This document shows positions 1 through 64,000 of a stretch of DNA of 64,000 nucleotides, one piece after another. The stretch covers positions 130,485 through 194,484 of the forward strand of contig JACAFG010000001.1 in the NCBI GenBank assembly GCA_019352195.1. Reading direction: 5' to 3'. Within the stretch, counting starts at the first letter, position 1; every line of letters begins with the position of its first letter. The notes below the pieces were generated by a model that saw only the letters and a program-made list of their open reading frames with translations, did no database searches and was not told where the DNA came from. The position numbers and the translations under genes are program-made. This stretch comes from Candidatus Saccharimonadota bacterium (GTDB lineage Bacteria > Patescibacteriota > Saccharimonadia > UBA4664).

Positions 1-2
1 AT

Positions 3-995
3 TATTTCTTCAAACTCTCGGCCTACACCTCGCAGGTAAAAGAGCTCATTGCCACGGATAAACTCAAAATTTATCCGCGTACCCGCAAGAACGAAATTAT
101 GGCACTGCTCGAGCAGGGTCTCGAAGATATCAGCATTAGCCGTGATAAAAAGCAGCTCACGTGGGGAGTACCAGTCCCCGGCGATGATAACCAGGTAATG
201 TATGTTTGGTTTGATGCTCTGGGCTTTTACATCTCGGCCCTTGGTTACCCCAATGGCGCCGACTTCGCCAAGTACTGGCCGGCCGATATCCAGATTGTCG
301 GCAAAGATATCTTGCGGCACCACGCGGCAATTTGGCCTGCCATGCTATTGTCGGCTGGCATCGAGCCGCAGCATGCTTTGTATGTTCACGGTTTTATATC
401 CAGCGGGGGACACAAGATGAGTAAAAGCCTTGGCAACGTGGTGGCTCCGGTACAGGTTATCGACCGTTACGGTGTTGATGCATTACGTTACTACTTGCTT
501 AAAGAGATTCCGAGCGAATCTGATGGCGATTTTACGTGGGAGCGCATGGAAACGGTCTACAATACCGAGCTTGCTAACGATTTGGGTAACCTGGTGCAGC
601 GCGTCGCAGTAATGATTACCAAGTATTTTGGTGGGCAGCTCGGCGAAATTCCTGCCCACTCACATGATGCTTCCGCGTTCGAATTTGCCATGAATAGCTA
701 CCGTTTCGACCGCGCTATTGACGAAATCTGGGAGCTTGTTCGCGGAGCTAATCAGTACATTGAGGCCGAGAAGCCTTGGGTGCTCGCCAAGACTGATACC
801 ACGCAGCTGGCCTACGTTTTGCGCCAGGCGGTTTCAGACCTTACTCAAATCGCGAGTTTACTGCTGCCGTTTTTGCCTGGCACCTCAGCCAAAATTTTGG
901 CCACGTTTAAAGACGGTAAAGTCGACCACTCAATTGGTCTCCTCTTTCCAAAAGCCGACACTATCGAAACGCAGGACATCGAGATTAAGGGCTAA
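3..995 (+). CDS. metG: Methionyl-tRNA synthetase, 3' portion (gene starts upstream of window)
   Basis: Frame 3 is open from position 3 with no stop. KMSKS class-I aaRS motif (KMSKSLGNVV) and an anticodon-binding helical domain typical of MetRS. Confidence 0.85.
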   Translation, partial: YFFKLSAYTSQVKELIATDKLKIYPRTRKNEIMALLEQGLEDISISRDKKQLTWGVPVPGDDNQVMYVWFDALGFYISALGYPNGADFAKYWPADIQIVGKDILRHHAAIWPAMLLSAGIEPQHALYVHGFISSGGHKMSKSLGNVVAPVQVIDRYGVDALRYYLLKEIPSESDGDFTWERMETVYNTELANDLGNLVQRVAVMITKYFGGQLGEIPAHSHDASAFEFAMNSYRFDRAIDEIWELVRGANQYIEAEKPWVLAKTDTTQLAYVLRQAVSDLTQIASLLLPFLPGTSAKILATFKDGKVDHSIGLLFPKADTIETQDIEIKG

Positions 996-1013
996 CCCAG
1001 TGCCAGGCAAGAT

Positions 1014-1409
1014 ATGTTAATGCTTGATGCATTGCCAAAGACGTCCGATCGTCGCCGAAATTTCTGGCACGCTATTGTCAGGGCGGCCGTTGTTCTAGTT
1101 GCTTATACCGTTGGTATGGTCCTGCTCACGCTGGTGGCTCCGGCTCTCAATCAGCCAGTTAGCGAAGTCTCGACTTTCGTGTATGCCGGCTTGTTAGCCT
1201 ATGTTGGATTGGCCCTGTACCGGTTTATACAACCCTCCAACAAGGCCATGGCTGCAGTTTCCGCCGCCAATGGTTGGGCGTACAGTTCGGACCAGCCCTT
1301 TCATGATCCTCTGATGTTGCCCTCCGCCGTGGATCGGTCATTATATTCCCTATTTGTGCCCTACAAAATTGAAGGGCAAGCTCGGCGGACAGGGGTTTGC
1401 ACTTTATGA
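1014..1409 (+). CDS. Hypothetical small membrane protein (2 predicted TM helices)
   Basis: ATG-initiated ORF with hydrophobic stretches [22 protein letters not shown] and [14 protein letters not shown]. It overlaps the next ORF in another frame, so a frameshift is possible. Confidence 0.35.
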
Positions 1410-1629
1410 GGTGATGCAGCGCCCACGCTATGGGCAGAGTCTAGGCTTCTTTACTCAATCGGTACTCCGCTGCGACAGCGCTGTAGACGGTACAACCGAG
1501 CTGGCTGCCAGCTATCAGGTTACACAAGCAAATGACTACGCTTACTACATATATAATGGACATATCGATTCCCAGACGACTTTGATGGCACTCTTTGCAT
1601 CGGCTGGACTGAATAAAGAAAGAATCTAA
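1354..1629 (+). CDS. Hypothetical protein, possibly the C-terminal part of a frameshifted 1014..1629 gene
   Basis: The ORF ends with TAATG overlap onto the tatD start, which looks like translational coupling and suggests this frame is coding at its 3' end. The 5' extent is uncertain. Confidence 0.3.
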
Positions 1630-2390
1630 TGCTTATTGATACCCACTCCCACATCCACTTCGACCAATTTCGCGATGAGCTCCCTGAAGTCTTGGAGCGC
1701 GCTTACGCTGCTGGCGTCGAAAAACAAATTCTAGTTGGCGTAAACGATTTAGATTCCGCCGAAGCCATTGCGGTTGCCCGGGCGCATGACAATTTGTGGA
1801 GCACGGTGGGCTTACATCCCCACGACGCTGACCGAGGCTTCGAAGCCCTCGAAGAACTAGCTCGACTGGCGGAGTTTGAGAGTGTGGTTGGAATTGGTGA
1901 GTGCGGCCTCGATTACTTTAAATCCGAAACCACGCCCGAACAGCAAGAGCGTGCGCTGCGGTTTCAAATCGAGCTCGGCTTGAAACTTGATCTTCCAATG
2001 GTGTTCCACGTCCGTGATGCCTTTGGCGCTTTTTGGGCCATTTTTGACGACTATAAAGGCGAAAATGTTCGCGGGACCGTGCATAGTTTCACAGCTGGAG
2101 TCACGGAGCTAGAGGCAGCTTTAGCGCGAGACTTACACATTTCACTCAACGGCATCATGACGTTCACCAAAGAAGCCCGTCAGCTGGAAGCGGCCAAACA
2201 AGTATCATTAGACCGACTGATAATTGAAACTGATTCGCCGTTTTTGGCACCCGTTCCATTGCGAGGTCGACCCAACGAGCCTTCCAACTTGGCGCACACA
2301 GCGAAGTTTTTAGCCGAGTTGCGCGGCGAAGCGATCGAAGATTTTGACGCTGCCACCACCGCCAACGCCGAACGGTTGTTCGGAATATAA
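1629..2390 (+). CDS. tatD: TatD-family metal-dependent DNase/hydrolase
   Basis: N-terminal [14 protein letters not shown] is the TatD histidine signature, with GECGLDY and HxR motifs. 253 aa is the typical length. Confidence 0.9.
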   Translation: MLIDTHSHIHFDQFRDELPEVLERAYAAGVEKQILVGVNDLDSAEAIAVARAHDNLWSTVGLHPHDADRGFEALEELARLAEFESVVGIGECGLDYFKSETTPEQQERALRFQIELGLKLDLPMVFHVRDAFGAFWAIFDDYKGENVRGTVHSFTAGVTELEAALARDLHISLNGIMTFTKEARQLEAAKQVSLDRLIIETDSPFLAPVPLRGRPNEPSNLAHTAKFLAELRGEAIEDFDAATTANAERLFGI

Positions 2391-2392
2391 CC

Positions 2393-2953
2393 ATGACGCT
2401 CATCCTGGACAATGGCACAAGGCACCTTGAGGAACTTATAGAACTCGTTGGCGATTGTCGCGTCATCGCTTTAGCTGATTGGTCCGATGTAGACATCGAA
2501 CCCGGTGAGCTCCTCGTTTTGTCTGGTGGCCATTCCGCCTCGGTCGTAAGTCACCACGAGCACTACCAACGTGAACTAAGCCTAATTAGCTCTCACAATG
2601 GCCCCATATTAGGGATTTGCCTCGGTTTCGAATTAATCGCTACAGCCTTCGGCTCCAAGTTACGCAAGATTGAAAGCCGGCATGGTTTGGTTGAACTCTC
2701 CGCCGTCAACGCATCAGCAGTGCTAGAAGGTCTGGCTTCATCACAAGTGTATGAGGCTCATCGGTGGAGCTTTGAAGCTGTTGGCGCGTCATTGATGGCA
2801 CTTGCGCAAAGCCCTGATGGGATCGAAATGGTACGTCACATCTCAAAACCAATCGTCGGCGTTCAATTCCATCCTGAGGTCTATGAAAATGACAACGCTG
2901 GCAAAGTCTTATACCGGCGATTACTAACACTAATAGGCCCTCCACAAGGCTAA
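2393..2953 (+). CDS. Class I glutamine amidotransferase-like protein
   Basis: GICLGFELIA holds the catalytic Cys in a nucleophile elbow, and VQFHPEV carries the His-Pro-Glu characteristic of type-1 GATase domains. Confidence 0.7.
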   Translation: MTLILDNGTRHLEELIELVGDCRVIALADWSDVDIEPGELLVLSGGHSASVVSHHEHYQRELSLISSHNGPILGICLGFELIATAFGSKLRKIESRHGLVELSAVNASAVLEGLASSQVYEAHRWSFEAVGASLMALAQSPDGIEMVRHISKPIVGVQFHPEVYENDNAGKVLYRRLLTLIGPPQG

Positions 2954-3088
2954 TCTCCTAGTAGAGCCCCGATTTGTCTCAAAGCGTGTATATTGAGAAG
3001 TAATCATGAAAGCTAAACTCACCCAATCAGCCAAGTCTTTGCAAAGCCGGATGCGTTGCACGGCTGACGCCGTACGGCGGCTTGGGGT

Positions 3089-3907
3089 ATGACCGAACGC
3101 GAAGGCGCTGAGCCAACTCCACCTAGCCATGACGTGCGCGCCGCCGAAGCGGCCCTTGGCTTTGCGATTGCTCCGCCTGTAATGCCGCACCGCATTGAGG
3201 CTGAGGAGAGCAAGTTAATGATGCCTCAAATTGAGAGCGCTTTTCGTCTGGCCGACGGAGATTTTGATGCGGCTACCCAAATAGAAATAGCGGGAGACAC
3301 TGCAACCAATCGGTCGCATGAATTGTTGGGCAGCCTTTGGGTTCGCGAACACGAACTCATCACCCGCCTGCTGGGCCAGGAAGCTACCGAGGCGGGTGAG
3401 ATGTCTACGCTCGCCTTCGGTGGCCTGTCGTCCGATGAGCGCCGCAAGTATCTCGCAGGCGACACTGGTGCCAGCACGAGTTACGACAAAGTAAAATCCG
3501 AGCTGGAACACTTGATAGCCGAGGGCTTAACTGACCAACCGGTCAGTTTTGTCTCGCCGAACAAAGTAACCTATTTAGGGCGGCGGATTTCTGCTACCGG
3601 CGCAGACGTCATTGAGGCGATAATTTACCAATTTGCCGCGGGTGACGTGACTCAAGTTCGCGAAACCATAGTTTTTGGCCCTGACGAAGCCGACGATAGC
3701 GACGTTCTAACCCCCGAGGCTACGCCTGAGCCGCTTAATGTCGTTCAAAAAAACGCCCTCATTCAGGCGTTAGCTGAAGCAAATCGCCGCCTAGCAGTGC
3801 TGGCCTCCCTCGACAACCAAACCCTGGCCGCCGCGGTTGCAACGCACCGCATTGATGCGGCTGTATTCGAGGATAATCTGGGCGGTTCAAACGACTGGAT
3901 TCACTAA
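3089..3907 (+). CDS. Hypothetical protein
   Basis: Long ORF with coding-like composition and no recognisable motif. The start codon is uncertain; an internal ATG near 3230 is also possible. Confidence 0.4.
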   Translation: MTEREGAEPTPPSHDVRAAEAALGFAIAPPVMPHRIEAEESKLMMPQIESAFRLADGDFDAATQIEIAGDTATNRSHELLGSLWVREHELITRLLGQEATEAGEMSTLAFGGLSSDERRKYLAGDTGASTSYDKVKSELEHLIAEGLTDQPVSFVSPNKVTYLGRRISATGADVIEAIIYQFAAGDVTQVRETIVFGPDEADDSDVLTPEATPEPLNVVQKNALIQALAEANRRLAVLASLDNQTLAAAVATHRIDAAVFEDNLGGSNDWIH

Positions 3908-3938
3908 TGCTGCGCGTCTGTTAGCATAGACATAAACC

Positions 3939-5129
3939 ATGACACCAAACCCACAAACTTACCTCGATTACGCTGCCGCTACGCCGCTCGACCCCACGGT
4001 CTATGCGGCCATGCGGCCCTATCTTGAAACGGCCTATGCTAACCCATCAAGTGTATACACCGTAGCCCGAACGACCCGCGCCGCCATCGAGAGCTCGCGG
4101 GCAACGGTTGCGGACCTCATTGGCTGCAAACCAACTGAAATAGTTTTTACTTCAGGTGGCAGCGAAGGTGATAATTTGGCGATTGCGGGTGTGCTACGCG
4201 CTCACCCCAAGAGCCACTGGGTAACCACCAATATTGAGCACGACGCCGTTTTGGAACAAATTAAACCGCTCGAACGCGAAGGTCACGCGTGTACTGTGGT
4301 GCCCGTTACTTCGGCGGGAGTGGTTGAAGTTGGTGCGATCGAAGTTGCCATTACCGACCACACGGTGCTTGTAAGCGTAATGCTCGCCAACAACGAGATT
4401 GGTACCGTTCAGCCAGTAGGTGAGATTTCGCGTGCCGTTCGCCAAATTCGCCTAGACCGCACCCGTCGCGGCATCGCTACGCCACTGTTTTTGCATACCG
4501 ATGCAGTGCAGGCAGCCAATTATCTTAGTCTGCACGTCGACCGCCTGGGCATCGACCTCATGTCGCTGGCCGGGTCCAAAATTTATGGGCCCAAAGGGTC
4601 GGGAGCGCTGTACGTTCGCACTGGCACCGTTATGGACCCTATTATTTATGGCGGGGGACAAGAACGCGGTCGGCGTAGCGGTACCGAAAACGTGGCCGCG
4701 ATTGTCGGGTTTGCCTCGGCGCTGGCACTCGTGCAATCCGACCGCACGTCAGAGGGTCGTTGGCTGACCGAGCTACGTGACGACTTGTTTAAGCAGTTAA
4801 AAATAGCTATACCAAGCCTTATTCTTAACGGTGATCCCGTACGGCGCCTACCTAATAATCTTAATTTTACTGTGCCCGGTGCCGAAGGTGAAGGCTTGGT
4901 ACTCTATTTGGACCAAGCTGGCATTTTGGCGTCCACTGGCTCGGCGTGTTCAAGCGGCGATCTCGATCCGTCGCATGTACTATTAGCACTGGGGCGCACA
5001 CGTGAGCAGGCCAGTCAAAGTCTGCGCCTTACCTTTGGCCGCGGCACCGACGCCGCGTCCACTGCCCGGGTCGCTGCAGAATTACCAAAAATTGTCGCAA
5101 GACTCCGCGAGCTGGGCAGAGTACAATAA
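3939..5129 (+). CDS. Cysteine desulfurase (class V aminotransferase, IscS/NifS/SufS-like)
   Basis: Motifs SGGSEGDNLAI, HTDAVQA and the PLP-lysine region SLAGSKIYGPKGSGALYVR. About 396 aa. Confidence 0.85.
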   Translation: MTPNPQTYLDYAAATPLDPTVYAAMRPYLETAYANPSSVYTVARTTRAAIESSRATVADLIGCKPTEIVFTSGGSEGDNLAIAGVLRAHPKSHWVTTNIEHDAVLEQIKPLEREGHACTVVPVTSAGVVEVGAIEVAITDHTVLVSVMLANNEIGTVQPVGEISRAVRQIRLDRTRRGIATPLFLHTDAVQAANYLSLHVDRLGIDLMSLAGSKIYGPKGSGALYVRTGTVMDPIIYGGGQERGRRSGTENVAAIVGFASALALVQSDRTSEGRWLTELRDDLFKQLKIAIPSLILNGDPVRRLPNNLNFTVPGAEGEGLVLYLDQAGILASTGSACSSGDLDPSHVLLALGRTREQASQSLRLTFGRGTDAASTARVAAELPKIVARLRELGRVQ

Positions 5130-5133
5130 AAGC

Positions 5134-5721
5134 ATGAAGCGGTTTGTAGTGATCGTTGGTATAGCGCTCGCGGTGCTCGTGCTTGTAGCCGTGGCCGCTT
5201 TTTTTGGTCTTGGATTTTACCTATCGCCTCAAAGTAAGGTTGCCAAAGCCGATGCCATTGTTGCCATTTCAGGCGGCGATACCGATGCCCGAACAGCCGA
5301 AGCCGTGGCGTTGTATCGCAGTGGTTATGCGCCAAAAATCATTTTTTCGGGGGCCGCGCTCGATCCCAACGCGCCGTCCAATGCCAAAGTTATGGCCACC
5401 GCCGCCGAGGCGCAAGGAGTTCCATCTTCCGCTATTTCGCTCGACGAAACGGCGACTAATACGCGCGAAAACGCCGCCAATACCGCCTCAGTCATTGCTG
5501 CCCAACAAGACAAGTCAATTATATTGGTAACTTCACCGTATCATCAGCGCCGCGCCTACATTGTGTTTCGGCGGCAGCTCGGTAAGAATTTCATCATCGA
5601 AAACCACTCGTCCGTCGACCAAGGCTGGCGCAGGTCCGACTGGTGGGCAACGGCCGAAAGCCGCAGTTTAACGCTCTCCGAGTTGCAAAAAGTAATTTAC
5701 GAACTGGCGAGCAATAATTAG
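5134..5721 (+). CDS. DUF218/YdcF/SanA-like membrane-anchored protein
   Basis: N-terminal TM helix followed by the AIVAISGGDTDAR...PKIIFSGAA core typical of the DUF218 family. Start reassigned to ATG 5134 just after the cysteine desulfurase stop. Confidence 0.6.
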   Translation: MKRFVVIVGIALAVLVLVAVAAFFGLGFYLSPQSKVAKADAIVAISGGDTDARTAEAVALYRSGYAPKIIFSGAALDPNAPSNAKVMATAAEAQGVPSSAISLDETATNTRENAANTASVIAAQQDKSIILVTSPYHQRRAYIVFRRQLGKNFIIENHSSVDQGWRRSDWWATAESRSLTLSELQKVIYELASNN

Positions 5722-6687
5722 ATGTTTGTAGCCGATGCCCTCATCATCCTGATAGTTATTTATGCTGCCTATGTCGGGACGCGTCGTGGTTTTGTGCTGG
5801 TAGCAGCGGAACTGGTCGGTTTTGCCGTCTCGGCTACTATTGCCAGCGTGCTCTATCAGGATATTGGCCGCTGGCTCGTAAGCTGGGCCGGTATTAGTTT
5901 GCCACTGGCAAATATTGCTGCCTTCATGGCGATTTGGATGCTTATTGAAGTTGGCTTCGCCTTGCTGGTGCGTTACACCGTCATTCCACGCTTGTCACAC
6001 AAAGTTCAGTTTTCGACGACCAATCGAATAGGTGGGGCGATTGGCAGTATGGTGAGGGCACTCATTTTGATAGCGCTGGGTCTCATTATCATCAGTGGCT
6101 TACCGTTTTCGGCTGAGACCAAACAACCGATTACTAATGCATATTTATCTCGCTATATTTTGGGCGCCACGGCTAGTTGGCAGCGCTTGCTTGGTCAGAC
6201 ACTGGGGCGAGATCTAAACTCAAGTTTGACTGTCTTCACGGTCAAAGCCGACCCTGAAAGTACTGAGCGTATTCAGCTCGGTTTCACTACCACAGCGGTC
6301 AAGATTGACGCTGGCGACGAACAGGCTGACCTCATACTTATAAATCATGAACGAACATCTCGCGGACTCAAGCCGCTCGTAATGAACCCGGCTGCTCAAG
6401 CGGTTGCCCGCAGCTATGGCGAGCGCATGTTTGCTGATGGCGTCTTCTCCCATGTCGACAACGACGGGCACACGCCGTTTGACCGAATGAAGGCCGGCAA
6501 TGTTAGTTTTGGCGCCGCGGGTGAAAACCTGGCCTTAGCTGCCACGTTAGATCTGGCGCATCAAGGCCTCATGAACTCACCCGGGCACAAGGCAAATATT
6601 CTCAGCACGAGTTATAACAAGGTCGGCATTGGGGTGATTGACGGCGGACAATACGGACTTATGGTGGTTCAGGACTTCACGGACTAG
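5722..6687 (+). CDS. CvpA-family membrane protein fused to a C-terminal CAP/SCP (YkwD-like) domain
   Basis: N-terminal GTRRGFVLVAAELVGF plus multiple TM helices matches CvpA. C-terminal GHTPFDRM...GENLA...HQGLMNSPGHKANIL...YNKVGIGV matches CAP/SCP. Confidence 0.7.
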   Translation: MFVADALIILIVIYAAYVGTRRGFVLVAAELVGFAVSATIASVLYQDIGRWLVSWAGISLPLANIAAFMAIWMLIEVGFALLVRYTVIPRLSHKVQFSTTNRIGGAIGSMVRALILIALGLIIISGLPFSAETKQPITNAYLSRYILGATASWQRLLGQTLGRDLNSSLTVFTVKADPESTERIQLGFTTTAVKIDAGDEQADLILINHERTSRGLKPLVMNPAAQAVARSYGERMFADGVFSHVDNDGHTPFDRMKAGNVSFGAAGENLALAATLDLAHQGLMNSPGHKANILSTSYNKVGIGVIDGGQYGLMVVQDFTD

Positions 6688-6714
6688 CGTAAAGATTGTA
6701 TAATAGTCTGCGTT

Positions 6715-7755
6715 ATGCCAACCGTCTATGTCGGATTAAGCGGGGGAGTCGATTCCTCGGTGAGTGCCGCCTTGCTAAAACAGCAGGGCTATAACGTCGT
6801 GGGCGTCTACATGAAAAACTGGACCGCCGACGTTGCCGGCGTGGCCTGTCCGTGGAAAATTGATTTGGCGGATGCTCGCGCCGCTGCGGCCGTGCTCGAC
6901 ATTTCGTTTAAGGTTTTCGATTTTCAAGATCAATACCGGGAGAAAGTTGTCGAAGCGATGGTGGCCGAATACGCTGCCGGCCGTACGCCAAATCCCGACG
7001 TGCTATGTAATCAAGAAATTAAATTCAAATTATTCCTCGAACTTGCCCTGGCCGACGGCGCCGACTACATTGCAACCGGTCATTACGCCAAAACCGATGG
7101 CAATGGCCGGCTCCTTCGCGCTTATGACGACGCCAAAGACCAAACCTACTTTTTGTACCGCGTTACTGGCGAAGCCCTCAAGCGTACGATCTTTCCTGTG
7201 GGAGAAATCGAAAAACCCGAAGTGCGGCGGCTGGCTGCCACATTTAACCTTCCCGCGGCCACAAAGCCGGATTCCCAAGGCATTTGTTTTGTGGGTGAAG
7301 TTGGGATTCGGCCATTCTTGGAGCAGTACATTCCTCCCGTCAGCGGCCATATTATAGATAAAGCCGGCCACGTAGTAGGCACTCACTCCGGTGCGGCTTA
7401 TTACACGATTGGCCAGCGCCAAGGTTTGGGTGTGGGCGGCGACGGACCCTATTACGTTACGGCTCGCGATGTAGCCACCAATACCGTAACTATTACCGAC
7501 AATCCGGACGATCTGCAGCTATCAGGCGACGAGTTCAAACTCGATGATCCACACTGGATTAATGACACACCGCCCCCCGGCGATTACTTGGTGCGCCTTC
7601 GTCATCGAGGCGAGTTGGTACCTATGTCTCTCGAGGACAATCACAACACGTGGTCTGTGCGCTTGCACACGTCTCAGCGCGCCATTGCAGCCGGACAATC
7701 AGCCGTTATTTATGACGGCGAGACAGTGCTAGGTGGGGGCTTTATCGCCTTTTAG
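6715..7755 (+). CDS. mnmA: tRNA-specific 2-thiouridylase MnmA
   Basis: PP-loop SGGVDSSV near the N-terminus, a CNxxxKF region, and length of 346 aa. Confidence 0.9.
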   Translation: MPTVYVGLSGGVDSSVSAALLKQQGYNVVGVYMKNWTADVAGVACPWKIDLADARAAAAVLDISFKVFDFQDQYREKVVEAMVAEYAAGRTPNPDVLCNQEIKFKLFLELALADGADYIATGHYAKTDGNGRLLRAYDDAKDQTYFLYRVTGEALKRTIFPVGEIEKPEVRRLAATFNLPAATKPDSQGICFVGEVGIRPFLEQYIPPVSGHIIDKAGHVVGTHSGAAYYTIGQRQGLGVGGDGPYYVTARDVATNTVTITDNPDDLQLSGDEFKLDDPHWINDTPPPGDYLVRLRHRGELVPMSLEDNHNTWSVRLHTSQRAIAAGQSAVIYDGETVLGGGFIAF

Positions 7756-7763
7756 CCTCAAAA

Positions 7764-9686
7764 TTGCTACAATATAACACTATGACAACCCCCGAAATTC
7801 GCGCCGCCTACCTCAAGTTTTTTGCCGACCGTGGCCATGCGGTAATTCCGCGCGCTCTTTTGGTACCCTATAACGATGCCACAACGCTGTTTACCGGCTC
7901 GGGCATGCAGCCACTGCTGCCGTATTTGTTGGGACAGGAGCACTCGGCCGGCACACGCTTAGTCGACTCCCAAGCCTGCTTCCGGGCCGAAGACATCGAC
8001 GAAGTTGGTGACAATCGTCACACGACCTTTTTTGAAATGCTCGGCAACTGGAGCTTGGGCGAATACTTTAAGGCCGAGCAATTGCCATGGTTTTTTGAAT
8101 TTCTCACCTCCGTCGTTGGTCTCGAACCCGCCAAGCTGTATGTCACCGCCTTCATGGGCGACCCTAAAAACAACATTGCGCGCGATGAAGAAGCCGCTGA
8201 AATTTGGACAAAACTATTTGATGCCAAAGGCATAAAAGCCGAAATCGGCGTTATTGGCGCTGAAGAACACGGCTACAAGCGCGGCATGAAGGCCGGCGAG
8301 CGCATTTTTTATTACGACGCCAAGAAAAACTGGTGGAGCCGAGCCGGCATTCCCGAAAATATGCCGGCCGGCGAGCCGGGCGGCCCAGATTCGGAAGTGT
8401 TCTACCGTTTTGATGACTCCGAGCACACCGATGACGAGAAGAAGCAATGGGGTGAATTGTGTCATCCCAACTGTGACTGCGGCCGCTTCATGGAAATTGG
8501 CAACTCGGTGTTCATGCAATACATCAAGCGTGACGATGGCGGCTTCGATGAATTGCCACAACGTAACGTGGACTTTGGCGGTGGCCTGGAGCGGATTGCT
8601 GCCGCTGCCAACGGCGACGGCGACGTCTTCCGGATTAGCTTGCTGTGGCCCATTATCGAGCAGCTCGAAGATTTATCCGGAACAGCGTACAACCAAAATT
8701 CGGCCGCTATGCGCATTATTGCTGATCATTTGCGGGCTGCCGTGTTTTTGGCGACCGATGGTGTGGCGCCCAGTAACACTCAGCAAGGCTATGTGCTGCG
8801 CCGCCTCGTTCGCCGCGCCATTCGCCAAGCTTTGAGCTTGGACCTTAAAGAAGATTTTCTCGAAACAATTATTCCTACCATCACCGAACTATACCGCGAC
8901 GACTTCCCCGAAGTAGCAAGTCGTGAGCAAATTGTCATTGAAGTGTTGGTAGCCGAGGAGCGCAAATTCCGCCGCACGCTAGAAAAAGGCATTAAAGAAT
9001 TCGACAAAGTGGTTGGGGCCAAGTTGACCGGTGAAGCGGTCTTTAAGTTGTCTGATACCTATGGTTTTCCGGCCGAGCTGACCGTAGAAGAGGCCAAGGA
9101 TCGCGACATCAAACTTGACGATAACTGGAAAGCCGATTTGGACAAGCTCATGACTGCCCAAAAAGAGCGGTCCCGCTCTGCCACGGCCGGCCAGTTTAAA
9201 GGTGGGTTAGTCGACCACTCCGAAATGTCGACGATGTACCATACGGCCACGCACTTAATGTACCAAGCGTTGCGCGATGTCTTGGGCCAACACGTGGTGC
9301 AACGGGGAAGTAACATCACCCCAGAGCGACTACGTTTCGATTTTTCTCACGACGCTAAAGTGACGCCGGAACAAATCGCCGAAGTGGAGCGCATCGTTAA
9401 CGAGCAGATCAACAATGATCTCGTGGTGAGCTTTAAAGAGTATCCCACCAAAGTCGCTATCGGCGAGATGGGCGCCATCGGCCAATTTGGCGATCGCTAC
9501 GACGAAACCGTGAAGGTGTACCGCATGCAGGGTAAAGACGCCGCCCAACCGTTTAGTTTTGAGATCTGTGGCGGTCCGCACGTCGATCACGCGAGTAAGT
9601 TAGCCGAAGGCGGCAAAACTTTCAAAATCATCAAAGAAGAATCCAGCTCGTCTGGTGTCCGGCGCATTAAGGCCATCCTGCAATAA
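7764..9686 (+). CDS. alaS: Alanyl-tRNA synthetase, short form lacking the C-terminal C-Ala domain
   Basis: N-terminal AYLKFFADRGH...LFTGSGMQ is the AlaRS catalytic core. The editing domain carries HTATHLM...H and CGGPHV zinc-binding motifs. It has 640 aa against about 870 typical. Confidence 0.85.
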   Translation: MLQYNTMTTPEIRAAYLKFFADRGHAVIPRALLVPYNDATTLFTGSGMQPLLPYLLGQEHSAGTRLVDSQACFRAEDIDEVGDNRHTTFFEMLGNWSLGEYFKAEQLPWFFEFLTSVVGLEPAKLYVTAFMGDPKNNIARDEEAAEIWTKLFDAKGIKAEIGVIGAEEHGYKRGMKAGERIFYYDAKKNWWSRAGIPENMPAGEPGGPDSEVFYRFDDSEHTDDEKKQWGELCHPNCDCGRFMEIGNSVFMQYIKRDDGGFDELPQRNVDFGGGLERIAAAANGDGDVFRISLLWPIIEQLEDLSGTAYNQNSAAMRIIADHLRAAVFLATDGVAPSNTQQGYVLRRLVRRAIRQALSLDLKEDFLETIIPTITELYRDDFPEVASREQIVIEVLVAEERKFRRTLEKGIKEFDKVVGAKLTGEAVFKLSDTYGFPAELTVEEAKDRDIKLDDNWKADLDKLMTAQKERSRSATAGQFKGGLVDHSEMSTMYHTATHLMYQALRDVLGQHVVQRGSNITPERLRFDFSHDAKVTPEQIAEVERIVNEQINNDLVVSFKEYPTKVAIGEMGAIGQFGDRYDETVKVYRMQGKDAAQPFSFEICGGPHVDHASKLAEGGKTFKIIKEESSSSGVRRIKAILQ

Positions 9687-9724
9687 AACAACACGCCAAG
9701 GAGCGGCCAGATAAAACAAAAACC

Positions 9725-9762
9725 AGCCCGCGGAACAACATCGTTCCGCGGGCTTTCGGGTT
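9725..9762. terminator. Intrinsic terminator hairpin between convergent alaS and pyrH
   Basis: agcccgcggaac / gttccgcgggct forms a 12-bp GC-rich stem followed by a T-rich tract (ttcgggttt). It sits between the convergent gene ends. Confidence 0.65.
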
Positions 9763-9810
9763 TGCCGGTTCCTCGGTAGGATCCCGGTGATTCGTTCGGT
9801 CGAACGTTGT

Positions 9811-10602
9811 CTACTGCGTTGGTGTCCACACCAACGTGCCAATAGTTTCGCCTCTCACGGCCCGTCCGATATTGCCTGCGGTGAGCAAGTTGAACACTAT
9901 GATGGGCATGGCATAGTCCATGCACAGACTGAAGGCGGTGGCGTCGGCCACCTGCAAGCCGCGTTCGAGCACTTCGCGATGGGTAATCTCGGCGAACATG
10001 ACGGCGTCGGGGCACTTCCGAGGATCGGCATCAAATACCCCATCGACTGCCTTGGCCATCAAAACAACTTCGGCGCTGATCTCCAACGCGCGCTGGGCAG
10101 CAGTGGTGTCGGTGGAAAAGTAGGGCATTCCGACGCCAGCACCAAAGATGACGACACGACCTTTTTCCAAGTGTCGCTCGGCGCGGCGGGGGATATAGCT
10201 TTCTGCCACTTGGCCCATGGTGATAGCGGTCTGTACCCGGGTTTCCAGATGTTGTTCTCGCTCCAAGAAGTCTTGAAGTGCCAAGCAATTCATAACGGTT
10301 CCAAGCATGCCCATGTAATCGGCGCGCCCTCGCTCCATGCCCAGCTGGGTGAGCTCGGCACCACGGAAGAAATTGCCTCCCCCAATGACGACTGCCACCT
10401 GAACGCCATCGTGAACGATGTCGGCGATCTGCGCCGCAACTGCCGAAAGAATCTTCGGCGCAATCCCTAGCTCGCCATCGCCAAACATTTCGCCGCCGAG
10501 TTTGAGCATAACCCGCTTAAAACGTCGTCGCGGACCTGAGTCGGCGGCCAATGCCCGCTCCATTTCTGCGGGGTCAAAACCGGTTCTCGTTTGCGATATC
10601 AT
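9811..10602 (-). CDS. pyrH: UMP kinase
   Basis: Amino-acid kinase fold motifs [23 protein letters not shown] and [15 protein letters not shown]. 263 aa. Confidence 0.9.
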
Positions 10603-10756
10603 CGCGTACCCTTTTCTCTAGGCGTGGGAAAAACCTCCATGTGGTTATATCAGGTTTATCCATTAACTGCAACACCTGATGGGGTACGCAACAGATAGCG
10701 TCACCTTGCTATATCGGTTATACTTGTAATCGACAAATGACGGAAAGGCTGCTCGC

Positions 10757-11326
10757 GTGCGTCGTTCTACAGGTCGGTTTTATGCATTTTGCGCCATTGT
10801 CTTTGGCCTTGGCCTGGCAGCTTCGGGCTACCTCAACTACTACCAATACCAACGCGGCCAAGACCACCAGCAGCTCGACCAAGACACCATTGCCCAGCTC
10901 AAGCGCGAAGCAGTTATAGTGCCTGTGGCCAGTCCAACGTCTTCGCCGGTTGCCGCCGTTTTGGGCGCTAAAGTCATCACCGTACCTGAGCTGGGCATTA
11001 CGCTTACGACGCTTAACCCTTTGGGCGATTTCAGCTACCAATATCAGCAACTCGACGGCCTCGACGGCATCAATATCACCAGCACTTCACTCATAAATAC
11101 CACGACGACATGTGGTCCCGGCGCGCTTGGCCGTCTGGTTCGCCAATCAGCCGATGCTAAGCCTGCTTTGTCGGCGACAACGCTCGTTAAGCTCATTGGT
11201 AGCGAAAATTACTATTATCAGCCTGCCAAATTTGCCTGCGCCAAGGATCCCGTTACCACCGCAGCACTTAAAGCTGACGCCGCCATTATGCCCGCAATCC
11301 TTACCACCTTGTCGGCGGGCTCCTAA
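10757..11326 (+). CDS. Small TM-anchored secreted protein, paralog 1 of 4
   Basis: GTG start, N-terminal TM helix, then YLNYYQYQRGQD, a short coiled-coil, Pro/Ser/Thr-rich linker and a C-terminal domain. Confidence 0.55.
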   Translation: MRRSTGRFYAFCAIVFGLGLAASGYLNYYQYQRGQDHQQLDQDTIAQLKREAVIVPVASPTSSPVAAVLGAKVITVPELGITLTTLNPLGDFSYQYQQLDGLDGINITSTSLINTTTTCGPGALGRLVRQSADAKPALSATTLVKLIGSENYYYQPAKFACAKDPVTTAALKADAAIMPAILTTLSAGS

Positions 11327-11367
11327 AATCAAAATAACAGGTATACTAAGCCCATAAGGAAGATTCT

Positions 11368-11814
11368 GTGAAGCCAAGTCGCCCGGTGGCAAAAATTTGG
11401 ATTGTCTGCACCATAGTATTGGCAGCGGCGTTTGTTGCCGCGGCCTACCTCAACTACGTTCAGTACCAGCGTGCCCAAGATGCCCAGCGACTGCTCAACG
11501 GCACTATCACCGATTTGCGCTATCAATTATCGATCGATGAAAAAGGCGCTTCACCCAGTCCATCTCCCAGCTCCTCACCGTCGCCGACGCCCGTTCCGGC
11601 CGCCAGCCCCGCCGCATCCACTCCGGCTCCAGCAGCCACCACTACGACAAATCAGGTGGCCAATCTTCATTCCCAACCAGATGTCCATTCGGCGATTCTT
11701 GCAAAACTAGCTGCGGGTACCGTGGTAACCCTTGGCAGTCCAGCAGCTAGTGGCTACCGTCAAGTAACGGTCAATGGAACGACGGGATTTGTTCTCCAAG
11801 CCTACCTTAGGTAG
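11368..11814 (+). CDS. Small TM-anchored protein, paralog 2, with Pro/Ser/Thr linker and SH3b-like C-terminal domain
   Basis: GTG start preceded by aggaag. Carries YLNYVQYQRAQD like paralog 1. C-terminal NLHSQPDVHSAILAKLAAGTVVTL...YRQVTVNGTTGFV resembles the bacterial SH3 (SH3_3) pattern. Confidence 0.55.
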   Translation: MKPSRPVAKIWIVCTIVLAAAFVAAAYLNYVQYQRAQDAQRLLNGTITDLRYQLSIDEKGASPSPSPSSSPSPTPVPAASPAASTPAPAATTTTNQVANLHSQPDVHSAILAKLAAGTVVTLGSPAASGYRQVTVNGTTGFVLQAYLR

Positions 11815-11869
11815 TCGCCCCAAATGATGCGATGCATAACCGGCATAATCTGTTAAAATCATAAGCAAC

Positions 11870-12139
11870 ATGAAAGAACGACATCTCATAACATATCAGT
11901 GGATTCTTATCGGAGTCCTGCTCGTCGGTTTCGTCGCCGTCAGCATCATTTCACTTAACCGCTCGCAAGCTATCGAGCAGGCCAAAGCCGGGCACAACGG
12001 CGATATCGCTAGTCTCCAGGAACAGCTGCGGCAAGCTAAAATTCCCCGGCCGACCACCGCTCCACTGCAAGAATCCGTCAGTAATTTAGCCTCGCCCAGC
12101 CCGTCGGTTACGCCTACGCCGGTAGCCAAAACCAAGTAG
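11870..12139 (+). CDS. Small TM-anchored protein, paralog 3
   Basis: Same architecture as the neighbours: TM helix, short coiled-coil (LQEQLRQAK) and Pro/Thr-rich tail. Confidence 0.5.
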   Translation: MKERHLITYQWILIGVLLVGFVAVSIISLNRSQAIEQAKAGHNGDIASLQEQLRQAKIPRPTTAPLQESVSNLASPSPSVTPTPVAKTK

Positions 12140-12156
12140 TTACGCCAGGAGGCCCG

Positions 12157-12432
12157 ATGAAAAAGTCTCATAATACGTTGATCATTGTTTTGCTAGTCGT
12201 TCTCATCGTAGTTGCCGGAACTGCCATAGTTTTGCAATATAACCAAAACAAGTCGGTTGCTGCGGCTCGCGATGAGTTGCAAAGCGAAGTCTATACACTC
12301 CGAGGCGAGCTGCAGGCAGCGCTCGCGACACCAACGCCTACGCCAACTCCGGTAGCGACGCCAGCGCCCACCCCGAAGCCGACTGCCACTCTCAAAGCTA
12401 CTGCCACTCCCAAAGTTACTCCCACACCATAA
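12157..12432 (+). CDS. Small TM-anchored protein, paralog 4
   Basis: aggagg SD precedes the start. TM helix, LQYNQNK, coiled-coil (LRGELQAAL) and a TPTPTPTP tail. Confidence 0.5.
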   Translation: MKKSHNTLIIVLLVVLIVVAGTAIVLQYNQNKSVAAARDELQSEVYTLRGELQAALATPTPTPTPVATPAPTPKPTATLKATATPKVTPTP

Positions 12433-12708
12433 GGCCAATCGGAATATCGACCTCGTTGGGATCACTTCAACCGTATCCCAAGGGCAGATTGGCAGAAAAA
12501 TGCCCAGGGGATTCTTGTTGCGACCGTCGGCGCGAACAGCATTTGCTACCAGCACGCCCAGGCGATCTCCTCTGGTAAAGTAGATGCTGAAGCTCTGCAG
12601 TCGAGTCAGTCCGACCAACTCTAAGCCGCTTTCGCGGGTATCAAATAACCACCACGCGTTTGTTCAGTCTAACCATTAGCGTTACAATGAGAACATAACA
12701 AAGCGCAT

Positions 12709-14010
12709 ATGGCTAAGCTGATCGAAAAATTAGTCCGCCTTCGTTCATCGGGTACACCCGCTGGGCCGCGTTACCTCGTCGCGCTCGATATTGGAACTGA
12801 ATTTGTTAAGGCTCTTATTGGCCAAGTGGTATTAGATCCCGCTTCGGGTGTGCCGTCGCGCATTGATATTGTGGGTGTTGGCCGTCAGCGGCAGCGTCTC
12901 ACCGATATGGCGGGCGGTGCAGTCACCGATATTACGGGTGTGGTTGAAAACTGTGATGCCGCTTTGGGTGTAGCCGAAAAAATGGCTGGCGTTTCCGCCA
13001 AAGGACTCGATACCGTCGTTGGTATTGCCGGTGAGCTGGTAAAGGGCGCTTCCACCACTATCCGCTATAAGCGTTCAACGGCCAGCGACCCCATTGATAT
13101 GCCGGAATTACGCAAAATTCTGGATAGGGTTCAATTTCGCGCCTTTGAGCGTGCACGGGAGCAGCTTACCTGGGAAACGGGCCAAAAAGACCTCGAAGTA
13201 AAGCTGGTTAACACTGCCATTGTCGACGTCCAAATCGACGGCTATCGTGTCACCAACCCCATTGGCTTTCAGGGCAAAGACGTTTCCATTCAGCTCTTCA
13301 ACGCCTTTGCTCCCATGGTGCACCTCGGCGCACTCCAGGCAGTTGCACAAGACCTCGATCTTAACCTATCAACCATCGCCGCCGAACCGTTCGCAGTGGC
13401 AAAATCGGTTGGAGCCCAAGATTCGGGCGAATTTTCGGCCATTTTTATAGACATTGGTGGCGGGACCACCGATATAGCACTCGTTAATAATGGCGGTGTC
13501 GAAGGTACCAAAATGTTTGCCATTGGCGGCCGTGCCTTCACCAAACGCATTGCTCAAGTTGCCAACGTGAGTTTTGAGAAAGCCGAGGAAATGAAAATAG
13601 CCTACTCGCAGGGAAAGCTTGGACCAAAGAGCAAAACGGCTGTCGAAGAAGCCGTTAACGCCGATATCAAAGTCTGGCTATCGGGCGTTGAGCTAAGTCT
13701 GGCTGAGTTTGACCGCGTCGACCATTTGCCCGCCAAAATCTTACTTTGTGGCGGCGGTACGGGCCTACCTCAAATTATGGAAGCACTCAAAGGTAAAGAC
13801 TGGTTTAAGACGCTTCCCTTTGCACGTAAACCGACGGTAGCTCACATTTCGCCGGCCGAAGTTACGCGGGTTACCGATACCACGGGCAAACTCACGAGCT
13901 ACGCCGATATTACCCCTATGGGACTAGCCAACCTTGGCCTCGACACCGCCGGCGGAGAAACCGTTACCGAAGGCCTCATTAAGCGCCTCGGCCGTGCCAT
14001 TGCCAACTAA
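12709..14010 (+). CDS. ftsA: Actin-like ATPase, FtsA-like cell division protein
   Basis: ALDIGTEFVKALIG is the phosphate-1 motif and IDIGGGTTDIALV the phosphate-2 motif of the actin/HSP70 superfamily. 433 aa matches FtsA; a PilM-like alternative cannot be excluded. Confidence 0.6.
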   Translation: MAKLIEKLVRLRSSGTPAGPRYLVALDIGTEFVKALIGQVVLDPASGVPSRIDIVGVGRQRQRLTDMAGGAVTDITGVVENCDAALGVAEKMAGVSAKGLDTVVGIAGELVKGASTTIRYKRSTASDPIDMPELRKILDRVQFRAFERAREQLTWETGQKDLEVKLVNTAIVDVQIDGYRVTNPIGFQGKDVSIQLFNAFAPMVHLGALQAVAQDLDLNLSTIAAEPFAVAKSVGAQDSGEFSAIFIDIGGGTTDIALVNNGGVEGTKMFAIGGRAFTKRIAQVANVSFEKAEEMKIAYSQGKLGPKSKTAVEEAVNADIKVWLSGVELSLAEFDRVDHLPAKILLCGGGTGLPQIMEALKGKDWFKTLPFARKPTVAHISPAEVTRVTDTTGKLTSYADITPMGLANLGLDTAGGETVTEGLIKRLGRAIAN

Positions 14011-14018
14011 CGGCCACC

Positions 14019-14363
14019 ATGCCAAGTACTCCCAACGGTTTTGCCAAGCCAGCAACCAAGTCGAACAAAAGACTATACACAATAATTGCCGCAAGTAGCC
14101 TTATTCTGGCGCTTACCTGGCTGATGGTGCAAGATCCACTCACCCGAGCCGGCGAACGATGGTTTTATTCGTTTTTCCCAGATCTAAATAAGATGTATCA
14201 GGCCGAAACCGACGCTTTCCAGGCAAGTTTATTACCATTAGCCGGTACGATGCCTCTGCAGCCGGCCCGACTAATACGAGCTCCCAGCGGCCAACCTACA
14301 TTGTTGCCATTCGCCAAACCAATGACGTCAACGCTTCTGACAGGGCCAAACTCCAAGCTGTAG
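14019..14363 (+). CDS. Hypothetical small membrane protein
   Basis: Starts 9 nt after ftsA and has one predicted TM helix (IIAASSLILALTWLMV). Confidence 0.35.
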   Translation: MPSTPNGFAKPATKSNKRLYTIIAASSLILALTWLMVQDPLTRAGERWFYSFFPDLNKMYQAETDAFQASLLPLAGTMPLQPARLIRAPSGQPTLLPFAKPMTSTLLTGPNSKL

Positions 14364-14585
14364 CTTGTACGTCATTGGGCACGTCCGCCCCAGGCACGCA
14401 TGTTACCGTTAGCATTGTAAAGTTAACGCGTTTCGGCCCGTTTAGTTTCTCAAGCACTTCAAAATTTCCCGGCATCTGCCCTTAGTTAGACGTCTATAAA
14501 ATTGGCCGACGAGTGGCGCTCTAATGGCTTAGCTGTGACCTAAACGTTCATGAAGTTATACTGTCAACTAAGAAAGGCATTTATC

Positions 14586-14948
14586 ATGCAGCACGAAGAA
14601 TCGGTTGAAGCCTTACGGCAAGAAGTGACCAGAAATCATCGAACCCTCACCGGCATTGCCGGGGTCGCGCTGATTATGCTTGTAGGGGGTGCCATCTTTT
14701 ACCACCTGGTTGAGCACTTTGACTGGCTCGACGCGTTTTACTACTGCACCATAACGCTTACAACGGTTGGCTACGGCGACTTTGTTCCCAAAACTGATCT
14801 CGGCAAACTCTTCACCATTTTCTATGTGATTATTGGCATTGGTATTTTGGCGACCCTTGCCAATACAATCATCAAGAATGCGATGACGCGCCGTCAACTC
14901 AAGCGAGCCATAAATTTGGCCGCCCATAAAGCCGAAGACGCAGTTTAG
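14586..14948 (+). CDS. Two-TM potassium channel (KcsA-like pore protein)
   Basis: The canonical K+ selectivity filter TVGYGD lies between two TM helices. ATG at 14586 is preceded by aagaaagg; the alternative upstream ATG at 14550 is in frame. Confidence 0.8.
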   Translation: MQHEESVEALRQEVTRNHRTLTGIAGVALIMLVGGAIFYHLVEHFDWLDAFYYCTITLTTVGYGDFVPKTDLGKLFTIFYVIIGIGILATLANTIIKNAMTRRQLKRAINLAAHKAEDAV

Positions 14949-15123
14949 CTTGCAGCTTCCGGTTCGAGGTCCAAGTTTATCTCGCCTTCGGCCCGAACGT
15001 AGCGGGAGGTAGGAAGCTTAGACCCAAAACCGTCATAAGCTTCTGTGATCATCAGTAATAATTTGTGCGTCATATTAGCAAGCAGGGGAGGCCAAACCAA
15101 ACTACTTGTGGTAATCTTAGACC

Positions 15124-16860
15124 ATGAAGGATCAGGCTTTATACCTCGAAGCTGACGAAGATATTACTTCAGCCATAGATAAGCTAGCGAAAGCTGGCGG
15201 CAGCGCTGTACAAATTGTCGTACCAAAGCGGTCCACACTGCTGCAAAGTATTATCAATCTCAAGCTGCTCAAAAAAGCTGCTGCCGACAACGGCAAAGAG
15301 CTCGTGCTGGTAACCAGTGACAAAGTGGCGACCGATCTGGCAGCCCGACTAGGTTTGGCTGTAGCCCCATCACTAGGCGCCAAAGCTTCTGTTGGTGAAG
15401 CCGCGCCGGCACCCACCGCGGCAAGCGAAGACATTATTGAGGCTGATGACCCAGAACCCGAAGCGCCTGTCATAGCGGCTGCCGCTGCTGCTGGCGCGGT
15501 CGGAGCTGCCGCTTCAACCAAAGCCTTTTTTAAGCGTAAGCCCGTTACCGATAAGCCAACGCCCCCACCAGTCGAGCCTTCGGTGGCAGAACCTGTGGCA
15601 GTCTCTGAGACGGATGCCACTGAGAATAAAACGGCCGACGAGACGGCTGCCCCCACTTCTGCCGGCAAGTCGATGGTGCCAAACTTCGGCAAACTGCAAC
15701 GACGGATTGCGTGGCTGGCATTGGCCGTAGCCATTGTTGCTTCATATTTCATATATATAGATATTGCTAGCCATGCCACCGTGGCGCTGTACGCTGCGGG
15801 CACCAAGGTGGCGGTGGATACGAGCTTCGTGGTAGATCCGAACTTCACCACCTCAAGTGTTTCAACGGGCGTCCTGGCCGGTCAAACAGTAACATACAGC
15901 AAAGATTTATCGGGTTCGGCCACAGCTACGGGTCAGCAAGACGCCGGTACCAAAGCAACCGGACAGATGACCATCTATAATAATTTCGACACCTCAGCAC
16001 ATGCTCTGGATGCCGGCACCCGATTGGCGGCGCCCGACGGCAAAGTCTTTACTACCAACACTGCCGTCAGCGTTCCGGGCGAGACTTTGTCGGGTTCGCC
16101 GGCGTCAATTCATCCCGGTCAGGTGACGGTTGGTGTAACCGCCTCAGCGAACGGCGACAGTTACAACGAGGCGCCCACTACACCCCCCGCTAAGTACACG
16201 ATTGTTGCATACCCCGCTGCTCTCCAAAGCTTTATCTACGGTGAAGGGGCTCAAATGTCAGGTGGCGTATCCAAAATTGTTACCGTGGTTGCCCAAGATG
16301 ACATCAACAAATCCGAAACCGATATGCTAGCTGCCGACAAAGACGTGTCGCAGAAAACGCTGGATAGTCACGTGCCTAGCGGCTATGTCGCTATGAGCGG
16401 TTCCACTGGCGTAGTGGCAAGCAATATCACGTCGTCACCAGCTGTTGGGCAGCCAGCCACCACCGCCACCGTCACATTGCACGTGGTATATACCGAACTG
16501 GCAGTGAAGCAGCCGGATTATGTAGCGTTTGTTCGCGCCCACGAACAAGCACAAATTGGCAGCACGAACCAAATTTACGATGACGGCGTGAGTTCTGCTC
16601 AAATTGCCTCGACCGGCAAAAATGCTGCTGGGCAGGCTCAATTTAGCGTTTCAACTCAGGCCTACAGCGGGGCCCGCATCGATACTGTAGCGCTCACTAG
16701 CAAGCTAGCGGGGCAACGATACGGCAGCGCTGTTGATATTGCCTCAAAGGAGCCTGGGGTACAGCGCGTCACCATCAATCTAACACCAGGCTGGCTCACC
16801 TCACTGCCACATCGGACGAGCAAAATTAAGATTACCATTTCGGTTGCGAGCGATAACTAA
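15124..16860 (+). CDS. Hypothetical membrane-anchored surface protein
   Basis: 578 aa. An N-terminal globular region is followed by an Ala/Pro-rich linker, a single TM helix (AWLALAVAIVASYFIYI) and a large Thr/Ser/Gly-rich extracytoplasmic region. Confidence 0.5.
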   Translation: MKDQALYLEADEDITSAIDKLAKAGGSAVQIVVPKRSTLLQSIINLKLLKKAAADNGKELVLVTSDKVATDLAARLGLAVAPSLGAKASVGEAAPAPTAASEDIIEADDPEPEAPVIAAAAAAGAVGAAASTKAFFKRKPVTDKPTPPPVEPSVAEPVAVSETDATENKTADETAAPTSAGKSMVPNFGKLQRRIAWLALAVAIVASYFIYIDIASHATVALYAAGTKVAVDTSFVVDPNFTTSSVSTGVLAGQTVTYSKDLSGSATATGQQDAGTKATGQMTIYNNFDTSAHALDAGTRLAAPDGKVFTTNTAVSVPGETLSGSPASIHPGQVTVGVTASANGDSYNEAPTTPPAKYTIVAYPAALQSFIYGEGAQMSGGVSKIVTVVAQDDINKSETDMLAADKDVSQKTLDSHVPSGYVAMSGSTGVVASNITSSPAVGQPATTATVTLHVVYTELAVKQPDYVAFVRAHEQAQIGSTNQIYDDGVSSAQIASTGKNAAGQAQFSVSTQAYSGARIDTVALTSKLAGQRYGSAVDIASKEPGVQRVTINLTPGWLTSLPHRTSKIKITISVASDN

Positions 16861-17252
16861 TGGCCGCCGCACGCTACCTTGGTATCGATATGGGTTCACG
16901 GCGGGTTGGCTTAGCCACGGGCGACTCTGACACAAAGCTGGCGCAGGCACTCAAAACTGTGGTGCCCGCCGACCTGGCCGCAGCTGTCGCCGCCGCCGCA
17001 CCGTTAGACGGGCTCGTAATAGGTCTGCCACGTGGCCTCGACGGTCAAACAACGGCCCAAACGCTAGCGGTACAACGCTGGGCCGACGATCTGTTGGGCG
17101 ACCGTACCGAGCCAATCTATTGGCAAGACGAAGCTGGCACCTCAGGTGTTGCTGAAGACAACTTGCGCGCTTCTGGCAAAGCCTATAAAAAAGAAGATAT
17201 CGATGCTCACGCCGCCGCCATTATTTTGCAGGATTACCTCAACGCTTTATGA
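16860..17252 (+). CDS. ruvX: Holliday-junction resolvase-like YqgF/RuvX
   Basis: LGIDMGSRRVGLA has the Asp of the RNase H-like fold, with a DEAGTS region. 130 aa; the stop overlaps the mltG start. Confidence 0.8.
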   Translation: MAAARYLGIDMGSRRVGLATGDSDTKLAQALKTVVPADLAAAVAAAAPLDGLVIGLPRGLDGQTTAQTLAVQRWADDLLGDRTEPIYWQDEAGTSGVAEDNLRASGKAYKKEDIDAHAAAIILQDYLNAL

Positions 17253-18265
17253 CGAGTTCCAACCCTTACTCTCGAGCAACCAATCGTAAGCGCCCTCTGT
17301 GGTGGCTCGTTGCCCCTGTCATGGCCGTGCTAATTATTGGCGGCTACGGTTGGTACCAGCTGCAGCTGCGTGCGGTTGGGCCAGGTAAACCCACCATTTT
17401 TATAGTAAAGCCAGGGCAAAGCGCGCCAGCCGTAGCTAGCGATTTAGCTACCGCCAAGCTGATAAGAAGCCGTAACGCTTTTATTACCTACCTTAATTTC
17501 CACCATCTGCGCGGGGAAATTAAGGCTGGATCCTACGCTTTGTCGCCCAGCGACAGCAGTCCGCACATTGCTAACGTTATTACCGTTTCCTCGTCTCTCG
17601 GACAAGTAGTGATCCCTGAAGGATACACTATCCGCCAAATTGAAACCGCAGTTGCCTCACACGGGATTTCGACAGCCAGTTTTGAAGCCGCCCTTGCCGA
17701 ACCGCATACCCAAGCGGGCTTGAGTAGTAAGCCGACCAACGCCAGCCTCGAAGGCTATTTATTCCCGGATTCGTACGAAGTTGTCCCTGGTGTCACCACG
17801 GCTAGCCAGCTCGTGAATACCATGCTCGACACTTTTACGGCCAAAGTCAGAACCACCTATGACGCCGATTTTGCTGCCGAAGGCCTCACACGTCACCAAG
17901 GATTAACGCTGGCTTCGATTGTCGAAAAAGAGGTGAGTCGCCCGGAAGATCGGCCCATCGTAGCGCAAGTATTCTTAAAACGCCTTAAGCTTGGCATGCC
18001 TTTAGGCTCCGACGTGACGGTTGATTACGGCGCCGCGCAACTTGGGACAACCTTTAGTACTACCCTGAATTCGCCTTACAATACCTATTTGCATACGGGA
18101 CTACCGATTGGTCCCATTTGTAACCCGGGCTTATCAGCTCTGGATGCCGTGGCACATCCTGCCGCCACCGACTATTTATACTTTGTTGCAGGTTCGGACG
18201 GTGTGACACATTTTGCCGCTACCTACGCCGAACACCAGGCCAACGTCGCCAAATATTTAAAGTAA
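17249..18265 (+). CDS. mltG: Endolytic murein transglycosylase MltG (YceG-like)
   Basis: N-terminal TM helix and YceG motifs PYNTYLHTGLPIGPICNPG and EGYLFPDSY. Confidence 0.85.
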   Translation: MTSSNPYSRATNRKRPLWWLVAPVMAVLIIGGYGWYQLQLRAVGPGKPTIFIVKPGQSAPAVASDLATAKLIRSRNAFITYLNFHHLRGEIKAGSYALSPSDSSPHIANVITVSSSLGQVVIPEGYTIRQIETAVASHGISTASFEAALAEPHTQAGLSSKPTNASLEGYLFPDSYEVVPGVTTASQLVNTMLDTFTAKVRTTYDADFAAEGLTRHQGLTLASIVEKEVSRPEDRPIVAQVFLKRLKLGMPLGSDVTVDYGAAQLGTTFSTTLNSPYNTYLHTGLPIGPICNPGLSALDAVAHPAATDYLYFVAGSDGVTHFAATYAEHQANVAKYLK

Positions 18266-18645
18266 GCGAGCGGTCTGCAAATATTTAGTCATAATTACAT
18301 ACTCTCACCGCTTGACAGACCAATATTTAGATCTATTACTGAAAGAAGTTAGATTTACAACATTTTCCCAACGATTTTTTACTCTTAGCAAAGCCATTTT
18401 CTCAATTTGACACCTTTGACAGTCGTTGTTAGACTACGTTAGTAAATCGATAAGCTTAAGTGGTATAGGTGATTAAGTCCCTTCCGTAGCATTGATTTAC
18501 TATCTTGAAAGGTCGACACGAAGACTTAAACGTAAGGTCGAACTTCTTCTGTCCCGCCTCAGGCGGGAGAAAGTCCTAGTAAAGATAGTTTCTCGTTTGT
18601 TCTTATGAACATTCGAGGTGGAGACAAGTTATTAGTAGAAGTGCC
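18266..18645 (+). promoter_or_regulatory. Long AT-rich 5' leader or promoter region upstream of the LysM-CHAP hydrolase gene
   Basis: A 380-bp non-coding stretch with a GC hairpin (cccgcctcaggcggg). It is unusually long for this compact genome. Confidence 0.35.
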
Positions 18646-19851
18646 ATGAGTGGCTCCCTCGAACAATTCCCAAGTGGCCAACTGGCCGACGGAATCGGAA
18701 CCGCCACTGAGACATTCTCTAACATCAAAACGTCCGCCGCTGTCCGTCGCGCACAAACTGCCCCCGCCCATCTTAGTCAATCAGTTGCCGCGTCTTCAGT
18801 TAAAGCCGCTTCTGTTGTTCGCGCTGTATATCGTCCGCGATTTGTTGCCCACGCCGGTTTGCTGGTGTTGGCAGGAGTAGTGGTGCTCAGCAATAGCCCG
18901 GTCCGTACCCACGCGTTATCGCTGCGCCTTACTTCGGCTCAGGCCGGAATTGGCTCGACGCTTGATGAAGTAGGCCAAGCCGCCGTGGCCGCCGACATCG
19001 CTTCATCGGCCAACATGATGGTTACTACCGAAGCAACCAAAACGGCTACCGCCAAAACAGCGCAGGTATCTTTACTGACCTCAGACGATCTGTCATTGGC
19101 TAAGCGACAGGTAGTACAAACCGCGGGTAACGCTACCCGAGATATCACGAGCTATACCGTTGCCAATGGCGACACGCTGTCCGGGATTGCTGCCAAGTTT
19201 AATATCACTTCGGCCACTTTGGTCGCGGCCAACAATCTTGCCAGCGCCGACGCTATTAAGCCCGGACAGTCACTCACCATTTTGCCAGTTAGCGGGCTTC
19301 TGTATACGGTGCAGTCTGGGGATACAGCCGACACCCTGGCCTCTAAGTACAGCGCCAATGCCGCCCAAATTACGAGCTACAATAATGCTGAAGTTAAGGG
19401 CCTTACGCCTGGTACCAAAATCATCATTCCTGACGGAGTAATGCCTCAAGCTCCAGCTGCAGCTGTTGCTGCCGCACCAGCTGCAGCTGTCTCGAGCCGC
19501 AGCACCATCAGCCCGTCATCAGCACCCAAGCTCACCGCCTTCTATGGCGCCGCCAATGGCTACTCGTTTGGCTACTGCACCTGGTATGTCGCTAACCGCC
19601 GCTCTGTCCCGTCGAACTGGGGTAACGCTAACGCCTGGTATTACAACGCGCAGGCCTCAGGTTTCTCAGTGGGATCAACGCCCGTACCTGGCGCCATTGC
19701 TTGGAGCGGCGCCGGCTACTACGGCCACGTAGCCTATGTTGAGAGCGTCTCGGGTGGCAACGTCACGATTTCCGAAATGAACTTTAACGGAAACTGGGAC
19801 AAAGTTACCTATCGCACGGTCTCGGCGTCATCCTTCCGCTACATTTACTAG
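18646..19851 (+). CDS. Peptidoglycan hydrolase with N-terminal TM/signal, two LysM domains and a C-terminal CHAP domain
   Basis: LysM domains: YTVANGDTLSGIAAKFNI...A and YTVQSGDTADTLASKY. CHAP domain: GYCTWYVANRR...GHVAYVESV with catalytic Cys and His. Confidence 0.8.
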   Translation: MSGSLEQFPSGQLADGIGTATETFSNIKTSAAVRRAQTAPAHLSQSVAASSVKAASVVRAVYRPRFVAHAGLLVLAGVVVLSNSPVRTHALSLRLTSAQAGIGSTLDEVGQAAVAADIASSANMMVTTEATKTATAKTAQVSLLTSDDLSLAKRQVVQTAGNATRDITSYTVANGDTLSGIAAKFNITSATLVAANNLASADAIKPGQSLTILPVSGLLYTVQSGDTADTLASKYSANAAQITSYNNAEVKGLTPGTKIIIPDGVMPQAPAAAVAAAPAAAVSSRSTISPSSAPKLTAFYGAANGYSFGYCTWYVANRRSVPSNWGNANAWYYNAQASGFSVGSTPVPGAIAWSGAGYYGHVAYVESVSGGNVTISEMNFNGNWDKVTYRTVSASSFRYIY

Positions 19852-19937
19852 ATTAACCAATAGCCCACAACTGGCGTCGAGCTGCCATTGAATATCCGGA
19901 CTGCCGTTGGAGCAGTCCGGATATTTTGTTGAGCGGG

Positions 19938-20315
19938 CTAAAACGGGGACAGTCCGAGGAAGGTGGCACCACCTAGGATCGCCACAACAAGAATGACGAT
20001 CAGGGCAATCTCCGCCAGCAGATTGTTACGCGTGTGGTGCAAATACGGGTCATCGGTCTCGCTGGGCCGTGGTGGCTGCCGAAACCGTTTCGACGCCGCA
20101 GCCTCGCGAGCGAGAGCCGCTATGATTTGCTCGGGGCTATCGGGGCTATCGGGGCTATCGGGGTTGGATTGGTACGGATAGACCATGGTTGTTCCGTTTC
20201 GGACGAGGGCGGAAAATGGGCACGAGTTAAGATCGTACCGACTGATGATACCAAATTGCACAGGCTTGCCAGCTCCGAAATGTCCATCTTCAAACTTCGA
20301 CATATAGTATGACAA
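19938..20315 (-). CDS. Hypothetical protein with DSP tripeptide repeats and C-terminal TM helix
   Basis: The ORF contains the in-frame 9-bp tandem repeat encoding PDSPDSPDSP. The C-terminal hydrophobic segment is IALIVILVVAILGG. Confidence 0.45.
   Translation of the reverse strand: MSYYMSKFEDGHFGAGKPVQFGIISRYDLNSCPFSALVRNGTTMVYPYQSNPDSPDSPDSPEQIIAALAREAAASKRFRQPPRPSETDDPYLHHTRNNLLAEIALIVILVVAILGGATFLGLSPF
20132..20165. repeat. 9-bp tandem repeat (cggggctat) x3.7
   Basis: Direct tandem copies read in the sequence; in-frame within the minus-strand ORF. Confidence 0.9.
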
Positions 20316-20346
20316 AGGTCAATGTTTATGGTAAACTGAACTCATT

Positions 20347-21606
20347 ATGTTTGCAGATACGGCGACTATAGAAATTAAGGCAGGCAAGGGCGGCGATGGC
20401 CGCCTCTCGTTTCGTCACGAAAAATACCGGGCGATGGGCGGTCCGGATGGCGGCAATGGCGGCAAGGGTGGCGACGTTATTTTTCGGGTCGATCACAATA
20501 GCTCAACCTTGTCCTCGTATCGCACCGTTCGAATAATTGAGGCCGATGGTGGCGAAGCGGGTGGCGAAAACCAACGCGCCGGCAAGCAGGGCGCCGACAT
20601 CATCGTGCCGATGCCCCAAGGTACTCAGGTCTATTTAGGCGAAGAACTCATTGCTGACTTGTCTACGCCCGAAGGCCAGCTAGTTATGGCCAAAGGCGGT
20701 CGCGGCGGCTACGGCAACGCGCACTTCCAAAGCAGCAAGCGCCAAGCCCCGCGTATTAGCGAGCAAGGTGAAAGCGGTGAACACTTTAGCTTCCGACTTG
20801 AACTTAAATTGGTGGCCGACGTTGGCCTCATTGGCCTGCCCAATTCCGGGAAATCAACTCTCCTCTCAGTTATCTCGAATGCCCGGCCCGAAATTGCCGA
20901 CTATGCCTTTACCACGCTTATTCCCAACCTGGGAGTAGTTGATCACCGCGCCGGCGCTTTTTTGGCGGCCGATATTCCCGGCCTCATCGAAGGCGCAAGT
21001 GAAGGCAAAGGTCTGGGCGATGAATTTTTGCGGCATGTCGAACGTACGGCGGTGCTCATCCACCTTATCGATGCCGGCTCCGACGATGTCGCGCGCGACT
21101 ACAAAATTATTATGGCTGAACTTGCCGGCTACAAGGTCGACTTGTCCGATCGTCCGCAAATTGTCGCCTTGAGTAAAATTGATACCGTACCCGACGAGTG
21201 GTTAGCCGACGCCAAAGCCAAGCTTGAGGCTGCCTGCGGTCAAAGCGTCTTTGCCATGTCGGCGCAAGCCCATCTGGGCCTCAATGAGCTCCTCGACGCC
21301 GCCTCGCTGGCTGTAGCGACTGCCAGGGCCAATGTGGTTGAACCGGAAGACGAACTGCCCGTCATTGGCCTCGACAGTCTCACTGACACCTGGAGTGTTA
21401 CCGCCGAAGGCGAGGGAATCTTCCGTGTTACCGGCTCCACCATCGAAGGTTTTGCCAAGCGTACCAACTTTGACCAAGACGAAGGTGTCGGGCGTCTGCG
21501 GGATATTCTCAAGCGCCAAGGAATTGCCCGTGAATTGCGCCGGCAAGGCGCGCTTGACGGCGATATCATCCGCATTGGCGAAACCGAGCTCGCGTGGCTC
21601 GGCTAG
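20347..21606 (+). CDS. obg: GTPase Obg/CgtA
   Basis: The Gly-rich N-terminal Obg fold (KAGKGGDGRLSFRHEKY, GGNGGKGGDV) is followed by GTPase G1 GLPNSGKST and a C-terminal OCT-like domain. Confidence 0.9.
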   Translation: MFADTATIEIKAGKGGDGRLSFRHEKYRAMGGPDGGNGGKGGDVIFRVDHNSSTLSSYRTVRIIEADGGEAGGENQRAGKQGADIIVPMPQGTQVYLGEELIADLSTPEGQLVMAKGGRGGYGNAHFQSSKRQAPRISEQGESGEHFSFRLELKLVADVGLIGLPNSGKSTLLSVISNARPEIADYAFTTLIPNLGVVDHRAGAFLAADIPGLIEGASEGKGLGDEFLRHVERTAVLIHLIDAGSDDVARDYKIIMAELAGYKVDLSDRPQIVALSKIDTVPDEWLADAKAKLEAACGQSVFAMSAQAHLGLNELLDAASLAVATARANVVEPEDELPVIGLDSLTDTWSVTAEGEGIFRVTGSTIEGFAKRTNFDQDEGVGRLRDILKRQGIARELRRQGALDGDIIRIGETELAWLG

Positions 21607-21656
21607 TTCGGTTGACGGCCGCCCACTAATTGGCGAAAATGAGTCAGTCCCATTAC

Positions 21657-21732
21657 GGGGTTGTAGCTCATCTGGTAGAGCGCTGCATTCGCATTGCAGA
21701 GGTAAGGAGTTCGATCCTCCTCAACTCCACCA
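21657..21732 (+). tRNA. tRNA-Ala (anticodon CGC), CCA encoded
   Basis: Cloverleaf by eye: acceptor GGGGTTG/CAACTCC with the G3:U70 Ala identity pair, D-arm AGCTCATCTGGTAGAGC, anticodon stem CTGCA/TGCAG with loop TTCGCAT, and T-arm AGGAGTTCGATCCTCCT. Confidence 0.85.
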
Positions 21733-21937
21733 AAAGTCCTAATTGTCCGAAATATCCCTTTATCAAGCCACAATTAGGAGTTCGATTAAGATTACTAAGG
21801 TTACCTGGTGATCTTTTTCGTATGATTTTGAGGCTAGTTCGATTAGTGGCTCGTAAGGTGACCATGTGCCGGCGTACGCTGAGTTTTTGAGAATATTTAT
21901 TCTAAGCCAAGAGACGTGAATTTGTTATACTCGGTCC

Positions 21938-22441
21938 ATGGCTACATTTATTTTTGTTGCAGGTGCGCCAGGCGTCGGAAAATCTGTCGTTTCGGCAGCT
22001 TTGCGGCAGCGACTCGACAGTCCGTTATTCGAATTTGGCTGGATACCAGAGTTTCGCAATACGGGCCACACGCAAACGACGTATGAAGAAGATGAGGCAT
22101 TGGCGTTTGAGAATCTGGTACTTGTCGCCAAAAACTATGCCGCTCACAAGTATCAAAATGTCATAATTACTGATCTCGAGAACCATCGCATTGAGCAGCT
22201 CGACGAGGAATTCTCAGACTACAGCTATCACATTTTCACACTTCGACAAGTAGATGAAGACCTTCTGAAGAAGCAGATTCTCGATCAATCACGTTCCAGC
22301 GGGTATCGGGATTGGGAGCAGGCTCTCCGAATTAACAAAGACCTACTTGAGCGCGATCCACTCAAAAATGAATCATTTATTGATGTAGGTCAAAGAAGTA
22401 TTGAGGATGTGGTGGACGAGATAGAAGCCGCAATAAAGTAA
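21938..22441 (+). CDS. P-loop NTPase/kinase (AAA-type small kinase-like)
   Basis: Walker A GAPGVGKS at the N-terminus, 167 aa. Confidence 0.5.
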   Translation: MATFIFVAGAPGVGKSVVSAALRQRLDSPLFEFGWIPEFRNTGHTQTTYEEDEALAFENLVLVAKNYAAHKYQNVIITDLENHRIEQLDEEFSDYSYHIFTLRQVDEDLLKKQILDQSRSSGYRDWEQALRINKDLLERDPLKNESFIDVGQRSIEDVVDEIEAAIK

Positions 22442-22477
22442 GCTCGCGCCCTATCGCGTTAAGAACAACTGAAGGTT

Positions 22478-22600
22478 CATTTAGCGTTCATTCGGCGATC
22501 GCATCTCAACCCCAGCCGTCTTCAGCATTCGCCACACCGTCGACCCGTCCACCCCAAACTTGTCGCCGAGCGGCGCAAGTGACCAGCCATACCAAACGGC
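22478..22600 (-). pseudogene. Truncated duplicate of the C-terminus of the HTH gene at 23710..24135
   Basis: About 125 bp is roughly 80-85% identical to 23726..23850. It would encode ...WSLAPLGDKFGVDGSTVWRMLKTAGVEMRSPNER, and the upstream part of the gene is absent. Confidence 0.6.
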
Positions 22601-22655
22601 TCGGCAGCAGAGCAAATAGTGGGAATTGCTGCCAAGTGGTACTATTTATACACTT

Positions 22656-23672
22656 ATGGCCAGACGATTACACGAACTACTTTTAGGCATAGTTCTGGCC
22701 GCTGCCTGTATGATGTCGCAGCCTGTAATTGCAAGCTCGTTCGCTAGTGGACCTACCGGACCTTCCGTCAACGGCATATTTACCGGGAAGTTCATCGTAA
22801 ACTTCAATTTTGCCTATACCGGCTCGGGACAGTACCTCTCGGCAGGTAATAACTATTATGGCGGCCAGGAGGAATATAGCTGTAATCTCAGTCCTGGCCA
22901 GTGTAGTATTTTTGGCTACCAAGGCACGCATCATTACAAGGTCTGGCAGAATGCCTCAGGAGATCTTTACTATGATCTCGACGATAAGTGTGGCAATAAC
23001 TGTGGGCAGATTGCAGGATCGGCGAGTGATGCCCCCGGGGTGGCGCAGGTTCTTTTCGATCAAGTAATAGTGATAGACGAAACGCCTCCCGTTGTATCGA
23101 TTACGTCGCCTACAAATAATGCAAATACGTCCGCACCTGCAATTAGCGTTACTGGAATAGTATCGGATGGGAATGAGTCAGGCGTCGCAAGTGTAAAAGT
23201 AAATGGCGTAAATGCAACAATCTCTGGTTCAGGCTTTAGCGCCACAGTTCCACTGACGACGGGCCTAAACACGGTCACCGTGTTGGCATCGGACAAAGCA
23301 GGGCACCAATCATCAACACAAATTACAGTTTTGCGGCAGGCAGGCTCATCGGTTTCGGGAGGAAGCACCAGTGGAACGAACAAACTAACCGAAACACAGT
23401 CTCCGATAAAACAAGTCCCGGTGGCGCAAGGCGACGTCAGCGCTGCTAATTCTGCCACGCCTCAAGCGGTGGTGGTATCGAAATCGAAGAAAAATATCTT
23501 GGTACAGGCAGCAACTTACGGAGGCCTAGCATTAGCCGGGTCATTGCTACTAACATTTTTGATCTTAGTCATTCTCTTTGTACTAAACAGATTCTCTATC
23601 ATAAAAGTGGAGTTCCCGAATAACGTCAGTCCAAATAATCGGGAAAAACAATTACCACCCCGATCGAAGTAG
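22656..23672 (+). CDS. Cell-surface protein with signal peptide, Ig-like (Big/CARDB-like) domain and C-terminal TM anchor
   Basis: Signal peptide MARRLHELLLGIVLAAACMMSQPVIASS, a beta-rich repeat domain (PPVVSITSP...GVASVKVNGVNATISGSGFSATVPL...TVLASDKAGHQSS), a Ser/Gly linker and a C-terminal hydrophobic anchor. Confidence 0.6.
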   Translation: MARRLHELLLGIVLAAACMMSQPVIASSFASGPTGPSVNGIFTGKFIVNFNFAYTGSGQYLSAGNNYYGGQEEYSCNLSPGQCSIFGYQGTHHYKVWQNASGDLYYDLDDKCGNNCGQIAGSASDAPGVAQVLFDQVIVIDETPPVVSITSPTNNANTSAPAISVTGIVSDGNESGVASVKVNGVNATISGSGFSATVPLTTGLNTVTVLASDKAGHQSSTQITVLRQAGSSVSGGSTSGTNKLTETQSPIKQVPVAQGDVSAANSATPQAVVVSKSKKNILVQAATYGGLALAGSLLLTFLILVILFVLNRFSIIKVEFPNNVSPNNREKQLPPRSK

Positions 23673-23709
23673 GTGCCAAGCTAAGGTTGGCAACATGCAG
23701 TAAATTGCG

Positions 23710-24135
23710 TCAACCGTCGCGGTGCCGTTCGTTCGGCGATCGCATCTCAACCCCAGCCGCCTTCAGCGCCCGCCCCACCGTCGTCCCGTCCACGCTAAAC
23801 TTCTTGCCGAGCCGCACCAGCGACCAGCCGTCGCGGTAGAGCTGCGCGGCCGCCTCGACGTCATCTGGCCTGAGGCCGGGCTGGCGAATCTCCACGTTGT
23901 AGCGGGTGAGCACAGCCGTGACGGTGTGCCGGTGGACGCCAAACCGGTGAGCCAGTTCCTTGACGCTCATCCCCTGGAGGTAGGCCGTGATGAGTTGCGA
24001 CGACTGGCTATCATCGAGACGGCGCTGATGGTGCCTTACACGCCCGGGAACCTCCACCCGCTGCTCGGCCAGCGCGATCAAACGTACGCTGACAAGCGGT
24101 TTTGACCGAAAACGGGGGTTGCAGTAGTGGCTCAT
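23710..24135 (-). CDS. Helix-turn-helix DNA-binding protein with two HTH motifs, mobile-element-associated type
   Basis: LQGMSVKELAHRFGVHRHTVTAVL and DGWSLVRLGKKFSVDGTTVGRAL are two HTH motifs. ATG at 24135 is preceded by GGAGG. The region is GC-rich compared with its surroundings. Confidence 0.55.
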   Translation of the reverse strand: MSHYCNPRFRSKPLVSVRLIALAEQRVEVPGRVRHHQRRLDDSQSSQLITAYLQGMSVKELAHRFGVHRHTVTAVLTRYNVEIRQPGLRPDDVEAAAQLYRDGWSLVRLGKKFSVDGTTVGRALKAAGVEMRSPNERHRDG

Positions 24136-24146
24136 AACCTCCACCA

Positions 24147-24181
24147 AAATGAAAACCGGACTTATGTCCGGTTTTCATTTT
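24147..24181. terminator. Perfect 16-bp inverted repeat hairpin (aaaatgaaaaccggac-ttat-gtccggttttcatttt)
   Basis: Read directly in the sequence. Flanked by A-run and T-run, so it could terminate in both directions. Confidence 0.6.
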
Positions 24182-24477
24182 GGTGTGCAATAAAGAATGG
24201 ATCGAGGTGGTTAGTTCAGTGACTGCAGGTCACGCACATTCGTCAATTCTTGTACGTGAGGTTTGACTACCGATCAAACCGTTTCCGCCACTGTGCTACA
24301 GTATTCATTGATACGGATACTTATAGATGAAAAGTTCGCTGGCTGCAAAGCTAGCGAACATTCATCGAGCGTGGCGTTACATTTGATGCATCGGACACTT
24401 GTGGTCATCGCACAGTGGTGCGCCGCAGACGAAACTACCGGCATTGTTACATCCCCGTGGGGCCTGATGGTCGCCAC

Positions 24478-25041
24478 TTACGATGCAGTATTGGCTTTGA
24501 TGCTCGGCACAAACGATCGTGCCATTTGCAGTAGGCTTGTGGCACGCCCCTGACCATGCGGGTTGGTAAACGCACTGATGATTGGTGATTTCTGCCGCCC
24601 GCGTTCCCGTTGCGATCTTTTGTGCCGCGCGGTGACAAGCTTCAAGCACTCTGGCTCCATACAATAATGGAGATTTCGGTCAGCACTCTCGTAAAGGTTT
24701 CTTCCGCCGAACGACTGCCAACCGCAGTGGGCACAGATCTCAGCATCGGGCGGAAAACCCGGCTCACTGCTTGATACGATCGTCGTACCGCGCCGGATTT
24801 TTAGATCGGGCAAGTCTTGCTGTGGCTGTAACCAGCCTCTCGGATTTGAACAGCCGTAGACTTCTCGGTAGCGGGCCAACTCGGTGGTCAAAATCAGACG
24901 CAATGTTGGCTCAGTAATGGACTCTAAAGCTAGTACATCACCGAAATGAGCGTGGAAATACTGGTGCGCACGTGGCGCACCACAAACAATACTTAGCTGA
25001 TAACTCGGCATGGTGCGCCGTTCGTAGTCGGGGCATACCAT
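24478..25041 (-). CDS. Hypothetical Cys/His-rich protein
   Basis: 187-aa ORF in the GC-rich islet with Cys clusters (CAHCGW, CMEPEC). It overlaps another Cys-rich ORF (24377..24664) in a different frame, so the true coding frame is uncertain. Confidence 0.35.
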   Translation of the reverse strand: MVCPDYERRTMPSYQLSIVCGAPRAHQYFHAHFGDVLALESITEPTLRLILTTELARYREVYGCSNPRGWLQPQQDLPDLKIRRGTTIVSSSEPGFPPDAEICAHCGWQSFGGRNLYESADRNLHYCMEPECLKLVTARHKRSQRERGRQKSPIISAFTNPHGQGRATSLLQMARSFVPSIKANTAS

Positions 25042-25555
25042 GCATACTATACAATACTAAGACCAAAGTTACAAGTTTTGTGACGCAGCGAGATCATAAT
25101 TCGCATCTCGAGCGATGCTGGCCCGTAGTACCTTAATTGAACGAAGGCATTCTCCTCATCTCAACCCTCAATAAAGATCAAATGGTGGTGCAGTTCTGCT
25201 TTTTTCAGGCCAAAGAATAAGCCTAAGCAGGAGAGCCTATCATCATTCTTCTTATGTCATTGCAACTTTTTCGTCTCGTGGGGTAAGGTGGTGGGGCATA
25301 AATGCCTGTACTAATATCAAGCACGCTAGTTATTGAAAATCTTACCAATTACCCTATCATGAGCAGCCTCAAGAAAATATATAAGGCCTCATTCGTTGCT
25401 GAGTTTTCCATTTCGGCGAGCCTCACGATTATTGGAATTGCGTTCTATTTCACCGGTTTTACTGAGAACAGCCGTAATTGCTGGTTAACAGCGATGCTGA
25501 GTTTGATGCTAGCAACCATTAATTACGCTACTGAAAATAGAGTCAGAGATTAGGG

Positions 25556-26902
25556 CTACAAAAACGACGCGAGTAAAGCGATCGCAAACACTCCCATAAC
25601 GATAAATGCTGCCCAAAGACCGATTCGGGACCACATGCCACTCTTATACTCACCCATGATGTCCGGTCGACTTGAAATACGCGCTATGAGATAAATAAGT
25701 GGCACGGCAGCAATGCCATTGAAGACGGCTGTTAGAACGAGAGCTTTCATTGGGTCTAAGCCTACAAAATTGAATAACAGGCCAACCAGCGTACCTAAAA
25801 TTATGATGATATAGAATTCGCGAGCTTGTTTGAACTTGCGAAAGAGGCCCTCCTTCCAGTTAAATGTCTCTGACACGGCGTAGGAAGAGGATCCAGCAAG
25901 TACCGGAATACTCTGTAAGCCAATCCCAATGATACCGACGCTGAAAATCAATTTGGCCCAAAGGCCTGCGTTCGGAAAGGTATGAACCAACGGCTCAAGC
26001 GCCCGTGCGGCATCGGCGGCCGTGGTGATATTGGTTATACCCGACTGGTTAAGAACCACGGCTCCGACAATCATAATGAACCACGCTGCTACATTCGAAA
26101 ACAACATACCGAGAGCAGTATCAATTCTAAGCCGCTTCAAATAGGGGTGAGACATACGCGGGATCCCGCCCTTTTGGTTGACACGGTGCTCCGCGATTTC
26201 ATCTTCCACCACATTGCTCGTTTGCCAGAAAAACAAATATGGCGAGATTGTTGTCCCAAAGATAGCTACAATGATGAACAAAAATTCTTTATTGAATTCA
26301 AGATGAGGAACAAACGTAGCACGTATCGCCTCTCCCCACGGAACATTAATCAAGAATGCAGTGATCGGATATGAAAGCAGGGCGATGGCCAGCCATTTCA
26401 AAATTCGTACGTAAGTTTTGTAAGGTACAAATATTTCTAGGATCAAAATAAAGAGAGCAAAGGCTACAGCCAATAATCCAAAGGGAACCGCTGGCAATAA
26501 CAGCTGAGTACTTGCAGCCATTGCGCCAATGTCAGAGCCAATATTAAAAGTATTAGCTGCTACCACTAATAATACGACGGGTAAAAGAACTTTTTTGGGG
26601 TAGTGTTCACGCACTGCCTCAGCAAGACCTTTACCAGTGACGGCACCAACTCGCGCGCATGCCTCCTGGACTGCGGTCATGAGTGGAAAAGTAAGAAGCA
26701 TGGTCCATAGCAAGCCAAAACCGAATTGTGCTCCAGCTTGCGAGTAGGTTGCGATCCCCGACGGATCGTCGTCGGCAGCACCGGTAACAATTCCAGGGCC
26801 TAGTATTCTGAGGAACCTGCTGAAGCCTTTCTTTTCCGCCTTACGTTTTAAGATGGCTGGATTTTGTGCTTCAGCGATCGCTTCGTCTGGTAATTCAATC
26901 AT
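25556..26902 (-). CDS. mntH: NRAMP-family divalent metal (Mn2+/Fe2+) transporter
   Basis: GPGIVTGAADDDPSGIATYSQAGAQFG is the Nramp consensus, with about 11 predicted TM helices. 448 aa. Confidence 0.9.
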   Translation of the reverse strand: MIELPDEAIAEAQNPAILKRKAEKKGFSRFLRILGPGIVTGAADDDPSGIATYSQAGAQFGFGLLWTMLLTFPLMTAVQEACARVGAVTGKGLAEAVREHYPKKVLLPVVLLVVAANTFNIGSDIGAMAASTQLLLPAVPFGLLAVAFALFILILEIFVPYKTYVRILKWLAIALLSYPITAFLINVPWGEAIRATFVPHLEFNKEFLFIIVAIFGTTISPYLFFWQTSNVVEDEIAEHRVNQKGGIPRMSHPYLKRLRIDTALGMLFSNVAAWFIMIVGAVVLNQSGITNITTAADAARALEPLVHTFPNAGLWAKLIFSVGIIGIGLQSIPVLAGSSSYAVSETFNWKEGLFRKFKQAREFYIIIILGTLVGLLFNFVGLDPMKALVLTAVFNGIAAVPLIYLIARISSRPDIMGEYKSGMWSRIGLWAAFIVMGVFAIALLASFL

Positions 26903-27168
26903 GATCGAAGCATAAGTATAATGAATCGTTTTGTCGAGAAGTCGGAATAAAATCTCACCACATGTGCCTTCATTCTGATGTAATCCAACTGTGCCCTCGC
27001 GCGCTCCAAACCGATAGCAAAAACGTTCTAGACAGTACTTATTCCAAAGAAATACTGATGTCTATGAATAGTCACACACGTCGCTCACGCAGTATTTTCC
27101 TCTTAACTAAGCTCATGTAGGTTTTCAAAACTACTGGCCGAGTCCTTTTACCTTGCTATACTTTTCGC

Positions 27169-27615
27169 ATGCGTAACCGTGCCTCCGCCATAGTGATAAA
27201 AGACGGCTGTATTGCTCTCGTCCACCGTCTCATAGCCGGCGAAGATTATTACGTGTTTCCGGGAGGCGGTATCGATGAGGGCGAAACTCCCGATCAGGCC
27301 GCCGTGCGCGAGCTCATGGAAGAAACCAGCCTTACGGGCGAGATCATCAAATTAGTCGCTCACACTACGCTCAAAGGCATTGTAGACAACAGCTATTTCT
27401 TGTGTCGCTACGTAAGCGGGGAACCAGAGTTAGGCAACTTCAATGAGCGGGCCAAAATGGACGCTGGTGCCGACGATCGTTATGAACCCATGTGGGTGAG
27501 CATGTCAGCACTACCGGCCAATTTGTATCCCGAATCCATTCGTGCGTGGCTGCTTGAGGCCATAAAATCAGATTTTGATGGGCCGGCCTTCGTCACGATT
27601 AAGAATCCTGCTTAG
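27169..27615 (+). CDS. NUDIX hydrolase
   Basis: Nudix box GGGIDEGETPDQAAVRELMEETSL (GX5EX7REUXEEXGU). Confidence 0.85.
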   Translation: MRNRASAIVIKDGCIALVHRLIAGEDYYVFPGGGIDEGETPDQAAVRELMEETSLTGEIIKLVAHTTLKGIVDNSYFLCRYVSGEPELGNFNERAKMDAGADDRYEPMWVSMSALPANLYPESIRAWLLEAIKSDFDGPAFVTIKNPA

Positions 27616-27865
27616 CTCTCCCAGGCCAATTCGGTATATAATTCTCAAAGAATCAATCACAAAGAGGTGGCCCAATGTTGTTTTTCGGACTGTTTATTCT
27701 GATCGTACTGCCGATCTTTTTGTGGTTTTGTATTAGTTTGCTGAAGAAAAATCCGGACCTGAATGGCAATCCGGCTACCAAGTTTATTATTGCCATCTTT
27801 TACCTCTTTGGTGGCATGGCGGTGCTTACGGACCTCATCATCATTGCTCACTTGCTCAAGCTTAT

Positions 27866-28448
27866 TTAGCGGCTACGCTTAGGAATAAGTCCTGCTAGAG
27901 CTAAAATAAGCGCAACTACACTCAGCGCCAAAGCGGCGTCAGTTTTGGTACTAGTGGCCGCCGTGGAAGCGCCAGTGGTCAAATCGTCCACCACGCTGGT
28001 TGTGGAGTAGGGCGTAAAGCTGTCATTACCGGATCCGTTGGGGATTTGATCCCACGCCGTCACGCTGCCATCAGCATACATTTGGTACGCCTTCCAGTTG
28101 AGGGTTGTTGGCGTTGCCGGCACCTGTGCCCCAAAGCTAAAGTCGTCACGTTGGCCCACAGGTATACTGCCTCCCATCCAATCGATTTCGGTGATTGTAT
28201 TGCCCGAGCTTTGGGTGATAATAGTCCAGCCCGGTTTTACCGTAGGGCTTACTTCTTTTAAGCCGCCGGGGACAACTAGGCGAAGCCCAGTGACTGCAAC
28301 TTGTTTTTCGTTTGGCACGCTGGTCGAAAATACTAGTTCGCTAGCCACGTCCGCTTGGGCCGGGGTTACTACGACGTGCGCCGAGGCAGTTGCGGGCAAT
28401 AAGGCAACCATTACTAAGAGTGAAGCGATCAACATTCGTCGATACATA
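27866..28448 (-). CDS. YcnI-like (DUF1775) secreted copper-binding protein with C-terminal TM anchor
   Basis: Signal peptide ends ...PATASA|HVVV, so the mature N-terminus is His. A beta-rich DUF1775-like core and a C-terminal hydrophobic anchor (LALSVVALILALAGLI) follow. Start reassigned to ATG 28448. Confidence 0.5.
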
Positions 28449-28545
28449 TGAGTCCTTTGGGTTCGTAAAAGTTGTATGCAAACTATGTAACTACTCCTAA
28501 GAATATCAGGGCGCGACATAGTTCACACATAAATCACAATTTCCT

Positions 28546-28575
28546 TTGACAAGCCCGCGACATACGTCCATAGTA
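28546..28575 (+). promoter_or_regulatory. Candidate sigma70-like promoter (TTGACA-N17-CATAGT) directly upstream of ATG 28576
   Basis: A perfect -35 hexamer is read in the sequence but the -10 is weak. The transcript would be near-leaderless. Confidence 0.25.
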
Positions 28576-29337
28576 ATGGCAAAGCATAACAGGTTTCAAA
28601 AACTGCTTATGAAGCAGATCTTTCTTTCACTTGGTCTCTGCTCACTCCTAAGTTTAGTGGGTATCGCTGGCGTTTCGGCGCTTAGTGTGGGCACTGCTGC
28701 GGCTGCTACCAACCCCAATTGTACTTCCAACGGTCCCGATCCAAGCCTAGGTACCGACTTTGTTACCTATAGCATTCCTACCGCCGGCACGTATACCATT
28801 TGGACGCGCATGATGGCCGATGTGCCCACCGATAACTCGTACTATTTGCAAATAGATTGTGGCGCACCTATTAGCGTGGGTGGTACCAACCTCACCGCAG
28901 GTGCTTGGTCTTGGGTTGATTACAAGGATGGCAACACCTCAACCAAGATTACGGCCACGCTCAGCGCTGGCAGCCACACCTTTAATCTCACTGGCGAAGC
29001 TCCCAACGTTATTGTCGACCGGGTGATATTTGCGACCGATCCCACCTGTGTGCCGACGAGCACCGGTGACAACTGTGCTATAGCTGCCACGGCGACACCC
29101 ACTGTTACACCCACGCCCGCCCCCACAGCTACGGCCACCCCAACGCCAACCGCTTCGGCTACACCGACACCATCGGGAGTTACCGGTGACGTTAACGGCG
29201 ACAGCCGTGTCAACGTAGTCGACCTTTCGCTCCTGCTCGGTAAGTGGAATACCAACTACGCATCAACCGACCTCAACCGCGATGGCACGGTCAACGTTAT
29301 CGACCTATCGATTCTTCTCGGACACTGGACTGGTTGA
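28576..29337 (+). CDS. Secreted protein with beta-sandwich N-domain, Pro/Thr linker and C-terminal dockerin-like double Ca-binding repeat
   Basis: Signal peptide MKQIFLSLGLCSLLSLVGIAGVSA. Linker TPTVTPTPAPTATATPTPTASATPTPS. Dockerin type-I-like repeats DVNGDSRVNVVDLSLLLG and DLNRDGTVNVIDLSILLG. Confidence 0.6.
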   Translation: MAKHNRFQKLLMKQIFLSLGLCSLLSLVGIAGVSALSVGTAAAATNPNCTSNGPDPSLGTDFVTYSIPTAGTYTIWTRMMADVPTDNSYYLQIDCGAPISVGGTNLTAGAWSWVDYKDGNTSTKITATLSAGSHTFNLTGEAPNVIVDRVIFATDPTCVPTSTGDNCAIAATATPTVTPTPAPTATATPTPTASATPTPSGVTGDVNGDSRVNVVDLSLLLGKWNTNYASTDLNRDGTVNVIDLSILLGHWTG

Positions 29338-29478
29338 GCAGGCTGTTGTTAGGTCCTCCCGCCACGTACAAATCGATCATTCCTCGCCACAATCGACGAT
29401 CCAAATTTGTCAGCGCAGTAAATGATTCGCAAATGAGATGGCTTTGCTGTAGCATAAGCGATAACAATAGGAATCAAC

Positions 29479-29652
29479 ATGGCAAAAAAGTCTGACAATT
29501 TCCTGGCTGATATCACCAAACCAAAGATAAAACACCTGAGCTACTTAGACGGACTTCGTTTTGGCTTAGGCTTTGGTGTAGGCATCCTTATCCTTTTTAG
29601 CTTGCTTGGTGCTGTGGCATGGGGCGTAATTTACTTCCTCCACATTCACTAG
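29479..29652 (+). CDS. Small (57 aa) membrane protein, not in the supplied ORF track
   Basis: ATG...TAG ORF encoding MAKKSDNFLADITKPKIKHLSYLDGLRFGLGFGVGILILFSLLGAVAWGVIYFLHIH, with one TM helix. Confidence 0.35.
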   Translation: MAKKSDNFLADITKPKIKHLSYLDGLRFGLGFGVGILILFSLLGAVAWGVIYFLHIH

Positions 29653-29738
29653 GCTTGCCCTAAAGCGCTATTTTTGGTAATCTTTTCGGGTACTTTAGCC
29701 GCTATAGGCGCCTCATAAACAAATAATCCCACAGCTGT

Positions 29739-29814
<76 letters not shown>

Positions 29815-30062
29815 TATAGTCATTTTTACTGCGTTTTAGCGCAATATAGCATTACATCAAGAGCTGAGAGGCTATGTTTGATTTGATTCAGCACGCAGCT
29901 AAGTAGCGCTAACAATAAAATATAAACAGACAACCACTGGCACCAAAGCGTTCAGAAGTGCCATCAATCCACAAAGCGCCATCACTAGCTTCCTCTGGAG
30001 GTCTTTCTGTCTTGGTAGGTTCTATAAAGGGCGTAGATATTGACCAAGATCGTAGCTCCGAA

Positions 30063-30081
30063 TACTGATAACATATCAGTA
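30063..30081. promoter_or_regulatory. Perfect palindrome TACTGATA-aca-TATCAGTA (operator-like) upstream of the first cassette gene
   Basis: Read directly in the sequence. A second 8-bp palindrome TGATATCA lies at 30095..30102. Confidence 0.3.
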
Positions 30082-30109
30082 CAGGGTCGTAGTCTGATAT
30101 CATAAGCTC

Positions 30110-30433
30110 ATGGATCACAAAGACCAGCAAAGCCCGCAACCATCCGAACGTGAGGGCTCAGAGCGTAGTAATACCGAAATTGATACCACAAAAGACCTGG
30201 AACGAATGGCTTTGGCCTCTGATTGGGCTCGAGCCGCGCACGACGTAGCCGAAACTACGCAAAACCCCGTCGCACTGCGCCTCGTTAAGAACTTCCTTAC
30301 GGATAGTGCCTTGGGGCATGAGACTCCGAATGGCGTGAGAAAGGTGGCGTCCTCAAGTGATAACCCCCCGAGAGTGGTGTTGGTCCCCGTTCTGCCGGTT
30401 GATTGTGATGTAAACGACCGGACTCGCGCTTAG
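30110..30433 (+). CDS. Hypothetical hydrophilic protein (cassette A, gene 1)
   Basis: 107-aa ORF with no motif. Its stop abuts the start of the next ORF (TAGTTGGCGCATAATGG context). Confidence 0.35.
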   Translation: MDHKDQQSPQPSEREGSERSNTEIDTTKDLERMALASDWARAAHDVAETTQNPVALRLVKNFLTDSALGHETPNGVRKVASSSDNPPRVVLVPVLPVDCDVNDRTRA

Positions 30434-30976
30434 TTGGCGCATAATGGAGGTCAAGCAGCCGCCTATTATGAAGGATCGCCGGGTTTCGTCTCGCTAAATG
30501 GGCGAGACGCAGTTGATCCTACCTGGAAAGGTATTTTGCTTTTGCACGAATTGGCACACGCAGAAGCGCATGATATGCAGCAGCGCAGGGGTGAAGATTA
30601 TAAAGAATCAGGCTGGTGGGACGAAGAGGTTGAAGTTTTTGCCTTTGAGCATGAGCTTATGGCAAAATTAGGTGGCGAATCATATGAAGTGTATGTAAAC
30701 GAGCAGCTCGAACAGTTTCTAGCAAAATACAATGATAGCGGGGTAGCTACAACAGGAGCTACGATTCCTCAGCTAACCGACGACGATCGCATCGAAGATG
30801 TTTTCGGCCCTAGCCTATCCGAGTGGGAGAGGAAGATCCGTAAAACAGCGGTTTGGTTTGATGTAGTTTATCGCATGTTTGACCGCAAATATGGCGAGCA
30901 CTCCCAACGGGACAAAAGAGGCTTCACAAAGCTTGTGTATGATCTCAACCGTAAAGACCGAGAGATCGAAAATTAA
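30434..30976 (+). CDS. Hypothetical protein with HExxH motif, a putative zinc metallopeptidase (ImmA/IrrE- or SprT-like)
   Basis: LLLHELAHAEAHD contains HELAH, with a downstream Glu-rich region. 180 aa. Confidence 0.35.
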   Translation: MAHNGGQAAAYYEGSPGFVSLNGRDAVDPTWKGILLLHELAHAEAHDMQQRRGEDYKESGWWDEEVEVFAFEHELMAKLGGESYEVYVNEQLEQFLAKYNDSGVATTGATIPQLTDDDRIEDVFGPSLSEWERKIRKTAVWFDVVYRMFDRKYGEHSQRDKRGFTKLVYDLNRKDREIEN

Positions 30977-31074
30977 TGTTTCGATTTGTATCAAATATTT
31001 GAAGAACCCTTAGTTGGAAACTTGAACCTTAGCTCACAACTTAAAGGGCATAGCTAACCCCACCCCCTGGCTCC

Positions 31075-31117
31075 GAGCGTAACCCAGTGCTAACAGACAC
31101 GACAATGCTCCACCAAA
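31075..31117 (+). repeat. Repeat R1: gagcgtaacccagtgctaacagacacgacaatgctccaccaaa, ending in the tRNA-Ala(GGC) 3'-end core atgctccacca
   Basis: Near-identical to R2 at 31784..31826 and related to R3 at 33991..34033. Its last 11 nt match tRNA 3' end positions 29804..29814. Confidence 0.8.
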
Positions 31118-31148
31118 GCAAAAACCCGGCCTTGTGCCGGGTTTTTGC
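31118..31148 (+). terminator. Intrinsic terminator hairpin after R1 (aaaaacccggc-cttgt-gccgggttttt)
   Basis: GC stem with a T-tract; because it also has an A-tract it is potentially bidirectional. Confidence 0.7.
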
Positions 31149-31350
31149 TTTGATAGTACGATCGGGATCGAATGTCGCGGGTTCGGTGACCGAGCGCCGT
31201 CTCGACGTGACAGTCTTCGAGACGAGGCACGAGAGAGGTGGGGAGGCCGCCTGTGGCAGGCGAGACACATCCCGTTATGCTCCGCCGACGTGCTCATACT
31301 TAAAGCCCCGAAAGGGTCTTTTCGATATAACAGCAAGGCTGGTACGCCTG

Positions 31351-31599
31351 CTAAGCTGCCTTTTCAACTAAGTCTATCCGTTTTTCTACGATATTGTATT
31401 CGGGAGTATGCTCAATGGTGGCCTCTATATCTGGCTGCTCGTGATCGGGAAAAACGACGAACCTTGCAATGTCCTTCGTAATTCTTTGGTACTCATCGAT
31501 ACGAAGTGGTATCACTCTGCCACAGTTAAGATCGGAGCATTCGCATCTAAAGTTTAGGGTTATGCTCTTGCCCGTGTCGCCCGGTGCTATTTCTTTCAC
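31351..31599 (-). CDS. Hypothetical small protein (cassette B)
   Basis: 82-aa ORF with CECSDLNC. It is the only substantial ORF between R1 and R2. Confidence 0.3.
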   Translation of the reverse strand: MKEIAPGDTGKSITLNFRCECSDLNCGRVIPLRIDEYQRITKDIARFVVFPDHEQPDIEATIEHTPEYNIVEKRIDLVEKAA

Positions 31600-31691
31600 T
31601 TTGTCAGCGAGTGAATCATTTCGACTCTGTAAGATAAACTCGTTTTCAGTCCACCTTATACCCCCCTATTTAGTGACGACTATATTAACAC

Positions 31692-31715
31692 AAACATAAA
31701 CATAAACATAAACCA
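31692..31715. repeat. Hexanucleotide microsatellite (acataa)x4
   Basis: aacataaacataaacataaacc read directly. Confidence 0.85.
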
Positions 31716-31783
31716 TAAGCCTTAGCTTTGTCAGCTTTGATGGCGACAATCACGGAGCATGGCTAACTTCAATCTCCGCCTCT

Positions 31784-31826
31784 GAGCGTAACCCAGTGCT
31801 AACAGACACGGCAATGCTCCACCAAA
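31784..31826 (+). repeat. Repeat R2 (copy of R1), ending in atgctccaccaaa
   Basis: 41 of 43 nt identical to R1. Extended similarity begins at ccttagct (31720), which also precedes R1 at 31027. Confidence 0.8.
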
Positions 31827-31870
31827 ATATCTTATTTGTACGCCTATGAGGCTAATAACGCGTCCACTCG

Positions 31871-31906
31871 ACACAAGCACCGCATTGCCGGTGCTTGTGT
31901 TTTGTT
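31871..31906 (+). terminator. Intrinsic terminator hairpin after R2 (acacaagcaccg-cattgc-cggtgcttgtgt + tttgtt)
   Basis: 12-bp stem followed by a T-tract. Confidence 0.65.
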
Positions 31907-32073
31907 GTGTGGTTGAGGCGTAAGCGGGTTCGAGTCTCCTAAGGTCTCTTAAATACATTTGAGCGAAACCAGGTAGTGGCATAAATATGACACAATTTGC
32001 CTGGACTGATTAGGACATCTCTGTTATAAGATGTTCAGTTCTTACTCGTTCTTTTACAACCAGGAGTGAAACC

Positions 32074-32844
32074 ATGACTACGCCCGACAGGATCCGCCCT
32101 CGTTCGCTGGTTACGGCCGGCCGCAAGCCGCTTATTGTTCGTACGGCTAGCGGCCAGCTCGCCACGCCGAAGCCAGGCGAACGCATTACCCTGGATGATG
32201 CCAAGAGGCTGGTGGATGTCGTTTTTGCATTCGACACGACCGGCTCCATGTCCAGCAAGCTTCAGGGCTTGCAAAATTGTATGGCGGAGTTCATCCAGGA
32301 AATCGTCAAATTTCTGCTGGACTGGCAGTTCTCCCTCGTACCCTTCGGAGACCTAACGGTCCCCGGCGACAAGATCGTCGACAATCTTCCGTTCGTCAAC
32401 GATGCGGAGGCGGCAATCCGGATGATCCGGAGCGCTCCGCACTTCAGCGGCGGCAGCAATACCGGTGAATCTTCGCTCGAAGCGATGCAGGCGGCGATGT
32501 TCAAGCCGTACCGCAAGGGTGCGGTCAAGGTGATCGTTTTGCTAACTGATGAGCCTCCTCTCACGAGTCGGCAGCTCACGACCGAGGTGATCAATCTGCA
32601 GCTGCAGCAAAGGGAGTTCATCTGCTTTGTGGCTTCACCGTCTGGCCACGGCTATGAGGCCTTGGCCCACGACAACGGCGGCAAGTGGTACCCCATCGGG
32701 AGTTCCCTCAACACGGCCGACCTGCTGCAGTTCCTTCGCCAGCTACTCAAGAATGTCTCGCGGGTGTCCAATGACGTCCACCGCTTAGGCTGGGGATCCG
32801 TGGCTCGCTATCTTGCCAATCCTGATCGCAAAGTCCTGGAATAG
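32074..32844 (+). CDS. von Willebrand factor type A (vWA) domain protein, cytoplasmic, with intact MIDAS
   Basis: VVFAFDTTGSM is the DxSxS-type MIDAS motif, with SGGSNTGESSLEAM and VIVLLTDEPP motifs. No signal peptide. Confidence 0.75.
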   Translation: MTTPDRIRPRSLVTAGRKPLIVRTASGQLATPKPGERITLDDAKRLVDVVFAFDTTGSMSSKLQGLQNCMAEFIQEIVKFLLDWQFSLVPFGDLTVPGDKIVDNLPFVNDAEAAIRMIRSAPHFSGGSNTGESSLEAMQAAMFKPYRKGAVKVIVLLTDEPPLTSRQLTTEVINLQLQQREFICFVASPSGHGYEALAHDNGGKWYPIGSSLNTADLLQFLRQLLKNVSRVSNDVHRLGWGSVARYLANPDRKVLE

Positions 32845-32853
32845 GAGGCCTCG

Positions 32854-33777
32854 ATGTCCGTCCGCGCCAACAACCCTAACGCTGATTTCTATGTGCGGCT
32901 CGAGGTTGACGAAGACTGCACATCAGATCAGCTCAAGGCGTCCTATCGCAGGCTCGCCCACAAGTTGCACCCCGACACCAACCCCGACCCAGTTGCAGCC
33001 GAACAATTTAAGCTTGTCTGCTTGGCTTACGAAACGCTCGGTGACCCAAGTCGCCGGGCAGAATACGACCAACTGCGACAAGATCATTATCTCTCACAGC
33101 CGCCAATCCTCCGTCTCAGCGAAGTTTCGGTGGACTTTGGTTCGGTCCGGGCCGGAGAGAAAGTAGACCGGGTCGTATACATCTACAACGATGGCGGCGA
33201 TGGGGTGGGCGAGAATCTGGAGTGCACCACCTCCCCGATCTCAGGACCGTTTTGGCTTGTCGACGTTGCGGGGTTGGACGATTCTGATCCGGCCGACGCG
33301 ATTGGCAAGCTTGTGTTTACGACGGCGGTCGGCGCGAACGAGTTAGCTAGTGCGATCCAGCAGGAGATCCTGATCCACCTCATCAGTCGCCCTGACGTTT
33401 CTTCCCGGACTCTCGGATTGAAGGCAGAAGTAATTGAATCGCTTCGAGTAGCCCCCGCTTCATTTGGTGCCGTCACTTTCGACCATGCGACCGGGGTATC
33501 AGGTACTTCTCGAGACGGGACTTCGGCTCCGTATCGCCCTTATGTACGCTCCGGGACGTCGGCAACATCAGAAGCGCCTCGAATGATAACCGCACTCGTG
33601 GCGTGCTTGGCATACATCTGCGGACCATTCTTAACTATCTACTACGTCGTCAACGGAGGACATGCATCAGCGCCCATGCACAGTGCATGGCAAGGCCTGG
33701 TGACCTGGTGTTGCTTCGGTTGGCTGACTTCGTGTTTCTTGGTTGTCCCGATTATCTGGGAGTACATCGTCGATTAG
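32854..33777 (+). CDS. J-domain (DnaJ-like) protein with C-terminal double TM anchor
   Basis: N-terminal DFYVRLEV...YRRLAHKLHPDTNPD...FKLVCLAYETLGDPSRRAEYD is a J-domain with the HPD motif. The C-terminus has two hydrophobic helices. GGAGG SD lies 5 nt upstream and the start is 10 nt after the vWA stop. Confidence 0.75.
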   Translation: MSVRANNPNADFYVRLEVDEDCTSDQLKASYRRLAHKLHPDTNPDPVAAEQFKLVCLAYETLGDPSRRAEYDQLRQDHYLSQPPILRLSEVSVDFGSVRAGEKVDRVVYIYNDGGDGVGENLECTTSPISGPFWLVDVAGLDDSDPADAIGKLVFTTAVGANELASAIQQEILIHLISRPDVSSRTLGLKAEVIESLRVAPASFGAVTFDHATGVSGTSRDGTSAPYRPYVRSGTSATSEAPRMITALVACLAYICGPFLTIYYVVNGGHASAPMHSAWQGLVTWCCFGWLTSCFLVVPIIWEYIVD

Positions 33778-33919
33778 GAGCCACGTACGGCACTTCTAGG
33801 CTGTCCTGCCCGTCCTTGTGAGGCAGCTCATCCATGATTAAGAGTTGGCGAGTGCAGGTGGCTGGGTGAGCCAGGGGCATCCGGAACATCCCATCAACTC
33901 ATCTGCCACGTTAGATTAA

Positions 33920-33947
33920 GGCCCCCGGCGCTACGGCGTCGGGGGCC
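33920..33947 (+). terminator. GC-rich hairpin after the J-domain gene (ggcccccggcg-ctac-ggcgtcgggggcc)
   Basis: About 12-bp stem, but the downstream U-tract is weak. Confidence 0.45.
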
Positions 33948-33990
33948 TATTACATGCAGAAGAAGATACTCGGTTCTGCGCCTGGCCAAC

Positions 33991-34033
33991 TCCCGCTTCG
34001 CAGCGCAACGCAGTGCTAACAGAGCACACGATG
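33991..34033 (+). repeat. Repeat R3 (diverged copy): cagcgcaacgcagtgctaacagagcacacgatgctccaccaaa
   Basis: Shares cagtgctaacaga...atgctccaccaaa with R1 and R2 and is followed by terminator 34037..34070. Confidence 0.7.
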
Positions 34034-34036
34034 CTC

Positions 34037-34070
34037 CACCAAAATAAACACCCGAGCCCCAACCTCGGGT
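34037..34070 (+). terminator. Intrinsic terminator after R3 (acacccgag-ccccaacc-tcgggtgt + ttcttttg)
   Basis: Stem-loop with a T-tract. Confidence 0.65.
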
Positions 34071-34117
34071 GTTTCTTTTGGTTTCAGAGCCATAAATACT
34101 CCTGTACAATATCGCTT

Positions 34118-34603
34118 ATGGATAATACCCCGTTAGTTGACCAGTTGCGTGGCTACGCTCGCCGCGGTGTCAGCTTCGCCGTTGCTCGCGACGCGCTAGG
34201 TCAGGCCGGATGGAGCCAAGCCGAAATCGAGGCTGCAGCTGAGCAGTTTCCGTATGATTTAGTTCAACATGGTGCCGACGTAGATGGAGACGCCAATTCA
34301 TCGAGTGAGGCAGCTGCTATGGCACTGGGCGTCGCAGCCTTAAACGATCAGCGCAGTGATGCGCGTGATGTAGCTATTGCAGATGGTTTGGATGGCGGCA
34401 TGGGACCTGATCTCCAGTCGCAAAGTTATTACGAATCGAAGTTTTATGATGACATCGGTATTCCTTGGTACGTCTGGATCGGCGTACAGTTTGGTATAGG
34501 CGCTTTAGCTTATGTCCTGAATTTGCCAGGCTGGGTTACAGTAGTAGCCGTCGTATGGCTCGCAGCATATACCCTCTATAAGGCATACCAGCGCTTCCAT
34601 TGA
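34118..34603 (+). CDS. Hypothetical protein with C-terminal TM helices
   Basis: Start set at ATG 34118 after R3. The C-terminal hydrophobic segments are WYVWIGVQFGIGALAYVL and VTVVAVVWLAAYTLY. Confidence 0.4.
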   Translation: MDNTPLVDQLRGYARRGVSFAVARDALGQAGWSQAEIEAAAEQFPYDLVQHGADVDGDANSSSEAAAMALGVAALNDQRSDARDVAIADGLDGGMGPDLQSQSYYESKFYDDIGIPWYVWIGVQFGIGALAYVLNLPGWVTVVAVVWLAAYTLYKAYQRFH

Positions 34604-34848
34604 CGTTGATAGAATTTAGATGTGTTATTAGACCACGCTGAATTGTGTGTCTGGATAAGATTAGTTTGTATAGTACAGCGCTATCAGAACATATAATGCT
34701 CTACCATTGAGTACTGATTATGCTAACTGTACTTTTCTCAAGGCTGAAATAGTGCTTCTAATATAATCACTCGTTTCTCAGCTAACTATAAGCTTAGAAA
34801 TTGAAGATGCCGATTATTTAGACCTTACTGTGCATCTGTAGGCGCGGT

Positions 34849-35253
34849 CTAAAGATCTGGGCCAGCGAACTCTTGACGGGCGGACTGGTTAATTTCTTGA
34901 AGCGCCCAAGTATTTCCATCGGGGTCAGCGAAATAAGCGTATTTTACTCCGCCGCCCATATCGTTGATGTCGCTGATGCTAAGGCCACGGTTTGCTAATT
35001 GGTCATGCATGACGTTTATATCTTCAACTACGAGATGTGTATTTCGAACAATGCCGTCTTTAGGATTCAAGCCCATGCCAGTTCCGATTACAATCGAGCA
35101 GGCCGATCCTGGTGGGGTCAGCTGGACGACTCTAAGACCGTTTCCGGGCTCTACATCGTGATCGACATGAAAACCAAGCGTGTTTGCGTAAAACGATTTG
35201 CTCTTGTCGACATCAGATACCGGGATAGAGACCAACTCAAGCTTCATGTTCAT
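34849..35253 (-). CDS. VOC/glyoxalase-bleomycin resistance family protein
   Basis: N-terminal LELVSIPVSDVDKSKSFYANTLGF is the glyoxalase-fold signature. 134 aa. Confidence 0.75.
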   Translation of the reverse strand: MNMKLELVSIPVSDVDKSKSFYANTLGFHVDHDVEPGNGLRVVQLTPPGSACSIVIGTGMGLNPKDGIVRNTHLVVEDINVMHDQLANRGLSISDINDMGGGVKYAYFADPDGNTWALQEINQSARQEFAGPDL

Positions 35254-35482
35254 GAAAATTCCTACTTAGGTTAAGTTAGTTATGAATGGTACCATTCGGG
35301 CGAAATTGAATCTATTTCGATTTTCGTAATAATCCAACGCACGGTGTATAGCTACAGCTTGAACCGCCATGGCGCCAAGCTCGATGATGCTTCTTTTGAA
35401 GACGACCATACTGAGCGATCATCCATAGCAACCGTAATAAATCATCATTCCACCAAGCCAACCGAAGGCACGGGCCTCAATG

Positions 35483-36103
35483 CTACGAAGTTTTGGCACA
35501 ACCATGCAGGAGCACGCCCTTAGTTTGCCGTTCCGCACTGCCGCCAGGAGCTGCGACACCTAGGGTTTGTCCAACGCTCACTGGCGTCGTGAATTGACAC
35601 GTCACCGCGTAGGGGCGCCCCGTGACAAACGTAGCCAGTGTCACACCGTTGTTTTGCTGCGTGCTAGCTACAGTGGCCGTGAACAGGACCGTAGCATCGC
35701 CATAGCTGCTGTAAAAGCCGTCTTGCTGCATGGCATCGGCTAGTTGCGCCACACTAACCTGTTGAATACCCTGAGTCCGTCGCGCGTGCAAATTACCAAC
35801 CCAAAACGAAGCAATGTTACCGATCACCAGGGCAGCAATAACGCCACCGATGATAATTTTAAGATTCCGGCCCATATTCATGTCAACCCCATTCGTTAAA
35901 TGTTCTTTGGCGGCGCTCGCCGGTAAGTCTACGAGTGCCCGGCCCCAAATAGCCATTCGTGCCAGGTGATTTGGTTCGCCGGCCAACATATCGTCAAAGG
36001 TTTGCGTCATTGGTTGGGCATAGCGTTTTCGGTAGCGAGTAGGGTAGAGATAAAGCAATTTACCGTAGATCTCGCCAGACCGTCGGCTAGATAGTTGTGC
36101 CAT
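35483..36103 (-). CDS. Hypothetical membrane protein co-transcribed with the PadR regulator
   Basis: One TM helix (IIIGGVIAALVIGNIASFWV). Start trimmed to the ATG overlapping the end of padR. Confidence 0.4.
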   Translation of the reverse strand: MAQLSSRRSGEIYGKLLYLYPTRYRKRYAQPMTQTFDDMLAGEPNHLARMAIWGRALVDLPASAAKEHLTNGVDMNMGRNLKIIIGGVIAALVIGNIASFWVGNLHARRTQGIQQVSVAQLADAMQQDGFYSSYGDATVLFTATVASTQQNNGVTLATFVTGRPYAVTCQFTTPVSVGQTLGVAAPGGSAERQTKGVLLHGCAKTS

Positions 36104-36428
36104 ATCCAATCTCCAAGATGCGGCGTTCGCGCGCCAGTTCGACACTGGTCCGGTAATACGCAACCTCATGACCGAGAACCTTCTTACCAGCCTCAGTCAG
36201 TCGGTAGTAACGCCGACGGATATCTTCGGTGTGCTCAACCTCCTTAATGAGGCCTTGTTCATTGAGCTGCTTAATACTGGTGTACAGCGCGCCGGGGCTT
36301 AATTTTATTTTGCCGTCACTATCCTCAGTTATTTGTTTGATAATTTCATAGCCGTGCCGTTCCTTAAGGCTCAGCGCCAGCAAAATCCCAAACGCAACTT
36401 GGGGTAATTGGTTGTAGATTCGTTTCAT
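36087..36428 (-). CDS. PadR-family transcriptional regulator
   Basis: HGYEIIKQITEDSDGKIKLSPGALYTSIKQLNEQGLI is the PadR winged-helix signature. 113 aa. Confidence 0.8.
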   Translation of the reverse strand: MKRIYNQLPQVAFGILLALSLKERHGYEIIKQITEDSDGKIKLSPGALYTSIKQLNEQGLIKEVEHTEDIRRRYYRLTEAGKKVLGHEVAYYRTSVELARERRILEIGYGTTI

Positions 36429-36919
36429 TCTTTGAGAATATATCTAACTTAGTATTACGTCAAATTTAGATATAGTTAATGTGTTCGTTCTAAACTGCTA
36501 ATGGTATATTATTGCTCTAGAAAAGGATGATGCATGCAGCTGTTTGCCAAAAACAAATACGCCATTGGTGTGTTAGTCGGCGTCGCGGTACTTAGTTACG
36601 GCTTATATCTCATGCGCTACGGCGTTCAATACCCAAGCCTCAGTTTCACCGTTCTCGGGATCATAATTGCGGGCTTATTTGCGGTGCTGGCAGCCAAACA
36701 AGAGCATAACGGGGCCGCTAAGAGGGCCTCAAAGTGTTTGCCGCGCTGGGAATCGTAGCCATTATTGCTGCCGTTATACTATTGCGACTGCTGTGGAATG
36801 TAGCTAGCCAATTGCACTAGCATGAGCAGATGATTCGGTCGTAACCGGGTCCAACGCAATAGAAAAGTGCCCGTCAACAATCTGACGGGCACTTTCGGAT
36901 AGATGTTAGTGGCTGCCCC

Positions 36920-37630
36920 TTAACAGCCTGAGCACTTGTCGAACGCTACCCCAACAAAGCCGTGGATGCTGGCGTTCTCGGGCAGATCGGCGCGCCGGAT
37001 GGTGACGTCGGCAAGACCGCTAAAGACATTTGCCTTCGCGGCCACCAACTCCGGGAGTGCCCGCTGCATGGTTTGGCGCGGATCCTCGTTGCTCTGCGGA
37101 CGCCAGTGCTCCATGAAGGCAATCGGTTTGGGATCGAGAAAGTACTGACGCAAATCGTCGGCCGCTTCTGCCGGAGACGCTTCCAGATAGATAACGAAGC
37201 AGGTCTCGTACAACTGGCGCAGAATTTCCCCCTTGGTATGAGCCGCGTCTTGGATGAGCGGTAAACTGCCCGTTGAGTCGACTACGATATTGCCGGGTAC
37301 GCCGCTGTGAAACTCATCGAGGATGCCGAGGACGGCTTGAGTTTCGAGTTGGATGTAGCGTGCTTCGTGCGCGGCGTATCGCTCGTCCCAGGGCTGTCCC
37401 ATCCATTTGGAGACGCCGCCGATGCCGGTGTAGCCCAGCGCATCCAGTTCGGGGCGCAGTCGCTCTTCGATGATGTCATCGATGCCGACTACCCGGAACG
37501 GGTATTGCATGTCGAGTTCGGCAAACTTACGGCTCCAATACGATTTGCCTTGGCCCGACGGACCAACGAGTAGGATGCGGGCTTGGCCGCGCTTGATGTC
37601 GAGCAACAGCTGCTCACGAGACAACAACAT
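36920..37630 (-). CDS. P-loop ATPase/kinase (AAA-like)
   Basis: Walker A LVGPSGQGKS and a Walker B-like VVGIDD. Confidence 0.5.
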   Translation of the reverse strand: MLLSREQLLLDIKRGQARILLVGPSGQGKSYWSRKFAELDMQYPFRVVGIDDIIEERLRPELDALGYTGIGGVSKWMGQPWDERYAAHEARYIQLETQAVLGILDEFHSGVPGNIVVDSTGSLPLIQDAAHTKGEILRQLYETCFVIYLEASPAEAADDLRQYFLDPKPIAFMEHWRPQSNEDPRQTMQRALPELVAAKANVFSGLADVTIRRADLPENASIHGFVGVAFDKCSGC

Positions 37631-37753
37631 GAACGGGCTCCTAACCAGACGGTGAACACGGACTTTGAACAAACGCTATTATGACATACCAACCTGGGTT
37701 ATACGAGTAATTGGCGAACTAGCTAGCTGATCTAGCCGTGCTAGTATCAAATA

Positions 37754-38299
37754 ATGGATTCCACCCAGATAGATTTGCTTGAATCTATTTTAGTCAAAAC
37801 CAGGACAATTATTGCCGGCGTACGTCTAGGGCAACTGCAGCTGCCAACACCGTGCCCGCAGTACACGGTAGAGGCGCTCGTGAGTCATACGCTTAGTTGG
37901 CTCAATAAGTTTGCCGTTGAAGCCGCTGACCCGGGCGCCGAAATTGATCCGGCCCATTATGTTTTACCAACGAATGCTGCCTCCGACTTTCATTTGCATG
38001 CGGACCAGCTCGTAACAGCACTTCGCCAACGCCCAAACCATTCGCCGGCTGGCAGTATGCTCCTCATCGAATATATTGTTCATGGTTGGGATATCGCTGT
38101 TGCCACGGCTCAACCCGTCACGTACTCCGACAGTGAAGCGGGCGCCGCGCTCACAGTTGCCCACGCCATTATGAGGCCGGAATATCGAGGCCCGAACAGC
38201 GTTTTTGGTTACAAAGTTACACCACCGCCGCACGCTGGCATCACTGAACAATTAGTTGCTTTTATGGGCCGAAGTCCCCGGTGGACACCAAAAACTTAG
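37754..38299 (+). CDS. DinB/YfiT-like (maleylpyruvate-isomerase N-terminal domain, TIGR03086-like) protein
   Basis: The four-helix-bundle pattern with the conserved HGWD (HGWDIAVATAQP) is typical of this Actinobacteria-rich family. Confidence 0.45.
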   Translation: MDSTQIDLLESILVKTRTIIAGVRLGQLQLPTPCPQYTVEALVSHTLSWLNKFAVEAADPGAEIDPAHYVLPTNAASDFHLHADQLVTALRQRPNHSPAGSMLLIEYIVHGWDIAVATAQPVTYSDSEAGAALTVAHAIMRPEYRGPNSVFGYKVTPPPHAGITEQLVAFMGRSPRWTPKT

Positions 38300-38377
38300 C
38301 CTCTAGAAATCTTTTCCCATTGCGCTAATGCCCGTAGTCTGGTTTGATCGAGAGTAGTATTTACGAAGGACACCATT

Positions 38378-38890
38378 ATGGCTAAAGACGCCAAAGATTC
38401 AAAAGAGAAATCATCAGACAAAATTGAAAGCAAAGTCAGCGAAGTAAAAGAAACCAAGGAAGCAACAGTTTCTACCGCTGCACCTAAGGGTGATTGGGCC
38501 ATCGAGCGCACCGCCTCGCACCACTATTCGGACATGGCCAAAATTTCGGCTGGATTGTTTATTGGCGTGTTAGCGCTCATGGTGTTCTTGCTCAGCGTTG
38601 GCTTGCAACACCCAAAGCCGCTTATCCGTGACTTCCTCTACATTGCGCTCGTCGCGCTTGGTCTTAACCTGTTGTTTTACCAGCTAGGTCAAATTATGGA
38701 GGCCGCTGCCATTGCCAAGTCTAAGACTTCAGCGGATGGCGCGAAGGCTCGCCACACCCTCGGTGGTGTTCGCATCGTTCAGCAGCTAATTTTTGCGGTC
38801 GCCATCGTAGCTACGGTTGGTTTTGCTATTGCCGCCTCACAGCTGTTCTTTGTCGCCGCCGCAACACAAACCCAGCCTCAAACTCAGTAG
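38378..38890 (+). CDS. Hypothetical membrane protein (Lys/Glu-rich N-terminus, 3-4 TM helices)
   Basis: Good SD context and strong hydrophobic helices. It is followed by a strong terminator. Confidence 0.5.
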   Translation: MAKDAKDSKEKSSDKIESKVSEVKETKEATVSTAAPKGDWAIERTASHHYSDMAKISAGLFIGVLALMVFLLSVGLQHPKPLIRDFLYIALVALGLNLLFYQLGQIMEAAAIAKSKTSADGAKARHTLGGVRIVQQLIFAVAIVATVGFAIAASQLFFVAAATQTQPQTQ

Positions 38891-38902
38891 TTCTCGCCCA
38901 TT

Positions 38903-38932
38903 AAAAACCGCCGAGTTCGCTCGGCGGTTTTT
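38903..38932. terminator. Intrinsic terminator (aaaaaccgccgag-ttcg-ctcggcggttttt)
   Basis: Perfect 13-bp stem with a TTCG loop and flanking A- and T-tracts. Confidence 0.8.
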
Positions 38933-38975
38933 TAATGGTTTGAAATATATATTTCTAAATGCAATCATAAGGGTT

Positions 38976-40169
38976 ATGAATAAAGCTTCAACAAAGCTGC
39001 TGGAAAACCGTCGCCAACTGTCACGTAACCAGGCGGTTGGTTTTGTTGCCACTATGTCGATTGTTGGCATTGTGGTGGTGTGGTCTATCTTTGCTTCGGG
39101 TACGCCAATCGCCTTTGAAGCCGAATCCGGTACGTTCTACTATCAGGAAGACTTGGCCAATCAAACCGGCCGTATCTACATTGGCACCGACCCAGCCATG
39201 CAGACCATTGAATTGGCAAAGCGCCCGGTCGCGCTCGTGCTCGGTAATCATCAAGTCTATAACCTCAAAGGTATTGGCTTTCGCCGCTACGCTAGCAATG
39301 AACAGGCCAATCTCACTGTGGGGGCTGTTTATGACAGCGGTAATGGTGGCCTTATCGAAAACGTATCGATGATCCAAAACGCTGGACAGGCATTGGCCGT
39401 CGCGCCCGCCGGCATGACTGTCCACCGCAGCGTGCTAGCGTTTAACGGCTTCAACGGTATGGGCTCCAACGGTCACTCGCAGGGAACAGGTACATATACG
39501 CTCGATAATCTCACCATGGACAGTATCATCGTTAATAACAACAATCTCAAGCACTTCGGTCTGCACTGCACGCTGTCGTGTGCCACCTCAGGCGTAAAAA
39601 TTGCGCACATGAATGGATATTCGGTTAAAAACAGTCTGTTTGAAAACACACAATCCACCGGTGACGGTTTTTGGTGCGACGAAGCCTGTCAAAACGGTGT
39701 CATGGTAAATAACGTTATCCGCGGTAACGGTGGCTCCGGTATCAGCTACCAAGTCTCAACCACCGGTATCGTGGCCTCAAATCTCATCTACAACAACGGA
39801 ACTGGTATTTCGTTTGGCTCCGGCAATTCAAGTATCGTCAATAACACCCTTATCGATTTGTGGCTTTACGATGACGCTCGCAACGCCGAGGATCTCCGCG
39901 GTAGCAATATTGGACCCGATACCCGTGATATGGTGGTCGAAAATAATATCTTTTCCAGTGGTGCCAGCGGCCCCATCACGATCTTCAAAGTCAACCGCTC
40001 TTCCGAGGCGCAGGCCAGTGATCCCAACAACGACAATACCGGACCTAATACTCCGGGTTTCTTCACCAACCTCGACTACAACACTTACTACCGGATTAAT
40101 GGTGGCGGCGGGACGTTGGTAAACTGGGTTGATAACACCACCGGCACCGATGCGGGGGTCACGACTTAG
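38976..40169 (+). CDS. Secreted right-handed parallel beta-helix (pectate-lyase fold) protein; reading frame continues after an in-frame TAG to 40409
   Basis: Signal/TM segment VGFVATMSIVGIVVVWSIFA. Beta-helix repeats NNVIRGNGGSGISYQ, ASNLIYNNGTGISFG and IVNNTLID. A same-frame ORF at 40200..40409 continues the Thr/Gly-rich sequence. Confidence 0.6.
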   Translation: MNKASTKLLENRRQLSRNQAVGFVATMSIVGIVVVWSIFASGTPIAFEAESGTFYYQEDLANQTGRIYIGTDPAMQTIELAKRPVALVLGNHQVYNLKGIGFRRYASNEQANLTVGAVYDSGNGGLIENVSMIQNAGQALAVAPAGMTVHRSVLAFNGFNGMGSNGHSQGTGTYTLDNLTMDSIIVNNNNLKHFGLHCTLSCATSGVKIAHMNGYSVKNSLFENTQSTGDGFWCDEACQNGVMVNNVIRGNGGSGISYQVSTTGIVASNLIYNNGTGISFGSGNSSIVNNTLIDLWLYDDARNAEDLRGSNIGPDTRDMVVENNIFSSGASGPITIFKVNRSSEAQASDPNNDNTGPNTPGFFTNLDYNTYYRINGGGGTLVNWVDNTTGTDAGVTT

Positions 40170-40436
40170 GTTGGCTACAAACCAATCTCGGCCCTTACCG
40201 TGGCGCATGGTTGGGAAAGCCACGGCACATACAGTACTGATACCACCGATCCATTCTTCACTAATCTTGCCGGCGGCGACTATACAGTGAAGTCATCCAG
40301 TGCAGCCTATCATAGCGCTACCACTTTGCCCGATAACGTCGCAGCCGCGCTCGGATTAAGCACCAAAACAGGATACAGTCGTGGTGCCATCACGTGGCCC
40401 GGACAATAATGTATATGTTTGGAAACGCCAGGCGGC

Positions 40437-41741
40437 TTATTCCAACGTAAAATCGGCACCAACTGCGCGTAGTTTGTCCCAAAAGAATTCGTAACCGCGT
40501 TCCAAATGGTGCACGCCCTCGAGCGTACTTTCGCCGGTTGCTACCGCCGCCGCAATGACCTGCGCCATACCAGCACGAATGTCGGGAATGGTGATAGTTG
40601 TGGCTGCAAGGGGCGTTGGGCCTTTAATTACCGCTGAGTGTGGCTCGGAGTGGTTGCGAAAACGGCAGGGCAGTTCGCCCAAACACTTGGCAAACACGCC
40701 AATGTCAGCACCCATACGTCGCAAATCTTCGGTGTAGCCGAACCGGTCTTCATACACAGTCTCGTGAATTACCGACAAGCCCTCGGCCTGAGTAAGTGAA
40801 ACTACTGTTGGTTGCTGCCAGTCGGTTGCAAACCCTGGGTAGGTATCGGTTTCAAGCTCAATGCTTGTGAGCTTATTGCCTTTGCCTCGGCTAAACGTAA
40901 TGCTCCCGTTACTTACTTCGTAGGTTGCACCCATCCGGCGCACGGTGTTAAGAAATGATACCAATTCGTCTTGGCGCGCACCTTCAACCACAATTTTACC
41001 GCCGGTCGCAATGGCCAAGTTGGCAAATGAGGCGGCTTCTAGGCGGTCTGGCAAAATTCGGTAGCTCACGCCGTGCAGTTTGCTCACGCCGTCAATGGTG
41101 AGGGTACGGTCGGCGCCATATTCAATGATGGCTCCCATTTGCTGTAACAGCTTGACCATGTCTACGAGCTCTGGCTCTATGGCCGCATTTTCGATTCGGG
41201 TACGACCTTTGGCGAGTACTGCCGCCAAGATGACGTTTTCGGTGGCGCCGACACTGGGATAGGGCAGTGTAATAACGGCCCCACGCAAGCCGTTTGGCGC
41301 TTTTGCAATATACGTACCGTCAACTTCGTCAATCACCGCGCCCATGGCTGCCAGCGCGTCGAGGTGAAAGTTAACCGGACGGGGGCCAATGGCGTCGCCG
41401 CCCACAATTGGCACCTGAGCCTCGCCGACCCGGTGTAGCAGCGGCGACAAGGCCAAAATTGAGATACGGTTTCGGCTCGACAGCTTTGTCACCTTAGTGC
41501 CGTGAATTTTGGGGGTATGTAGCGTTAAAACATCGCCTTCACGGCTCACAATAGCGCCAACGTGCGCACAAATTTCCGCAGTAATGCTAACGTCCTCGAT
41601 TTCGGGACAGTTAGCCAATATTACTGGTTCATCGGTAAGGAGGCTTGCAATCATCATTTTGGTGGCGGCGTTTTTGGCTCCCTGTACCCTGACATGGCCG
41701 CTCAGCGGCCGTCCGCCGCGTAATTTCAGAATTTTTGGCAT
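40437..41741 (-). CDS. murA: UDP-N-acetylglucosamine 1-carboxyvinyltransferase
   Basis: N-terminal LKLRGGRPLSGHVRVQGAKNAATK and catalytic Cys region match the EPT fold. 434 aa. Confidence 0.9.
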   Translation of the reverse strand: MPKILKLRGGRPLSGHVRVQGAKNAATKMMIASLLTDEPVILANCPEIEDVSITAEICAHVGAIVSREGDVLTLHTPKIHGTKVTKLSSRNRISILALSPLLHRVGEAQVPIVGGDAIGPRPVNFHLDALAAMGAVIDEVDGTYIAKAPNGLRGAVITLPYPSVGATENVILAAVLAKGRTRIENAAIEPELVDMVKLLQQMGAIIEYGADRTLTIDGVSKLHGVSYRILPDRLEAASFANLAIATGGKIVVEGARQDELVSFLNTVRRMGATYEVSNGSITFSRGKGNKLTSIELETDTYPGFATDWQQPTVVSLTQAEGLSVIHETVYEDRFGYTEDLRRMGADIGVFAKCLGELPCRFRNHSEPHSAVIKGPTPLAATTITIPDIRAGMAQVIAAAVATGESTLEGVHHLERGYEFFWDKLRAVGADFTLE

Positions 41742-41845
41742 AATGATTCCTTGTTTGATTTGATTATACGCTAGTGCTTATTTTGACAGGTAGTTCAAAA
41801 AAATAACTAATTGTGCTCTCGTGTGGTAAATTAGTGCCATAACGA

Positions 41846-42193
41846 GTGTGGCAATTTATGTTCGATCCACAGGTAGATGCGCTCACCGACCTCCAATACC
41901 GCATTTTGCTGGCCTTGGCCGATGGGCAGGTTCGATCGAGCCTGTCCATTTGGAATACGGTGCAAACCGATTCTAAAGCGCACCTCAAAGTTGCCAGCGC
42001 TACCATCAATCGCAGTCTTGCGAGTCTGGTTAAGTTTGAACTCGTCGAGCGTTTACTAGATGACTCGCCCGTCACCTCCCGTCAGCGCCCCAATTATCGC
42101 CTTACGCGAGCCGGCTACGATAGTCTGCACTCTGAGATGATCCGTTGCCGTGATCTCGCCGTTATCATTGGGGCGCGACTCGCCGAGCGTTAG
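41846..42193 (+). CDS. Winged-helix transcriptional regulator (PadR/MarR-like)
   Basis: LQYRILLALADGQVRSS is a recognition helix, and VKFELVERL...RPNYRLTRAG is the wing. Confidence 0.4.
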   Translation: MWQFMFDPQVDALTDLQYRILLALADGQVRSSLSIWNTVQTDSKAHLKVASATINRSLASLVKFELVERLLDDSPVTSRQRPNYRLTRAGYDSLHSEMIRCRDLAVIIGARLAER

Positions 42194-42209
42194 TGGTATC
42201 ATAAATGCT

Positions 42210-43457
42210 ATGAAAAACGCCTTCCGTCGCCTTATTCGACCTCTGATCGAGCAGCAAGTGAAGCGGCTCATTTCTCGTCACAACTTCAAAGTAGTAGCGG
42301 TAGCCGGAAGTGTCGGCAAGACCTCAACCAAAACAGCCATCGCCACAGTGCTTGCCGAAAAATACCGAGTCCGCGTCCACAGTGGCAACTACAACGATTC
42401 CGTAAGTGTTCCGCTAGCCGCGTTTAATCTGGATGTACCGCGTACCATCATCAACCCATTTGCTTGGATTATGCGACTGCTCCAGATGGAGCGAGCTATT
42501 TGGAGCGAGCCTACGATTGATATTTTGGTATTAGAGCTAGGCACAGATCATCCGGGCGAGCTGGCACACTTCATGACTTATTTAACACCTGATTTTGGTG
42601 TAGTTACGGCAATTTCGGCCGAACATATGGAATTCTTTAAAACTATCGAAGCTGTCGCAAAAGAAGAATTTGATCTGGCCCTCGGATCAAAACAAGCCAT
42701 TCTCAACGATACGTTCGATCGCTTGCACTTTCTTACTAAGGCCCTCAAAACTACCCCGATTTGGTACTCTGACGAGAGTTTTCGTCATATTAAGACAAAG
42801 CTTAAACACGATCACGGTTGGGACGAAGATCATTTTCCGCGCCACATTCTGCAAGCCATCGGAGCGGCAGTCGCGGTTGCTACTGAGCTCAAGCTCAACG
42901 ACACGCAAATAACCAGCGGAATCGTCAAATTCAAAGGCGTCCCGGGCCGCATGCAACTCTTAGACGGCCTCGATGGCTCACTCATTATTGACGACACCTA
43001 CAACTCGAGCCCCGATGCCATAATCGCTGCCATGACGTACTTAAATGAACTGCCAATAACCGGCCGCCGCATTGCCATTATGGGTCGCATGAACGAGCTA
43101 GGAACTGGTTCGCCGAAGTATCACACCGATGTGGGCGCAATATGTGCCGGTGTCGATTACCTCATTACCATTGGTGATCTCGCCAACGAATATCTGGGGC
43201 CAGCCGCGGTTGCCGCTGGCCTCGACCCTACCCGCTTCCAAGCCGCCGATTCGCCATACGCGGCGGGTGAGTACGTCAAATTACTTCTCAAACCCGGCGA
43301 TGTCGTGCTCGCTAAAGGCTCTCAAAACGGCGTCTTTGCCGAAGAAGCCGTAAAATTGCTGCTCGCTCATCCGTCCGACGCCGGTAAGCTCGTCCGACAA
43401 TCGCCGGCTTGGCTGAACCAAAAACGCGCCCAGTTTATGGACGCGCCTAAGGATTAA
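42210..43457 (+). CDS. murF: Mur ligase family protein, probably UDP-MurNAc-tripeptide--D-Ala-D-Ala ligase
   Basis: ATP-binding VVAVAGSVGKTSTK with Mur ligase middle and C-terminal domains. Start set to ATG 42210. Confidence 0.65.
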   Translation: MKNAFRRLIRPLIEQQVKRLISRHNFKVVAVAGSVGKTSTKTAIATVLAEKYRVRVHSGNYNDSVSVPLAAFNLDVPRTIINPFAWIMRLLQMERAIWSEPTIDILVLELGTDHPGELAHFMTYLTPDFGVVTAISAEHMEFFKTIEAVAKEEFDLALGSKQAILNDTFDRLHFLTKALKTTPIWYSDESFRHIKTKLKHDHGWDEDHFPRHILQAIGAAVAVATELKLNDTQITSGIVKFKGVPGRMQLLDGLDGSLIIDDTYNSSPDAIIAAMTYLNELPITGRRIAIMGRMNELGTGSPKYHTDVGAICAGVDYLITIGDLANEYLGPAAVAAGLDPTRFQAADSPYAAGEYVKLLLKPGDVVLAKGSQNGVFAEEAVKLLLAHPSDAGKLVRQSPAWLNQKRAQFMDAPKD

Positions 43458-43466
43458 CCAACTAAA

Positions 43467-43940
43467 TTAATACGTGGCGGTTTTGTTGGCTTCCTGTGCC
43501 GCCAACAAAGTATCCAACTCTTGCTGGTGCTTAACCTGCTTGGATGTCACATACGTAATCAACGCGTGCAACATGAGGGCAACAAACAGATAGACCATGA
43601 TGGCGAACAGGGCTGACGCGCTAAAGTAGCCGGTTTCCGAAACGGGATGAGCGGGGAAAATCCCCCGAAACGGCTCCAAGAAGGCTGCTGCCACTCGGTA
43701 AATAAACTGGGTAAATGCGGCCGACGTACTGGCGCTAAAGAGCAGCAAGATAAACCCAAGGGCCAGGAAAGCGCTTGCCACTAGCGAGTAGCCATACACG
43801 ATGTAAGTAAGTACCCGCGAGAACTTCAGGAACATGAGCTTTGTATCGGAGGCGGTAACTGGTTTTTCGGGCACCTTGGTAGGCATTAAAATTATCCTTT
43901 TATCTATATGAAGCCAATTATAGACCTTAAATGCAAGCAA
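43467..43940 (-). CDS. YggT-family membrane protein
   Basis: FLEPFRGIFPAHP matches the YggT PxRxxxP motif, flanked by TM helices. Confidence 0.45.
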   Translation of the reverse strand: MLAFKVYNWLHIDKRIILMPTKVPEKPVTASDTKLMFLKFSRVLTYIVYGYSLVASAFLALGFILLLFSASTSAAFTQFIYRVAAAFLEPFRGIFPAHPVSETGYFSASALFAIMVYLFVALMLHALITYVTSKQVKHQQELDTLLAAQEANKTATY

Positions 43941-44000
43941 GTCGCCTTGTTTTGAGCTTAAGCTAGCCTCAATCTGCCACCCGGGCTATAATCAATACCT

Positions 44001-47000
44001 ATGAAGCGTTATAATCCGTCCGAAATCGAGCCCAAATGGCAGCAAACCTGGACTGACACTCAACTTTACAAGGTGACGGAAGACTCGTCGCGGCCCAAGT
44101 ACTACATGCTTACCGAGTTCCCGTATCCGTCGGGCGATGGTTTGCACGCAGGCCACATCCGCGAGTACACCGTGGGCGATGTTATCGCTCGGCACAAGCG
44201 TATGCAGGGCCACAACGTGCTCTATCCCATGGGCTACGACGCTTTTGGTTTGCCAACTGAAAATTACGCTATCAAACACAAAATTGCCCCGCAAGTTGCG
44301 ACCGCCACTAACGTGGCCAACTTCCGCAGACAGTTCGATCAACTCGGTTTGTCGTTCGACTGGAGCCGCGAAGTAAACACTACTGATCCAGATTATTACC
44401 GCTGGACCCAATGGCTGTTTTTGCAATTTCTGAAAGCGGGACTCGCTTATCAGGATGAAATTGCCATCAACTGGTGTCCCAAAGAAAAGACTGGTCTCGC
44501 TAACGAAGAAGTCGTCAACGGCAAACACGAACGTTGTGGCACGCCGGTCGAGAAAAAGTTTCTCAAGCAATGGTTATTTCGCATTACCGACTACGCTGAT
44601 CGTCTCATTGATGGCCTAAAAACCGTCGATTTCCCCGATAAAATTGCCAACCAACAGATCAATTGGATTGGTCGCTCCGAAGGTGCGGAAATTGATTTTG
44701 CGATCAAAACTCAAACCGAACCCACCTTCTATCAATTCTTTGAGCCGGGCAAAATCAAGCCCGAGCATCCTTTTGTTGAGCGTGATGGCATTTTGGCGAT
44801 TGTGAAGCATTGGAATGAAGACAAATATCTTGGCTTACGTTGGAAGCAGGTGGACTGGGAAACATTTATCACTGGCGGTATAGAAGCCGGACAAACCCCC
44901 GAGACTGCTGCCCTCGCAGAAATCCAGCAAGAAACTGGGTATATCAACGCACGACTCGTAAAAGATCTCGGCCGCATGCACTCGCAGTTTTTCCATGTGC
45001 CAAAAAACCAAAATCGTCACGGGCACTTTAAGATGCTGTATTTTGAGCTCCAAGATGACAAACGCGTGACGGTAGCTGACGAAGAACAGTCGATCCACGA
45101 ACCGGTATGGCTCACTCGGGCCGAAATTGCCGACTTTAAGCTGCCATCGTCCCACCGATTTATGTGGGAGCAGTTGGCCGGCCGACCAAGCGACTCCGTG
45201 CGCGTTTACACTACGCGCCCAGATACATTGTTTGGTGTGACATATTTGGTCTTGGCACCCGAGCATCCGCTGATAGAACGCTACATTCACCAATCGTCTA
45301 ACGCCGAAGAAGTGAGCATCTACGTTAAGGCGGCTATCGGCCGCGCCGAGCTGGAGCGTCAGGAGGCTAAGGAAAAAACTGGGGTCGAACTGAAGGGAAT
45401 TAAGTCCGTTCATCCGCTTACCGGCGAAGAGCTTCCAATCTGGGTGGCCGATTACGTCTTGGCGGGCTACGGCACTGGCGCCATTATGGCCGTACCGGCC
45501 CACGACGAGCGCGACGGCGAGTTTGCCGCCCAATTTGACCTGCCGATAATCCCAGTGGTCGAGCCTGTTACGGGTAACCCGTTACCCGACGAAGAGTATC
45601 GCCGCAGCATTGTGGCTCTCGTGCGCAATCCCAGAACCAATGAAGTCCTCTCGATCAACTGGGGCCAACAGGGTGGTAACATTTTCATTGGCGGCGGTAT
45701 AGACGAAGGTGAAGACGTTGTTGAAACGGCCCGCCGCGAAGTACTAGAAGAGACTGGGTATATAAATCTCAAACTTATTGGCCAATCTGAAAAAATTCAT
45801 CACCACTACATAGCGCACTCCAAGGGCGGTATTAAGCGCGGGATCGATGTTTGGGGAGTCTATTTTGAACTGGAAAACGATGATCGTGACGAGCAGAAAT
45901 TAGAAGCCGACGAGGAAGGTAAATTCACGGTTGAGTGGCTGCCATCGACCAAAGTTGAGCAGCTTGTCAATGACGAACTGCACAAGTATGTTTACGAAAA
46001 ATTCATTGGCCAAAAATGCTACATTGGCTATGGCCCGCTCGTAAATTCAGGCGAGTTCGATGGTCTCCAAGGTGACGAAGCCAAAGCCGCCATAGTGTCC
46101 AGGCTCGAGCAAATGGGTGTCGGCAAAACTGCCAAAAAGTACAAGCTCCGCGACTGGGTTTTTAGTCGCCAGCACTATTGGGGTGAACCAATTCCGGTCA
46201 TTCACTGTCCTAAAGACGGTGTTGTGCCGGTGCCCGACGACCAGCTGCCAGTCACTCTGCCGCCAGTTGAATCCTACGAACCTACCGACACCGGCGAGTC
46301 GCCCCTCGCTGCCATGACCGATTGGGTCAATGTCGAGTGTCCACAGTGTGGCGGTCCGGCCAAGCGCGAAACCGACACTATGCCCAACTGGGCAGGGTCA
46401 AACTGGTACTACCTGCGCTATATGGATCCGCGCAACAACCAAGCATTTGTCGGCGAGAAAGCGCTCGACTATTGGCAGCATGTGGATATGTACTTGGGTG
46501 GCATGGAGCACACCACGCTCCACTTGCTTTACTCACGTTTTTGCCACCAATTTTTGTACGACCAAGGCCTTGTGCCAACCCCTGAACCTTACGCTGCCCG
46601 CCGTGGGCAGGGGATTGTATTGGCTGCCGATGGCCGCAAAATGAGCAAATCAATTGGCAACGTCATCAATCCCTCCGATATTGTTGCCAAGTACGGCGCC
46701 GACACTATGCGCCTCTACATTTTATTTATGGCGCCGTATGACGAAACGACACCCTGGAGCGACGAGCGACTGGGCGGCGTCAACCGCTTTGCCTACCGCG
46801 TCTGGACCCTCGTGCAGCAATTAGCTGCCAACACTACACAAACCGGCGATCCCGATGGCACCTTTGTCACCGAAGTTGATCGCTTTGTTCACAAAACCCT
46901 CAAAAAGGTCCACGATGATCTCCACGACATGCGCTTTAACACGGCCATTGCAACTATGATGGAACTCCTCAATAATCTCAGCACCCCGGCCATCAACACG

Positions 47001-47363
47001 CGCATTATCGAGCCGCGTCACGCCGATTTGGCCACCCGCACCGCCCGCACCTTCGTTTTGATGCTAGCCCCATTTGCGCCCTATATTGCCGAAGAACTCT
47101 GGCACGAACTTGGCAGTGACGACAGTGTTCATACGGCCGCGTGGCCTAGCTACGATCCGTCGCTCATCAAAGACGACGTCGTAGAGCTAGCGGTCCAAGT
47201 TAACGGCAAACTCCGCGGGACCATTTTGGCCGCCGTCGAAGCGTCCGAAACCGAGATCGTGGCCGCTGCTAAAGACAACCCCAACGTCGCCAAGTTCCTA
47301 ACTGGCACAATCGCTAAAACCATCGTCATCCCGCGTCGGCTAGTTAACTTTGTAGTGAAGTAG
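44001..47363 (+). CDS. leuS: Leucyl-tRNA synthetase with two NUDIX-fold insertions in the CP1/editing region
   Basis: HIGH-type motif (PYPSGDGLHAGHIREY) and KMSKS present; editing domain TTRPDTLFGV; C-terminal domain conserved. It is 1120 aa against about 800-860 typical; the two extra inserts are described in the findings. Confidence 0.9.
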   Translation: MKRYNPSEIEPKWQQTWTDTQLYKVTEDSSRPKYYMLTEFPYPSGDGLHAGHIREYTVGDVIARHKRMQGHNVLYPMGYDAFGLPTENYAIKHKIAPQVATATNVANFRRQFDQLGLSFDWSREVNTTDPDYYRWTQWLFLQFLKAGLAYQDEIAINWCPKEKTGLANEEVVNGKHERCGTPVEKKFLKQWLFRITDYADRLIDGLKTVDFPDKIANQQINWIGRSEGAEIDFAIKTQTEPTFYQFFEPGKIKPEHPFVERDGILAIVKHWNEDKYLGLRWKQVDWETFITGGIEAGQTPETAALAEIQQETGYINARLVKDLGRMHSQFFHVPKNQNRHGHFKMLYFELQDDKRVTVADEEQSIHEPVWLTRAEIADFKLPSSHRFMWEQLAGRPSDSVRVYTTRPDTLFGVTYLVLAPEHPLIERYIHQSSNAEEVSIYVKAAIGRAELERQEAKEKTGVELKGIKSVHPLTGEELPIWVADYVLAGYGTGAIMAVPAHDERDGEFAAQFDLPIIPVVEPVTGNPLPDEEYRRSIVALVRNPRTNEVLSINWGQQGGNIFIGGGIDEGEDVVETARREVLEETGYINLKLIGQSEKIHHHYIAHSKGGIKRGIDVWGVYFELENDDRDEQKLEADEEGKFTVEWLPSTKVEQLVNDELHKYVYEKFIGQKCYIGYGPLVNSGEFDGLQGDEAKAAIVSRLEQMGVGKTAKKYKLRDWVFSRQHYWGEPIPVIHCPKDGVVPVPDDQLPVTLPPVESYEPTDTGESPLAAMTDWVNVECPQCGGPAKRETDTMPNWAGSNWYYLRYMDPRNNQAFVGEKALDYWQHVDMYLGGMEHTTLHLLYSRFCHQFLYDQGLVPTPEPYAARRGQGIVLAADGRKMSKSIGNVINPSDIVAKYGADTMRLYILFMAPYDETTPWSDERLGGVNRFAYRVWTLVQQLAANTTQTGDPDGTFVTEVDRFVHKTLKKVHDDLHDMRFNTAIATMMELLNNLSTPAINTRIIEPRHADLATRTARTFVLMLAPFAPYIAEELWHELGSDDSVHTAAWPSYDPSLIKDDVVELAVQVNGKLRGTILAAVEASETEIVAAAKDNPNVAKFLTGTIAKTIVIPRRLVNFVVK

Positions 47364-47474
47364 CTAACGGTACCAATTAACCGATACTTATAATCTAGAT
47401 CGGTATTGCATGTTCGTAATTTGTTCGGTATACTCGGATGTGATATCTGATTATTATGATTACAGAGGAATACA

Positions 47475-47816
47475 ATGAGCGAATTATCTGAGTCAAAAGT
47501 TCGTACAATCGTTAGTGAAGAAATCGAGAAGAGCGTCACTATTGGCGTCATGAAAACGGATGTTTCAAATCTGAAAACGGACGTCTCCGAGCTTAAAACT
47601 GACGTCTCCGAGCTTAAAACGGACGTCTCCGAACTTAAAACTGACGTCCGCCGCCTTAATGTCATGTTCGAACATTTTGGGACAAAAATGGATGCAATTG
47701 CGGAGCTTGTTCACACTACCGTCAGCACGCGCAACGACGTTACCGAGCTCAAAGAGCGGGTCCAGCGGCTTGAGAGCGATGTTACCGTACTTAAATTAGT
47801 AGCACGTAACGACTAG
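47475..47816 (+). CDS. Coiled-coil protein with five 7-aa (21-bp) tandem repeats KTDVSEL
   Basis: In-frame 21-bp repeat array at 47553..47657, with heptad periodicity throughout. Confidence 0.5.
   Translation: MSELSESKVRTIVSEEIEKSVTIGVMKTDVSNLKTDVSELKTDVSELKTDVSELKTDVRRLNVMFEHFGTKMDAIAELVHTTVSTRNDVTELKERVQRLESDVTVLKLVARND
47553..47657. repeat. 21-bp tandem repeat x5 (aaaacgGAcGTcTCcGAgcTt)
   Basis: Read directly: repeats encode KTDVSNL/KTDVSEL x3/KTDVRRL. Confidence 0.9.
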
Positions 47817-47909
47817 GATACGCGTGACATTCGCTAAATCGAGGCTATACTAGGTAATAAGTAGTTGCCAGAAGCTGCCTATTAACGTATAATCGGGATC
47901 AAGAGTGCT

Positions 47910-48365
47910 ATGCACGTCAATGTTCGAGAGTTTCTAAATGAAGACGTAGGGTACCGGCGAACTTTCGAGATCACCGGTGAACGCCCACCCCTTGAGGGTA
48001 TAACGTTAACGGACGACATTAATGGCGATGTTACTATTTCGCGTATTGATGACGGTTTACTCGTTAGCGGCGTAATTCACGCTGAAATTGAGCTCGTCTG
48101 CGACCGCTGTCTACGCTCGTTCACACGCCCGGAACGTATCCAGTTTGAATGGATTTACCGCGAAAAGCCCGAGGACGATGATCTGCCAATTGTGAAAGAC
48201 AAGATCGATTTGGCGCCCATCATTAACCAGGAGCTTATTCTCGCCCAGCCCATCAAACAGCTCCACAGTCCCGACTGCGCCGGAGTTGATGGCAAACCCG
48301 ATAACGAACCAGCCCCCGCGCCTAGTTTGCGCGTTGGCGACCGGGCTCGCATAACGAAAGGATAA
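47910..48365 (+). CDS. yceD: YceD/DUF177 family protein (upstream partner of rpmF)
   Basis: CDRCL...CxxC-like pairs and its position immediately upstream of L32. Confidence 0.7.
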   Translation: MHVNVREFLNEDVGYRRTFEITGERPPLEGITLTDDINGDVTISRIDDGLLVSGVIHAEIELVCDRCLRSFTRPERIQFEWIYREKPEDDDLPIVKDKIDLAPIINQELILAQPIKQLHSPDCAGVDGKPDNEPAPAPSLRVGDRARITKG

Positions 48366-48368
48366 GTT

Positions 48369-48533
48369 GTGGCCGTACCTAAGAAACGTACTACTAGCTC
48401 GAGCCAAGGCCAGCGCCGCTCACACATGGCGCTCGTTCCCACTCAGCTCGTTCCCACCAGCTCCGGAGCACTCGTACCCCGCCGAATCAAGAAGGCAGTC
48501 GAGCTCGGACTCATTAAGCCAAAGAAGGCCTAG
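48369..48533 (+). CDS. rpmF: 50S ribosomal protein L32
   Basis: GTG-initiated 54-aa ORF MAVPKKRTTSSSQGQRRSHMAL..., the classic L32 N-terminus. It is absent from the supplied ORF track, which calls the wrong frame at 48367. Confidence 0.85.
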   Translation: MAVPKKRTTSSSQGQRRSHMALVPTQLVPTSSGALVPRRIKKAVELGLIKPKKA

Positions 48534-48539
48534 CCGCAT

Positions 48540-49010
48540 ATGGCATCAAATCGTCACCTCGGCCGAATCGTTGCCATGCAAACGTTGTATGAGTTCGATT
48601 TCCGCGGTGGCGAGACTGAGCATGTCGAAATTGCGCCCATTTTGGAGCGCAATTTAGGCGAGTTTCGTTCGAGCATCGATGACACCGCGTTTGTTGAAGA
48701 CGTTGTTGCCGGTGTTCGCAGCAACCAAGACACCATTGATGGCGTTATTACGCCGGCCGCTCCCGAGTGGCCCATTGATCAGATTGCCAAAATCGATAAA
48801 GCGGTGCTTCGCATCGGTGTCTATGAACTCGTCATAAAACGCGACGTGCCGCCAAAAGTGGCTATTAATGAAGCTGTGGAACTTGCCAAAACCTTTGGCG
48901 GGGAAAACTCTAGTAAGTTCGTCAACGGCGTTTTGGGTACAATCTACCGCAACAGTGACTTCTATGAACCAGAAGAAGAGCCGGCGTCCCAGCCGAAACA
49001 ATCAAGCTAA
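48540..49010 (+). CDS. nusB: Transcription antitermination factor NusB
   Basis: [13 protein letters not shown]...; all-helical, 156 aa. Confidence 0.8.
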
Positions 49011-49458
49011 GTCGGACCGTGCCAACCGGGCTGTCCGTGAATATACTGCTGGCGGCGTGGTCTATCGTCGTATCGAGGACCGAGTTGAGATTCTGATGAT
49101 TCAGGATCGACTTGGTCGTTGGACGATTCCCAAAGGTCACGTTGAGGCAGGCGAAAGTATCGACCAAACTGCGTTACGTGAAGTGGCCGAGGAAACCGGT
49201 TTAACCGAGTTTCGTTTGGGCGACAAACTCGACAAACTGCACTTTTTTTACCGCAAAGAGGGCAAGCTCATTTTTATGACGACGCACGTTTTCCTCATGG
49301 AAGCGCTTGGTGATACCGACGCCATCGTGCCCGAAGATTCCGAAGGTATTGCCGACGCCAAATGGTTTGACTCGGTGGAAGCCCTCAAACTCATTGAGTA
49401 CCGCGATACCGAAAAACTGTTCCGGCTTGGCCTCGAGAAAGTCTACGCCACTACATAA
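48964..49458 (+). CDS. NUDIX hydrolase
   Basis: Nudix box [23 protein letters not shown]. Start set to the internal ATG 48964; it overlaps the nusB 3' end. Confidence 0.75.
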
Positions 49459-49510
49459 TTCGATCGCCTTTTAACTATAAATTTATAACCAACAACGCTT
49501 AAGAAATGCT

Positions 49511-50230
49511 ATGATTAACACAAGTTCAATGACAATTGATGATTTTCAACACCGTCTCGGTGTCCAATTTAACGATATTAGCCTGCTTGAACGGGCATTT
49601 ATTCATCGCTCATATCTCAATGAGCACCCCAAACTCGGCCTCGAGCATAACGAACGCCTCGAGTTTTTAGGCGACGCCGTCCTCGAGCTTGCCGTAACCG
49701 ATTATTTATACCGAACTTTCCCTAACCCCGAAGGCGACCTTACCAACTGGCGGTCCGCCCTCGTAAAAACCGAGAGCCTGGCAGCCGTGGCCGAAGAACT
49801 CGATATTTTGCCCCTGTTCAAACTCAGCCGCGGTGAGACCAAGGGTAATGCCCGCTCACACGCGCTGATATCGGCTAACGCCGTTGAGGCGATTATCGGC
49901 GCAATTTATCTCGATCAGGGCTACGATGCTGCTCGCGGGTTTATTGCCGCGCAGATTATTGCCCGCCTCGACGAAATATTGTCTACCGGAGCGTGGATGG
50001 ACGCCAAAAGTCGCTTCCAAGAGTTGGCTCAAGAGCAGTTTGGTCTCACGCCTGCCTATAAAGTGCTGGGCGAAGAAGGTCCCGATCATGACAAAATTTT
50101 TACCATTGGCGTATATGTTGGCGACAAAGTCTTTGGTCAGGGCAATGGTTCGAGCAAACAAGCTGCCCAACAGGTAGCCGCGGCCGCCGCGCTTGAGTCC
50201 ATTGAGACTAAGTCCACCACAAAAGCTTAG
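49511..50230 (+). CDS. rnc: Ribonuclease III
   Basis: ERLEFLGDAVLELAV is the RNase III signature, with a C-terminal dsRBD. Confidence 0.9.
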   Translation: MINTSSMTIDDFQHRLGVQFNDISLLERAFIHRSYLNEHPKLGLEHNERLEFLGDAVLELAVTDYLYRTFPNPEGDLTNWRSALVKTESLAAVAEELDILPLFKLSRGETKGNARSHALISANAVEAIIGAIYLDQGYDAARGFIAAQIIARLDEILSTGAWMDAKSRFQELAQEQFGLTPAYKVLGEEGPDHDKIFTIGVYVGDKVFGQGNGSSKQAAQQVAAAAALESIETKSTTKA

Positions 50231-50252
50231 TCCAAAACCGCCTAACCAAATT

Positions 50253-50504
50253 ATGAGCGTATTGAAAACGGTCAAGACCAAGCCAACTACGGTCGTTAGC
50301 CGCATCAGCCGCATGATCGGTGTGGCGCTCATCCTTGTGGGGTGTATTAGTGCTGCTTTGGGCTTCTGGCTCACGGCAGGTTGGAGCATGTACGCCATTC
50401 TCGGAGGATTTATAAGCCTAATTGTCGGTGGTGTTCTCACTAAATTGTCTCAGGGACACGTGATCGAAGCGCTATTATCCGCTGTGTTTGGCGGCCAATT
50501 TTAA
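50253..50504 (+). CDS. Small membrane protein (2 TM)
   Basis: 83-aa ORF with two strong hydrophobic helices. Confidence 0.35.
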   Translation: MSVLKTVKTKPTTVVSRISRMIGVALILVGCISAALGFWLTAGWSMYAILGGFISLIVGGVLTKLSQGHVIEALLSAVFGGQF

Positions 50505-50682
50505 TAGTACCCGTACCTCTGCCAACTATGAGCGGCTGACGATTAGCGCAAAAAGTAGGCTCATTCGGATAGAAGTTGTGCATAAGTACAAAGTAATGGC
50601 ATTGATTACCTAATATTCTAGGGGTATAACACAAACATGAGCACAAAGTTGCGCTCATGCTCCACCCGACATCTCGAAGCGA

Positions 50683-51381
50683 GTGGCCTCCATGGTCACA
50701 AGGCGTTTCATTCTTGGCGGTACCTTAGTGCCGCAGTCTTGGGCCAACCGTATGTATCGCCCTTTGGCCAAGGCGGTTGGCGGCGCCGACATCATCGCGT
50801 TGCCCGAACTTGGCCTGCACGACATCGAAGCTGTCTGCCGAATAGTTACCAGCCGGCTCCTGTCGGAGCTACAACCGGGTGAAACCGCCGAGCTCTATTG
50901 TCACTCGCTGGGCGGTATTGTTGGTGTAATGGCCGCCGACCAACTGCCCGCGGTAACAAAAGTAGTCTCGCTTGGCTCGTCGCATCACGCGCTAGCAGCA
51001 ATCACACCTCTCGTCTGGCTGCAGGCGGCCGACGGGGTAGCGTCATGGCTACCCGAAATGTTTCGCCCGCTCGTTGACTTGATGGCGCCGGTTGCATGGT
51101 GTCAGCTCAAAAAAGGCAGCGCCTTCATGCAGGGCTACGCGCAAATCCTTCAACGGGTAATCGACAGCAATCGGGTGATTTCGGTAGCCAGTCATGGCGA
51201 TCAAGTGGTACCACTGCGATCGTCCCTGCTGGAGCGGGCTCCCAATGTCGTTCTGATGCCAGCGAGTCGAGCATTGCCGTTGGTAGCTGGCGGTTACAAC
51301 ATCCAAGTGGTCGAGTCATGTCGTGGCCGCTTGCAACGTGTAATCGCCCGCGAATCTGATAGGTTTGCGGGCGATTGTTGA
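50683..51381 (+). CDS. Alpha/beta-hydrolase fold protein
   Basis: Nucleophile elbow CHSLGG (GxSxG). About 230 aa; start uncertain. Confidence 0.5.
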   Translation: MASMVTRRFILGGTLVPQSWANRMYRPLAKAVGGADIIALPELGLHDIEAVCRIVTSRLLSELQPGETAELYCHSLGGIVGVMAADQLPAVTKVVSLGSSHHALAAITPLVWLQAADGVASWLPEMFRPLVDLMAPVAWCQLKKGSAFMQGYAQILQRVIDSNRVISVASHGDQVVPLRSSLLERAPNVVLMPASRALPLVAGGYNIQVVESCRGRLQRVIARESDRFAGDC

Positions 51382-51525
51382 ATTCTAACTTCGGAGACGG
51401 CGAGCCTCACCCTCCGAGCCCCATCCACTACAAGAAGTTGGAGTGTGCGCCCCGCCGAGTTCTAATGCTTATCTCTTACCGTCGAAATTTGCTACAATAA
51501 CGCTAATGGTGATGGCAAGTTTGGT

Positions 51526-54009
51526 ATGTATCTAAAACGAATTACAATTGTGGGCTTTAAGTCGTTTGCCAACAAGACCGTGCTCGATCTCGAGCCGGGA
51601 ATGACGGCTGTGGTTGGGCCAAATGGTTCCGGCAAAAGCAACGTTGCCGACGCTATTCGCTGGGCCCTGGGCGAGCAATCTAAAAGCCGCTTGCGTCTTG
51701 GTGACCGCGAAGAAGTTGTCTTTGCGGGCTCCGACAAGCGTGCTCGTGCCAGCTTGGCCGAAGTTGTATTGGTGTTTAATAACGACGCCGGTACTTTTCC
51801 GCTTGACGTCACCGAAGTCGAAATCAGCCGTCGCCTCTACCGGTCCGGCGAGACGGAATACCGCTTGGCCGGCCGACCAGTGAAACTTGGTGATTTGCAG
51901 CAACTTTTGGCCGAGGCTGGCTTTGGAGTTGGATCCTACGCCGTAATTGGGCAGGGGACAATCGACAGTTTGCTACTCTCGAGCCCCGCCGAGCGCAAGC
52001 TGCTGTTTGATGAAGCGGCTGGCATCCGCGGTCCCGAGCTCTCGCGTGAGGCATCCCTGCGCAAATTGGCGGCTACTGAGGCCAATTTGGTGCGTCTGCG
52101 CGATATTGCGGCTGAGTTATCACCGCGCTTGGCTGTCATCGAACGCTCTAAAGAGGCTCACTTAGAGCAAGAACGTTTGAGCGGGCGCATTGCAGACTTA
52201 AAACTAAGTATTATTGCTACGGCAAACCATGAACTAGCACTCAGGCGGCGCCAACAAACTGCCGACACGACTCACCTCGAACGCGCTAGCCACCAGCTTA
52301 GACACCAACTCACCGCAGCTCAGCACGCCCAGGCAAGCCAGCTCAATGCCGCTAGGCATGTTGAGGCTACAATTGCGGTTGCCCGTAAGGCCATTTCGGA
52401 GTTGGAGACCCGGCGCGACGGGGCTGCTCAAACGCTGGGTTCGGCGCAGGCACTCCTGGCGCAGACACTCCTTGAAGCGAGTAGCAGTGATGATCTCAAG
52501 CAGCGGTCCAGGCGTCTTACTGCCGAACTAACAGAGCTCGAATCGGCGATGCGCGATATTCGCGACGAGCTGGCGGCTAACCACCTATCGGCCAAGCGTG
52601 CTACCGCGGCTATTGAAGCGGCGGCCGTTCTGGTGGCCACGGCCCAATCTGAGCTGGTCGAAGTGCGCCAACAGTTAAGCGACGGCACTCGTTCGGCCTA
52701 TGTAAGTCATGCCCTGTCACTGGTGAAAGCCATGGCCCGTGAGCTTGAAGCTGAAAGTGTCGATTCTGAAACGATGCGTTTATTGGTATACAAGACGGGA
52801 CGTTTATTAAATCACGCCTCGCGTACGGGCGAATCCGACTTAGCGAGCCGGCTCAAAGGCGCGCAGTCCAAGCTTGAAAGCACTATGGCAAAGCGTGATA
52901 CCGCTACCGAACATCAGACTAACATTACCCTGTCGCGCCGCTCACTCGAGCTCGAAGAAATAGGGCTAGGCCGTGAGGCCGTGCATGCGGCGGCTGAGCT
53001 TGAAACCGTCACCCGCCAGCTAGTCGCGGCCCAGGACCACCATACGGCGACCGAGGAGCGGCGTCAGGCGGTGACAGTGGCCGAGGCCGACCTAGTGCAC
53101 CTTACCAGCGAACTGGTAGCGGCACGTCAATCACATATTGATGCGGCCGCGACCCCAGCGGCTGACATTGCTGACGCGGCGGCTCGTCTCGAGCGACTGC
53201 GGGCAGAGGCCTCGACAGCCGATCGGGCGCTCGCAAGCACACGCAGTCTTGAGGCCGACCTGACCGCTCGCCAGCATCACTATGACCAGCTGGCGCGCAG
53301 ATGGGGGATTGCCACGGCTAAGGGGAATGCCGGCGCGCAGCCGCTAGCTAGTCAAGAAGAAACGCTGGGACGCCTCGAAGGCGAACTGGCTGCTCGTATC
53401 CAGCTTGGCCATGACCTCAAGGTCGAATATGACGACGTTACCACACGCCAATTTGAGCTCACCACCCAAATTGCCGATCTCGAAGCCGCCAAAGCTGATC
53501 TCGAGGCCATGGTTATCAAACTTGCCGGCGTTATTGGAGATCGCTTCCGCGCTAATTTTGAACGTCTCGACGCCGAATTTGGACGGCAAGCCGCCCGCTT
53601 ATTTGACGGCGGATCGGCCGGCCTGTCGCTCGTCGAAGATGATACTGGTGAATATGGTATTCAGATAAAGCTCAGTCCCAAAGGCAAGCGTCTCGGTAGT
53701 TTGGCCGCGCTGTCAGGCGGCGAGCGCGCCATGGCCGGCGTAGCCTTGCTGGCGGCCATTTTGGTGGTTAATCCCAGCCCATTTGTGGTTCTTGATGAAA
53801 TCGACGCCGCGTTAGATGACGCCAACTCAGGGCGCCTCGCCGATATTATGGAGGAACTGGCTACCAAATCGCAGCTCATTGTCATTACCCACAATCGCCA
53901 AACGATGAAAGCGGCACGCGTATTATTTGGCGTTACTATGAACGAACACCACGTTTCGTATTTGTTGTCGCTTCATCTCGAGCAGGCCACACAGCTGGCT
54001 GCTCGTTGA
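51526..54009 (+). CDS. smc: SMC-family chromosome segregation ATPase, short with hinge reduced or absent
   Basis: N-terminal Walker A GPNGSGKSN and C-terminal signature LSGGERAMAGVAL plus Walker B VLDEIDAALD. The long Ala/Leu/Glu coiled-coil middle has no recognisable hinge G-box. 827 aa against about 1180 typical. Confidence 0.75.
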   Translation: MYLKRITIVGFKSFANKTVLDLEPGMTAVVGPNGSGKSNVADAIRWALGEQSKSRLRLGDREEVVFAGSDKRARASLAEVVLVFNNDAGTFPLDVTEVEISRRLYRSGETEYRLAGRPVKLGDLQQLLAEAGFGVGSYAVIGQGTIDSLLLSSPAERKLLFDEAAGIRGPELSREASLRKLAATEANLVRLRDIAAELSPRLAVIERSKEAHLEQERLSGRIADLKLSIIATANHELALRRRQQTADTTHLERASHQLRHQLTAAQHAQASQLNAARHVEATIAVARKAISELETRRDGAAQTLGSAQALLAQTLLEASSSDDLKQRSRRLTAELTELESAMRDIRDELAANHLSAKRATAAIEAAAVLVATAQSELVEVRQQLSDGTRSAYVSHALSLVKAMARELEAESVDSETMRLLVYKTGRLLNHASRTGESDLASRLKGAQSKLESTMAKRDTATEHQTNITLSRRSLELEEIGLGREAVHAAAELETVTRQLVAAQDHHTATEERRQAVTVAEADLVHLTSELVAARQSHIDAAATPAADIADAAARLERLRAEASTADRALASTRSLEADLTARQHHYDQLARRWGIATAKGNAGAQPLASQEETLGRLEGELAARIQLGHDLKVEYDDVTTRQFELTTQIADLEAAKADLEAMVIKLAGVIGDRFRANFERLDAEFGRQAARLFDGGSAGLSLVEDDTGEYGIQIKLSPKGKRLGSLAALSGGERAMAGVALLAAILVVNPSPFVVLDEIDAALDDANSGRLADIMEELATKSQLIVITHNRQTMKAARVLFGVTMNEHHVSYLLSLHLEQATQLAAR

Positions 54010-54198
54010 GACTAGGACAGCGGCCATAATCGCGTCAGGCCCTCCAGATAACGCCAATTCAAGGCAACAACAATAGCCGGCTAAGATGGTCGTACCACGG
54101 CGCCCAACCCGGTAGCTTTCGTTGGTTCTCTAAACTAAAACGGAACAAGCCCTACAATTAAGTTACGTGAATAACTTTAACTAAGGAGACTTGTTCCA

Positions 54199-55023
54199 AT
54201 GTATAGCTTACTGAATCTTTCTGGCGACAGCCAGGGTTGCCTGGATCTGGTTATTGCCAACGTTTATCCTGATGGACTGGTTTGCCCGTGGCTGCTACAT
54301 TCTTCGGTATTGGTCCGCGAAAAGTACCTGTGGTGCTCGTCATGCCGCCGTAAATGGTCCTTAAAACGTCAGTTTGGCTTTGGGTTCTCCAAGCTATCGT
54401 GGCGCCAGATCTTGGCTCTTATCATCTGTTGGCAGGGTAAGCATGCACCGGGCGACATTCAGATCGCCACCGGCTTGTCATATCCCACCTTGCAGCGCTG
54501 GTTGGAACGTCTACGCCGGAAGCTGCCGGATGGCAAAGCCGCTGCCCTAGCCGGAGAACTAGAAATCGATGATAGCTTCCTGGGCCACCAGAAACATGGT
54601 AACCAGGCGATTGTTAGTGGTGTGTTGGAACGGCAAACGGGAGCTATACGTCTCGCCGTCATACCGGATGTGGCCCAAGACAGTATCGAAGGCTTTCTTG
54701 ACCGGTACGCCGAAGTTGGGAGCTTAATCTACGCCGATGCCCATGCTTCACATGTCGGACTGGAAGACGTCGGCTATGGCTTAGTTCTCTGCAACCATGA
54801 CCGCGGCCACTTTGGGCCAACCAACCGGATTGAGAATGTTTGGAGCTGTTTGGACCGGTTTGTGATCCGGACCCGTGACCGGTTCTTGAAGCGCTTCTTA
54901 CCGGGTGTCCTACAAGAGTTTCAGGCCAGACGTAATCACCCGGAACTGTTTCGAGATCCCTTTACCTTACTTAAAGTATGGCTGTTCCGGTTTAGTGGAC
55001 AGAACCCTTTCGTTAACTGTTGA
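54199..55023 (+). mobile_element. IS1595-family (ISXO2-like) transposase ORF
   Basis: N-terminal Cys-rich zinc-ribbon-like region and the DDE_Tnp_IS1595 pattern (LEIDDSFLGHQKHG...SGVLERQTGAIRLAVIPD...GSLIYADAHASH). Imperfect inverted repeats aaaacggaacaag (54137) and cttt-attccgttg (55047) suggest an IS of about 920 bp. Confidence 0.65.
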
Positions 55024-55085
55024 CTCGCAAGCTTTTTTTAGGTAGACTTTATTCCGTTGTAATTAACTTTAACCAGGTAACTATC

Positions 55086-55604
55086 TTGCTCGTCATTCGC
55101 CTCGCTCGCACCGGCCGAAATAAGTACCCCACCTACCGCATCGTGGCGGCTGAAGCAGCGCGCGCAGCTACTGGTCAGTTTATTGCTGTGCTTGGTAACT
55201 ACAATCCTCATACCAAGGAACTCACTCTCAAGACGGATGAAATTAAGAAGCACCTCAGCAACGGGGCTCAGCCATCCAATACGGTGGTTAAGCTTTTGCA
55301 GCGCGAAAACGTTGAACTGCCGAGCTGGGTCAAGCTAAAAACTAAGGCGCCCAAAGTTACTGATGCACCCGCCGAGGAGGCAGTACCCGAAGCCGTCGCC
55401 GAAGCGGCCGCTCCCGTAGAAGCGCCTGCGGCCGAAGAAGTCCGCGTTGGTGAAGTGGCCGAAAGCGCTGCTACTGACACCGAAGACGCCGCTCCGAACA
55501 TCGGTACCACTGAAACTGCTGCGAGCGAAGAAGCAGCTGCGACTGACGCCGAAGCCGCCCAAGCTGCCGCCGCCGACGCTGCCAAAACTCCCAAAGCTGA
55601 GTAA
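55086..55604 (+). CDS. rpsP: 30S ribosomal protein S16 with long Ala/Glu/Pro-rich C-terminal extension
   Basis: TTG start, MLVIRLARTGRNKYPTYRIVAAEA...FIAVLGNYNPH matches S16. About 90 extra low-complexity residues follow (APAEEAVPEAVAEAAAPVEAPAAEE...). Confidence 0.75.
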   Translation: MLVIRLARTGRNKYPTYRIVAAEAARAATGQFIAVLGNYNPHTKELTLKTDEIKKHLSNGAQPSNTVVKLLQRENVELPSWVKLKTKAPKVTDAPAEEAVPEAVAEAAAPVEAPAAEEVRVGEVAESAATDTEDAAPNIGTTETAASEEAAATDAEAAQAAAADAAKTPKAE

Positions 55605-55695
55605 TTAAGCCTTACCTCAGTCGCCAGCGATCCTTCGGGATCGTTTTTTGGCTCATAAATGGTATGATAAATGCAACAAGCCTAAGGAGCGAGGA

Positions 55696-56061
55696 ATGGT
55701 GCCCGAACTAGATAGAGAATTTGTCGAGTACGTTGTAAAGGCTCTCGTAGCTCATCCTGAAGATGTCAGCGTTAAGCGATCAGTCGACGAAATGGGTGTT
55801 TTGCTCGAATTATCAGTCAATCCTGAAGATATGGGCAAGGTCATTGGCAAAGCAGGCGCCACCGCCAAGAGCATTCGTACTTTACTGCGCGTACTGGGTT
55901 CACGCAGTGACGAACGCGTCAATCTTAAGATCATCGAGCCTGATACCGCTAGCGACACTCCCGCGGCTATCGCTGAGTCACCGACCGAGGCGACCAAAGA
56001 GTCAGAGTTGGTTACCCGCGCTAAACAAGAGTTTGCTGATCTCGATGACCTCGACCTTTAG
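55696..56061 (+). CDS. KH-domain RNA-binding protein (YlqC/KhpA-like) in the rpsP-trmD cluster
   Basis: KVIGKAGATAKSIRTLL contains the GxxG KH motif. aaggag SD lies 6 nt upstream of ATG 55696. Confidence 0.7.
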   Translation: MVPELDREFVEYVVKALVAHPEDVSVKRSVDEMGVLLELSVNPEDMGKVIGKAGATAKSIRTLLRVLGSRSDERVNLKIIEPDTASDTPAAIAESPTEATKESELVTRAKQEFADLDDLDL

Positions 56062-56258
56062 AGCTCCCAGCCGCGTTGCCACCTGCGTTACTGCCCCAAC
56101 CTATTTGTAGGTAAGTGTCCGTCCTGTGCTCAATGTCTCCTGTCCTCTGATGACTTTCCAGCCCGACGTAGGCTAAGGGAAGCGTTTTTACAGGCCAGGC
56201 GATGCCGGAGGACGATTTTAGGTAAGCATATGACCCAAGACTGCTAACAGGATAAATT

Positions 56259-56936
56259 ATGGCCTTAACGATCGATATTATTACGCTTTTTCCGGACATG
56301 TTTAAGGGTCCGTTTGATATGAGCATGCTGTGGAAAGCCCAAGACAAGGGCCTGGTCAGTATTGGTATTCACGATTTGCGCCTGCACGGGCTGGGGGCCC
56401 GCCGCACCGTGGACGACACGCCCTACGGCGGCGGCGATGGCATGGTGTTGCGCTGCGAGCCAGTAGTTGCTGCCATCGAAGCGATCCGCCGGTCAGAAGG
56501 AGCGACCAAGGTTATCCTCATGACTCCCGCAGGTAAGCTGTTCAAACAAGCTGTGGCGGCGGATTTTGCCGCCCTCGATCAGCTCATCATTTTATGCGGA
56601 CACTACGAAGGTTTCGACGAACGAATCTTAGCGTATGTTGATCTCGAAGTTTCAGTAGGCGACTTCGTGCTAACCGGCGGGGAATTGCCGGCGATGCTTA
56701 TTACCGACGCCGTAGCACGCCTTATTCCTGGTGTCTTGGGCGGCGAAATGAGCGCGCATGATGAGTCATTCTCTGATCCTCATTTAGTTGAATATCCGCA
56801 TTACACCAGGCCGGTTGAGTTTCGCGGCCAAAGCGTACCCGAAGTTCTCCAAAATGGCCATCACAGCGAAATCGCCAAGTGGCGTTTAGATCAGTCGAAA
56901 GCTAAAACCGCGCGTAATCGTCCAGATCTTATCTAA
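56259..56936 (+). CDS. trmD: tRNA (guanine37-N1)-methyltransferase
   Basis: IDIITLFPDMF, GGGDGMV and the SPOUT knot region. Confidence 0.9.
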   Translation: MALTIDIITLFPDMFKGPFDMSMLWKAQDKGLVSIGIHDLRLHGLGARRTVDDTPYGGGDGMVLRCEPVVAAIEAIRRSEGATKVILMTPAGKLFKQAVAADFAALDQLIILCGHYEGFDERILAYVDLEVSVGDFVLTGGELPAMLITDAVARLIPGVLGGEMSAHDESFSDPHLVEYPHYTRPVEFRGQSVPEVLQNGHHSEIAKWRLDQSKAKTARNRPDLI

Positions 56937-56954
56937 CGGTAGCCCTGCACGGAC

Positions 56955-58139
56955 TTATTGCTCGATGTGATTCCATAGCTGACCGCTAAGCGAGGTAAAC
57001 GCGCTGTTAGCAGCTGCGGGTGTACCCCATGGTCCGCTCAACATCACCACAATGTAATTAGCCTTGGGGCCGTAAACAATACCGGCATCATGGATGTAGC
57101 CGTCCAGCTCGCCGGTCTTGTGGGCAATAACGGTACCGGCCGGTAGCCCACTTGGCAGCTGAGCATTGAGACTCTGGTTTTTCAGTAGGTCGATAAAGGC
57201 CGCGTTCGACGATGGCGAGTTAAGGGTGTTGCCGTAGAGACGACTATAGAGCTTCGCGATATCTTGAGGGCTCGATGTCGGATACGCCCCGGACAAATCG
57301 GTGGCCGTGTAGCCCTCCGCCTTTAGCCCAGCGTTGAGGTCGCCCCAGCCGACAATGTCGCCTAAAGCGTGCCCGCAGGTATTATCCGACACGGTAATCA
57401 TGGCGTTCAGACAGTCAGCAATGTTTTGCCCTGAGCCGCCCCCGGCATCTTGCCCGTAGGTCAGCTGACCAATGTCGATACGGTGATAAATCTCACTGGC
57501 CACAAATAGCTTGTATAAACTGGCCGCTTCCATTGGTGCGGCGCCATTAACACTGGCCGTTTCGCCGGTCGACAAATTAGTGACACTAATGCCGTACATA
57601 CTGCTGCCACCGGCAAAGCTCGTCAGGAGCGCCTGCAGACCGGTGTCTACCGGAGATGGAGCCACAGCCGGCGCCGTGCTCGCGGCGGCTCCAGGAGCAA
57701 TTACGTGTGCTGCCCGCGCAGTGGCCGGTGCCAAGGCCGTCGCGGTAGTATGAACAGCCGAGGCCGCCGTAACCACACCTACAGCCGTGAGCGTTGTCGC
57801 CACCAAGCTAAAGGTGGCAGCTTGACGCAAACGCTGCCAATCGTGCATCGCCGGAGCCACTGCAGGCGCAATATCCGCGAGCTCTGACGTTTGCATCACC
57901 GCTAGCATTTCGCGTGGCGACGGTACGTTGCGGCGAATACCATCGAGGCCAGTGCGGTAGGCTGCCCGAGGTACCATTTCTAATATCGGGGGCGTGCGCC
58001 GTACCGGTTTAACAATCGGCGAGCTTACCAGTCCCGTCCGTCTTACTCCATCCATCACCAGAGTCATGTCCATATTATAACCCTCATGCTTAACTATCAT
58101 CAAGACGCTCATGCTTAAGTAACGACAATTACGCTTCAA
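56955..58139 (-). CDS. Membrane-anchored class A beta-lactamase/penicillin-binding-like serine hydrolase
   Basis: SxxK (ASLYKL) and KTG (HKTGELDG) motifs, an N-terminal TM helix and an Ala-rich linker. Confidence 0.6.
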   Translation of the reverse strand: MKRNCRYLSMSVLMIVKHEGYNMDMTLVMDGVRRTGLVSSPIVKPVRRTPPILEMVPRAAYRTGLDGIRRNVPSPREMLAVMQTSELADIAPAVAPAMHDWQRLRQAATFSLVATTLTAVGVVTAASAVHTTATALAPATARAAHVIAPGAAASTAPAVAPSPVDTGLQALLTSFAGGSSMYGISVTNLSTGETASVNGAAPMEAASLYKLFVASEIYHRIDIGQLTYGQDAGGGSGQNIADCLNAMITVSDNTCGHALGDIVGWGDLNAGLKAEGYTATDLSGAYPTSSPQDIAKLYSRLYGNTLNSPSSNAAFIDLLKNQSLNAQLPSGLPAGTVIAHKTGELDGYIHDAGIVYGPKANYIVVMLSGPWGTPAAANSAFTSLSGQLWNHIEQ

Positions 58140-58178
58140 TTTAGAGCTATACTAAAGGGTAGTTAAGAGGATTCTAGC

Positions 58179-58622
58179 GTGAAATTACCAAACTTTCTGC
58201 CCGTCACCACTGTTTATGCTCACTGCGATTTGCCCTGCGGCATTTACGACCCCGCCCAAGCCCGCATTGAAGCCGCCTCGGTGTATGCCATCACCAAAAA
58301 ATATCTTGAAAATGAGGCGCCCGATTTTCGGACGCGCGCTCTCATCGTCAAAGAAGAGCGCGCCGAGCTCGTAAAGCACCATTTGTGGGTATTGTGGACC
58401 GATTACTTCAAGCCAGAGCATCTTGAAAAATACCCCCAGTTACACGATCTGGTTTGGAAGGCCACCAAAACAGCCGGCGATACCAAGCACCACACCGAGC
58501 TCGAAGTCGCCAAACAATTATTAGACCAAATTGACACCATCGGCGAAATTTTTGCCGCTACCAAGCCGGGCTACGACTACGCCGCCGTTATCAAAAACAC
58601 CAACTTGCAGGCTGGCCTTTAG
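58179..58622 (+). CDS. sodN: Nickel superoxide dismutase precursor
   Basis: After a 14-aa propeptide the sequence reads HCDLPCGIYDP, the NiSOD nickel-hook. About 130-aa mature four-helix bundle. Confidence 0.9.
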   Translation: MKLPNFLPVTTVYAHCDLPCGIYDPAQARIEAASVYAITKKYLENEAPDFRTRALIVKEERAELVKHHLWVLWTDYFKPEHLEKYPQLHDLVWKATKTAGDTKHHTELEVAKQLLDQIDTIGEIFAATKPGYDYAAVIKNTNLQAGL

Positions 58623-58624
58623 AC

Positions 58625-58915
58625 GTGCGCAGCCTTCGGCCGTTGGGGCTATACCGCGTTGCCGGCATGTCCATGGCACCCAGCTACCAGCCTGGTCAGA
58701 TTTTGATCGGCTGGCGCTGGGGCCGCGCACGCGCGGGTCGCGTAGCGGTAATACGTCACGGCCAGCCCATTATTAAGCGCCTCATTCACCGCATCCACAA
58801 CGACTGGTGGGTGGAGGGCGACAATAAAGCTGTCTCCACCGACAGCCGGCAATTTGGTCCCATTGCAGCCTCCGAGATAGAAGCTGTTATCATTTGGCCC
58901 AAGCCGCAAAGCTAA
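58625..58915 (+). CDS. sodX: NiSOD maturation peptidase (S26 signal-peptidase-like, SodX)
   Basis: GTG start 3 nt after sodN. GMSMAPSY is the S26 catalytic Ser motif, with a catalytic-Lys region (KRL). 96 aa. Confidence 0.75.
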   Translation: MRSLRPLGLYRVAGMSMAPSYQPGQILIGWRWGRARAGRVAVIRHGQPIIKRLIHRIHNDWWVEGDNKAVSTDSRQFGPIAASEIEAVIIWPKPQS

Positions 58916-58945
58916 GCTAAGGCAAATAATGCTACACTTGTCTCT

Positions 58946-59398
58946 ATGACTATCACTCGTATTATTAAGGGCACCTACCGCGAGCTAATCTATCATCAGC
59001 GACGCGAAGTCACGTTTTGGATCTTGGTCACATTTTTGCCAACCTTTGGCATCGCTAGATTTGTCGTTCACACAGATCCGACGCTCTATTTCAATTATCA
59101 CGGTACACACGTTCACCACTTCACCTACGGCATCGTCTTGTTGACGATCGCAGGTTATGCCGGTCTCGTGGTGCCTCAGCGCACCAAGCCGTATGTGGCT
59201 GCGCTCTACGGCATTGGTCTTGCCCTGGCGTTTGACGAATTTGTCATCTGGCTACACCTCAACGCCACCTACAATTCCGATGGCTCCACTGACGCCGTGG
59301 TACTGATAACAATCTTTTTGGTAGGCGTTGTCTACTTCCAAGATGTTGCCAGAGCCATAATCCGCCGGCTCTGGCGCGGTACCAAGCTTGAAAAATAG
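58946..59398 (+). CDS. Hypothetical membrane protein (4 TM)
   Basis: Hydrophobic helices; 150 aa. Confidence 0.4.
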   Translation: MTITRIIKGTYRELIYHQRREVTFWILVTFLPTFGIARFVVHTDPTLYFNYHGTHVHHFTYGIVLLTIAGYAGLVVPQRTKPYVAALYGIGLALAFDEFVIWLHLNATYNSDGSTDAVVLITIFLVGVVYFQDVARAIIRRLWRGTKLEK

Positions 59399-59453
59399 CC
59401 TCAAAACGGCTAATATTTACAAGTTCGACTCTAGGTGAGCCGACTACAACTAT

Positions 59454-59528
59454 TGGGATGTGGCCAAGCGGTAAGGCGTCTGATTCTGGCTCAGAAGATC
59501 GTAGGTTCGAATCCTACCATCCCAGCCA
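59454..59528 (+). tRNA. tRNA-Gln (anticodon CTG)
   Basis: Acceptor TGGGATG/CATCCCA with U1-A72, anticodon stem TCTGA/TCAGA with loop TTCTGGC, T-arm GTAGGTTCGAATCCTAC, discriminator G, CCA encoded. Confidence 0.8.
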
Positions 59529-61112
59529 TTTAGTTTTTATACCCGCAATAGCGGCAGTTTTCTCCTCAGCAGAGCCAGAATCTGAGGTTCTAACCATTTC
59601 ATATTCAGCCTTGAGCGCCGGTAGGCCTTTTTGGATAGGAATAAGCCACTCAAAAGGCATTAATTCGATTTTCCCGCCGTAAAGTGTTGGGTTTGAACCC
59701 AGCGCCAGTAATATGTCGCGCTTGGCGGTAATATCGCCTTTCTCAAACCGCTCTCGGCCATGAGCGATCACATCAATCGTCTTGTGCAGACCTTCACGCC
59801 AACTGGCCGCCCGATTTGTGGTGTCGGCGACATTATCTTCCATATCCTTGATCTGGCTCAATAGAGCTTTCGATTTTTCCTTAAACACCTCGTCCCGGAT
59901 TAGCTCTTTGCTAGCCATGTCGATCAATTTGTCATGCTGTTGGCGCATTTGCTGCAAGGTAGAAAACTGCGTATTTTCAATAGCTTTTCGCTCTTCTGCT
60001 TCGGAGCCGTTCATTTCCTTAATAGCTTCGAGTGCCCACTCCTCAAATTGAGGATGAATTGTGTAGCTATCGAGCAAAGCGTCTAATTGGCCGGCAAGAT
60101 TCTTTTCCTCTACCGTTTTGCGGTTATCGCATGGACGCTTGCGCGTGCAGTGATAGTAGATGTAATGCAGCACAGTGCCGTTCTTCAGCCTCTTATATTT
60201 GTCTTGGGCAGTTACGCTACAACCGCACTCCTTGCAGAAGAGGAAGCCTCGATAAGCAAACTCTTTAACTACCGATTGTCGGGGCTTGCCCTTATTGCCG
60301 AGAATGATCTGCGCCTTATCATACTCTTCCATAGTGACCATCGCGGGGTAGTTGGCTTTTTCGTACTCGCCGAGCTTACCAGGTACAGGTATTAGCCCTG
60401 TATACCGAATATTAGTAAATAGGAGATAGAGAGTGCTACGGGTCATAGGCGTACCGCCAGACCTGCGGCGTACCGGCGTACGGTAGCCCCATTCATCATT
60501 CGCTATTTTCTGTATCATCGGCACGCTGTAATTTCCGGAAAGAAGCATGTCCCACATCTTCCGTATTAGCGCATGCCGATCTTCATCAGCAATAATGATG
60601 CCCTGGTCAGGGTTATTAGGGTTTCGGGCATTCAAGTAACCTGGGAGTGCCCTATAAGTTAACCAACCATTCTTGCGCTGCTGTTCGTTGCCACGCTTAA
60701 CATCCACACTGAGCTTAGCCGAGTAATACTGTGACTGACTCATCATGCTTTGCAGCATCATGATACCGTCCGGCGAATTGTTGAAATGATAGGAACCAAA
60801 TTTGAGGTCTTGGATAAATCCACGCCGTATTGCGTAGGTGATGTTGGCGGCGTCAATCTCATTGCGGGATAGGCGGTCAGGGTGCCATGACAAAATACCA
60901 TCAGCTTCGCCGTTCTTGATCATATCCATGACCTTGGCGAAGACAGGTCGGCCCGGCTCAAATGCGCTGCGGCTTTCCTCTAGTGTGGCAACTATTTTGA
61001 TGCCCGGAAACATCTCCCTCAGCTTGCGTGCCTGGGCGGGGATTGATAAGCTCTGTCGCTCAGCGTCTTCGGACGATTTACGAGCGTATAAAATGTAGCG
61101 AAGTGAATTCAT
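59514..61112 (-). mobile_element. Large serine recombinase (integrase) gene abutting and overlapping the tRNA-Gln 3' end
   Basis: N-terminal resolvase catalytic domain YARKSS...(S nucleophile), DGILSWHPDRLSR, a recombinase domain, and a Cys-rich zinc ribbon (CKECGC...C). About 532 aa. The 3' end overlaps tRNA-Gln by about 15 nt. Confidence 0.8.
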
Positions 61113-61261
61113 ATTTATTCCCAAAAACCTAAAGGGCGACTCGGTTGTTGACACAGTCCATAGCAAGAAGCTATTTCCTGATACCGAGCCGCCCTTACGG
61201 GCCGGGAAATAAAAACACTTCTCGCAAATTTATGGACCGTGTCAACGTTCACATTGTACCA

Positions 61262-62668
61262 TTAGTGGCCAAAAAAGAACTTCCGGGCTTCATCGTCCAG
61301 GCTATCAAGCGCCCCACTACCCGACCCTATATTGTTTGCATCGCGAGGGTCATTTCCTTCCGGGAACCACTTAGGAAAGATATGTGGACTGCGTTTATCG
61401 CTACCTTCGATATCTGGTTTTCGCTCCTCAATCAGACCAGAACCTCTTAGTTGTGGAAGAATTTCTTTTCGAAGTCTCTCATCATTGAGCATTGAACGAT
61501 TTTTACGATAATGCTGATCCGCAACCTCCTTCCGGGTTACGCCTATTTTGTCTGTTTTTATATGTTCGGAGATATCAGGGTCATTCGCCTTATTGAGATA
61601 AATGAACAATACAAAGTCCTTGTAAAAGTCTATCAAGGCAGGTGGGACGTTCAAATCTTGGCTTTCAGCAAGGCTTTCCCATAGTACGAATGCTTGATCA
61701 ACGTCATTCTGGTTAGCGACTATAGTCCCGTCTTGCTGTCGCCGAAACCATACATTCAGCAAAGCAATGGCCTTGATGAGCTGCTGTATATGCGCAATAT
61801 CCCGCTGATGGCGTGCCTTTAGCTTAGGGAATGTTTTGAGAAAACGCTGCTCGATAGCTTCTGGATTAATAAGGATGATATTGTCAACGTGAGCTTGCCG
61901 AATTGCTAAAATCCGCTCAATTAACGCCCTACGCTTTGGATTTGCCTCTAGTTGATTATCAAACTCGATTGCATTTGCGCCGCGCTCTGATTGCAAATGT
62001 ATGCCCGCTCGAATCTTTTCATCGGTGACTTCCGAACTTAGCATTATCGCCCGGGTAGCATCTTGTTCATCGAGTCGCATACTTGCAGAGCAAAATACTG
62101 TTGCCGGATAACCACGTAGAATGACACACTCAACGTGGTTAGACCCCTTGTTGTTCCGGTTTGTGAAACGGTATTCAAGCTCCCATTTATCATGTGACAG
62201 AAGTGGGCGCAATTTGGTCTGCACTAGGGAATTTGATTGCTCTGACAGGATAAGTATTTTGCGTTCAAACTCTATAACTTTAGCCTTCAGGATTTTATCC
62301 TTTTTGCCCTCGCCATAGAAAAGTGATGTAGGCGTTGCGCCGCTTAATTCAATTTTATCTTTGGTCGGAAAAAGCTTTGCGACTTCAGTTGTGGTGTAAG
62401 TCTTGCCCGAAGAGCTTTGCGAATTGAAGCTGATATTGATTTGGTCATCTTTGGTATACGCGGAAAGCATGCACAGCAGAGTAAGTACTTTGTTAACGTA
62501 ATCTTCCTTTATTGTTAAGGACAGGACTTCCGCAACCTCATCCAGACTTGTTTCGCGAAATTGTGAAGTATCAATTATGGGCATCTCTTCGGCTTGTTCT
62601 GCGACGGAAGCGACTTGCTCCGTGGAGTCGCCGTTGCTAGGTAATTTGGTGGGGCTGTTCTCATTCAT
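61262..62668 (-). CDS. P-loop NTPase, putative replication-initiation/primase-helicase-like protein of the integrated element
   Basis: Walker A-like NSQSSSGKTYTT. About 468 aa, located next to the integrase. Start set to the ATG overlapping the upstream small ORF. Confidence 0.35.
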   Translation of the reverse strand: MNENSPTKLPSNGDSTEQVASVAEQAEEMPIIDTSQFRETSLDEVAEVLSLTIKEDYVNKVLTLLCMLSAYTKDDQINISFNSQSSSGKTYTTTEVAKLFPTKDKIELSGATPTSLFYGEGKKDKILKAKVIEFERKILILSEQSNSLVQTKLRPLLSHDKWELEYRFTNRNNKGSNHVECVILRGYPATVFCSASMRLDEQDATRAIMLSSEVTDEKIRAGIHLQSERGANAIEFDNQLEANPKRRALIERILAIRQAHVDNIILINPEAIEQRFLKTFPKLKARHQRDIAHIQQLIKAIALLNVWFRRQQDGTIVANQNDVDQAFVLWESLAESQDLNVPPALIDFYKDFVLFIYLNKANDPDISEHIKTDKIGVTRKEVADQHYRKNRSMLNDERLRKEILPQLRGSGLIEERKPDIEGSDKRSPHIFPKWFPEGNDPRDANNIGSGSGALDSLDDEARKFFFGH

Positions 62669-62834
62669 GATTAATATCCATCTTATTAACTTCCTTCTCT
62701 CGTTGAGTCTTTGCGACCACGAAGCGTACAATAGCCGCTCCGGCCTCTTGAGCCTGTTCGCTGGTGTACTCCAGCCCATACAGTTCTTTGAGGAGTTTCC
62801 GAAGGCTAGTGATGCGCTCGCTGCTCAGCCTCAT
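62661..62834 (-). CDS. Small (57 aa) hypothetical protein of the integrated element
   Basis: ORF MRLSSERITSLRKLLKELYGLEYTSEQAQEAGAAIVRFV... translationally coupled (ATGAATGA overlap) to the P-loop gene. Not in the ORF track. Confidence 0.3.
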   Translation of the reverse strand: MRLSSERITSLRKLLKELYGLEYTSEQAQEAGAAIVRFVVAKTQREKEVNKMDINHE

Positions 62835-62836
62835 GG

Positions 62837-63103
62837 TTACTTACCGGCGTAAATCCGGCCCTTTAGCGCCTTGATGTTGTCGAAATAGGTACGCGCATCA
62901 ACTTGTAAGCGGCCCTCAAAATACTCATCCCAATTACCCTGAACATCGTCATCATCAGAAAAAATGAACGAGGCTCTTCCTTTCTTATCGCGACTGATTT
63001 TCTCAAGTTTGCACTTGGTAGTGATCAAAGCTGCTGCTAATCCTAAGTCGGTAGTGCTAATTGCCCCTCCATACATTTCATCGAATAGATCATCCACATC
63101 CAT
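62837..63103 (-). CDS. Hypothetical acidic small protein of the integrated element
   Basis: 88-aa ORF. Confidence 0.3.
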   Translation of the reverse strand: MDVDDLFDEMYGGAISTTDLGLAAALITTKCKLEKISRDKKGRASFIFSDDDDVQGNWDEYFEGRLQVDARTYFDNIKALKGRIYAGK

Positions 63104-63199
63104 GGTTGCCGCTCCAAAATTAAAAACACCCCCATCGTATTTGGGGGTATTCTGTCAGTTGTCAGTAAGAAGTCAGTGGACTAGCAGACTACTGGCTTG

Positions 63200-63949
63200 C
63201 TACTTGATTTCGAGACGCCAGCCCTCGCGGGGAACGTTTTCGATGCAATCTTTGCCGATCACTCTTTTGAGCTTTGTGTGAACGGCCCAAATGAGTTTGC
63301 GCAACGTAGCATCCTTATCTGGGTAATGCTCGCGAGTAAATACGTCTGGATTGTTAGTAAAAGCATCCTTAGTCAGGAGCCTTTCCGGGTTGTCTAGAAA
63401 TACAAACATTACTTGCTGTTCTTGGAAGGTAAAGGGGATTGGTGTACCTCTGTAACTTATCCGATTATCGCTATCAACAGCTACGCCCTTATACTCCTCA
63501 TGCTCACTCTCATCATCCAATGCTGCTATGGCGGGTTTTACAGACCTGGCTTGGGCCGCGACGAGCTGCTGCACCGGCTTGGCCTTAATCTCAAGCTCGG
63601 CAAATGCGATGGTGCCGGCGTGCCTATATGACAGCCCGGCGGCGATACTACCCACGCTGTCGTCATACCCCATACCCACAAGCCACACATCACCTGTCAC
63701 TAGTTGATGGGCAAGGATAAGCTCCCAGAATGTGGCGCCGGGTACAACTGACGATTTTATAATTGGGCGATACCCATGCTGCGGATAATCTTGGACGGCG
63801 GCCCGCCAGAGCTTCATCTGTTGGCTCGCAAAATTCTCCGGTCTGGTCTCCCTTCCGGTCGTGAGCTTGTCCTCACTGTACTTTTCAAGATATGCAGTTA
63901 GCTCATCAGTAAACTTTTGCCTATTGATATCAGTTAGCGTAAATAGCAA
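63200..63949 (-). CDS. Protein with C-terminal OmpR/PhoB-type winged-helix DNA-binding (Trans_reg_C-like) domain and novel N-domain
   Basis: The C-terminus FTFQEQQVMFVFLDNPERLLTKDAF...ATLRKLIWAVHTKLKRVIGKDCIENVPREGWRL follows the Trans_reg_C pattern. There is no receiver domain. Confidence 0.45.
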   Translation of the reverse strand: MLFTLTDINRQKFTDELTAYLEKYSEDKLTTGRETRPENFASQQMKLWRAAVQDYPQHGYRPIIKSSVVPGATFWELILAHQLVTGDVWLVGMGYDDSVGSIAAGLSYRHAGTIAFAELEIKAKPVQQLVAAQARSVKPAIAALDDESEHEEYKGVAVDSDNRISYRGTPIPFTFQEQQVMFVFLDNPERLLTKDAFTNNPDVFTREHYPDKDATLRKLIWAVHTKLKRVIGKDCIENVPREGWRLEIK

Positions 63950-64000
63950 GTACCGCTTAGCTTCATTGGGTAGCGTTTCAACTTCGGCTGTAGTGAGCGG

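What the first reader, a model, noticed from the sequence alone, without database searches (positions are those of the whole stretch)
32074..33777. Tightly coupled cytoplasmic vWA (MIDAS-intact) gene plus membrane-anchored J-domain gene as a mobile two-gene module
A 256-aa vWA protein with an intact MIDAS (DTTGSM...SGGS...LTDE) and no signal peptide is followed 10 nt later, with a GGAGG SD, by a 307-aa protein. That protein's N-terminus is a canonical J-domain (HPD motif, ...YRRLAHKLHPDTNPD...) and its C-terminus forms two TM helices. The pair sits between repeat copies R2 and R3 with its own terminator, so it is cassette-borne. A J-domain implies recruitment of host DnaK/Hsp70 to a membrane site. 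vWA MIDAS domains are recurrent sensor or adaptor modules in NTP-dependent conflict and defence systems. I do not recognise this exact vWA plus J-TM pairing as a described system.
Basis: partly seen in the sequence, partly recalled or inferred. Interest (0 to 1): 0.75.

Follow-up and report, generated by a model that had tools for sequence, protein, structure and literature searches.

The report
Conserved vWA plus J-domain gene pair
Two tightly linked genes in a Saccharibacteria chromosome (a metal-site vWA protein and a membrane-anchored Hsp70 co-chaperone) form a pair that recurs across several bacterial phyla and moves between genomes as a unit; I found no description of it, its function is untested, and nothing found here links it to phage defence.

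Summary
Window 32074-32844 encodes a 256-aa cytoplasmic vWA protein with an intact MIDAS. Nine nt later, 32854-33777 encodes a 307-aa protein with an N-terminal J domain (HPD), an ASH/HYDIN-type Ig-like beta-sandwich and a C-terminal two-helix membrane hairpin.

The pairing is not chance. A J-domain gene lies next to this vWA family in 31 of 43 distinct loci (Actinomycetota, Chloroflexota, Dormibacterota, Patescibacteria). It occurs in 0 of 46 loci with distant vWA genes and 0 of 80 viral vWA loci. vWA and J-domain distances co-vary (Mantel r=0.82).

The conserved core is vWA + J + ASH. The membrane anchor is optional, and no third gene is conserved.

The pair moves horizontally. Its GC deviates from host GC in both directions, close relatives sit in different contexts, and the Saccharibacteria clade nests among Actinomycetota. 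The flanking repeats are real but are decayed tRNA-Ala copies, and they do not accompany the pair in the two close relatives checked.

I found no defence signal: no PADLOC hit, no effector domain, housekeeping neighbours, and no close relatives in phage, plasmid or viral-contig collections.

Best reading: a DnaK-coupled vWA adaptor module, the Hsp70 counterpart of MoxR-vWA pairs. I found no description of it in the literature searched. The mechanism is inferred, not shown.

The parts
29739..29814 (+). tRNA-Ala(GGC) gene. It is the anchor of the variable islet that holds the pair.
   Evidence: ARAGORN and Rfam.
31048..31117 (+). Repeat R1, a decayed tRNA-Ala-like copy. It keeps the 5' acceptor/D-stem remnants and the 3' ATGCTCCACCA but lacks the T arm. 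A terminator hairpin follows it.
   Evidence: the repeat finder; alignment to the tRNA; fold.
31757..31826 (+). Repeat R2, 86% identical to R1. Its ends GGAGCAT...ATGCTCC can form an acceptor-like stem. A terminator follows at 31870-31901.
32003..32073 (+). Conserved leader of the operon. It carries an extended -10-like TGtTATAAG at 32022-32030 and the Shine-Dalgarno AGGAG at 32062-32066. The leader is shared with relatives L172 and L173, and similarity is lost upstream of it.
   Evidence: Alignment A7 and direct reading of the sequence. Promoter function is inferred.
32074..32844 (+). vWA gene (256 aa). MIDAS residues are D54/T56/S58 (32233-32247), G131-E132-S133 (32464-32472) and T158-D159 (32545-32550). 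The family also has a hallmark loop VPFGDLTVPGD and a C-terminal GxGSVxRYL helix.
32844..32848 (+). GGAGG Shine-Dalgarno for the J gene. It overlaps the vWA stop codon, which suggests translational coupling.
   Evidence: Sequence reading.
32854..33777 (+). Gene for the J-domain/ASH/membrane-hairpin protein (307 aa).
32884..33072 (+). J domain (residues 11-73). HPD is at residues 39-41 (32968-32976).
   Evidence: Pfam DnaJ, E=2.6e-19; NCBIfam matches cover the J domain only.
33100..33453 (+). ASH/HYDIN-type Ig-like beta-sandwich, about residues 83-200. It has the PPxLxLS..VDFG...IYNDGG motif and an invariant Trp (W134).
   Evidence: Profile A3 against PDB sequences: FAP81 1e-7, FAP47 4e-7, FAP65 9e-7, Hydin 5e-11. 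Weak hits to NCBIfam choice-of-anchor D (0.005) and, in relatives, to Pfam PF22544.
33583..33762 (+). Two-helix membrane hairpin: TM1 about residues 244-266 and TM2 about 279-303. The short connecting loop GGHASAPMHSAWQG is conserved in L173.
   Evidence: Hydropathy; AF2 secondary structure; L173 translation.
33919..33948 (+). GC-rich 13-bp hairpin downstream of the J gene, with a weak U tract.
   Evidence: Fold: -31.9 kcal/mol, z=-5.2. The terminator scan did not call it.
33974..34043 (+). Repeat R3, 64% identical to R1, with a decayed 5' half. A canonical bidirectional terminator follows at 34046-34074.

Best explanation
This is a two-gene operon that encodes an Hsp70-coupled vWA module.

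Gene 1 makes a cytoplasmic vWA protein. Its MIDAS metal site and the neighbouring loops are highly conserved, which points to one conserved protein ligand.

Gene 2 makes a specialised J-domain protein. The N-terminal J domain should dock on the cell's own DnaK and trigger its ATPase. An ASH-type Ig-like domain should provide partner or client binding. In this lineage a C-terminal two-helix hairpin fixes the protein to the inner face of the membrane.

Together they would direct DnaK's remodelling activity to whatever the vWA/ASH pair holds. MoxR AAA+ ATPases use vWA partners as adaptors in the same way.

What is shown: domain content, conservation of the pair, co-evolution of the two genes, and horizontal mobility. 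This includes likely acquisition of the Saccharibacteria clade's copy from Actinomycetota-like donors, and insertion in this genome into a tRNA-Ala-proximal variable islet.

What is inferred: that vWA and the J protein bind each other, that DnaK is the engine, and the identity of the target.
For: Pair conservation:
- A J-domain gene is adjacent to the gene in 31 of 43 distinct loci of the close vWA family, usually within 31 nt or overlapping.
- No J-domain ORF occurs anywhere in 46 loci with distant vWA genes or in 80 viral vWA loci.
- Gene order differs between clades (vWA then J, or J then vWA) but the linkage persists.
- vWA and J-domain distance matrices correlate: Mantel r=0.82, p<=5e-4, 30 pairs.
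- All J partners share J plus an ASH-like beta-sandwich. TM helices and extracytoplasmic tails vary.

Link to Hsp70:
- The J domain is canonical here, and HPD is present in 26 of 30 partners.
- In one lineage the vWA protein carries a fragment of the Hsp70 nucleotide-binding domain at its N-terminus (PF00012 profile positions 229-305, E=4.8e-9; by my own knowledge of DnaK this is subdomain IIB). This is an independent link to the Hsp70 cycle.

Conserved ligand:
- The vWA family is strongly conserved (23 invariant positions in 94 sequences, including the MIDAS residues). The ASH region is not (23% mean column identity). This argues for a conserved endogenous ligand.

No own ATPase:
- No ATPase is encoded in the module and no third gene is conserved across phyla. 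The energy source must therefore act in trans.

Mobility.
Against: - No physical interaction was tested or modelled. The J-protein AF2 model is unusable (pLDDT 42) and no multimer prediction was possible.
- Four of 30 J partners have lost the His or Pro of HPD, including the second-closest full-length relative (HQD in L001). DnaK activation is therefore dispensable in some lineages.
- Twelve of 43 loci lack a detectable adjacent J gene. Most of them belong to an Anaerolineae-type subfamily.
- Discovery ran from vWA to J. The reciprocal census (J+ASH proteins without vWA) failed for technical reasons.
- No dnaK gene is in the window. Its presence in this genome is assumed.
Confidence: 0.55

Rival explanations
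1. Anti-phage or conflict module. The vWA protein senses an invader protein through its MIDAS. The membrane J protein then acts as effector, by titrating or misdirecting DnaK or by perturbing the membrane, and this causes dormancy or abortive infection.
For: - Patchy, horizontally transferred distribution.
- vWA domains and J-fused Ig-like repeat proteins occur in published conflict systems (PMC7159879).
- DnaJ takes part in phage sensing by bNACHT25 (PMC12169576, listed).
- The Streptomyces copy lies near TraG-like and MT-A70 genes.
- The two-helix hairpin with a conserved loop could be more than an anchor.
Against: - No PADLOC hit for either protein.
- No recognisable effector domain. The TM hairpin is absent in whole clades.
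- Neighbours are housekeeping genes in five annotated loci.
- No close relative in phages, plasmids or IMG/VR.
- The putative sensor surface is highly conserved, not diversifying.
- The pair sits in a syntenic core position in one lineage.
Confidence: 0.12
2. Auxilin-like arrangement. The vWA protein is itself the client. It self-assembles or locks onto a partner through its MIDAS, and the J protein brings DnaK to take that assembly apart. The pair would then be a switch, not an adaptor for third-party clients.
For: - Strict 1:1 linkage and co-evolution of the two genes.
- A conserved N-terminal basic-hydrophobic segment in the vWA protein (RKPLIVR here, alignment) resembles a DnaK-binding peptide. 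This resemblance is my inference only.
- The fused Hsp70 nucleotide-binding-domain fragment in P0086.
Against: - AF2 places the N-terminal segment in short strands with pLDDT 75-84, so it may simply be part of the fold.
- There is no evidence of vWA self-assembly.
Confidence: 0.2
3. Two unrelated housekeeping genes that happen to be neighbours. The J protein would be an ordinary DjlA/CbpA-type co-chaperone.
For: - Both domains are common.
- The pair is syntenic next to central-metabolism genes in L001 and the P0046 contig.
Against: - Adjacency recurs across four phyla with varied gene order, and is absent from 126 control vWA loci.
- The architecture is not that of DjlA (J domain at the N-terminus, TM at the C-terminus; DjlA model E=0.098).
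- It is not DnaJ or CbpA either: no Pfam match beyond the J domain.
Confidence: 0.03

Closest known systems
MoxR AAA+ / vWA chaperone pairs (RavA-ViaA, CbbQ-CbbO, NorQ-NorD, BchI-BchD)
   Same: A MIDAS-bearing cytoplasmic vWA protein is encoded next to a component of an ATP-driven remodelling machine. vWA is thought to act as the adaptor to the target (PMC7159879, PMC3893208; otherwise my own knowledge).
   Different: No AAA+ gene is present. The linked partner is a J-domain protein, so the engine would be Hsp70 acting in trans. The vWA protein is a small single-domain protein of its own family.
GAP1-N2 GTPase-centric conflict systems with HSP70, GrpE and DnaJ-fused FNIII-repeat proteins (Kaur et al. 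2020, PMC7159879)
   Same: They combine a J domain fused to Ig-like beta-sandwich modules with Hsp70 involvement. vWA proteins occur in sister themes. They are found in Actinomycetota, Chloroflexota and Firmicutes, often close to the membrane.
   Different: Those systems are defined by GAP1 and GTPase genes and encode their own HSP70 and GrpE. None of these lies near the pair in any locus examined. The Ig-like domain here is a single ASH-type domain, not FNIII repeats.
Membrane-anchored bacterial J proteins (DjlA; DjlB/DjlC with HscC)
   Same: A J domain tethered to the cytoplasmic face of the membrane localises Hsp70 activity. DjlB and DjlC have an N-terminal J domain and a C-terminal TM (my own knowledge).
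   Different: DjlA has the reverse topology and does not match (E=0.098). No hscC-like gene is adjacent. Those proteins have no ASH domain and no vWA partner, and the TM is dispensable in this family.
TerY-P triad (TerY-like vWA + PP2C phosphatase + Ser/Thr kinase)
   Same: A stand-alone MIDAS vWA protein in a small mobile module (PMC11090510).
   Different: No phosphatase or kinase is linked, and there is no PADLOC hit.
tRNA-targeted genomic islands built by tandem accretion (e.g. tycheposon arrays, bioRxiv 10.1101/2020.12.28.424599)
   Same: An intact tRNA gene is followed by cargo segments separated by direct repeats that end in the tRNA 3' end.
   Different: No integrase lies in or near the islet. 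The repeats look like whole decayed tRNA copies, not simple att sites. Segments are only 0.6-2.2 kb, and the repeat motif was not found elsewhere.

Membership tests
vWA superfamily | Rossmann-like vWA fold | tested here: met
vWA superfamily | Intact MIDAS (DxSxS...T...D or the beta-I-like variant) | tested here: met
   D54-T-T56-G-S58, G131-E132-S133 and T158-D159 are all invariant in 94 family sequences. Thr replaces the first Ser. Metal binding itself was not tested.
J-domain proteins | J domain with an HPD tripeptide between helices II and III | tested here: met
   Pfam DnaJ, E=2.6e-19, residues 11-72, HPD at 39-41. Stimulation of DnaK ATPase cannot be tested with these tools.
Class A/B DnaJ and CbpA | Gly/Phe-rich region, zinc-finger domain (class A) and DnaJ C-terminal client-binding domains | tested here: not met
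   Pfam returns only the J domain for this protein at E<=1. All NCBIfam DnaJ/CbpA matches cover residues 9-78 only and fall far below cut-off.
DjlA | N-terminal transmembrane segment, C-terminal J domain, match to the DjlA model | tested here: not met
   The J domain is N-terminal and the TM helices are C-terminal. NCBIfam DjlA E=0.098, 12 bits against a cut-off of 162.
ASH / HYDIN-type (PapD/MSP-like) Ig domains | Sequence-profile match to ASH-type beta-sandwich domains | tested here: met
   Profile of 18 partner proteins against PDB sequences gives single-stretch hits: FAP81 1e-7, FAP47 4e-7, FAP65 9e-7. There are supporting weak hits. The fold was not confirmed because the model is poor.
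MoxR-vWA systems | Adjacent MoxR-type AAA+ ATPase gene | tested here: not met
   No MoxR-type AAA+ ATPase family was reported for any called gene in the annotated neighbourhoods of six loci. No third family is conserved across phyla.
GAP1-N2 GTPase-centric conflict systems | GAP1 and TRAFAC GTPase genes, with own HSP70 and GrpE in the relevant theme | tested here: not met
   No such gene appears in the neighbourhoods. The definition is taken from PMC7159879.
TerY-P triad and known defence systems | Linked PP2C phosphatase and Ser/Thr kinase; match to PADLOC models | tested here: not met
   PADLOC gave 0 families for both proteins at E<=1. No kinase or phosphatase is adjacent.
Integron gene cassette | attC recombination sites and an IntI integrase | tested here: not met
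   The repeats align to tRNA-Ala, not to an attC-like imperfect palindrome. No recombinase was found among the annotated ORFs from 15 to 47 kb.
tRNA-targeted integrative island | tRNA gene at one border and direct repeats of its 3' end | tested here: met
   tRNA-Ala lies at 29739-29814. R1-R3 all end in ATGCTCCACCA, identical to the tRNA 3' end.
tRNA-targeted integrative island | Site-specific integrase in the element | tested here: not met
   No integrase domain in the ORFs between 29.8 and 38 kb.

The most novel reading that the evidence does not exclude
The pair defines a previously unrecognised third class of chaperone-vWA machine, alongside the MoxR-vWA and GTPase-centric systems. It would be a minimal, self-mobile module that carries no ATPase of its own. 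Instead it captures the host's essential Hsp70 through a dedicated J+ASH protein and aims it at a target chosen by a MIDAS vWA protein. Some lineages add an Hsp70 nucleotide-binding-domain fragment or a transmembrane sensor tail. It has spread among Terrabacteria, including from Actinomycetota into their Saccharibacteria epibionts. Its role could be in conflict or dormancy, or in assembly of a membrane complex.
Probability: 0.3. Interest if true: 0.75.

Novelty: new variant of a known kind. Interest (0 to 1): 0.5.

Why it matters
J-domain proteins decide where Hsp70 works. Bacterial specialised J proteins with known partners are few.

A J protein that is genetically locked to a MIDAS vWA protein across four phyla would give a concrete, testable example of Hsp70 being aimed by a vWA adaptor. 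Until now vWA adaptors have been tied to AAA+ ATPases.

The module is only two genes and occurs in cultivable Streptomyces, Actinoplanes and Leifsonia, so genetics and biochemistry are feasible.

Its apparent transfer from Actinomycetota into Saccharibacteria would also add a case of gene flow between epibiont and host lineages. That Saccharibacteria live on Actinomycetota is my own knowledge.

Tried and rejected
- A profile search with the ASH-region alignment in the 5.8-billion-protein index returned only 2 hits. A metagenome scan with the J-protein alignment returned none. The reciprocal census (J+ASH without vWA) therefore could not be done.
- The AF2 model of the J protein, from a 3-sequence alignment, was unusable (pLDDT 42). 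No fold search was run on it.
- P0185 looked like a natural vWA-J fusion. Its sequence shows a frameshifted stretch between the two parts, so I treat it as a merged gene call, not a Rosetta-stone fusion.
- Clustering all neighbouring ORFs to find a conserved third gene gave only antisense shadow ORFs and clade-level synteny.
- The repeat motif was not found in the fetched loci or in metagenome contigs. Rfam has no family for it.
- tRNA proximity in other loci (4 of 14) is about what small genomes give by chance, so I did not use it as evidence.
- DjlA, DnaJ/CbpA, TerY-P, MoxR-vWA, GAP1-N2 and integron-cassette assignments were each tested and rejected (see the membership table).
- Phage, plasmid and IMG/VR searches found only distant generic vWA genes.
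Full report
1. What is in the sequence

Window 32074-32844 (+) is a 256-aa ORF, and 32854-33777 (+) is a 307-aa ORF in the same frame. Nine nucleotides separate them. GGAGG at 32844-32848 overlaps the first gene's TAG stop and lies 5 nt before the second ATG.

Protein 1 matches Pfam VWA (E=3.8e-10). Protein 2 matches DnaJ (E=2.6e-19, residues 11-72) and nothing else.

NCBI already holds both proteins as 'VWA domain-containing protein' and 'J domain-containing protein' from a Candidatus Saccharibacteria bacterium contig of 259 kb. The rest of the window is ordinary core chromosome: MetRS, AlaRS, MnmA, FtsA-like, MltG, Obg, an EPSP_synthase-family (PF00275) enzyme, a Mur ligase and LeuRS. No dnaK gene is in the window.

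2. The vWA protein

Ninety-four family members align with 42% mean column identity and 23 invariant positions.
- The invariant positions include D54, T56 and S58 (a DxTxS form of the MIDAS first loop), G131-E132-S133 and T158-D159.
- A family-specific loop, VPFGDLTVPGD, is conserved, as is a C-terminal GxGSVxRYL helix.
- There is no signal peptide.
- The family is small. A profile search over 1.84 billion representatives gives 105 proteins at E<=1e-30.

3. The J protein

- The J domain has the basic helix II, HPD at 39-41 and the helix III/IV signature.
- Eighteen partner proteins from other loci align downstream of the J domain. They share a beta-rich domain with the motif PPxLxLS..VDFG....IxNxGG and one invariant Trp.
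- A profile of that alignment hits ASH-type Ig-like domains of ciliary proteins in the PDB (FAP81 1e-7, FAP47 4e-7, FAP65 9e-7, Hydin 5e-11). Weak NCBIfam 'choice-of-anchor D' and Pfam HYDIN/VesB-like hits support this.
- The C-terminus has two hydrophobic helices, about 244-266 and 279-303. The 12-residue connecting loop, GGHASAPMHSAWQG, is nearly identical in relative L173.
- The architecture is therefore J, ASH, low-complexity linker, membrane hairpin, with both ends in the cytoplasm. The topology is inferred.
- The AF2 model of this protein is unusable (pLDDT 42).

4. Is the pairing real?

Yes.
- Gene neighbourhoods of vWA homologues show an adjacent DnaJ-domain gene in every case looked up by exact protein: L001, L002, L006 (Streptomyces), L007, L010, L172, L173 and the P0046 contig.
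- A scan of one genome per species returned 34 loci of the close family (L012-L045) in Actinomycetota, Chloroflexota, Dormibacterota, Patescibacteria (WWE3, Levyibacteriota) and two odd MAGs.
- With a J-domain HMM built from the hits, 31 of 43 distinct loci have the J gene next to the vWA gene. It is mostly within 31 nt or overlapping by 4 nt.
- As controls, none of 46 loci with distant vWA genes and none of 80 viral-contig vWA loci has a J-domain ORF anywhere within about 5 kb.
- Gene order differs by clade. It is vWA then J in Actinomycetota and Saccharibacteria, and J then vWA in Dormibacterota and some Chloroflexota.
- The distance matrices of the two proteins are correlated (Mantel r=0.82, p<=5e-4, 30 pairs).
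- Loci without a J gene are mainly an Anaerolineae-type subfamily, two Actinomycetota, and one locus (L038) that lacks a J gene upstream of the vWA gene.

5. What is core and what is optional

- All partners have J + ASH.
- Dormibacterota versions are soluble 173-aa proteins with nothing else.
- Actinomycetota and Patescibacteria versions add one to three TM helices. Several add a long tail after the TM with weak PQQ/BamB-like propeller signal.
- HPD is present in 26 of 30 partners. L001 has HQD, L015 RPD, L016 YPD, and L006 has lost the motif.
- No third gene is conserved across phyla. No MoxR-type AAA+ ATPase, GTPase, kinase, phosphatase or Hsp70 gene is linked.
- In one lineage (L002-L005) the vWA protein carries an N-terminal 80-residue fragment of the Hsp70 nucleotide-binding domain (profile positions 229-305, E=4.8e-9). 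By my own knowledge of DnaK, this is subdomain IIB, the lobe that GrpE contacts.

6. Mobility and the 'cassette'

- The pair has GC 0.56-0.60 against 0.44-0.50 in its immediate flanks.
- Across 20 loci its GC deviates from the host's in both directions: +0.05 to +0.10 in low-GC hosts and -0.04 to -0.10 in high-GC hosts. This pattern fits repeated transfer.
- The closest relatives sit in different contexts: beside shikimate kinase in L172 (77% identity) and before MntP in L173 (68%).
- In L001 and the P0046 contig, however, the pair lies in the same position between pentose-phosphate genes and pyrophosphatase. It is therefore also inherited vertically in a lineage.
- About 75 nt upstream of the vWA start are conserved in the window, L172 and L173. 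This stretch includes an extended -10-like TGtTATAAG and the Shine-Dalgarno, and similarity ends upstream of it. The transferred unit thus appears to carry its own promoter.
- In a neighbour-joining tree (no bootstrap), the window, L172, L173 and L001 form a clade nested among Actinomycetota sequences. They lie far from other Patescibacteria. This fits acquisition from Actinomycetota.

The repeats R1-R3 are real.
- They align to the tRNA-Ala(GGC) gene at 29739-29814. They share the 5' acceptor/D-stem remnants and an identical 3' ATGCTCCACCA, and they lack the T arm.
- Each is followed by a terminator hairpin.
- The layout is: tRNA-Ala, 1.2 kb, R1, 0.64 kb, R2, 2.15 kb (the pair), R3, 0.65 kb, then a weak remnant at 34696.
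- No recombinase is nearby.
- L172 and L173 lack such repeats, and the motif was not found elsewhere.
- The pair therefore sits in a tRNA-proximal variable islet. The repeats are a feature of this site, not of the module.

7. How it most likely works

The J domain can only act through an Hsp70, by established J-protein biology. The module has no ATPase of its own, so the cell's DnaK is the presumed engine.

The vWA protein is much more conserved than the ASH domain. This points to a conserved ligand for the MIDAS face. That ligand could be DnaK itself or a conserved cellular target, with the ASH domain as the lineage-specific link.

The closest functional analogy is the MoxR-vWA pair, in which a vWA adaptor aims an ATP-driven remodeller. 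I put 0.55 on this adaptor model and 0.2 on the variant in which the vWA protein is itself the client or switch.

The defence reading gets 0.12. There is no PADLOC hit, no effector, a conserved 'sensor' surface, housekeeping neighbours, and no presence in phage, plasmid or IMG/VR collections.

8. Comparison with what is known, and novelty

Full-text searches found no description of a vWA + J-domain dyad.

The nearest published systems are the GAP1-N2 GTPase systems with HSP70/GrpE and DnaJ-fused FNIII proteins, and the MoxR-vWA ternary systems (PMC7159879). Their defining GTPase, GAP1 or MoxR genes are absent here. DjlA, DnaJ/CbpA and TerY-P membership also fail.

I rate this a new variant of a known kind, a chaperone-vWA pairing. 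It rests on solid comparative evidence for the unit and only inferred mechanism.

Interest is 0.5. It is a clean, testable, apparently undescribed module, with no functional data and no sign of the defence role that motivated the original score.

Noticed in passing
window 29739-34720: An intact tRNA-Ala(GGC) gene is followed by three decayed tRNA-Ala-like copies (R1-R3). Each has its own terminator. They separate four short cargo segments of 0.6-2.2 kb. A further weak remnant (ATGCTCTACCA) lies at 34696. No integrase is present. The layout looks like a small cassette-like array at a tRNA site.
   Followed up: partly
window 44001-47363 (+): A 1120-aa leucyl-tRNA synthetase appears to carry a NUDIX hydrolase domain (residues 533-666, E=1.9e-26) inserted just after the editing domain.
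   Followed up: no
L002-L005, vWA gene (P0086), residues 10-87: In one lineage the vWA protein carries an N-terminal fragment of the Hsp70 nucleotide-binding domain (PF00012 positions 229-305, E=4.8e-9). Its J partner is a 596-aa protein with a weak PQQ/BamB-like signal after the TM helix.
   Followed up: partly
window 32003-32073; L172 about 780-850; L173 about 215-289: About 75 nt of upstream leader is conserved between three otherwise unrelated genomic contexts. It contains TGtTATAAG and the Shine-Dalgarno. Rfam reports no known RNA family there.
   Followed up: partly
window 33655-33696 (J protein residues 268-281); L173 J protein: The short loop between the two membrane helices (GGHASAPMHSAWQG here, GGHSSAQLHSAWQG in L173) is conserved, including two His residues. 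This suggests the hairpin is more than a passive anchor.
   Followed up: no
window 30110-30976 (+): The first segment after the tRNA holds two abutting ORFs of 107 and 180 aa with no family match in Pfam, NCBIfam or PHROGs. The second contains an HExxH motif (LLLHELAHAEAHD), so it may be a small metallopeptidase-like protein.
   Followed up: no
L001 J gene (P0002), residues 38-40; also L006, L015, L016: Four J partners have lost the canonical HPD (HQD, absent, RPD, YPD) while their vWA partners keep an intact MIDAS. Some lineages may therefore use the pair without activating DnaK.
   Followed up: partly
window 28546-29337 (+): A 263-aa secreted-looking protein with a C-terminal dockerin type I domain (E=1.4e-8) lies just upstream of the tRNA-Ala. 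This is unusual for a Saccharibacteria genome.
   Followed up: no

Follow-up and report, generated by a model that had tools for sequence, protein, structure and literature searches.

Accessory domains of aminoacyl-tRNA synthetases (aaRSs) have been a classic source of new biology, including editing, signalling and Ap4A production, and their documentation is mostly eukaryotic. The aaRSs make Ap3-5N, and several members of the Nudix superfamily are known Ap4A hydrolases, namely the lupin, Aquifex and human Ap4A hydrolases, RppH/NudH and MutT1 (PMC7705103). Some leucyl-tRNA synthetases (LeuRSs) contain a leucine-specific domain, which has a role in tRNA binding (PMC5059758). The domain is present in the enzymes of E. 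coli and T. thermophilus, and AgnB2 and H. pylori LeuRS are functional without it. Regarding the editing domain, that of LeuRS appeared in no case as an insertion host in a 2026 survey (PMC13114784). Likewise, no published description of a Nudix domain nested in LeuRS was found in the literature on LeuRS or aaRSs together with Nudix, Patescibacteria, Saccharibacteria and CPR.

The DNA analysed here, referred to as the window, comprises 64,000 nucleotides of a tiny-genome Saccharimonadia bacterium and includes leuS, the gene for LeuRS, an essential translation enzyme. The ORF extends over positions 44001..47363 of the + strand, on which all leuS features given below are located, and its uninterrupted reading frame encodes 1120 aa followed by a stop codon. 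The product reached 974.2 bits against TIGR00396 (leuS_bact), whose curated equivalog cutoff is 548.4. The ORF, TIGR00396, Pfam and the alignment with T. thermophilus (Tt) LeuRS describe a bacterial-type LeuRS with two nested Nudix domains. The class I signatures were located by motif match: HIGH occurs as HAGH (aa 49-52, nt 44145-44156) and KMSKS is found at aa 880-884 (nt 46638-46652). The CP1 editing domain matched PF13603 with 185.7 bits and contains the Thr-rich TTRPDT (aa 404-409, nt 45210-45227) and the conserved-Asp motif AHDERD (aa 500-505, nt 45498-45515).

The alignment with Tt LeuRS (1h3n) consists of four collinear blocks, in which residues 1-236, 400-531, 672-876 and 880-1120 correspond to Tt residues 1-237, 243-372, 375-580 and 637-877, respectively. 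The first block (44001..44708) includes the N-terminal half of the catalytic (Rossmann) domain and the ZN-1 region, and is closed by the segment NWIGRSEGAEIDF (aa 221-233). The core of the CP1 editing domain, delimited by Pfam and the Tt alignment, is encoded at 45198..45593 (aa 400-531). The remainder of CP1, with LVNSGEFDGL at aa 680-689, the second catalytic half, and the anticodon-binding and C-terminal domains are encoded at 46014..47360. The leucine-specific domain is missing ahead of KMSKS, where residues 876-880 cover Tt 580-637. Judging by its intact core and motifs, the gene product is probably a working bacterial-type LeuRS. An Rfam scan of the window revealed no leader or riboswitch near leuS, and three tRNAs elsewhere. 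The only DNA repeats around the gene were the two homologous segments coding for the Nudix boxes (D1, 71%), with no flanking repeats of the mobile-element type.

The first-pass annotation of this DNA had placed two insertions of Nudix fold within or beside the CP1 module, which the Tt alignment, Pfam, AF2 and Foldseek all support, and the segment boundaries that it gave agree with the aligned ones within a few residues. Insert A (aa 237-399; 44709..45197) has 163 aa and is located in the hairpin that joins the AEIDF and VYTTRPDT strands, where it replaces Tt 238-242. Insert B (aa 532-671; 45594..46013) has 140 aa, is nested in CP1 and replaces Tt 373-374. Each insert was scanned on its own against the Pfam NUDIX model PF00293, whose gathering score is 21.1, and the results were 49.4 bits (E 6e-13) for A and 56.1 bits (E 5e-15) for B. 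Since both are well above the gathering score, the Nudix assignment is far beyond chance. The AF2 models of the isolated domains showed pLDDT of 88.0 for A and 94.1 for B, both with a Foldseek probability of 1.0, for A to solved Nudix hydrolases, and TM-scores of the inserts against solved Nudix enzymes reached 0.70-0.80. These nested domains contradict the generalisation that the LeuRS editing domain hosts no insertion (PMC13114784).

The box of insert B, GGIDEGEDVVETARREVLEETGY (aa 565-587; 45693..45761), is an exact match to GX5EX7REUXEEXGU, with E571, R579, E580, E583 and E584. Both box sequences quoted in the first-pass annotation are present exactly, and that of B is perfect, as it had stated. 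According to alignment-based extraction of the box residues, E16, E19 and E20 are retained in 94/94 box-bearing inserts at site B, and the box is canonical in 84/95. The X-loop of insert B (HHHYIAHSK) has Tyr at +16, and across the site-B family Tyr or Phe, mostly Tyr, occupies +16 in 91/95 and +17 in 85/95. A Tyr about 17 residues after the Nudix box is a correlative marker only, associated with Ap_nA activity (Dunn 1999, as cited in PMC5389931). On the other hand, the Pro at +15 or +16 that marks ADP-ribose pyrophosphatases is found in neither the A nor the B family, and the NADH pyrophosphatase (NudC) motif SQPWPFPxS occurs in 0/120 insert sequences.

Structural matches of insert B by Foldseek include RppH, Ap4A hydrolase and MutT1, the best TM-scores being to E. 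coli RppH (0.70), and profile matches include AvrM14, lupin Ap4A hydrolase, Dcp2 and BsRppH. The X-loop aromatic residue and the presence of Nudix Ap4A hydrolases among the best PDB relatives hint at Ap_nN specificity for B. The similarity to characterised Ap4A hydrolases and RppH is weak, with a profile E of about 1e-8, and non-discriminating, given that NudB, NudI, ADP-ribose pyrophosphatase and MutT1 share the match lists with the Ap4A hydrolases and RppH. The NCBIfam RppH models scored 17-26 bits against the inserts, with cutoffs of 116-259, so that the equivalog level was missed. When insert B was used by itself in a word-seeded search for homologues, a method too insensitive for this divergent 154-aa query, one match was returned. 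Insert B retains every catalytic residue, and it most likely functions as a Mg2+-dependent pyrophosphohydrolase.

In insert A, the box GGIEAGQTPETAALAEIQQETGY (aa 292-314; 44874..44942), located by exact motif and alignment, has Q298, A306, E307, Q310 and E311 at positions 7, 15, 16, 19 and 20. It thus carries the replacements E7->Q, R15->A and E19->Q, as the first-pass annotation had noted, and retains E16 and E20, so that GX5EX7REUXEEXGU is not satisfied. E19 is retained in the A domains of most relatives and is Q in the window protein. The X-loop residues of A are Phe-Phe-His. The description of this box as degenerate holds in that it is non-canonical, and fails as regards degeneration. Box positions 7 and 15 co-vary (198 E/R, 44 Q/non-R and 4 mixed), and the same form of the box is also found in complete free-standing proteins. 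Insert A shares 54-63% identity with the A-type domains of 12 other LeuRSs, in an alignment with 43 invariant columns. Across the same 13 proteins, conservation is 62.6% for the A domain, 63.2% for the LeuRS core and 38.1% for the B domain.

Given its presence in free-standing proteins and an A domain conserved like the LeuRS core, the box is not decayed; from the residue patterns, it is a conserved, coupled variant of E7/R15 to Q7/non-R15, which is defined here as the QA-variant Nudix box. A PDB search with an A-type profile gave no match at E<=1e-3, and the A domain was recognised only by the fold search (Foldseek). Insert A is probably a weaker or altered catalyst, and it may be a ligand-binding or partner domain.

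An exhaustive profile search recovered 554 cluster representatives of the Nudix subfamily to which the inserts belong. Among its 102 long matches, 87 presented LeuRS motifs and eight of ten others examined were LeuRS fragments; no host other than LeuRS was seen in this set. On these sequences, the subfamily is known in two states only, as a small free-standing protein or embedded in LeuRS. The free-standing members are often encoded immediately beside leuS, argS or thrS. Two of them (P0166 and P0163, the latter in two assemblies) lie 1-3 nt upstream of leuS, another (P0276) lies 12 nt downstream of argS, one (P0307) is directly upstream of thrS-miaA and one (P0130) is within a metG...leuS cluster. 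An aaRS is the immediate neighbour at four of ten free-standing loci, for which a rough binomial P of 7e-4 applies to a small sample uncorrected for phylogeny; at three of the ten the neighbours are unrelated. Other neighbours of the free-standing members are QueA, RNase III, RNase J and MiaA. In two cases (L086 and L087), leuS has no insert and adjoins a free-standing Nudix copy. Such an adjacent copy, compared with the embedded one, is a Rosetta-stone pattern.

The window has two free-standing NUDIX genes of its own, at 27169..27615 (54 bits) and 48964..49458 (68 bits), in agreement with the first-pass annotation. They scored 20-44 bits against the insert profiles, where true subfamily members score 100-205 bits. 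An origin of the inserts from these two genes, or a close relationship with them, was rejected, the identity being 26-28%. One Nudix gene in the window stands beside RNase III.

Among 120 relatives from Saccharimonadia and Patescibacteria, LeuRS hosts Nudix, ASCH, alpha/beta-hydrolase (Ser_hydrolase-type) or HAD domains at no fewer than seven sites, and the number of Nudix copies per LeuRS can be two to four. The commonest insert form among relatives is the site-B Nudix. A phyletic survey, which the first-pass annotation had suggested, found it in at least 88 GTDB species, in a census seeded with seven close sequences that is therefore biased to the 'HHHY' B subtype and uninformative on other subtypes. 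The architecture is present in more than 100 independent assemblies. The insertion had been considered unusual, and this holds for aaRSs generally; within Saccharimonadia it is common.

The inserts also present an intense turnover. On the core tree at least 15 state changes were counted at site A and at least 20 at site B, and one relative (P0035) keeps a decayed insert remnant of 99 aa. The closest core relatives of the window LeuRS (71-77% identity) are insert-less. As the inserts are often absent, and absent from these closest relatives, LeuRS does not require the Nudix domains to function. Residues 1-236 are 90% identical to those of an insert-less relative (P0006). For CP1 residues 400-531, on the other hand, NudA-clade proteins rank 1-5, 7 and 8, and the same proteins rank 92-119 of 119 for other segments. 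The leuS gene of the window thus appears to be a mosaic, the A-type Nudix domain and the CP1 segment having come from outside into a lineage with insert-less closest relatives. A role of the inserts as compensation for the absent leucine-specific domain was rejected, as insert-less relatives are also without that domain.

We propose, tentatively, that this LeuRS carries a Nudix pair in its CP1 loops, in which B is a scavenger of Ap_nN, A is a variant domain, and the inserts recombine; the whole explanation is the one that we favour, with reservations. Two surface loops of CP1 would each house one domain of a specific, uncharacterised Nudix subfamily. Ap_nN would arise when the synthetase-bound aminoacyl-adenylate reacts with a nucleotide, and the likely substrates of insert B would be the adenylated dinucleoside polyphosphates Ap4A, Ap4N and Ap3N. 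The fusion would tether the scavenger (Nudix) to the producer (LeuRS), and the inserts would have been gained, lost and swapped between leuS alleles through recombination. Architecture, folds, conservation, distribution, neighbourhoods and mosaicism are observed, and from them we infer catalysis, substrate and coupling to LeuRS chemistry. The most likely function is that of a pyrophosphohydrolase coupled to the aaRS, with by-products of the Ap4A type as its probable substrates. Action on mischarged products or aminoacyl-adenylate, or a regulatory role, had been suggested in the first-pass annotation. We favour a connection with the chemistry of the aaRS, and for it the Ap_nN by-products are more likely than the aminoacyl-adenylate. 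The latter is an unlikely substrate, because Nudix enzymes cleave pyrophosphate linkages, not acyl-phosphates. LeuRS is not known as one of the stronger producers of Ap4A.

The next explanation in order, which we consider rather unlikely, is that the CP1 loops are simply permissive and that housekeeping hydrolases working independently of LeuRS have lodged in them, the fusion giving no more than co-expression, in a streamlined genome, with an essential, constitutive protein. The same LeuRS loops host the unrelated ASCH, alpha/beta-hydrolase and HAD domains, in keeping with a docking site that is simply permissive, and four unrelated families occupy at least seven sites. The frequent gain and loss (at least 15 and at least 20 changes), the closest relatives without inserts, the decayed 99-aa remnant and the unaffected LeuRS motifs also agree with lodged hydrolases. 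Against independent lodgers stand a Nudix subfamily that is embedded in LeuRS alone among 102 long matches, and an A domain conserved to the level of the LeuRS core. In addition, permissive loops do not predict the enrichment of free-standing members beside aaRS genes.

A broader reading, at present doubtful, is that patescibacterial LeuRS is a modular docking platform. Its loops in and around CP1 would take up exchangeable hydrolase cassettes (the aaRS-associated Nudix subfamily with canonical or QA-variant box, ASCH, a Ser_hydrolase-type esterase and HAD), which recombination would swap between leuS alleles. As a set acting in cis, they would couple charging either to the clearance or sensing of by-products derived from the adenylate (Ap_nN alarmones) or to tRNA or RNA-end surveillance. 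If true, ultra-small bacteria would have a new aaRS-linked layer of their own, for quality control or for signalling.

It is also unlikely, to a slightly greater degree, that the Nudix domains are RppH-like and target tRNA itself or RNA 5' ends bearing a triphosphate or an Np_nN or NAD-type cap, with LeuRS as the tether that brings them to tRNA or nascent RNA and A as an RNA-binding module. This possibility is suggested by the top TM-scores to E. coli RppH (0.70), the profile matches to AvrM14 (a decapping Nudix), Dcp2 and BsRppH, and the weak best NCBIfam matches, which are RppH models. Furthermore, ASCH, a PUA-like RNA-binding fold, is found at the same sites in relatives, free-standing members adjoin QueA, RNase III, RNase J and MiaA, and a precedent exists in CF Im25, a Nudix protein that is inactive yet able to bind both RNA and Ap4A. 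However, every RppH-model score is far under its cutoff, and the overlap between RppH-type and Ap4A-type Nudix activities means that these matches cannot separate the two. Because mature tRNA has a 5' monophosphate, there is no obvious tRNA substrate, and the window already holds another Nudix gene by RNase III.

Quite improbable is the explanation in which neither Nudix domain is catalytic, both being structural, ligand-sensing (Ap4A, ADP-ribose or ppGpp-type) or tRNA-binding aids that modulate aminoacylation or editing. The A box would suit such a role, being without E7, R15 and, in the window protein, E19, as would the strong conservation of the A domain and the missing leucine-specific domain, a contributor to tRNA binding (PMC5059758). 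For B, however, a perfect box and the three catalytic Glu in 94/94 site-B domains are hard to explain without catalysis. The QA-variant, in turn, exists as free-standing proteins, and the inserts are uncorrelated with the absence of the leucine-specific domain, since insert-less relatives also lack it. Lastly, no supporting point was found for ordinary CP1 or leucyl-specific expansions with a fortuitous motif, or for an assembly chimera, and we give this a negligible probability in view of an independent significant Pfam match for each insert, Nudix-fold models of high confidence for which Foldseek gave hundreds of matches, an architecture recurring in over 100 independent assemblies and in no fewer than 88 GTDB species, and an uninterrupted ORF.

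Returning to the reading that we favour, the locus suggests, as far as can be read from sequence, that tRNA charging is linked to the hydrolysis of nucleotide derivatives in a way not described before. An essential aaRS of CPR bacteria has repeatedly gained, lost and exchanged catalytic domains inside its editing domain, and the Nudix subfamily is tied to aaRS genes by fusion and neighbourhood. If the Nudix domains act on Ap4A-like by-products, LeuRS would be the first case in which an alarmone producer and its scavenger are physically fused, and would open Ap4N metabolism to direct testing in organisms with genomes of about 1 Mb. The insert sites are, moreover, naturally validated permissive positions of LeuRS for protein engineering.

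Compared with the LeuRSs of T. thermophilus (1H3N/2BYT) and E. coli (4AQ7), the window LeuRS is collinear in all core domains; relative to the former it adds Nudix domains of 163 and 140 aa at Tt 238-242 and 373-374. It resembles AgnB2 and H. pylori LeuRS in being without the leucine-specific domain. Insert B shares the fold and the full box, and possibly the X-loop aromatic residue or Tyr at ~16-17 aa after the box, with E. coli RppH/NudH, Aquifex 3I7U, lupin 1F3Y, human NUDT2 and mycobacterial MutT1. The inserts differ from these Ap4A/RppH enzymes in that identity is only 14-21% and in being embedded in an aaRS instead of free. The best Foldseek match for both inserts is 2AZW, an uncharacterised MutT/nudix protein from E. 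faecalis, and the best profile match for B is AvrM14 (8DP8), the decapping Nudix effector of a flax-rust fungus, in each case at 16-18% identity. For insert A, a possible analogue is the Nudix-fold precedent with a non-canonical box that binds and does not hydrolyse, a resemblance at the level of the fold; unlike it, insert A retains E16 and E20 (and E19 in most relatives). An extra catalytic module in a class I aaRS is likewise seen in the isoleucine-tRNA ligase that carries an N-acetyltransferase domain (NCBIfam NF040702), and CP1 itself is a further example. Here, by comparison with NF040702, the Nudix domain is nested inside the already inserted CP1 and is replaceable by ASCH, alpha/beta-hydrolase or HAD in relatives. 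Finally, the LysRS-Ap4A-NUDT2 axis (PMC7705103) follows the same logic of producer and scavenger as the one proposed here. That axis consists of separate eukaryotic proteins with a signalling role, whereas the system described here involves LeuRS, is contained in one polypeptide or in adjacent genes, and is known from the sequences of Patescibacteria.

The leuS gene is an uninterrupted ORF (44001–47363, + strand) that encodes a bacterial-type LeuRS of 1120 aa (TIGR00396, 974 bits against a cutoff of 548). Pfam recognises its class I catalytic, LeuRS editing and anticodon-binding domains together with two NUDIX stretches, and the alignment with Thermus thermophilus (Tt) LeuRS (1h3n) is collinear in four blocks. 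The HIGH motif (HAGH, aa 49–52), the Thr-rich editing motif (TTRPDT, aa 404–409), AHDERD (aa 500–505) and KMSKS (aa 880–884) are all intact, so there is no sign of a disabled synthetase, and the enzyme appears to be functional. In E. coli and T. thermophilus LeuRS, a leucine-specific domain precedes KMSKS; here it is missing, aa 876–880 spanning Tt 580–637 (46626–46652 encode aa 876–884). It is also missing from all relatives examined, insert-less ones included, so its loss is unrelated to the inserts. The same absence is found in the LeuRSs of AgnB2 and H. pylori, which are functional nonetheless (PMC5059758). Directly 3′ of leuS, a gene for a 113-aa coiled-coil protein (47475–47816, +) contains a 21-nt tandem repeat of 4.6 copies (47553–47648; KTDVSEL heptads), of which the long antisense ORF 47150–47665 is probably a by-product.

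The first-pass annotation had described this LeuRS as carrying two extra Nudix segments. This is borne out by TIGR00396, by the PF00293 match of each segment alone and by the alignment with the Thermus enzyme, in which both segments are extra; the two quoted box motifs were found exactly, at aa 292–314 and 565–587. Insert A (aa 237–399, nt 44709–45197, +) replaces Tt 238–242, in the turn that leads into the editing domain and joins the ...GAEI.F and V(Y/F)TTRPDT strands. Insert B (aa 532–671, nt 45594–46013, +) replaces Tt 373–374, in a loop within the editing domain; as the editing domain is in turn an insertion in the Rossmann fold, the nesting is twofold. Against PF00293 (gathering score 21.1), insert A alone scores 49.4 bits (E 6e-13) and insert B alone 56.1 bits (E 5e-15). 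AlphaFold2 models of the isolated inserts, made from family alignments, reached pLDDT 88.0 and pTM 0.84 for A, and pLDDT 94.1 and pTM 0.88 for B. When both models were compared with the PDB by Foldseek, only Nudix hydrolases matched at probability 1.0, the top match in either case being the E. faecalis Nudix protein 2AZW, which is uncharacterised. For insert B it was followed by E. coli RppH (TM 0.70) and Aquifex Ap4A hydrolase (TM 0.70/0.79), and further by M. smegmatis MutT1, NudB, NudI and ADP-ribose pyrophosphatase. The Pfam, AlphaFold2 and Foldseek results rule out an ordinary expansion of the CP1 editing module with a fortuitous Nudix-like motif. A profile of 29 B-type inserts matched AvrM14 (E 5e-9), lupin Ap4A hydrolase, Dcp2, DIPP1 and BsRppH, and the A-type profile had no PDB match at E≤1e-3.

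Whatever their site, the Nudix inserts are related to one another and, as judged by their sequences, form one subfamily. Inserts A and B of the window protein share 26% identity, the best cross-site BLAST matches of each are at about 30% (E ~1e-18), and cross-site identity over all inserts ranges from 27% to 66%. The two free-standing Nudix genes of the window show just 26–28% identity to the inserts (E ~1e-5) and 20–44 bits on the insert profiles. One of them (48964–49458, region 48540–50230) overlaps the end of nusB and lies between nusB and the RNase III gene; at 24–44 bits it is outside the LeuRS-associated subfamily. A true subfamily member at locus L091 lies in a comparable gene order, Nudix-RNase III-RNase J. 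Searching 1.84 billion cluster representatives exhaustively with HMMER and the A-type profile gave 554 matches at E≤1e-3, of which 253 reached E≤1e-10 and 59 reached E≤1e-30. The top 150 comprised 102 long proteins and 48 of ≤260 aa. LeuRS motifs were present in 87 of the long matches, and eight of ten others examined were LeuRS fragments; no host other than LeuRS was seen among the 102. Four of the 48 short matches, with a LeuRS motif, are probably fragments, and most of the remaining ones are complete proteins of ~155–190 aa with a Met start, inside contigs of up to 300 kb. None of the NCBIfam models claims these free-standing members, the best weak likeness being RppH (17–40 bits against cutoffs of 116–259).

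The phyletic survey of the insert suggested in the first-pass annotation covered the 120 best matches; where these are named, the depositors' labels read Saccharimonadia, Saccharibacteria or Patescibacteria. Alignment to the insert-less relative P0006 (829 aa) revealed insertion sites G, A, C, B, E, D and F. Among representative inserts, Pfam assigned NUDIX at sites A, B, C and G, ASCH at A, Ser_hydrolase-type alpha/beta-hydrolase at A, B and D, and HAD at F. Pfam found nothing for the ~143-aa site-D insert (P0023, P0037 and P0063), whose G.KT.E.R motif is reminiscent of ASCH, or for a 131-aa site-E insert (P0048). A site-B Nudix is present in 92 of the 120 relatives, and site B is empty in 16. 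The 1616-aa P0034 has five inserted domains, namely an alpha/beta-hydrolase (A), two Nudix (C), a Nudix (B) and an ASCH-like domain (D); P0083 (1518 aa) has two tandem Nudix at A and HAD at F; and P0113 and P0116 (~1300 aa) have three Nudix each (G, A and B). In P0035 (1025 aa), which has ASCH at site A, site B is occupied by a 99-aa remnant that has lost its Nudix box and appears to be midway through decay. When GTDB species representatives were scanned with close B-type sequences, 88 loci emerged, complete genomes included, most encoding a LeuRS of ~950–960 aa with a single B Nudix. Saccharimonadia-type Nudix-LeuRSs also occur under the labels Bacillota, Bdellovibrionales, Gammaproteobacteria, Nanoarchaeia or Aenigmatarchaeota (loci L006, L012, L014, L015, L025 and others); these are probably mislabelled or contaminated MAGs rather than occurrences beyond Patescibacteria.

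At site B, 84 of 95 inserts have the canonical box GX5EX7REUXEEXGU, and E16, E19 and E20 (numbered within the box) are present in 94/94, which argues for selection for catalysis. In A-type domains, E7 is replaced by Q in 14/15 and R15 by A, T, L or S in 14/15, E16 and E20 are invariant, and position 19 is Glu in ten domains and Gln in five, the window protein among the latter. Across 268 embedded and free-standing boxes, positions 7 and 15 are E/R in 198 and Q/non-R in 44 (Fisher P ~1e-43, uncorrected for phylogeny); with only 4 mixed states, the two positions changed as a pair. The Q/non-R variant is also found in the complete free-standing proteins P0130, P0135, P0137, P0144 and P0150, and once at site B (P0062). 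The 13 proteins with both inserts share, pairwise, on average 62.6% identity in A and 63.2% in the LeuRS core, against 38.1% in B; the A alignment has 43 invariant columns. By this conservation, the A domain is a specialised, strongly constrained module. A decaying relic is rejected by its core-like identity, the coupled box change and the free-standing occurrence; the "degenerate" box of the first-pass annotation thus holds for the substitutions (Q7, A15 and Q19), and not for decay.

Distance-based trees suggest a high turnover of inserts: the neighbour-joining tree of LeuRS cores requires at least 15 state changes at site A and at least 20 at site B. The closest core relatives of the window LeuRS, P0006 (77%), P0020 (73%) and P0029 (71%), have no inserts. 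The other 13 LeuRSs with an A-type domain form one distant clade (52–56% core identity), which ranks 92nd–119th of 119 for the N-terminal, post-CP1 and C-terminal segments, and takes ranks 1–5, 7 and 8 for the CP1 segment aa 400–531, adjoining the A domain. The window B domain belongs to the 'HHHY.AHSK' subtype, which is typical for single-insert LeuRSs, and has only 27–34% identity to the B domains of that clade. We infer that leuS is a mosaic, in which an A-Nudix and CP1 segment recombined into a P0006-like gene. No repeats or mobile-element signature were found flanking the inserts.

Elsewhere in the window, an IS1595-family transposase is encoded at 54199–55023, and a serine recombinase (59514–61166, minus strand) abuts tRNA-Gln (59454–59528), which may represent an element integrated at a tRNA gene; GC drops to ~0.47 past 60 kb. 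The alanyl-tRNA synthetase (7764–9686, +) has only 640 aa, with the catalytic domain and tRNA_SAD, and is C-terminally short, the E. coli enzyme having ~875 aa.

The neighbourhoods of ten free-standing subfamily proteins were inspected. P0166 ends 1 nt ahead of a Nudix-bearing leuS (951 aa), and P0163 ends 3 nt ahead of an insert-less leuS in two assemblies. P0130, with the variant box, lies in a co-directional cluster (L084, 1482–10389) ordered metG, unknown, TatD, P0130, two small ORFs, HD/YfbR-like phosphohydrolase, unknown, unrelated NUDIX and insert-less leuS, so that several nucleotide-hydrolase genes are strung between two aaRS genes. P0276 is 12 nt past argS, with an IleRS-like gene two genes further on; P0307 is directly ahead of thrS-miaA; P0303 is flanked by queA and rnc-rnj; P0290 is downstream of two femAB genes; and P0144, P0137 and P0185 have unrelated neighbours. 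An aaRS gene is the immediate neighbour in 4/10, against ~4.5% expected (rough P 7e-4, uncorrected for phylogeny and from a small sample). Fusion with LeuRS alone and adjacency to aaRS genes are textbook arguments, of the Rosetta-stone and the neighbourhood kind, that the subfamily is functionally linked to aaRSs. At locus L089, the IleRS-like class I synthetase (5386–8498, at least 1167 aa, running off the locus end), two genes downstream of a free-standing subfamily member and of argS, carries His_Phos_1 (PF00300) between its catalytic halves; domain hosting by aaRSs is thus not confined to LeuRS here.

Insert B is predicted to be an active pyrophosphohydrolase. B domains have an aromatic residue, mostly Tyr, at +16/+17 of the X-loop (Tyr at +16 in the window protein), a place where Tyr coincides with Ap_nA activity (PMC5389931), and lack both the ADP-ribose Pro marker and the NADH motif. 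Ap3-5N are made by aaRSs, and the known Nudix Ap4A hydrolases RppH/NudH, MutT1 and NUDT2 (PMC7705103) recur among the structural and profile matches. The most economical hypothesis, which we hold tentatively, is a coupling in which LeuRS would produce Ap_nN and the tethered Nudix domain would scavenge it. However, the likeness to characterised enzymes is weak and non-discriminating, the same LeuRS sites host unrelated domains, and close relatives do without the inserts. That the inserts are independent passenger enzymes is possible, at a rather low probability, and an RppH-like or tRNA-directed activity on RNA ends is doubtful. A non-catalytic sensor or binding role, for which CF Im25 is a precedent, is quite improbable, being most plausible for the A domain.

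The architecture has already been tagged by database pipelines, the JGI name of one relative being 'leucyl-tRNA synthetase/ADP-ribose pyrophosphatase'. Our literature search turned up no account of a LeuRS or other aaRS with a Nudix domain, and a large Nudix review makes no mention of tRNA. In a 2026 survey of domain insertions, the LeuRS editing domain was classed as insertion-exclusive, being the host in none of 213 events (PMC13114784). Unexpected features were the modularity across several sites and families, the variant box, the neighbourhoods that link the subfamily to aaRSs, and the mosaic origin proposed for leuS. Synthetases with accessory domains and Nudix hydrolases are both of known kinds, and the window LeuRS combines the two in one protein.

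Follow-up and report, generated by a model that had tools for sequence, protein, structure and literature searches.

A probable mobile island at the 3' end of a Saccharibacteria tRNA-Gln gene, with its own large serine integrase

The window analysed here, a stretch of 64,000 nucleotides, holds at its right end the left part of an island that was, with high probability, put into the 3' end of a tRNA-Gln gene as a mobile element by its own serine integrase. The window was placed on contig JABBYD010000010.1 (a Candidatus Saccharibacteria MAG), and on this contig, extended past the window end, the island spans approximately 12,970 bp, from the tRNA-Gln end (59522-59528) to a second CCAGCCA at window-equivalent 72492-72498, running on past position 64000. 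The far boundary is probably exact as placed. The features are as follows, with window-equivalent positions for those beyond the window end.

59454-59528, plus strand: tRNA-Gln(CTG), the integration target (ARAGORN, ctg; Rfam tRNA, 70.2 bits)
59522-59528: attL core CCAGCCA, the final 7 nt of tRNA-Gln, recurring at the island's far end
59543-59561, plus strand: weak hairpin CCGC-AATA-GCGG, then 3 bases, then TTTT (fold -5.7 kcal/mol, z -1.4)
59514-61112, minus strand: large serine integrase, 532 aa (ORF, Pfam, PHROG, family profile)
61262-62668, minus strand: MCM-like AAA+ ATPase (P-loop protein), 468 aa, putative replicative helicase (fold and homologues)
62661-62834, minus strand: 57-aa ORF, conserved family F4 (tblastn matches in about 30 loci, in the equivalent place)
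62837-63103, minus strand: DUF5659 protein, 88 aa, family F2 (Pfam DUF5659, 1.5e-08)
63200-64000, minus strand: OmpR/PhoB-type winged-helix protein, the C-terminal 249 of 379 aa being in the window (profile searches)
64453-64605 (L001 8064-8216), minus strand: conserved structured element of about 150 nt (conservation and covariation)
66472-69663 (L001 3006-6197), plus strand: Mokosh-like SF1 helicase with PLD and Zn ribbon (PADLOC, Pfam)
69664-71703 (L001 966-3005), plus strand: PARIS-like fused AriAB (PADLOC, Pfam)
72492-72498 (L077 12829-12835): proposed attR core CCAGCCA (G+C step, sequence, hairpin with U9, flank)
L077 12846-12880: terminator (hairpin and U9) beyond the proposed attR, with the original tRNA flank (fold and sequence)

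The integrase and its tRNA-Gln target

The integrase ORF (59514-61166, minus strand) encodes 550 aa if read from a TTG codon and 532 aa if the ATG at 61112 is the start, and its TAG stop (59514-59516) lies 15 nt inside the tRNA-Gln gene, as the earlier note had correctly described for the 532-aa product. With no in-frame stop ahead of the junction, the ORF terminates in the antisense of the tRNA: the last four codons and the stop (K-W-L-G-W-*) lie on the final 15 nt of tRNA-Gln, and the encoded CCA, read in antisense, gives the first W codon. The tRNA itself is intact.

Judged from its sequence, the protein is a large serine recombinase with resolvase catalytic, recombinase and zinc-ribbon domains. 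It matched Pfam Resolvase (1.1e-17) and PHROG 95, integrase (8.5e-61), while Recombinase and Zn_ribbon_recom scored just below the Pfam cut-offs (19.5 vs 21.1 and 23.2 vs 25.3 bits, respectively). The family profile aligned over its full length with SPbeta SprA (455 positions, 2.4e-25) and also with the C-terminal RD-ZD domains of the A118 integrase (4kis; 2.6e-11); Y9, R11, S13, R55, R80, R83 and four cysteines were invariant among 25 family members. This serine enzyme is the sole recombinase in the island, in which neither a tyrosine recombinase nor a second Resolvase-domain protein was found. Going by the short terminal repeats alone, it would recombine attP with attB using a 2-bp crossover, which we place within the attL core CCAGCCA.

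At the far end, the second CCAGCCA coincides with a step in G+C and is followed by a terminator and by a flank similar to the one beside tRNA-Gln in element-free relatives. A terminal repeat of 7 nt is not significant by itself and draws its weight from this context; such a length plausibly suits a serine integrase. The earlier reading of the tRNA-Gln 3' end as the left junction of an integrated element was thus borne out by the far repeat, the G+C step and the empty-site-like flank. The direct repeat of the tRNA 3' segment that it had called for was located about 13 kb downstream beside the terminator, as a 7-nt and not a long sequence. Directly after tRNA-Gln, the element supplies the hairpin at 59543-59561, which may replace the displaced tRNA terminator; here it is a weak one. 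Relatives have a strong hairpin in the equivalent place (AGCCTC-TTCG-GAGGCT followed by T5, z -3.4), conserved across elements sitting in different tRNAs.

Relatives with an empty site were also identified. In L083, L084, L085, L093, L094, L097 and L105, no element genes occur in the available sequence downstream of tRNA-Gln, and the host order trmD-bla-sodN-sodX-host150-tRNA-Gln is kept in most of them. The comparison with relatives suggested in the earlier note therefore went in favour of an insertion and did not refute it, since relatives of the same synteny lack all of the element genes. A search of JGI metagenomes did not turn up the predicted empty-site junction, and no true same-species empty site was seen, because the genes on the far side of the contig adjoin tRNA-Gln in no relative.

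Core module, structured element and cargo

The core module comprises the 379-aa winged-helix protein, the DUF5659 protein, the 57-aa ORF, the MCM-like AAA+ ATPase and the integrase. Only 2 nt separate the end of the DUF5659 ORF from the 57-aa ORF, which in turn shares its last 8 nt with the beginning of the helicase gene; the small ORFs that the earlier note called translationally coupled are indeed tightly packed. The 468-aa protein does contain the Walker A sequence SSSGKTYTT quoted in the earlier note, and within the helicase family the Walker A GKT and the conserved acidic residues do not vary. More than 1000 homologues were retrieved, and those with a named source all come from Saccharibacteria/Patescibacteria. 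The AF2 model (pLDDT 85.5) gave top Foldseek PDB matches that were nearly all MCM subunits (best E 8e-8, probability 1.0), a likeness of fold only, with a TM of about 0.4 (TMq) and 10-14% identity. A PDB sequence search returned no match, and a weak precomputed match to PF27228 (MTBMA_p00010_2nd) was noted. Based on the model, the protein carries an MCM-type AAA+ core; an N-terminal OB or zinc domain of the MCM kind is not apparent, and only about 75 residues precede the first P-loop core strand. Many of the homologues, though not all, have a Toprim domain fused at the N-terminus. A primase domain is absent from this copy, and the earlier note's comparison with islands that have a primase-like gene needed correction on this point.

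The winged-helix gene starts at window-equivalent 64339. The 249-aa length given earlier was an artefact, because the window end cuts the gene, although the description of a C-terminal winged helix lacking a receiver domain was correct. The winged helix forms the C-terminal 90 aa or so. Trans_reg_C matched the window copy under the Pfam cut-off (E 0.0027; 18.2 vs 26.2 bits). Of 14 family members, 13 matched it (best 1.3e-10), and a profile of the family found DrrD, ArlR, CadC, ToxR and PhoB in PDB (best 5e-7, DrrD). None of 31 family members gave a Response_reg match. The protein is a candidate initiator or regulator, and the 57-aa protein a candidate small regulator or directionality factor; family F2, to which the DUF5659 protein belongs, has 53 members in the loci compared. 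Upstream of the module sits the structured element, which shows covariation. We give a replicative role of the core module about an even chance. Autonomous replication and movement between cells remain proposals, since the island yielded no genes for a primase or for partition, packaging or transfer.

The cargo appears, by sequence comparison, to consist of two putative anti-phage systems. The Mokosh-like gene matched PADLOC MkoA (9.2e-59) and MkoC (2.8e-39) and Pfam AAA_11, AAA_12 and PLDc_2; the PARIS-like gene matched PADLOC AriAB (1.1e-38) and Pfam AAA_15, AAA_21 and DUF4435, combining an ABC-type ATPase with a DUF4435/Toprim nuclease. Cargo varies among relatives, with type I R-M and Mrr-STAND in others. 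Because L001 6300-7800, an island-internal segment, has a host-like G+C (0.56-0.59), the island may be composite.

The island family and its known counterparts

The island belongs to a family that we defined by 75 loci carrying a helicase homologue. In around 40 of them, the order winged-helix protein, DUF5659, 57-aa ORF, helicase and integrase is found. The integrase ORF enters a convergent tRNA in antisense by 12-177 nt, with no stop before the junction, in 34 independent loci, and it is because of this recurrence that the overlap is not due to chance. The tRNAs concerned have seven identities (Gln, Trp, Tyr, Arg, Gly, Ser and His). Far-end repeats of the tRNA 3' end were found in six relatives (L063, 19 nt; L038, 18; L061, 15; L019, 12; L040, 10; L010, 9), all covering positions 3-8 from the tRNA 3' end, and they delimit elements of 7.8-12.5 kb. 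A terminator-like hairpin lay on the host side of the repeat in the cases examined (L063, L019 and L010).

By its described features, the closest precedent appears to be DsiB, the integrase of the Dehalococcoides ssrA islands, a large serine recombinase of about 540 aa at the attL edge (McMurdie et al. 2011, PMC3146451). Its ORF always overlaps attL, with the stop found only in the target gene, and these islands occupy the 3' end of a tRNA-like gene (ssrA, tmRNA), have a 20-bp direct repeat at the other end, and combine a syntenic module beside the integrase with variable cargo (PMC3146451). The present family likewise has an edge integrase, a stop in the target gene, a short far repeat, a syntenic module and variable cargo. 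It differs in that the targets are ordinary tRNA genes of many identities and not tmRNA, the repeat measures 7-19 nt instead of 20 bp, and the hosts are Saccharibacteria/Patescibacteria rather than Dehalococcoides; the module consists of the winged-helix protein, DUF5659, the 57-aa ORF and the MCM-like ATPase, whereas no small serine recombinase DsiA, ParB, Mom or RecF-like gene is present.

Like Islander-type islands, the element has an intact tRNA at one end, probably regenerated by element sequence, with an integrase gene beside it, and cargo genes, and the 7-nt CCAGCCA at the other end may be a displaced 3' fragment of the tRNA; unlike them, it uses a serine instead of a tyrosine recombinase, and its repeat is far shorter, covering the acceptor 3' strand and CCA only. 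The domain plan of resolvase catalytic, recombinase and zinc-ribbon parts is shared with SprA, A118, TP901-1, phiC31 and Bxb1. Integrases of that type typically target protein-coding genes or intergenic sites, and the genes of phage and SPbeta serine integrases usually do not read across attP. As in the MCM-like helicases of archaeal plasmids and proviruses and of bacterial prophages, an MCM-fold AAA+ core stands in a putative replication module; its partner domain in some homologues is, however, Toprim and not a primase-polymerase. Pipolins and P4-like satellites are also small integrative elements at tRNA genes with defence systems in a variable region, but they differ in core module, recombinase family and host phylum.

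Proposed mechanism and alternative explanations

We propose that the integrase at the island edge recombines attP, which would occupy the extreme 3' end of the integrase gene, with attB in the acceptor end of tRNA-Gln(CTG), the crossover falling inside the CCAGCCA common to both. Element-side sequence would restore the tRNA end including CCA and add the hairpin and T-run behind it, and the original tRNA-Gln flank with its terminator would be pushed about 13 kb away. The predicted attP junction runs from L077 ...CCATAATGG through CCAGCCA to TTTAGTTTT..., the latter from window position 59529 onward. Because attP would sit inside the integrase ORF, the last residues of the enzyme would differ between forms, ...KTKWLGW* when integrated becoming ...KTKWLAIMAQVKHLIVSSPDAAGYVS* in the predicted excised circle. 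The core module and the structured element may replicate and/or regulate this circle in a plasmid-like manner, with the remainder of the island serving as variable cargo, here defence genes.

The exchange of tails could itself be a switch, by which integration controls the enzyme through altered integrase stability or directionality, in analogy with mycobacteriophages BPs and Brujita, whose immunity depends on integration. In none of the 34 loci does the integrase ORF reach a stop ahead of the junction, each bounded element is predicted to have different tails when integrated and when excised, and the same feature was noted for DsiB (PMC3146451). However, the tails are conserved in neither length nor sequence among loci, in either state, the conserved protein stopping at around ...EEAIRLKW, and the data fit equally well with a neutral side effect of having attP lie across the 3' end of the integrase gene; we therefore hold the switch to be possible, but rather unlikely. 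Doubtful, too, is that the island, once inserted by the integrase, has decayed into an immobile defence island that is now fixed and vertically inherited. Its terminal repeat of only 7 nt (CCAGCCA), against 9-19 nt in six relatives, would fit such decay, as would its internal segment of host-like G+C and the finding of no circular contig, every short contig checked being the integrated form. Yet the integrase is full length, with catalytic and zinc-binding residues matching the family-invariant positions, and none of the five tightly packed core genes is disrupted. Large serine recombinases need only very short identity at the crossover, and an integrase 90% identical to that of the island (L003, tblastn) sits at tRNA-Gln of a different species, L003 and L008 being 83-84% identical in DNA (blastn).

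The earlier note had likened the element to phage satellites or ICE-like modules, and its gene content supported neither likeness. Some phage satellites are small, occupy a tRNA site and have a replication gene beside the integrase and defence cargo, as seen here, and a satellite or cryptic prophage would depend on a helper phage for packaging. This is improbable: 2.9 million IMG/VR contigs contained no relatives of the helicase, the integrase was the only PHROG match of known function (the winged-helix protein gave one weak match of unknown function), and no capsid, terminase or packaging-interference genes were found here or in the related elements examined. An element of the integrative mobilizable or conjugative kind would also be a tRNA-gene island with an integrase and variable cargo. 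Movement by conjugation is very improbable, however: none of the elements examined contained a gene for a relaxase, a coupling protein or type IV secretion, and the element proteins scanned showed no relaxase, type IV secretion, capsid or packaging domains.

The preferred reading of a mobile island inserted by its own integrase places a serine-type enzyme at a tRNA gene, a class not known to target tRNA genes according to the 2015 Islander paper. The island brings its own putative helicase together with predicted anti-phage defence genes, and its family is widespread in ultra-small Saccharibacteria-type bacteria.

Integrase and core module at the tRNA-Gln gene

The window was extended with contig JABBYD010000010.1 (259 kb; NCBI assembly GCA_017884045.1, organism given as Candidatus Saccharibacteria bacterium), which carries the 468-aa P-loop protein and comes from sequencing run SRR11551193. 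The locus fetched from it, L001, was identical to the window across all 12,739 bases in common, and a second fetch, L077, added another 17.7 kb. Positions are given in window numbering, extended past 64000 where needed (window = 72669 - L001 position; window = L077 position + 59663).

Target tRNA and core module of the island
59454-59528, plus strand: tRNA-Gln(CTG), detected by ARAGORN
61166 (TTG) or 61112 (ATG, 532 aa) to TAG stop at 59514-59516, minus strand: serine integrase ORF
61262-62668, minus strand: Walker-A protein, 468 aa
62661-62834, minus strand: 57-aa ORF
62837-63103, minus strand: DUF5659 protein
63200-64339 (L001 8330-9469), minus strand: winged-helix protein, 379 aa; ORF cut by the window at 64000

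As judged from its sequence, the 532-aa protein is a large serine recombinase. It matched Resolvase in Pfam (1.1e-17), with weak matches to Recombinase and Zn_ribbon_recom, and PHROG 95, annotated as 'integrase' (8.5e-61). Since the single sequence found no match in a sequence search of the PDB, a family profile was needed; that of 25 members aligned with SprA of SPbeta across ~455 positions (2.4e-25) and with the recombinase and zinc-ribbon domains of the A118 integrase (2.6e-11). The nucleophilic serine (S13) and the four zinc-ribbon cysteines were invariant in the family. With regard to the target, the last 15 nt of tRNA-Gln hold the final four codons and the stop of the integrase gene, and the encoded CCA, read antisense, is the first of the two C-terminal Trp codons of the integrase.

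Four closely packed genes lie upstream of the integrase on the same strand. The 468-aa protein has more than 1000 homologues, those with a named source being from Saccharibacteria or other Patescibacteria; many homologues, 730-790 aa long, carry an N-terminal Toprim domain. A fold search was needed because a sequence search of the PDB returned no relatives of this P-loop family. When a confident AlphaFold model (72 sequences; pLDDT 85.5, pTM 0.83) was compared with the PDB by Foldseek, nearly all best matches were MCM helicase subunits (top match: E 8e-8 and probability 1.0, with a TM of only ~0.4 and an identity of 10-14%). Because of these matches to the model, we name the protein, by its predicted fold, an MCM-like AAA+ ATPase, with a putative helicase role. 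The earlier note had called this P-loop gene primase-like: a Walker A motif and a predicted MCM-like fold are there, while the primase attribution fails for the window copy, in which that domain is absent.

The length of 249 aa previously given for the winged-helix protein arose because the window stops inside its ORF; the real gene encodes 379 aa. At its C-terminus is a winged helix of the OmpR/PhoB type; the profile made from the family matched DrrD (5e-7), ArlR, CadC, ToxR and PhoB. Pfam Trans_reg_C was matched by 13 of 14 family members, and the window copy scored 0.0027, under the cut-off. No receiver domain was found with Pfam. The domain composition is the one first proposed. The N-terminal two thirds had no Pfam match, and a homologue search with the 379-aa protein returned itself alone.

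On the host side, a gene for nickel superoxide dismutase (Sod_Ni, 5.6e-43; 58179-58915) lies directly upstream of the target tRNA, accompanied by a gene for a small S26-type maturation peptidase, in a layout kept in relatives. The same flank holds an IS1595-family DDE transposase gene (~54199-55023; L001 17646-18470), which directly adjoins rpsP, a KH-domain gene and trmD.

Related elements at tRNA genes and the probable far end of the island

GTDB, scanned at one genome for each species, gave 75 loci with a homologue of the helicase gene, about 40 of which share the order winged-helix protein, DUF5659 protein, 57-aa ORF, helicase and serine integrase. In 34 loci, the integrase ORF enters a convergent tRNA gene, 12-177 nt before its first stop, and the tRNAs thus met were Gln(CTG/TTG), Trp, Tyr, Arg(GCG/TCG), Gly(TCC/CCC/GCC), Ser and His. 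Conservation of the integrases stops at about ...KASEEAIRLKW, and the tails past that point are unrelated among loci. The element-side DNA right after the tRNA is conserved whatever the tRNA identity and includes a hairpin with a T-run (AGCCTC-TTCG-GAGGCT-TTTTT; z -3.4 in relative L063, weak in the window copy), which could serve as a substitute terminator for the tRNA. One locus, L047, holds a second serine integrase gene (17284-18846) that overlaps tRNA-Glu(TTC) by ~40 nt and thereby widens the set of tRNA targets. Five others (L028, L031, L036, L042 and L043) have distant serine integrases (genes at ~11600-13400) beside the MCM-like gene; no tRNA was detected in these loci, and this branch probably uses another kind of target.

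In six relatives, part of the tRNA 3' end recurs as a short repeat 7.8-12.5 kb away, and all six repeats cover positions 3-8 from that end.

Length of the far-end repeat in six relatives
L063: 19 nt
L038: 18 nt
L061: 15 nt
L019: 12 nt
L040: 10 nt
L010: 9 nt

In the cases examined (L063, L019 and L010), the repeat has a terminator-like hairpin beyond it, towards the host. Two further candidate repeats, L004:448 and L003:82, were rejected, since the empty site would lose the acceptor stem, and a 9-mer at L004:7483, inside a conserved gene, is probably due to chance. At the far junctions of L063 (2666 and 2851) and L061 (502 and 564), the tRNA-end repeat occurs in two tandem copies, and after each comes a short element-end sequence, much alike in both; the copies look like remnants of earlier insertions, that is, tandem accretion at the same tRNA.

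For the island itself, a long direct repeat of the tyrosine-integrase kind was considered and dropped, because no repeat of the tRNA-Gln 3' end of at least 10 nt exists within 13 kb or in the extended contig. The direct repeat that the earlier note proposed to look for would here be a very short one: CCAGCCA, the 7 nt with which the tRNA ends, recurs at L077 12829-12835, just before a G+C step from 0.40-0.46 to 0.53-0.57 (L077 ~12900-13200). A hairpin with nine T's starts 11 nt after this copy, and the flank beyond it, AAGAAATTATG..., resembles the tRNA-Gln flanks of element-free relatives (AGGAATTATC..., GGAATTATTA... and GAAATTATTG...). Based on the G+C step, the CCAGCCA copy with its terminator and the empty-site-like flank, we therefore place attR at 72492-72498, which gives an island of 12,970 bp; two things weaken this placement: the repeat is short, and no empty site from the same species was seen. 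The element-free relatives, located via the neighbouring host gene, mostly keep the order trmD-bla-sodN-sodX-host150-tRNA-Gln, and none of them shows element genes in the downstream stretch that is available, as an empty-site comparison should give for an insertion. The predicted empty-site junction had no match in JGI metagenomes.

Two metagenome contigs of relatives end at or just past tRNA-Gln (L086, at 10521; L080, 92 nt after the tRNA), which suggests that population-level variation or repeats at a hot spot break assemblies there. Just past the island lie paralogues of 348 and 347 aa in tandem (L077 13649-15739, window-equivalent 73312-75402). Both have the Mtd_N domain, the N-terminal domain of the major tropism determinant, and their genes could be targets of a diversity-generating retroelement.

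Cargo and a conserved structured element

Between the core module and attR, the island carries two genes with matches to anti-phage defence systems and several further ORFs without an assigned match.

Cargo genes and non-coding element outside the window
64453-64605 (L001 8064-8216), minus strand: structured non-coding element, ~150 nt, just outside the window
66472-69663: Mokosh-like SF1-helicase/PLD/zinc-ribbon gene (PADLOC MkoA 9.2e-59, MkoC 2.8e-39)
69664-71703: PARIS-like fused AriAB gene (PADLOC 1.1e-38)

At the same place, relatives carry type I R-M, HTH-Mrr-STAND, an AAA ATPase with an S8 protease, or an RPE65-family oxygenase. Neither in the island nor in the relatives examined were capsid, packaging, relaxase or secretion genes seen. 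A viral origin was rejected, since a search of IMG/VR brought up no relatives of the helicase family. Among the short contigs with the helicase gene that were checked, there were no circular excised forms, all being integrated and without terminal overlap. One segment inside the island (L001 6300-7800, window-equivalent ~64870-66370), encoding proteins of 284 and 177 aa without a family match, has a host-like or higher G+C of 0.56-0.59, and the island may thus be a mosaic.

The structured element lies directly upstream of the winged-helix gene and is the best-conserved DNA of the family, with an identity of 77-87% where the integrases of the compared elements have only ~45% of residues in common. 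Compared with shuffled sequence, it folds with a z of -6.5. In a five-helix model, 88.8% of cells were paired and 13 pairs had changes on both sides; the covariation score was 0.264 versus 0.130 in shuffles (reached by 0 of 500) and fell to 0.05 or less after sliding the partners. Of the 20 loci matched by a covariance model, three had not been part of the seed alignment, and Rfam gave no match. Counts of G.U versus A.C favour neither strand and fit RNA or DNA alike, and Tandem Repeats Finder detected no iterons. Judging by where it lies, the structured element could be an origin, or else a copy-control or leader RNA.

Proposed integration route, precedent and implications

In the mechanism that the evidence supports best, the attP of a circular form would lie in the 3' end of its integrase gene (predicted: ...AACCTGGGCCATAATGG/CCAGCCA/TTTAGTTTTTATACCCGC...), and the serine integrase would join it to the acceptor-end/CCA region of tRNA-Gln (predicted attB: ...GGTTCGAATCCTACCATCCCAGCCA/AAGAAATTATGAAAAAGAG...). 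The element would thereby rebuild the tRNA end, add the hairpin and T-run downstream and displace the original tRNA-Gln flank. The integrase tail would change from ...KWLAIMAQVKHLIVSSPDAAGYVS before the stop in the predicted circle (551 aa) to ...KWLGW in the integrated form (532 aa); such tails are not conserved among loci. The 57-aa and DUF5659 proteins are candidate directionality factors. Replication may rely on the MCM-like ATPase.

The finding is real, and the first reading of a serine-integrase island at tRNA-Gln was essentially right, given the integrase overlap, the far CCAGCCA copy, the 34 parallel loci and the empty relatives. The island is a tDNA-targeting serine-integrase island of a large CPR family with an MCM-like ATPase, defence cargo and the hitherto undescribed structured element. 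A wider reading, which we offer tentatively and consider, taken as a whole, rather doubtful, would be that Saccharibacteria and other Patescibacteria harbour a large family, so far undescribed, of small elements that replicate as well as integrate. Its integrases would have diversified onto the 3' acceptor end of many tRNAs, a kind of target otherwise ascribed to tyrosine integrases alone; attP within the integrase 3' end would make the tail toggle with integration, and this could govern directionality with no further factor needed; replication would run through an MCM-like helicase, in some members fused to Toprim, that acts on, or is regulated by, the structured element; and the elements would be a main carrier of anti-phage defence genes in these reduced genomes.

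The closest precedent is that of the Dehalococcoides ssrA islands. At attL these carry DsiB (ACZ62382), a serine recombinase of 540 aa, and 20 bp of the tmRNA 3' end are repeated; dsiB always overlaps attL and finds a stop only in ssrA or in the next island (PMC3146451). Common to both is an integrase overlapping attL with its stop in the target gene; however, the present family uses ordinary tRNAs of many identities and not tmRNA, has a different accessory module and resides in Patescibacteria. No description of the element family or of a Saccharibacteria mobilome was found in the literature searched, whose coverage was incomplete, and large island surveys may already list cases of the family. 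Furthermore, the finding amends the 2015 Islander paper, in which islands at tRNA genes are attributed to tyrosine integrases alone.

With natural variants for at least seven tRNA identities, a family aimed at tRNA 3' ends, which are present universally, would supply landing sites ready for use in many organisms, including hard-to-manipulate CPR bacteria. Serine integrases are prized in genome engineering because short att sites suffice and no host factors are required. The structured element and the MCM-like ATPase offer concrete starting points for a replicon or vector in Saccharibacteria. In Saccharibacteria themselves, these islands may be a major type of mobile element and carrier of defence genes.
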